Part shown: piece by piece, positions 1 through 19,024 of the stretch
How positions within the stretch are numbered: position 1 is the stretch's first letter
Layout of the letters: every line of letters starts with the position of its first letter
NCBI GenBank assembly: GCA_964244895.1
Contig: CAXTKV010000093.1
Span: forward strand, 1 to 19,024
Origin: an uncultured Deinococcales bacterium
Lineage (GTDB): Bacteria; Deinococcota; Deinococci; Deinococcales; JAAFIG01
Reading direction: 5' to 3'
DNA: 19,024 nt
The notes under the pieces: model-generated
The model's database searches: none
Seen by the model: only the letters and a program-made list of their open reading frames with translations
What the model was told of the DNA's origin: nothing
Translations under genes and position numbers: made by a program

Positions 1-866
1 GCCCCTCCGGTGCACTCGAGTACGACGTGGTGGGCGCGCTGGGCGTGCGGAAGGATCAGGGCGCGCGCGTGGAGCCACAGGAGCCGCCAGCGACCAGGAT
101 CGCGTGCTCGAAAGTGCCGGGGGACGGCTTCAAGCTCGAGTGCCTGGCTCGGGTCAGCCCCGCTATGGTCATGGCATCTCAGGCCTGGGGTCAGGACTTG
201 TCGCTGGTGCGCGCCGAGTGCGCCACCTGCCGTCTGGGTGGCCCGAGCGTGCCCGAAAGCCTGGAGAACGTGATCTCAATCGCGCGCGAGTACCGCAAGA
301 ACCTGTCCGATGAACCGATGCGGGTGACGGTCTACGAGTTCAAGAACGGCGCTGAACGCCCGCTCGAGGAGGCTGAACCCGAGAACGCCAAAACCATTCC
401 GGTCGCGCCGAAACCCTCCGTCTCGAGGCGAGACGCGCTGGGATCGTTGTTCACCAGCGCCAAACGAGGCGTTTCGTATGCGATTCCTGAAACGCCGCTG
501 CCCGGAATTGACGCCAGCATCCCGGTCAAACCCGTGCCGGACGAGTGGATCTGGCGCAAAAAGACGCTCAGGCCGCGCCCAGCCGACCAGGGCGCGCAGT
601 ACTGGCCCGCCCCGAGCGTCAATCAGGATTGCATTTTCTGTCCGGTCTGCCAGAACGTCTGCCCGACCTCTGCGATCACCCGCAACCTCGAGAGCGATGG
701 GTCGTTCAGGATCACGATGCAGATGGATGCCTGCACCGGCTGCAACGCTTGCGTCGTGTCCTGCCCGCCGGACGCGATGAAACTCGATCCGGAGACGGTC
801 TTTTCACGGCTTTCAGAGGTGGTGCTGCTGCGCGAAGGGCATCATCTGGAAGGCCCGCAACCCTGA
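1..866 (+). CDS. 4Fe-4S dicluster (polyferredoxin-like) protein, 5'-truncated by the window edge
   Basis: Two C-terminal ferredoxin motifs, CIFCPVCQNVCP and CTGCNACVVSCP. The frame is open from position 3 (PSGALEYD, the typical tail of another ferredoxin motif), so the true start lies upstream of the window. Confidence 0.85.
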   Translation, partial: PSGALEYDVVGALGVRKDQGARVEPQEPPATRIACSKVPGDGFKLECLARVSPAMVMASQAWGQDLSLVRAECATCRLGGPSVPESLENVISIAREYRKNLSDEPMRVTVYEFKNGAERPLEEAEPENAKTIPVAPKPSVSRRDALGSLFTSAKRGVSYAIPETPLPGIDASIPVKPVPDEWIWRKKTLRPRPADQGAQYWPAPSVNQDCIFCPVCQNVCPTSAITRNLESDGSFRITMQMDACTGCNACVVSCPPDAMKLDPETVFSRLSEVVLLREGHHLEGPQP

Positions 867-954
867 TACGAGCCTCAAGTCAGTGTTTTGTAAGAAACTT
901 CGCACTAGTCTCATTCTTGAAAAGCCCCATCGAGGGTTCATGCAGGAGGAAGAC

Positions 955-1089
955 TTGAAAAAACGTGTGCTGATGATCATCGGCTTGAGCCTACTGATTG
1001 GAAGTCTGGCATCCGCCGGTTCCGTTTCACTCCGCGTTGCACCGATTATCGCCCCCAAGTTGATCAGTTGTGGCGGAAACGGCTGCTGA
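955..1089 (+). CDS. Small secreted peptide precursor, 44 aa (MKKRVLMIIGLSLLIGSLASA-GSVSLRVAPIIAPKLISCGGNGC)
   Basis: AGGAGG SD at 944-949, 5 nt before TTG 955. Sec-type signal peptide: KKR n-region, hydrophobic core, A-S-A cleavage motif. An intrinsic terminator follows 17 nt after the stop. Confidence 0.75.
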   Translation: MKKRVLMIIGLSLLIGSLASAGSVSLRVAPIIAPKLISCGGNGC

Positions 1090-1106
1090 TTTTGGCGTCG
1101 TTCGCG

Positions 1107-1135
1107 GGGAACCGGGTTGACCCGGTTCCCTTTTT
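1107..1135 (+). terminator. Rho-independent terminator of the peptide gene
   Basis: Perfect 10-bp stem GGGAACCGGG / CCCGGTTCCC, TTGA loop, followed by TTTTT. Confidence 0.85.
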
Positions 1136-1182
1136 CCTTGATGGTTTCGTAAGGTTTGGTATGGCAGAATCGAGTGAGCATC

Positions 1183-2904
1183 ATGGACACCGACCCACAC
1201 GTCACGGAAGTGCAAAACCGTGAAGATCTGAACCCTCGAGAGCGGATGGATTCGCTGCTCGAGCGGTCCGAATCGATGTGGGCGACCGATCCGGCGCGTT
1301 CCCTCGAGATGGCCAACCAGGCCGTCGGTCTGGCCAGAAGCCTCGAAGATGATCTGGGGCTGGCCAAGGGGTTGCGTTTCGCGGGAAAGAACCACCACTC
1401 GCTTTCGAACCATTCCAGGGCGCTGACGAACCTGCTCGAATCCCTCGAACGCTTTCGGTTGCTCGAGAACCGATCCCAGCAGGTGGCGTGCCTGAACGAG
1501 ATCGGGCAGGTGCATTCCAGCGTCGGGGAGTACGAAGCAGCCATCGAGCATTTCGAACGGGCGCTTCGGTTGGCGCGTTCGATCAACTCTGAACGCGGCG
1601 AGATCGTCTCGATCTTCTCGATCGCAGAAATTTACAAGAAGCTCGGCAAGCACATCGAAGCCTTCACGTCCTACTCGCGCAGCTTAGAGCTTTCCGAAGG
1701 GCTGGGTTTTCAATCCGGTATCGCCTGGACGTTGCGGCACCTGGGTGAACTGCACGTGCTGTTCGGCGCTTCTTACGCCGCGCAGGGCGAGTCCGAGCGC
1801 TCCGAGTTCGAGTTCTCGCAGGGTCTGGGCCTGCTCGAACGGGCGCTCGAGGCGGGGCGCAGCCTGAGCGATCCGAAGTTGGTGGTCGAGACGCTGATTC
1901 ACACCTCGAGCGCTTACATGGATCGGGGTGCTTTCGCCTTGGCTCGAGAATCCAGCCAGCACGCCCTGAAAGTAGCCCACGAATCCGAAGTGCCGTCCCT
2001 CGAAGCGACCGCCCTGACGAGCGTCGGGCGCGTGTTGTTAAGGCTGGGCGAACTGAGCGAAGCCCTCGATTCCCTGCAGCGTTCGCTGGTGATCTACGAG
2101 CAGCTCGGCATGAAGCCCGAGATCAGCCACGCGCACCGCAAACTGGCGTTGATTCTCAAGGCCAGCGGTCAGCCCGCGCTGGCGCTCGAGCATTTCGAGC
2201 GCTTCTACGAACTCGACGCGAGCATCAAGAACGAGGCCTCCGAGCGGCGCGCAGAAGTGCTTTCCGTCAAGCTCGGACTGGAGAAATCGCGCCGCGAATC
2301 TGAACTCCTTCGCGAGCGCTCGGTGGAACTGACCGCCATGAACGAACGCCTGCAGGCGCAAGCCGTGATGCTCGACCGGCAAGCCCGCGAGGACGGTCTG
2401 ACGGGCCTTTCGAACCGTCGCCACCTCGAGGAATACGCCGCGAACGCCTTCAGGGCTGCGCGCGAGCGACGCCAGGCCTTGACGGCGGTGGTGGCGGACA
2501 TCGATTATTTCAAGTCCATCAACGACCGCTTTTCGCACGCCATCGGCGACGACGTGCTGCGGGTGGTGGCGGAAATCCTGCGCGCCAACTGCCGGGAATC
2601 CGACCTGGTGGCGCGCTACGGCGGCGAGGAATTCGTGCTGCTGCTCGACGGACTGGAGGCCAGGTCGGCCTTCACGCTCTGCGAGCGCATCCGGCGCGCC
2701 GTGCAGGATTACGACTGGTCGGTCTTTCACGCGGACCTGCGCGTCACGCTCAGCCTGGGGTTGAGCGACGACCTGAGCCTCGAGAACCACGAACGCCTGT
2801 TGTCCGGCGCGGACGAGCAGCTGTACGCGGCCAAACGCGCGGGACGCAACCGCGTCTACCCGAACCTCGCGCCCGAACGCCGCGCGCTACCCTTAATGCG
2901 TTAA
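1183..2904 (+). CDS. TPR-repeat-containing diguanylate cyclase (TPR-GGDEF)
   Basis: N-terminal TPR-like repeats (e.g. ACLNEIGQVHSSVGEYEAAIEHFERALRL; TALTSVGRVLLRLGELSEALDSLQRSL), a coiled-coil linker, then a GGDEF domain with DGLTGLSNRR, DIDYFKSINDRFSHAIGD, RESD I-site and GGEEF. No TM segment or signal peptide seen. Start uncertain (TTG 1156, GTG 1174 or ATG 1183). Confidence 0.92.
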   Translation: MDTDPHVTEVQNREDLNPRERMDSLLERSESMWATDPARSLEMANQAVGLARSLEDDLGLAKGLRFAGKNHHSLSNHSRALTNLLESLERFRLLENRSQQVACLNEIGQVHSSVGEYEAAIEHFERALRLARSINSERGEIVSIFSIAEIYKKLGKHIEAFTSYSRSLELSEGLGFQSGIAWTLRHLGELHVLFGASYAAQGESERSEFEFSQGLGLLERALEAGRSLSDPKLVVETLIHTSSAYMDRGAFALARESSQHALKVAHESEVPSLEATALTSVGRVLLRLGELSEALDSLQRSLVIYEQLGMKPEISHAHRKLALILKASGQPALALEHFERFYELDASIKNEASERRAEVLSVKLGLEKSRRESELLRERSVELTAMNERLQAQAVMLDRQAREDGLTGLSNRRHLEEYAANAFRAARERRQALTAVVADIDYFKSINDRFSHAIGDDVLRVVAEILRANCRESDLVARYGGEEFVLLLDGLEARSAFTLCERIRRAVQDYDWSVFHADLRVTLSLGLSDDLSLENHERLLSGADEQLYAAKRAGRNRVYPNLAPERRALPLMR

Positions 2905-2907
2905 AAG

Positions 2908-2955
2908 ACCGTCCAGGACGGTGTTCACTGCATTTTGAGAACACCGTCCTGGACG
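2908..2955. repeat. REP-like inverted-repeat element
   Basis: 17-bp IR CGTCCAGGACGGTGTTC (2910-2926) / GAACACCGTCCTGGACG (2939-2955), just after the DGC stop. Confidence 0.8.
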
Positions 2956-3006
2956 CGAGTTCCTGGCACCTGCCCACGATGAGCGGCGGCCTCACGGCGC
3001 AAGGCA

Positions 3007-3012
3007 TAGAAT
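3007..3012 (+). promoter_or_regulatory. -10 box of a putative leaderless murI transcript
   Basis: TAGAAT 7 nt upstream of ATG 3020; no SD. Confidence 0.6.
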
Positions 3013-3019
3013 TGCGGCG

Positions 3020-3886
3020 ATGACTGCGCCCTTTTTCGCCGATGCCCCGATTGGTGTGTTCGACTCCGGTGTGGGCGGCCTGACCGTCCTCAAGGCCCTG
3101 CGCGAGCGCCTGCCGGGCGAGGATTTCATTTACGTCGGCGATACCGCTCGGCTGCCATACGGTCGCAAACCGCCGGAGATGGTGCGGCAGTTCGCCAGAG
3201 AGATCTCGAACTTCCTGGTTTCCGAGGGCGCCAAAGCCGTCGTGATCGCCTGCAATACCGCCTCGAGCTGCGCGCTACCGCAACTGGAGTTCGAGCTGCC
3301 CGTTCCGGTCTGGGGCGTGATTGACCCCGGCGTCGAGGCGGCGACGGCGGCTGGGGCCGGTGGGCGCGTCGGGATTCTGGGCACGAAAGGCACGGTCGCG
3401 TCCGGCGCGTACCAGACGCGACTCGAGGCCAGGGGGCTGGCTGTCTGGGCCAGGGCCTGCCCGATGTTCGTTCCCGTCGTCGAGGAAGGGCTGGTCAATT
3501 CCGAGGAAGCCCGTTTGCTGGTGCGGCACTACCTGTCGGATCGGCCTCAACTTTCAGCCCTGATCCTGGGATGCACGCACTACCCGATCCTGAAACCGGT
3601 GATCGCGGACTTCCTCGGGCCGGAGGTGGCCCTGGTGGACAGCGCGGAAGTCGTCTCAGAGGTGGTCGCGCGCGATCTCGAGGCGCGCGAATTGGTCAAC
3701 CCGCGCGCCCACCCTGGCGAGGTCATCCATTACGTCACCGGCGATCCCAACGCCTACCAACATACGGCTCGCGTGATCGGCGGGGTCGAGGGAGAGATGC
3801 GATTGCTCGAGATCGAGCACCTGATGGCTCACGCGCAGGAACACAGGCAAAAACCAGCTGAGAAGGTCGCCCATGCCCGACGCTAA
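3020..3886 (+). CDS. murI: Glutamate racemase
   Basis: Motifs PIGVFDSGVGGLTV, DTARLPYG, VIACNTAS and LILGCTHYP (both catalytic Cys). Confidence 0.97.
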   Translation: MTAPFFADAPIGVFDSGVGGLTVLKALRERLPGEDFIYVGDTARLPYGRKPPEMVRQFAREISNFLVSEGAKAVVIACNTASSCALPQLEFELPVPVWGVIDPGVEAATAAGAGGRVGILGTKGTVASGAYQTRLEARGLAVWARACPMFVPVVEEGLVNSEEARLLVRHYLSDRPQLSALILGCTHYPILKPVIADFLGPEVALVDSAEVVSEVVARDLEARELVNPRAHPGEVIHYVTGDPNAYQHTARVIGGVEGEMRLLEIEHLMAHAQEHRQKPAEKVAHARR

Positions 3887-4616
3887 ACCGCGCGTCGGAC
3901 GCGACCCCAAAGAATTGCGCGGCCTCGAAGTCAAGCGCGGCACCAACCGCTACGCGGAAGGTTCCGCGACCGTCAAACTGGGTCACACGCACGTCCTGTG
4001 CACCGTCACGCTGGAAAATGTCGTGCCGAACCACGTGCGCGACCGCAAGGACGCCAACGGCAAGCGCCTGCCGCCGACCGGCTGGTTGATGGCCGAATAC
4101 GCCCTGCTGCCCCGCGCCACGCACGACCGCACCCAGCGCGAGCGCCAACGCGTCGGTGGGCGCACCCAGGAAATCCAGCGCCTGCTCGGGCGGGCGTTCA
4201 GGAGCATCGTGGATCTGGATTTGTTCGCCAATAAAACCCTGGTGATCGACTGCGATGTCCTCCAGGCGGACGGTGGCACGCGCGTTACCAGCGTCCTGGC
4301 TGGATTCGCGGCGCTTTATGACCTTTCAGACAAGATGCTGCGCGCCGGAACCCTGGATGACGACCCGATCCGCGCCGAAGTCGGTGCGGTCAGCGTCGGA
4401 CTGGTCGGGGGAGAGGTGCGGTTGGATCTGGATTACGCGGAGGATTCGACCGCTACCGCCGACCTGAACGTGATCGCGACCGGTGCCGGGCAAATCATCG
4501 AGGTGCAGGGCGGGTCGGAGGGTGAGGCCATCAGCCAGGAACAATTTCTGGAGCTTCTGGCGGTCGGTATGGACGGCGTGAAAACCCTGCTCTCGAGCCT
4601 CAAATCGCAGTTGTGA
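3873..4616 (+). CDS. rph: Ribonuclease PH
   Basis: Motifs AEGSA, GWLMAEYALLPRAT, GRTQEIQRLLGR, DCDVLQADGGTR and LDLDYAEDS. Overlaps the murI end; murI-rph is a common gene pair. Confidence 0.95.
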   Translation: MPDAKPRVGRDPKELRGLEVKRGTNRYAEGSATVKLGHTHVLCTVTLENVVPNHVRDRKDANGKRLPPTGWLMAEYALLPRATHDRTQRERQRVGGRTQEIQRLLGRAFRSIVDLDLFANKTLVIDCDVLQADGGTRVTSVLAGFAALYDLSDKMLRAGTLDDDPIRAEVGAVSVGLVGGEVRLDLDYAEDSTATADLNVIATGAGQIIEVQGGSEGEAISQEQFLELLAVGMDGVKTLLSSLKSQL

Positions 4617-4632
4617 AACGTTAAACTCCGGT

Positions 4633-5094
4633 GTGGATCAGGTCGGCAAGGCGGAACTGGTCGAGCGCTTGAAGCGAGAATCCGGGCGACTGGACGATGC
4701 GATCAAACGCCTCGACCGGAACGCGCGGATTGGAGCGTGGTCGCTGGCGGAATTTCTGGCGCACCTAATCGCTCACGAGCAGCGCGCGATGAATGAAGTG
4801 CAGGCGGCCTTGCGCGGCGAGCCCTTTGCCATCGACCACGACGCGAACGACGCGTTCAATCAGGGTGCGGCCTTCTCGAGCCGCGCGTACCCATTGGCCA
4901 CGGTTTACCGGGCGTGGCTCGACTCGAGCGCGTCCGTCATCGATTTCGTCAGATCGTTGCCCGACGATGTTTTTCGAGCTCCGAACGCGGTCACACGGAT
5001 TCTCGGCGATACGGTCGATGGCGCGCTCGCCAACAACACCTACGCCCATTACGCCGAACATGTGCCGAATCTGCTCGGCCTGCTCGAGCCTTGA
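4633..5094 (+). CDS. DinB/YfiT-superfamily four-helix-bundle protein (ClbS/DfsB-like)
   Basis: WSLAEFLAHLIAHE near the N-terminus and NTYAHYAEH near the C-terminus give the His-triad pattern. TAAACT lies 5 nt upstream of the GTG. Confidence 0.75.
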   Translation: MDQVGKAELVERLKRESGRLDDAIKRLDRNARIGAWSLAEFLAHLIAHEQRAMNEVQAALRGEPFAIDHDANDAFNQGAAFSSRAYPLATVYRAWLDSSASVIDFVRSLPDDVFRAPNAVTRILGDTVDGALANNTYAHYAEHVPNLLGLLEP

Positions 5095-5106
5095 GCATTC
5101 TCCAGG

Positions 5107-5152
5107 AACACCGTCCAGCACGCGAGGATGAAGCCTCGTGCTGGACGGTGTT
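5107..5152. repeat. REP-like inverted-repeat element between convergent genes
   Basis: Perfect 16-bp IR AACACCGTCCAGCACG / CGTGCTGGACGGTGTT. Confidence 0.85.
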
Positions 5153-5155
5153 TTC

Positions 5156-5470
5156 TCAGATCGACACGTCGAGCCCGGCGATGCACTCCTCGGCCAGGGC
5201 TCGGGCGATCGGATCGCGCGTGGATCTGGCGTAACTGACGCCGACGTTCAGGCTTTCCAGGGCCGCATTCTTGTTCTCGAGGGCCAGCGTCTGATAGCGG
5301 TTCAGGTAGGCGTGCGCCATCAGCACGTCGCGTGTTCGTTCGGGCGGCAACTGGTGGAGCGCACCGAGCGCCTTGCCGTATTCGACCAGGGCACCTTCGC
5401 GGTCGCCCTCGAGCGCTTTCTCGCGCCCCGTTTTCAGGCTCATGGCGATGCTGTAAAAGACCTGACGCAT
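5156..5470 (-). CDS. Small all-helical, TPR-like hypothetical protein (104 aa)
   Basis: TPR-like helix pattern GREKALEGDREGALVEYGKAL. TAAGAT (minus strand, 5477-5482) lies 6 nt upstream of the ATG. Confidence 0.7.
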   Translation of the reverse strand: MRQVFYSIAMSLKTGREKALEGDREGALVEYGKALGALHQLPPERTRDVLMAHAYLNRYQTLALENKNAALESLNVGVSYARSTRDPIARALAEECIAGLDVSI

Positions 5471-5619
5471 GAAGCCATCTTACCGTCGGAAATCGATCAT
5501 CACCCCGCGAGCCTGAGCGCCGCGCCAGAGGCCGTCCAGGACGGCAACATCAGGCATAACGCATTCGGAATGTGGCGCACCCGATCGGCTCGAGGGTCGA
5601 AACGGTAAGCCCGAACCAT

Positions 5620-5646
5620 TTTGTAAGGTTTTACAAAGGTTCTACA
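5620..5646. promoter_or_regulatory. Candidate transcription-factor binding site
   Basis: Tandem 11-bp direct repeat AAGGTTTTACA AAGGTTCTACA (5625-5646), overlapping the palindrome TTTGTAA-GGTT-TTACAAA (5620-5637), in a divergent promoter region. Confidence 0.45.
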
Positions 5647-5730
5647 GCGTACCTTGATCCAGTACATCCGAGCGCGCAGAACACCAGATGACCGAGCTGC
5701 AAAAGTACCAAAACCGAATGGAGGAGCACC

Positions 5731-6636
5731 TTGTCCCTGTCCACGTCTCAGTTCTCGCCCCCTCTACCTCCATTTCAAGATTTGGCCTCCGTCGCGGCAG
5801 GAAAACCCCTCGGTGAACTGGCGCGCATCATCGAAGCTGGAGGGTACTCGGTCACGGTCGCCGTGCGCCAGGAGGATCGGGCGGGGCGGATTCAATTCTC
5901 GATCGGAATTCCGGTCACGGCTGAAATGGGACGGCTCTGCGCCGAAGACGCGGTGCTCGAGATGCTGAAGTGGGAAAACCCGCAGATCACGCTTCAAACC
6001 AGGCCAGTGCAGAACAACATGCCGATCATCACACCGCTGAAGAGGTTGCTCAAACCGCCTCAACTCGCACCGGACCAAGAATCAACCCCAGCTCCGAACG
6101 CCAGAGTTCAACACAAAGCCTCAGCACCAACCCCAACTCGAGAAATCGCCAGGACAAAACCGGAAGCCAGCCCAAAACCGCCAGAGACTCCAGAAAAGGC
6201 AAGTTCAACCCTGTCCGCCGCGCCAAATCAAGCCACTCGTTCTGAACCAAGGAGCAAAACCATGTCAACCGCCGTCGCATCGAACGTCAAAGAAACCCTC
6301 GCCCAGTGCATGCAAATCGAGGGCGCGCTCGGCGTGGCCATCGTGGATTACGCCAGCGGTATGGCCTTGGGCACCGCCGGCAGCGGCCTGAACCTGGATG
6401 TCGCGGCTGCGGGCAACACCAACGTGGTGCGCAGCAAGATGGTGGTCATGAAGGAACTGGGTCTGAACGATCAGATCGAGGACATCCTGATCACCCTGGG
6501 CAAGCAGTACCACCTGATCCGCATGTCGCCCAAGCACGGCAGCCTGTTCTTCTACATGGCCTTCGACAAGAACAACGCCAACCTGGCGATGGCGCGCCAC
6601 AAGCTCTCGTCCTTGGTGAACGCGCTCTCGATCTGA
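5731..6636 (+). CDS. DUF4388/PatA_N-like domain, Pro/Thr-rich linker and Roadblock/LC7 (MglB-like) domain
   Basis: GGAGGAG SD before TTG 5731. The N-terminal LGELARIIEAGG...GRIQFSIG...AEDAVLEMLKW resembles DUF4388. The C-terminal IEGALGVAIVDYASGMALG...IEDILITLGKQYHLIR...NLAMARHKL is a recognisable Roadblock-type family. Confidence 0.7.
   Translation: MSLSTSQFSPPLPPFQDLASVAAGKPLGELARIIEAGGYSVTVAVRQEDRAGRIQFSIGIPVTAEMGRLCAEDAVLEMLKWENPQITLQTRPVQNNMPIITPLKRLLKPPQLAPDQESTPAPNARVQHKASAPTPTREIARTKPEASPKPPETPEKASSTLSAAPNQATRSEPRSKTMSTAVASNVKETLAQCMQIEGALGVAIVDYASGMALGTAGSGLNLDVAAAGNTNVVRSKMVVMKELGLNDQIEDILITLGKQYHLIRMSPKHGSLFFYMAFDKNNANLAMARHKLSSLVNALSI
6262..6636 (+). CDS. Roadblock/LC7-type protein from an internal in-frame start (124 aa)
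   Basis: AAGGAG at 6249-6254, 7 nt before ATG 6262, at the domain boundary. Third-position G/C bias is stronger from here on. Confidence 0.65.
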   Translation: MSTAVASNVKETLAQCMQIEGALGVAIVDYASGMALGTAGSGLNLDVAAAGNTNVVRSKMVVMKELGLNDQIEDILITLGKQYHLIRMSPKHGSLFFYMAFDKNNANLAMARHKLSSLVNALSI

Positions 6637-6651
6637 TTCACCGGTGTTCTG

Positions 6652-6689
6652 GCGGTCGTCTCGGTTGGCTCGAGACGACCGCGTTTTTT
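6652..6689 (+). terminator. Rho-independent terminator
   Basis: 12-bp stem GCGGTCGTCTCG / CGAGACGACCGC, followed by GTTTTTT. Confidence 0.85.
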
Positions 6690-6964
6690 GTTTTCCACGA
6701 GCCTTCATGTACAAGGTTTGTAGAAGGTTTTGCGGGTCTGGCGCGTAGCCCTGAAAACGTCGTTGATCTCGAGATCACGGTATTTCCCGCATCGCTACGC
6801 GCCGTAAGTGGGCTCCAGGTACAATCCAGCCCCGAGCTGATGCGACTGTGAACCGTCCAGGACGATACAAAAGAAGCGCGGACACGTATTCTCGAGCTTG
6901 CGCTGCACGCTCGGGTGCTGCGCCTATCGTCTCGAGGTCGGTGATGTGCGGCCCGATGAAAGCG

Positions 6965-7014
6965 AGAACACCGTCCGGGATGTGGTCTGAAAAACGTGTG
7001 CTGGACGGCGTTCT
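6965..7014. repeat. REP-like inverted-repeat element
   Basis: AGAACACCGTCCGGGA ... TGCTGGACGGCGTTCT, abutting the Nudix stop. Confidence 0.75.
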
Positions 7015-7496
7015 TACAGACCTGGAACCCGCGTGCCGCCGCGACCATCCCAGCCGTTAAAGCCGTAAAACCGCCCCGCCACACCGGTCTGAAGGTAATC
7101 CATCAGCGGTTCGCGCATCGGCACCGGCCCGAGCTTGTTGATCGCCTCGTCCGGCGCGAAAAAACGTGCCTCGACGATGAAGCCGTCCGGATCGCGAGGG
7201 TTCAACAAGCCGTCCCATTCGGCATCGAAGGCGAAAACGATGGTGCGCTCGCCGCGCTGATCGTCCTCGATGTGAACGGCGTACGCGAGCTGGTTGATCT
7301 TCTTGACTTTCAAGCCCGTCTCCTCGAGCACCTCGCGTTTGACGGCCTGGAGCGCCGTCTCGCCGTGTTCGACCATGCCGCCGGGCACGGTGTAGCGCAC
7401 GCGCCCCAGACCCTGCCAGTCGTTGGCGACCAAGAGCACGCGCCCCTGGCGATCGCGCATGATGGCCGCCGCGACCAGCAATTCGCGCCGCGCCAT
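7014..7496 (-). CDS. Nudix hydrolase
   Basis: Nudix box [24 protein letters not shown]. The start overlaps the prfA stop (TGATG). Confidence 0.9.
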
Positions 7497-8608
7497 CAGG
7501 CCCTCACGCCTTCAGCCAGCACCTTCTGGGATTCCTGGGTGCGCGTCTGGAGCTTTTCTCGTTTCTCCAGGGCTTGCAGGGCGTCCGTGATCGGGGTCAG
7601 GTCACCTTCCATCACCTGCGCCAGCGGCGCGTTCTTGGCGTCCCCCTCCAGGCGGTGGTCGGTCACGCGGTTCTGCGGGTAGTTGTAGGTTCTGATTTTT
7701 TCGGATCGGTCACCCGAACCGATCTGCGAGGCGCGAGCCTCGGAGCGTTCGCGCATGGATTTTTCGCGTTCGCGCTCGAACAACCTCGATCGGAGCACCG
7801 TCAGGGCTTTTTCTTTATTTTTAAGTTGGCTTCGCCCGTCCTGGCAGGTCACGACGATCTCGTCGGGCGTGCCCTCGCGGTAGACGATCCGCACGGCGCT
7901 GTCGGTCGTGTTGACGCCCTGACCGCCGTGCCCGCCGGAGCGGAAGACATCGATGCGAACCTCGGTCATGTCGAGCTTGACATCCACGTCCTCGGCTTCC
8001 GGCAGCACCGCCACGGTCGCGGTCGAGGTGTGAATCCGTCCCGCCGCTTCGGTCGCGGGCACGCGCTGGACGCGGTGAACGCCGGACTCGAACTTGAACT
8101 GGCGGTAGGCACCCGCCCCGCGAATTTCAAACGTGATCTTGGCGAAACCGCCCAGTTCCGAATCGTTGGAATCGAGCACCTCGAGCTTGAAGCCCGTGCG
8201 TTCAGAAAACCGCTGGTACATCCGAAATAAATCTGCCGCGAACAGCGCCGCTTCCGTGCCGCCCGTGCCGGAGCGAATCTCGACGATCACGTCGCGTTCG
8301 TCCGCCGGGTCTTTGGGCAAGGTCAACTCCTCGAAGCGCGCCTCGAGATCCGGGATCAACGCCTCGAAATGCACCACGTCGGCCCTGGCCAGTTCGCCCA
8401 GGTCTGGATCCAACACCAGCGTTCGGGCTTCCTCGAGTTGCAGGTTGGCTTCGTGCAATTCTCGCGCGATGCCGACGATCGGCGTCAACTCGCCGTAACG
8501 CCTGGAGAGCGCCTGGTACTGGGTCTGATCCGAGATCACCTGCGGATCGGCCAGCCGCGCCTCCAGGGACGCGAATTCCAAAAAGAGGGGTTCAAGGGTC
8601 GAGGTCAT
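7496..8608 (-). CDS. prfA: Peptide chain release factor 1
   Basis: FESGVHRVQRVPAT (PxT specificity motif of RF1), GGQ motif and RSEKIRTYNYPQNRVTDHR. Start placed at ATG 8608, 6 nt below TACCCT (minus strand, 8615-8620). Confidence 0.96.
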   Translation of the reverse strand: MTSTLEPLFLEFASLEARLADPQVISDQTQYQALSRRYGELTPIVGIARELHEANLQLEEARTLVLDPDLGELARADVVHFEALIPDLEARFEELTLPKDPADERDVIVEIRSGTGGTEAALFAADLFRMYQRFSERTGFKLEVLDSNDSELGGFAKITFEIRGAGAYRQFKFESGVHRVQRVPATEAAGRIHTSTATVAVLPEAEDVDVKLDMTEVRIDVFRSGGHGGQGVNTTDSAVRIVYREGTPDEIVVTCQDGRSQLKNKEKALTVLRSRLFEREREKSMRERSEARASQIGSGDRSEKIRTYNYPQNRVTDHRLEGDAKNAPLAQVMEGDLTPITDALQALEKREKLQTRTQESQKVLAEGVRA

Positions 8609-8663
8609 TGGCAAAGGGTACACCGCGAGTTTTAGCGCCACAAGAAGCCGGAAACGATGTGGT

Positions 8664-8700
8664 AGCCGCGAGCCGCAAGCCGCGAGCCTCGAGCCTCGAG
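8664..8700. repeat. Heptamer tandem repeat (AGCC[G/T]C[G/A]) x5
   Basis: agccgcg agccgca agccgcg agcctcg agcctcg ag. Confidence 0.75.
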
Positions 8701-8722
8701 ATTTTCAGGTTTCCAGCTCGAA

Positions 8723-8764
8723 AACACCGTCCAGCACGTCGCTCAAGAAATGACGTGCGGGACG
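8723..8764. repeat. REP-like inverted-repeat element (degenerate right arm)
   Basis: AACACCGTCCAGCACGTC ... GACGTGCGGGACG. Confidence 0.7.
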
Positions 8765-8776
8765 CTGCCGTTTGAT

Positions 8777-9220
8777 TCAGGTTGGGCGGATCACCAGCCA
8801 CGCGCCAGCCAGCAGGAGCGCGAAACCCGCCATCCGAACCGGGTCGAACGGGCGCACGTGAACCCCGAACCAGCCGAAGTGATCCACCACCGCAGCCGTC
8901 AACAATTGCCCCACGATCAGCGCGACCGTCGCGCCGGACACGCCGACGCGCGGCACGGCGAACCCGATGGCCGCGACCGTGACCAGACCGAAGGCCCCGG
9001 CGAACCACGCGTACCACGGTACGCCGCCCAACGCGCCCAGCTTGCCGCCCGCCATCAACGCGAGCGGAATGCCGGACAGGATCGCGCCGCCGAGATGCAC
9101 CACGAAGACGCTCTCGAGCGGCCCCAGACGGCCCGAGAGCATGCCGATCATCGGTGATTGCAACGCGATGCCGATACCGGCAATGAAGACGAAGACGGTG
9201 GCGATCAACGCGATGTTCAT
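8777..9220 (-). CDS. DMT-superfamily transporter (YdcZ/DUF606-like)
   Basis: About five hydrophobic helices; motifs AGIGIALQS, PWYAWFAGAFG and GQLLTAAVVDHFGWFG; GGAG SD upstream. Confidence 0.85.
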   Translation of the reverse strand: MNIALIATVFVFIAGIGIALQSPMIGMLSGRLGPLESVFVVHLGGAILSGIPLALMAGGKLGALGGVPWYAWFAGAFGLVTVAAIGFAVPRVGVSGATVALIVGQLLTAAVVDHFGWFGVHVRPFDPVRMAGFALLLAGAWLVIRPT

Positions 9221-9247
9221 GGGTTTCTCCGGTTCGATTGTCCCTGA

Positions 9248-9291
9248 AGACCGTTCGGGACGTGATTTCTAATTGGTGTGCTGGACGGTCT
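9248..9291. repeat. REP-like inverted-repeat element
   Basis: AGACCGTTCGGGAC ... GTGCTGGACGGTCT. Confidence 0.7.
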
Positions 9292-9493
9292 CTCCTGGGT
9301 ACTCGAGATAAGTTTGAGGGTTCGGGTGCGGCTCAATCAGTCGGGTTCTCGAGCCGATAGGTTGCTCGAGTTTTGGCGTCTGGGGGCTCGCCTGAGTGCC
9401 GAATCAGCCAGACTTCAGGGTATCCGGTGCGGTGCAAAACTTCCGCTCCATCGATTTCTGCTCGACGCGCAAATCAGCGCTTGCACGATTTGT

Positions 9494-11537
<2,044 letters not shown>

Positions 11538-11645
11538 GGCTCGCGGCGAGAGATGATTCCGAAGCGAAGCTGAGGTTCTCGCGGGGTGAATCTTGTTTTT
11601 GCCCTCGCGCGATCGCGGTGGGTTCGAGTTCAGCTCGCCTCGACT

Positions 11646-11708
11646 TTCTCGAGAACACCGTCCCACACGGTGTTCTCGAGAATCAAGCATTTGCGTGCTG
11701 GACGGTGT
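11646..11708. repeat. REP-like cluster between convergent genes
   Basis: Perfect 16-bp IR TTCTCGAGAACACCGT / ACGGTGTTCTCGAGAA (11646-11682), plus a third arm CGTGCTGGACGGTGT. Confidence 0.8.
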
Positions 11709-11711
11709 CCC

Positions 11712-12917
11712 TTAATCGGCACGCAGGATTAACGTCTTCAGGTACAGGCTTTCGGGGATTTGCAGAATCCACGGGTGATCCACGGGCTGAAAGCTCACGT
11801 CCAGAATCTCGAGTCTGCGTCCGGCGTCGCTGGCCGCGAAGCGCGTCGCCTCGATCAGATCGTCCAGTTTGATGTGAAACGCGCACGAGGACACGAACAC
11901 GATCCCGCCCGGACTGAGCATCTTCAGGACGTTCTTGGTCGCAATCGTGAAGATGCGTTTGGCCGCCGTGACTTCATCCTTGCGCTTGGCCAGGGTCGGT
12001 GGGTCGATGATGGCGTGCGTGAAGCTGCGCTTTTCGCGCACGAGTTGATCCAGCACCTCCAGCGCGTCCCCGAGCCGCGTGCCGATCCGAGATTCCAGGT
12101 TGTTGGCGCGCGCCATCGTCTCGAGCGTGGCCAGCGCGATGGGATCTTTATCGACCGCGAAGGCTGTCGCACCGCGTTTGGCGGCGTGCAAGGAAAACCC
12201 GCCCGTATAAGAATACACGTCCAGCACGCGGCTCGAGGCATCGACCATGCTCGCCAATCGGCGGCGGTTCTCGCGCTGGTCGAGGTAAAACCCAGTTTTT
12301 TGCCCCTGCGTCACGGAGAACCCGAGCTTCAGGTCGTCCTCGTGAAATGTGACGCGTTCCGGCACTTCGCCCCACAGCGCCCCAACCCGAGGCTCGAGCC
12401 CTTCTTTGTGGCGTTCGCTGGTGTCGGATCGCTCAAAAGCGCTCTGCGCGCCCGTCTCGAGCCGCAGCGCTTCCACGATCAGCTCGCGGTCGCGCTCGGT
12501 TCCGGCGTTCCTGAGTTGCACGCTCAGAAACGATCCGAATCGGTCGACAATCAAACCGGGCAAGCCGTCCGATTCGGCGTTGACCAGCCGCACCGCGTCC
12601 GTTCCGGGCAGCACCCCACGCTTTTGGATGGCGTTCATGATGCGCGTCCGGTAAAACCCCAGGTCGATCGTTTTGCGCTCCAGCGTCAGAATTCGTACCG
12701 GGAACGCTCCGTCCGGGTTGACGTAACCGCGCCCGATGAAGCCGCCGTTTTCGTCTACTACATCCACCACTTCCCCGTTGCCAGGTTGGCCATCAACCCG
12801 CAGCAGGTCGCTCCTGAAAACCCAGGGGTGGAAATTCTCGAGTCGCTTCCGGCTGGCCGATTTGACGATGGCTTGAGCGGTGGTTTTGGTTGGGCTCGAG
12901 GACTTCGGGGCGCTCAC
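11712..12917 (-). CDS. RlmI-family SAM-dependent rRNA m5C methyltransferase (PUA plus class I MTase domains)
   Basis: HPWVF, ESDGLPGLIVDRF, GQKTGFYLDQRENR, VLDVYSYTGGF, DPP and DHP...YLK. TAGGAT lies 6 nt upstream of the GTG. Confidence 0.9.
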   Translation of the reverse strand: MSAPKSSSPTKTTAQAIVKSASRKRLENFHPWVFRSDLLRVDGQPGNGEVVDVVDENGGFIGRGYVNPDGAFPVRILTLERKTIDLGFYRTRIMNAIQKRGVLPGTDAVRLVNAESDGLPGLIVDRFGSFLSVQLRNAGTERDRELIVEALRLETGAQSAFERSDTSERHKEGLEPRVGALWGEVPERVTFHEDDLKLGFSVTQGQKTGFYLDQRENRRRLASMVDASSRVLDVYSYTGGFSLHAAKRGATAFAVDKDPIALATLETMARANNLESRIGTRLGDALEVLDQLVREKRSFTHAIIDPPTLAKRKDEVTAAKRIFTIATKNVLKMLSPGGIVFVSSCAFHIKLDDLIEATRFAASDAGRRLEILDVSFQPVDHPWILQIPESLYLKTLILRAD

Positions 12918-13020
12918 CAGATGATCCTACCGTTCCTTTTCACCGTGATAACTTTGTGTCTCAGACGATTTACCGAACTCTCATTTTAGTGCAGCATGAT
13001 GTTCAAACGCGAGGTTCAAC

Positions 13021-13713
13021 GTGGAGACATTCCAGTCAACCCAGACGGAAGCCGTCATCCAGCCCGCCGTGCCTTCGTATTTGCCCGTGGCAGATCCGGA
13101 TTCGAGCGAGGTTCGCGTCGTCGTGCGTGCGCTCTGGCTCAAAGATCCGGCCACTTACGAACACTGCGTTCGCGTCTCCGAGTACGTCGGTGCGGTCGCC
13201 AGCGCGCTCGAGGTGCCTGATTTCATGCGCACCAGAATGCGCGGCGCGGCCTTCTTGCACGACATCGGTAAGCTTTGCGTTTCGCAGCCGGTGCTGGACG
13301 CAGATCGGGCGCTCAATCCTCACGAGCGCAGTCGCGTGCGCAGCCACGCGGTGATGGGCTACGAACTCTTGTGGGTCGTGCCCGGACTCGAAGGCTACGC
13401 GCACGCCGTCAGATCGCACCACGAACGCTGGGATGGCACGGGTTACCCGGATCACCTCTCCGGCACAGGTATTCCGTTGACCGCGCGCCTGATTGCCGTG
13501 GCAGATTCTTTTGATGTCATGACGAGCGGTCGCAGTTACGCCCCTTCAAAGTCGAATCTCGAGATCGTCAAGGATCTGGTTCGTGGCGCGTGGCGGCAGT
13601 TCGATCCGGGTGCGGTGCGCGTGTTCTTGCAGTCCTGGATCGATGGTCGTTTGCCCGGCGTTCAGAGACTCGACGGCGAGGCGCTGTCTCTGGCTCAGTA
13701 CGCCCTGGTTTGA
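13021..13713 (+). CDS. Stand-alone HD-GYP cyclic-dinucleotide phosphodiesterase
   Basis: TYEHCVRV, LHDIGK, HHERWDGTGYP and ARLIAVADSFDVMTSGRSY; GAGG SD before the GTG. Confidence 0.9.
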   Translation: METFQSTQTEAVIQPAVPSYLPVADPDSSEVRVVVRALWLKDPATYEHCVRVSEYVGAVASALEVPDFMRTRMRGAAFLHDIGKLCVSQPVLDADRALNPHERSRVRSHAVMGYELLWVVPGLEGYAHAVRSHHERWDGTGYPDHLSGTGIPLTARLIAVADSFDVMTSGRSYAPSKSNLEIVKDLVRGAWRQFDPGAVRVFLQSWIDGRLPGVQRLDGEALSLAQYALV

Positions 13714-13937
13714 GCGATTTGCGGTGTTCATGGTGATTGAAGTCGGGCTCGAGCCGAGTTCTGTCGAGTCTTGATGGCTGGTGAACGTACCGAAATTCCG
13801 ATTGTTTTCGAGCCGATTTAATGTCGGTGTGGCCAATCCTGATGACCGTCACTCGGGTGCTTTCTCGACCTCGCTCTCGGCTCTGGACATCGTGGTACAT
13901 TCCAGGAACGAGGGTTTTTCTTGACTTACCACGATAA

Positions 13938-13966
13938 GTGAAAAGTCGCACGAGCTGTGGTATGGT
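13938..13966 (+). promoter_or_regulatory. Putative nuo operon promoter
   Basis: GTGAAA-N17-TATGGT, with an extended -10 TG. Confidence 0.35.
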
Positions 13967-13983
13967 TGTCATACTCGAGAGGA

Positions 13984-14346
13984 GTGGATTCCATCAACGA
14001 ATTCCTGAACGTCATCATCATGCTGATCGTCGCCGCGGGCATCGGCGTGCTGGCGCTGATGGTCGGCGCGGTTCTGGGACCAAAAAAGCCCAGCCGAACC
14101 AAGCTCATGCCCTACGAGTCCGGCAACGACCCGATCGGCGCGACCCCGCAACGCTTTCCGGTTCACTTCTACCTGGTCGCCATGCTCTTCATCATCTTCG
14201 ACATCGAGACCGCATTCTTTTATCCGCTCGCCATCGCGTACAACAAGCTCGGCGTGTTCGCCTTCTGGGAAGCGCTCGCGTTCGTGGCCTTGGTCGCGGT
14301 CGGCTATTTCTACATCCTCAAGAAGGGCGTGCTCGAGTGGAAGTGA
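13984..14346 (+). CDS. nuoA: NADH-quinone oxidoreductase subunit A
   Basis: [22 protein letters not shown] and KKGVLEW. Start uncertain (GTG 13984 or 13957). Confidence 0.95.
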
Positions 14347-14371
14347 TTCACCCTCGGGCGGGAGCGTGCGT

Positions 14372-14911
14372 ATGCCGGGATTGAAGGATCTGTTCGAGAA
14401 GGACGTGCAAGAACTCGAGAACGAGGGCATCCTGTTTTCCAGCCTGGAAAAGCTCGTGGCCTGGGGCAGAAGCAACTCCTTGTGGCCCGCAAGTTTCGGT
14501 CTGGCCTGCTGCGCGATCGAGATGATGGCCTCGACGGACGCGCGCAACGACCTGGCGCGCTTCGGTTCCGAAGTCTTTCGCGCCAGCCCGCGCCAATCCG
14601 ACGTGATGATCGTGGCTGGGCGCCTCTCAAAGAAGATGGCTCCCGTCATGCGCCGCGTTTACGACCAGATGCCCGATCCAAAATGGGTCATCTCGATGGG
14701 CGCCTGCGCGTCTTCGGGCGGCATGTTCAACAATTACGCCATCGTACAGAACGTCGATTCTGTCGTTCCGGTCGATGTTTTCGTGCCCGGTTGCCCGCCG
14801 CGCCCGGAGGGACTGATTTACGGCGTGATGCAACTGCAGAAAAAAATTCGCGGCGAATCCATAGACGATTTCGGCACGCCCCTGCCGATGGTCGAGGCCT
14901 GGACGCGATGA
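14372..14911 (+). CDS. nuoB: NADH-quinone oxidoreductase subunit B
   Basis: [29 protein letters not shown] and [15 protein letters not shown] before ATG 14372. Confidence 0.97.
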
Positions 14912-15546
14912 GCGCCGTCAGCCTCGAGCGGGCGCTCGAACTCGCCAAAACGCGCGGGTACACCGTCCACGACCCGAAAGAAAATCCGTTTCACACGGTG
15001 ATCGCGCCCAGGGACACGTACAAGGCGTACCTGTTTGAACTGAAAGCCGCCGGGTTCCGCTTGCTGTCCGACGTGCTGGGGATTGACTATCTGGAGCACA
15101 CGGAGTTCATGCCTGAACGCTTCGCGGTCGTTTACAACCTGACCAATCCGGCCACCGCCGAGCGCGTGCTGGTCAAGGTCTTCGTGCCGGACGCAGTGAA
15201 ATTGCCCAGCGTCACGGACTTGTGGGGCACCGCCGACTGGCACGAGCGCGAGGTCTACGACCTGTTCGGCATCGAGTTCGAGGGTCATCCCGACCTCAGA
15301 AAAATCCTGACGCCCGAGGATCTGGATGGGCATCCGTTGCGCAAGGACTTCCCGCTCGGTGAATCGCCGACGCTCTTCCGCGAGGGGCGCTTCATCGATC
15401 CAGCCGCCTTCCGCGCGGGTTTGACCGGCAAGGATTCCGGCTTGACCGGCTGGCGCGGTGGCTCGCGCATCGATTCGAGTTTGACGCCGAAACTGCCGAC
15501 GGATTCGCCCACCAGCATGGTCAAACCCGCGCGGGGAGAGAACTGA
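14908..15546 (+). CDS. nuoC: NADH-quinone oxidoreductase subunit C
   Basis: [26 protein letters not shown]...[13 protein letters not shown] overlap with the nuoB stop. Confidence 0.95.
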
Positions 15547-15550
15547 TGCC

Positions 15551-15606
15551 GCAAGAACACCGTCCAGGACGCAATATTCAATTCGTGTGCGGGACGGTGT
15601 TCCTGC
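15551..15606. repeat. REP-like inverted-repeat element inside the nuo operon (nuoC-nuoD)
   Basis: GCAAGAACACCGTCCAGGAC ... GTGCGGGACGGTGTTCCTGC. Confidence 0.8.
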
Positions 15607-15631
15607 GCAGGGATGCTCGAGAGGTGCGCGT

Positions 15632-16903
15632 ATGACCACACCCGCAGAACGACCGAAGAAAGCACCGAAACTCGAGTCTCGAGCCGAAGTCGCGCTGCCG
15701 GAGCGCTCGAACCTGGTCGGCGGCTCGGGCTTGCTGCACACGGAAACCATGACCCTGAACGTCGGGCCGCAGCACCCGAGCACGCACGGCGTGTTGCGCG
15801 TCGTGGTGGACATGGAAGGCGAGAACGTCACCAAAGTCGTGCCGCACATCGGGTATCTGCACTCGGGCTTCGAAAAGACGATGGAGAACCGCACGTACAC
15901 GCAGAACTTCACCTTCGCGCCGCGCATGGATTACCTGCACGGCCTGGCTTACGAGCTGGCGCTGGCCTTGCCGGTCGAGCGATTGACCGACGCGAAAGTG
16001 CCCGAGCGCGCCCAGGTCATCCGCGTGATGATGACCGAACTCAACCGCATCTCGAGCCACACGGTCTTTTTTGGTACGGGATTGCTGGACTTGGGCGCGA
16101 TCTCGCCGTTCTTTTACTGGTTCAAGGACCGCGAATCGGTCCTCGATCTGCTCGAGATGGCGGGCGGCCAGCGCATGCACCAGGCGTACTTCCGCGTCGG
16201 CGGCCTGGCGCGCGACCTGCCGAGCGGCTTCGAGGACGCTGTGCGCGCCTTCCTGAACGGCTTCGAGGATCGCGTCGCCCAGATGCGTGGGCTGTTCATC
16301 AGCAACCCGATCTTCCTCGAGCGCACCGAAGGCGTCGGTACGATCACCGCCGATGAAGCGCTCGACCTGGGATTGACCGGGCCGAACTTGCGCGCCTCCG
16401 GTGTGAACCTGGACTACCGCAAGCTTGCGCCGTACTCCGGCTACGAGCACTACGATTTCGACGTGCCAGTCGGCACGAACGGCGATTGCCTGGACCGTTT
16501 CACGGTGCGTTTGGATGAAATCATCCAGAGCGTCAAGATCGTGCGGCAGTGCCTCGAACGCCTGCGCCCCGGCCCCGTGCAAGACCCGAACCGCAAGATC
16601 ACGCCGCCCCCGCGCGAGGAACTCGAGACCTCGATGGAGGCCGTGATCCACCACTTCAAGCTCGTGACCGAGGGCTTTCACCCCGCCAGGGGCGAAGCCT
16701 ACGTGCCGACCGAATCTGCTCGCGGCGAGTTGGGCGCGTACATCGTCAGCGACGGCGGTTCGATGCCGTACCGCATCAAGTGGCGCGCACCGAGCTTCGT
16801 CAACCTGCAAGCCCTGCCGCACGCCGGCAAGGGCGGTTTGTTCGCCGATTTGATCACCGTCATTGCCAGCCTCGACCCCGTCATGGGCGACGTGGATCGG
16901 TAA
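15632..16903 (+). CDS. nuoD: NADH-quinone oxidoreductase subunit D
   Basis: [33 protein letters not shown] and [17 protein letters not shown] before ATG 15632. Confidence 0.97.
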
Positions 16904-16915
16904 GGGAGAGACCGC

Positions 16916-17533
16916 ATGGGATTCTTCAGCGACAAACCCGCGCAGCTCCAGGACATCCTCTCGAGATACCCCGCCGACCGCAAGCGCAGCGCCGTCATGC
17001 CGCTCCTGCGCATCGTCCAGACCAGCGAGGGCTACATCTCGGATGACCGCATCCGCGAGATCGCCGAGATCATCGAATCCACCCCGACCGAAGTCAAATC
17101 CGTCATGAGCTTCTACAGCACCTACTACGAACTCCCGACCGGCAAGTACCACCTGCAGGTCTGCATGACGCTCTCCTGCGCGCTGGTCGGGTCGGATCAG
17201 GTCTGGGATCATTTACAAGACAAGCTCGAGATCGGCCCCGGCGAGGTCACGCCGGACGGCCTGTTCAGTTTGCAGCGCGTCGAGTGCCTGGGATCGTGCG
17301 GAACCGGCCCCGCGATTCAGGTCTCCGACGAAGGTTATTTTGAGCGATTGACCAAAAAGCGGCTCGAGGCGCTCCTGGACGACCTCAAGGCTCGAGGCGA
17401 CGGTAGCCTGCCCGAGAGCGATGTGCGCTCGCCCGTGACCGTTGTGCGCGAGGCGGACGGACGCGTCGGGCAGATGACGGCGGACGGCCAGATCGTGTAC
17501 TTCGCGCCCACAACCCCCGGTGGTGCATCGTGA
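16916..17533 (+). CDS. nuoE: NADH-quinone oxidoreductase subunit E
   Basis: SAVMPLL, VMSFYSTY, and 2Fe-2S ligands VCMTLSC and ECLGSC. Confidence 0.95.
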   Translation: MGFFSDKPAQLQDILSRYPADRKRSAVMPLLRIVQTSEGYISDDRIREIAEIIESTPTEVKSVMSFYSTYYELPTGKYHLQVCMTLSCALVGSDQVWDHLQDKLEIGPGEVTPDGLFSLQRVECLGSCGTGPAIQVSDEGYFERLTKKRLEALLDDLKARGDGSLPESDVRSPVTVVREADGRVGQMTADGQIVYFAPTTPGGAS

Positions 17534-17548
17534 GGCTCGCGCTCGAGG

Positions 17549-17594
17549 AACACCGTCCTGAACGCACACCGAAACTCGCGTGCTGGACGGTGTT
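17549..17594. repeat. REP-like inverted-repeat element (nuoE-nuoF)
   Basis: AACACCGTCCTGAACGC ... GCGTGCTGGACGGTGTT. Confidence 0.8.
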
Positions 17595-17601
17595 TACGGA
17601 A

Positions 17602-17677
17602 GGGGTCAAGGGTGAAAGGTCAAAGGTCAAAGGAACCCCAGCCCTGACTTTTACCCTTCACCGTTCACCTTTCACCT
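17602..17677. repeat. Inverted pair of heptamer tandem arrays
   Basis: ggggtca agggtga aaggtca aaggtca on the left; ttaccct tcaccgt tcacctt tcacct (the reverse-complement unit) on the right. Confidence 0.75.
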
Positions 17678-17699
17678 GCCTTTCCCGAGGAGGAAACGC

Positions 17700-19024
17700 A
17701 TGACCGCCACCATTGAAGCCCCCGAGAAACCCAAACCGATCACCTCGGGACTCGACCCGCGCTTCCGCGTGCGATTGTACGAACACGTCGGCGTGGCGGG
17801 ATCGTGGACGCTCGAGTACGCCCAGAAAAACGGTGCTTACGAGGGCGCGAAAAAAGCCCTCGGATTGACCCCGGAGCAGGTTCAGGACGAGGTCAAGAAA
17901 TCTGGCCTGCGCGGTCGCGGCGGCGCGGGATTCCCGACCGGCCTGAAATGGTCGTTCATGCCCAAAGACGACGGTAAGCAGCACTACCTGGTCTGCAACG
18001 CCGACGAGTCCGAACCGGGCACGTACAAGGATCGCTACCTGATCGAGCAGGACCCGCACCAACTCATTGAAGGCATGCTGATCGGCATGCACGCCATGCG
18101 CGCGACCGTCGGATACATCTACATTCGCGGCGAGTACATCCTGGCCGCCAGACGGCTTGAGGCCGCGATCGCGGAAGCCAGACAAGCCGGTATCGTCGGT
18201 GAAAACGCGTTGGGCTTCGGCAAGCGCATGGACGTTTTTGTTCACCGGGGCGCGGGCGCGTACATCTGCGGTGAGGAAACCGCGCTGATGAACTCGCTCG
18301 AGGGTCTGCGCGCCAACCCGAGATTGAAGCCGCCCTTCCCGGCTCAGGCGGGCATCTTCGGGATGCCCACAACCGTCAACAACGTCATCTCCATCGCCAG
18401 CGCCGCGCTGATCATGCGCCACGGTGCGGACTGGTTCGCGGGGATGGGCACGGAAAAATCCAAGGGCAACTTCTTGTTCCACATCTCCGGCCCGGTCAAA
18501 CGCCCCGGCGTCTACGAACTGCCCCTGGGCACGACCTATCGCGAGATCATCTACACCTGGGGCGGCGGCCCAACCGAAGAAATCAAAGGCTTCAACCCCG
18601 GCGGCTCGAGCACACCGATTCTGCCGTGGACGGACGAAATTCTGGACATGCCCGCCGACTACGAGAACTGCGCCGCCAAAGGTACGTTCCTGGGTACGGG
18701 CGGAATCATCTTGCTCCCGAAGAATTGCGACATCGTCAACATGATGTACAACTACGTCCGCTTCTACGCCCACGAATCCTGCGGCAAGTGCACGCCGTGC
18801 CGCGAGGGCATCGCGGGCTGGATGACGCGCATCATGGAAAAGCTCGTGTCCGGTCAGGGCGAACTGCGCGATGTGAAAATTCTCGAGGATTTGTTCGGCA
18901 ACATCAAAGGCAAGTCATTCTGTCTGCTGGCCGATTCGTGCATCATGCCCGTACAGGCCGCGTACAAGCTCTTCCGCGAGGAATTCGATTACATCGCCGA
19001 GAAGCGCGAACCGATGTACAAGGG
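17700..19024 (+). CDS. nuoF: NADH-quinone oxidoreductase subunit F, 3'-truncated by the window edge (absent from the ORF track)
   Basis: GAGGAGG SD before ATG 17700. Manual translation gives [41 protein letters not shown] and [13 protein letters not shown]. Confidence 0.96.

Follow-up and report, generated by a model that had tools for sequence, protein, structure and literature searches.

Among intracellular peptide receptors, those of the RRNPP(A) type have an HTH DNA-binding domain or a Rap-type helical bundle as their output. In the available text of the literature, such receptors are described from Bacillota, where they act via DNA binding or phosphatase control (PMC10075063, PMC9765709, PMC13220807), and the accessible part of one source gives their signature as a Sec/SPI-secreted propeptide of 10 to 100 aa, a receptor of 250 to 500 aa with TPRs, and adjacency of the two genes at −60 to 400 bp (PMC10075063). 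The agr-type cyclic autoinducing peptides (AgrD/AgrB/AgrC) are summarized in the available part of a 2026 review (PMC13220807). The words "cyclase", "c-di-GMP", and "Deinococc" are absent from the main text of PMC10075063, "cyclase" and "Deinococc" from the available text of PMC9765709, and "Deinococc" from that of PMC13220807; in the open-access literature, supplements aside, we found no description of a peptide-TPR-GGDEF pair or of peptide signaling in Deinococcota. The supplementary tables of RRNPP_detector could contain relevant clusters.

Here, we analyze a locus of an uncultured Deinococcales bacterium within a window of 19,024 nt, i.e., the whole stretch of DNA under study (contig CAXTKV010000093.1), in which a small propeptide gene, a TPR receptor, and adjacency of the two (a gap of 93 nt) occur together with a diguanylate cyclase as the output. 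An original prediction, made from the letters of this sequence, had proposed that an RRNPP-like peptide controls c-di-GMP synthesis at this locus. The reading that we favor, with a probability of about 0.55, is that the peptide, exported and likely looped by a disulfide, re-enters the cytoplasm, where it switches the cyclase by way of the TPR groove, acting as an intercellular signal.

RESULTS

A small gene with a predicted signal peptide ends in an invariant cysteine pair

The peptide open reading frame occupies positions 955 to 1089 of the forward strand, starts with TTG, and encodes 44 aa (MKKRVLMIIGLSLLIGSLASAGSVSLRVAPIIAPKLISCGGNGC), with a Shine-Dalgarno sequence AGGAGG at 944 to 949 (+), 5 nt ahead of the start. 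Homologous peptide genes are likewise preceded by G-rich ribosome sites, which are present in all complete copies. Starting instead from the in-frame ATG at 940 would lengthen the peptide by five residues, an acidic stretch; because the homologous peptides open with M-x-K-K/R, the start at 955 is favored. Residues 1 to 21 (955 to 1017, +) form a Sec signal peptide, as predicted by rule and from homologues, combining three basic residues with a hydrophobic core (for which the best 10-residue Kyte-Doolittle mean is 2.94) and the ending A19-S20-A21, and the predicted cleavage after Ala21 would leave 23 residues. Judged by the same rule, the basic-hydrophobic-AxA pattern occurs in 14/14 aligned peptides. 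The 44-aa frame, its AGGAGG, the signal-like start ending in A-S-A, and the terminator-like hairpin that follows were all found where the original prediction had placed them.

Beyond the signal peptide, the homologue alignment delimits a variable linker (residues 22 to 38 of the predicted exported part; 1018 to 1068, +), which differs widely between homologues in length and sequence, and a terminal cysteine pair, C39-G-G-N-G-C44, directly followed by the stop codon (1069 to 1089, +). Both cysteines are invariant in the 14 aligned peptides, the peptide of genome G207, cut by a contig end, has the same cysteine-pair tail, and, of the eight matches in a library of 1.84 billion representatives, seven are short proteins that end in the same way. 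C39 and C44 are likely to form a predicted disulfide loop that would be the core of the signal. The cysteine pair, the key conserved feature of the peptide, was absent from the original prediction. Complete homologous peptides measure 49 to 60 aa, which, like the 44-aa copy, falls within the RRNPP propeptide range of 10 to 100 aa. Searches of Pfam and NCBIfam returned no significant match for the peptide family, the ESM Atlas yielded only unnamed clusters at 0.83 to 0.84 (chance level), and tblastn detected no second peptide copy in the same genome.

Over codons 1 to 23, six congeners display 93 silent versus 5 replacement differences, corresponding to a pN/pS of 0.017 from pooled pairs that are not independent of each other, and by this measure purifying selection acts on the signal part. 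A contig from a 94%-identical strain (one contig, depth 5) retains the intact peptide frame with nine base changes: three in the signal part, all silent, and six in codons 24 to 29 that lead to three conservative residue changes in the linker, with the last 15 codons unchanged. Selection together with conservation shows the small frame to be a real protein-coding gene. An untranslated chance frame or relic might be suspected from the TTG start codon, a notion that is hardly credible against the low pN/pS, the invariant cysteines and stop, the ribosome sites in all complete copies, and the frame that stays intact in a diverged strain.

The surrounding DNA contains further conserved elements. 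The hexamer TGTAAG at 889 to 894 (+), 66 nt ahead of the peptide start, is a candidate promoter-region element: it recurs 45 to 67 nt before the peptide start in 14/14 clade loci with upstream DNA, frequently as part of a tandem 11-nt repeat, as compared to 16 out of 2053 further upstream regions in the same genome. Between the peptide and receptor genes lies an intrinsic terminator-like element (1106 to 1140, +) made of a hairpin at 1106 to 1131 and a T run, with a folding energy of −25.9 kcal/mol (z of −3.4; equalled in stability by 1 of 200 shuffles), and several homologues have, by eye, hairpins in the same gap. Downstream of it, ahead of the receptor start, the variant CGTAAG (1148 to 1153, +) is possibly a second promoter element, and the G207 receptor is likewise preceded by CGTAAG. 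The locus is bordered upstream by a 4Fe-4S ferredoxin-like gene and downstream by a gene of the glutamate-racemase family, neither of which is conserved with the pair. No RNA family was matched by Rfam over positions 800 to 3100.

The adjacent gene encodes a soluble TPR protein with an intact GGEEF cyclase

The receptor gene (1183 to 2904, +) starts with ATG and encodes 573 aa, with a TTG at 1156 as a possible alternative; complete receptors of its clade measure about 549 to 567 aa. Pfam matches (TPR_12, E of 5e-30) and an AlphaFold2 model built on a 14-row alignment delimit a TPR solenoid of eight helix pairs at residues of about 18 to 345 (1183 to 2217, +). In the model, this 16-helix solenoid (pLDDT 92.1, pTM 0.84) ends in a long helix that is unbroken over residues 331 to 369, that is likely a coiled coil, and that by its sequence would extend to residue 402, thus linking TPR and cyclase (2218 to 2388, +). 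The GGDEF diguanylate cyclase domain runs to the stop codon (2389 to 2904, +; PF00990 at residues 403 to 557, E of 3.7e-39; TIGR00254, E of 3e-46) and contains GGEEF at 2620 to 2634 (+) and RESD, an RxxD inhibitory site, at 2593 to 2604 (+). The metal/guanine-binding motif D..FK..ND..GH..GD was found in the receptor and eight others, the pattern having missed five, and the comparison of sequences shows the cyclase motif of the receptor to be intact. Within the receptor, we detected no transmembrane segment (best 19-residue hydropathy of 0.93) and no match to an HTH family. The soluble TPR protein with intact GGEEF and RxxD that had been proposed from this DNA is hence present in all its parts, and, while GGEEF is kept in 14/14 clade members, RxxD is kept in only 7 of the 14 examined. 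From the model, the TPR solenoid emerges as a candidate peptide sensor.

Peptide and receptor are paired throughout one clade

We collected homologues from the family's 18 other genomes. In a FastTree tree computed from 111 distinct TPR regions, all 15 peptide-bearing GGDEF receptors fall into one clade (SH support of 92). Each of the 15 clade receptors has a peptide gene directly upstream on the same strand that ends in C-x(3-4)-C-stop, and the pair spans four unrelated gene neighborhoods. Outside the clade, we examined 96 TPR-GGDEF/HD-GYP proteins, 86 of which had at least 500 nt of upstream DNA: none of the 86 genes adjoined a cysteine-pair peptide, five had a cysteine-free, divergent peptide upstream, and for 81 our filter, which demands a ribosome site, a basic residue, and a hydrophobic core, returned none. 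A relaxed small-ORF scan of 40 receptors yielded no further convincing peptide, and a paralogue in the same genome (C176:8638-10419; 39% identical) lacks a peptide as well. Two further frames passed the filter and were removed from the count by hand, namely a 34-aa upstream ORF beside the true peptide in G212 and a 39-aa downstream ORF at L130 that is also found at L048 and L131. Accordingly, the expected signal-peptide ORF beside homologues is a property of the orthologues (15/15) and does not hold for TPR-GGDEF/HD-GYP genes at large (5/86, all cysteine-free).

Across 364 genomes, full-length peptide matches occur once per genome and solely beside the receptor. In four genomes of the family (74 to 94% complete), both the receptor clade and a full-length peptide went undetected, as they did in 345 further Deinococcota genomes. 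Partial and weak matches to the peptide profile (E above 0.004) occur in 36 of these 345 genomes, and the four of them that we inspected have no cysteine-pair peptide beside a TPR-GGDEF gene. As the receptor and peptide profiles were built from 14 of these very loci, their top matches are circular and only their negative results are independent. A metagenome scan returned six distant loci, none in the clade and none with a peptide, and all 42 plasmid records were under 60% identity.

The locus also appears to have sister modules. Genome-wide, 7 of the 12 small secreted ORFs that passed a strict filter have a TPR/BTAD gene within 600 nt, as compared to a background of 97 in 2769 genes (3.5%; enrichment p of 4e-8), indicating that the locus belongs to a family of peptide-TPR modules whose outputs differ. 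Taking the pairing with orthologues together with the co-variation described below, a peptide-TPR signaling pair is well supported by genomics, and these sequences represent a real, conserved, and probably functional peptide-receptor cassette.

The mature peptide co-varies with the TPR region

Co-variation of peptide and TPR region, which had been suggested as a check of the pairing, was found, and this joint variation between relatives makes it likely that the enzyme is controlled by the peptide as a signal. Mantel tests on six congeners, a small set of kin that are not independent, gave a correlation of the mature peptide of 0.64 with the TPR region (p of 0.018), 0.02 with the cyclase domain, and 0.25 with the downstream DNA, and of 0.75 (p of 0.013) between the last nine peptide codons and the first 120 TPR residues. 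In genus g43, the signal part is uniform (87 to 94% nucleotide identity), as are the flanking genes (82 to 88%), and the mature peptides form three groups with identities of 79 to 94% within and 44 to 56% between them; the TPR region follows these peptide groups, and the cyclase domain is grouped differently. In genus g2, the co-variation rests on pairwise identities. Between allele groups, TPR halves are 63 to 83% identical, as compared to 81 to 97% for peptide-less paralogues of the same genus.

Individual genomes display both agreement and mismatch. G204 differs in its loop from G193 and G202 and has a first TPR half of 72% identity to theirs, with a cyclase that is 98 to 100% identical, and the peptide-less paralogue of these three genomes is 97 to 99% identical. 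The loop CGSDC is common to G203 and G205, whose first TPR halves are only 62% identical, and the first TPR half of G203 is 85 to 87% identical to those of G193 and G202, where the loop is different. This mismatch of loop sequence and TPR similarity for G203 is evidence against a simple code. Because peptide and TPR sequences are adjacent, recombination of one block could equally yield the co-variation. The sister TPR-HD-GYP module, compared in five genomes, partly answers this objection, since its uniform signal peptide and spacer (82 to 94% alike regardless of group) separate the co-varying parts, i.e., the mature peptide (56 to 65% between groups, 75 to 85% within) and the first TPR part (65 to 69% between, 79 to 84% within).

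The predicted groove positions were not more variable than the outer helices (p of 0.87 and 0.65), as evaluated at TPR positions 2, 5, 6, 9, 12, and 13, which we take to be the groove positions, with one repeat set one residue out of register. Such a lack of excess variation would suit a peptide that acts outside, through metal binding, in the matrix, or as a ligand of a membrane receptor, and that is co-regulated and co-inherited with the cyclase without being its ligand. Copper and other metals are among the ligands of CxxxC pairs, and the metal binding considered here would involve the peptide's two cysteines. Both the terminator between the two genes and the 81 of 86 other TPR-GGDEF/HD-GYP genes that manage without a neighboring peptide agree with such an arrangement. 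We consider it unlikely, given that the pair survives four neighborhood changes with TPR identity down to about 20 to 30%, that TPR divergence is higher where a peptide adjoins, and that small secreted ORFs are enriched genome-wide beside TPR regulators.

Allele diversity in both partners is also typical of toxin-immunity pairs, which the diversity seen in this peptide and its partner resembles. The peptide might then be bacteriocin-like or serve interference, with the TPR cyclase as a sensor or immunity partner that separates kin from non-kin, and 1 of 14 peptides indeed matched an NCBIfam "ocin" model, at a non-significant E of 0.26. This seems very unlikely to us: the exported parts, which vary from basic to strongly acidic and proline-rich in composition, do not resemble membrane-active bacteriocins, the flanks of the pair have no conserved transporter or modification gene, and no Pfam or NCBIfam family matched significantly.

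Fold comparison and complex prediction

The folds closest to the TPR model were those of LGN (Z of 31.0), Pins (30.1), and APPBP2 (28.8), with further matches to RapI (Z of 25.9, rmsd 5.9, 330 aligned), phage Rap (24.9), RapH (24.7), MalT III (24.6), and NprR (22.8). Foldseek concurs in ranking LGN at the top, and a TPR profile search placed LGN/Pins first (E of 1e-37), with NprR as the best natural bacterial match (E of 4e-15). A likeness to Rap and NprR was recovered, but LGN and Pins match better.

For the TPR region with peptide residues 15 to 44, complex prediction gave a value of 0.55, as compared to 0.00 for the best control, with a contact agreement of at least 58% and a partner pLDDT of at least 49 across runs, which lends weak support to peptide-TPR binding. 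In all, 116 of 157 solved pairs and 2 of 215 mismatched pairs attained the pass mark, but only 18 of the 157 solved pairs, along with both mismatches, did so at 0.60 or under. Because TPR-peptide complexes are common among solved structures and the closest folds, LGN and Pins, bind many extended peptides, this weak pass may reflect a generic TPR-peptide likeness.

DISCUSSION

Overall, these data are consistent with a signaling cycle in which the translated peptide, whose coding nature follows from selection and conservation, would be exported and cut after Ala21, whereupon the C39-C44 disulfide would form outside the cytoplasm by a DsbA-VKOR-type pathway. The linker may subsequently be trimmed to leave a tail of about 8 to 12 residues around the loop, for which Phr and NprX provide a precedent, and this tail may be imported by an Opp/Dpp-type transporter. 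It would then bind the TPR solenoid, with a specificity that, judging from the co-variation, resides mostly in the N-terminal repeats and with a binding that complex prediction weakly favors, and binding may move the coiled coil and thereby switch paired GGEEF domains. As to direction, we lean slightly toward activation at high density, and the data are compatible with either sign. The allele groups would represent strain-specific signal types. One point speaks against a disulfide as part of the signal, as disulfides are reduced once imported into the cytoplasm. Regarding the machinery for such a cycle, the genome encodes 22 family-5 (Opp-type) peptide-binding/solute-binding proteins and has two DsbA-like matches at contig ends; neither VKOR nor DsbB was found in its 91%-complete assembly, which counts against the proposed pathway, and of the 18 relatives, 13 have VKOR and 3 have DsbB.

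The host lineage consists of diderm bacteria, so Sec export reaches the periplasm only. The same route could hence serve a self-monitoring probe, where a cell exports the peptide to its own periplasm, oxidizes it, and re-imports it, so that the cyclase would monitor secretion, the redox state of the envelope, or the capacity for import. A redox-active cysteine pair as the invariant feature would fit this role, and pump-probe functions beyond density sensing are discussed for Bacillus in the available text of PMC7055314. We hold this to be unlikely to much the same degree as a peptide acting outside, as a self-probe offers no obvious reason for divergent peptide/TPR allele groups among close relatives.

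If the intercellular reading is true, cell-to-cell signaling would be joined to the biofilm/motility switch within one protein in a diderm phylum, and peptide quorum sensing would be wired straight to a second-messenger enzyme, possibly via a disulfide-looped signal. Ligands would then be suggested for some of the orphan TPR-GGDEF and TPR-HD-GYP proteins, and the natural allele series allows for testing without culturing the host. We tentatively extend this view, at somewhat less than even odds, to a broader scheme in uncultured Deinococcales in which Sec-exported peptides and cytoplasmic TPR sensors are combined with interchangeable outputs (diguanylate cyclase, HD-GYP phosphodiesterase, or BTAD/SARP regulator) and in which a disulfide-looped allelic pheromone switches c-di-GMP synthesis.

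Compared with known systems, the receptor has the same domain order as ordinary one-component TPR-GGDEF and TPR-HD-GYP proteins of Deinococcota, of which 81 of 86 lack a secreted peptide by our filter and whose TPRs are more conserved between close relatives. LGN/GPSM2 and Pins (PDB 4wng, 4a1s, 3sf4, and 5a7d) likewise form eight-repeat solenoids that hold extended peptides in their groove, yet they are eukaryotic spindle-orientation adaptors without an exported peptide or an enzyme output, and the likeness reveals the type of repeat, not the function. The agr-type systems use a short cysteine-containing ring as the signal, comparable to the loop predicted here, and a hypervariable cassette that spans the peptide and the sensor end gives rise to their allele groups. 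The agr rings, however, are thiolactones, which AgrB produces with removal of a C-terminal tail and which a membrane kinase detects, whereas the peptide described here has cysteine as its last residue, a predicted Sec-type export, and a cytoplasmic partner; by eye, the clade flanks, which differ between genera, contain no AgrB-like, shared processing, or kinase gene.

The nearest counterparts are the RRNPP(A) systems, in particular NprR-NprX and Rap-Phr, where a small propeptide gene, of Sec type there and predicted to be so here, likewise lies beside a soluble TPR protein, and whose TPR domains resemble the one described here (Z of 22.8 to 25.9, E of 4e-15; LGN/Pins higher and MalT III equal). 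Unlike those of Bacillota, the present pair belongs to a diderm Deinococcota host, has its peptide gene upstream, and carries an invariant terminal cysteine pair, and, instead of an N-terminal HTH or phosphatase bundle, the receptor has a C-terminal GGDEF cyclase. Its 573 aa lie outside the RRNPP receptor range of 250 to 500 aa, and the receptor filter of RRNPP_detector, set to this range, would miss such systems. The "RRNPP-like" label of the original prediction thus stands as an analogy rather than as a claim of membership or descent: because the receptor is too long, its output is an enzyme, and its strongest TPR resemblance is of the LGN type, we regard the pair as an analogue that may well work like RRNPP.

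Candidate receptor-peptide contact and further small ORFs beside TPR genes

Using alignment A1, we found the glutamate at the E106 column to be invariant in the clade receptors (14/14), that is, the TPR-GGDEF homologues with an upstream cysteine-pair peptide, and E106 maps to a predicted position on the groove of the TPR solenoid, in the third helix pair. Most of the clade peptides carry a lysine just before their C-x(3-4)-C loop, for which we consider E106 a candidate contact.

A second module was observed in the genus g43 (loci L109-L114), which pairs a TPR-HD-GYP gene with a divergently encoded, cysteine-free secreted peptide of 39-40 aa. The peptide lies beside the TPR-HD-GYP gene in five of the six loci, while the sixth locus ends at a contig edge, and the groups formed by the peptides agree with those of the N-terminal TPR. 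Within the source genome (G000, contigs C), more secreted peptides of 40-52 aa, for the most part glycine-rich, adjoin TPR or TPR-BTAD genes (C5:3615-3755, C6:13575-13721, C36:19802-19951, C310:2490-2639, C293:2425-2547, and C67:11568-11690, the latter with a cysteine pair). This set also includes a peptide at C50:24599-24757, also containing a cysteine pair, for whose neighbour gene a Pfam search returned no family match.

Tiny ORFs were seen as well. Three of these, of 10, 13, and ~45 aa and lacking signal peptides, lie at C23 ~25350-25700 (L182), upstream of a TPR-HD-GYP gene (25852-28344); all end in a glycine-rich G-W-A-type motif, two are preceded by strong GGGAGG sites, and they are possibly cytoplasmic or non-Sec peptide partners. 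At C18 ~36500-36850, a 999-aa MalT-like BTAD regulator is followed by two tandem 13-aa ORFs, which start basic and end W-A/L-G, and by a 48-aa secreted peptide. Secreted peptides with a W-A-G motif are likewise encoded at C134:2723-2854 and, in genome G096, next to a TPR-GGDEF gene (L009). Separately, small lipoprotein-like ORFs with tryptophan-repeat tails occur at C135:10939-11067, C223:2037-2171, C112:8220-8348, and locus L169, with a gene for a secreted collagen-like or tail-fibre-like protein immediately downstream at C135, C223, and L169.

Other features of the window

A stand-alone ORF, HD-GYP-like by a motif assigned by eye, lies 10 kb downstream of the module on the same contig (13021-13713). 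An imperfect palindrome directly 3' of the cyclase stop (2907-2958) has counterparts of a similar kind behind genes elsewhere in the source genome (C23, C28, C133, and C176) and therefore resembles a REP-type dispersed repeat.
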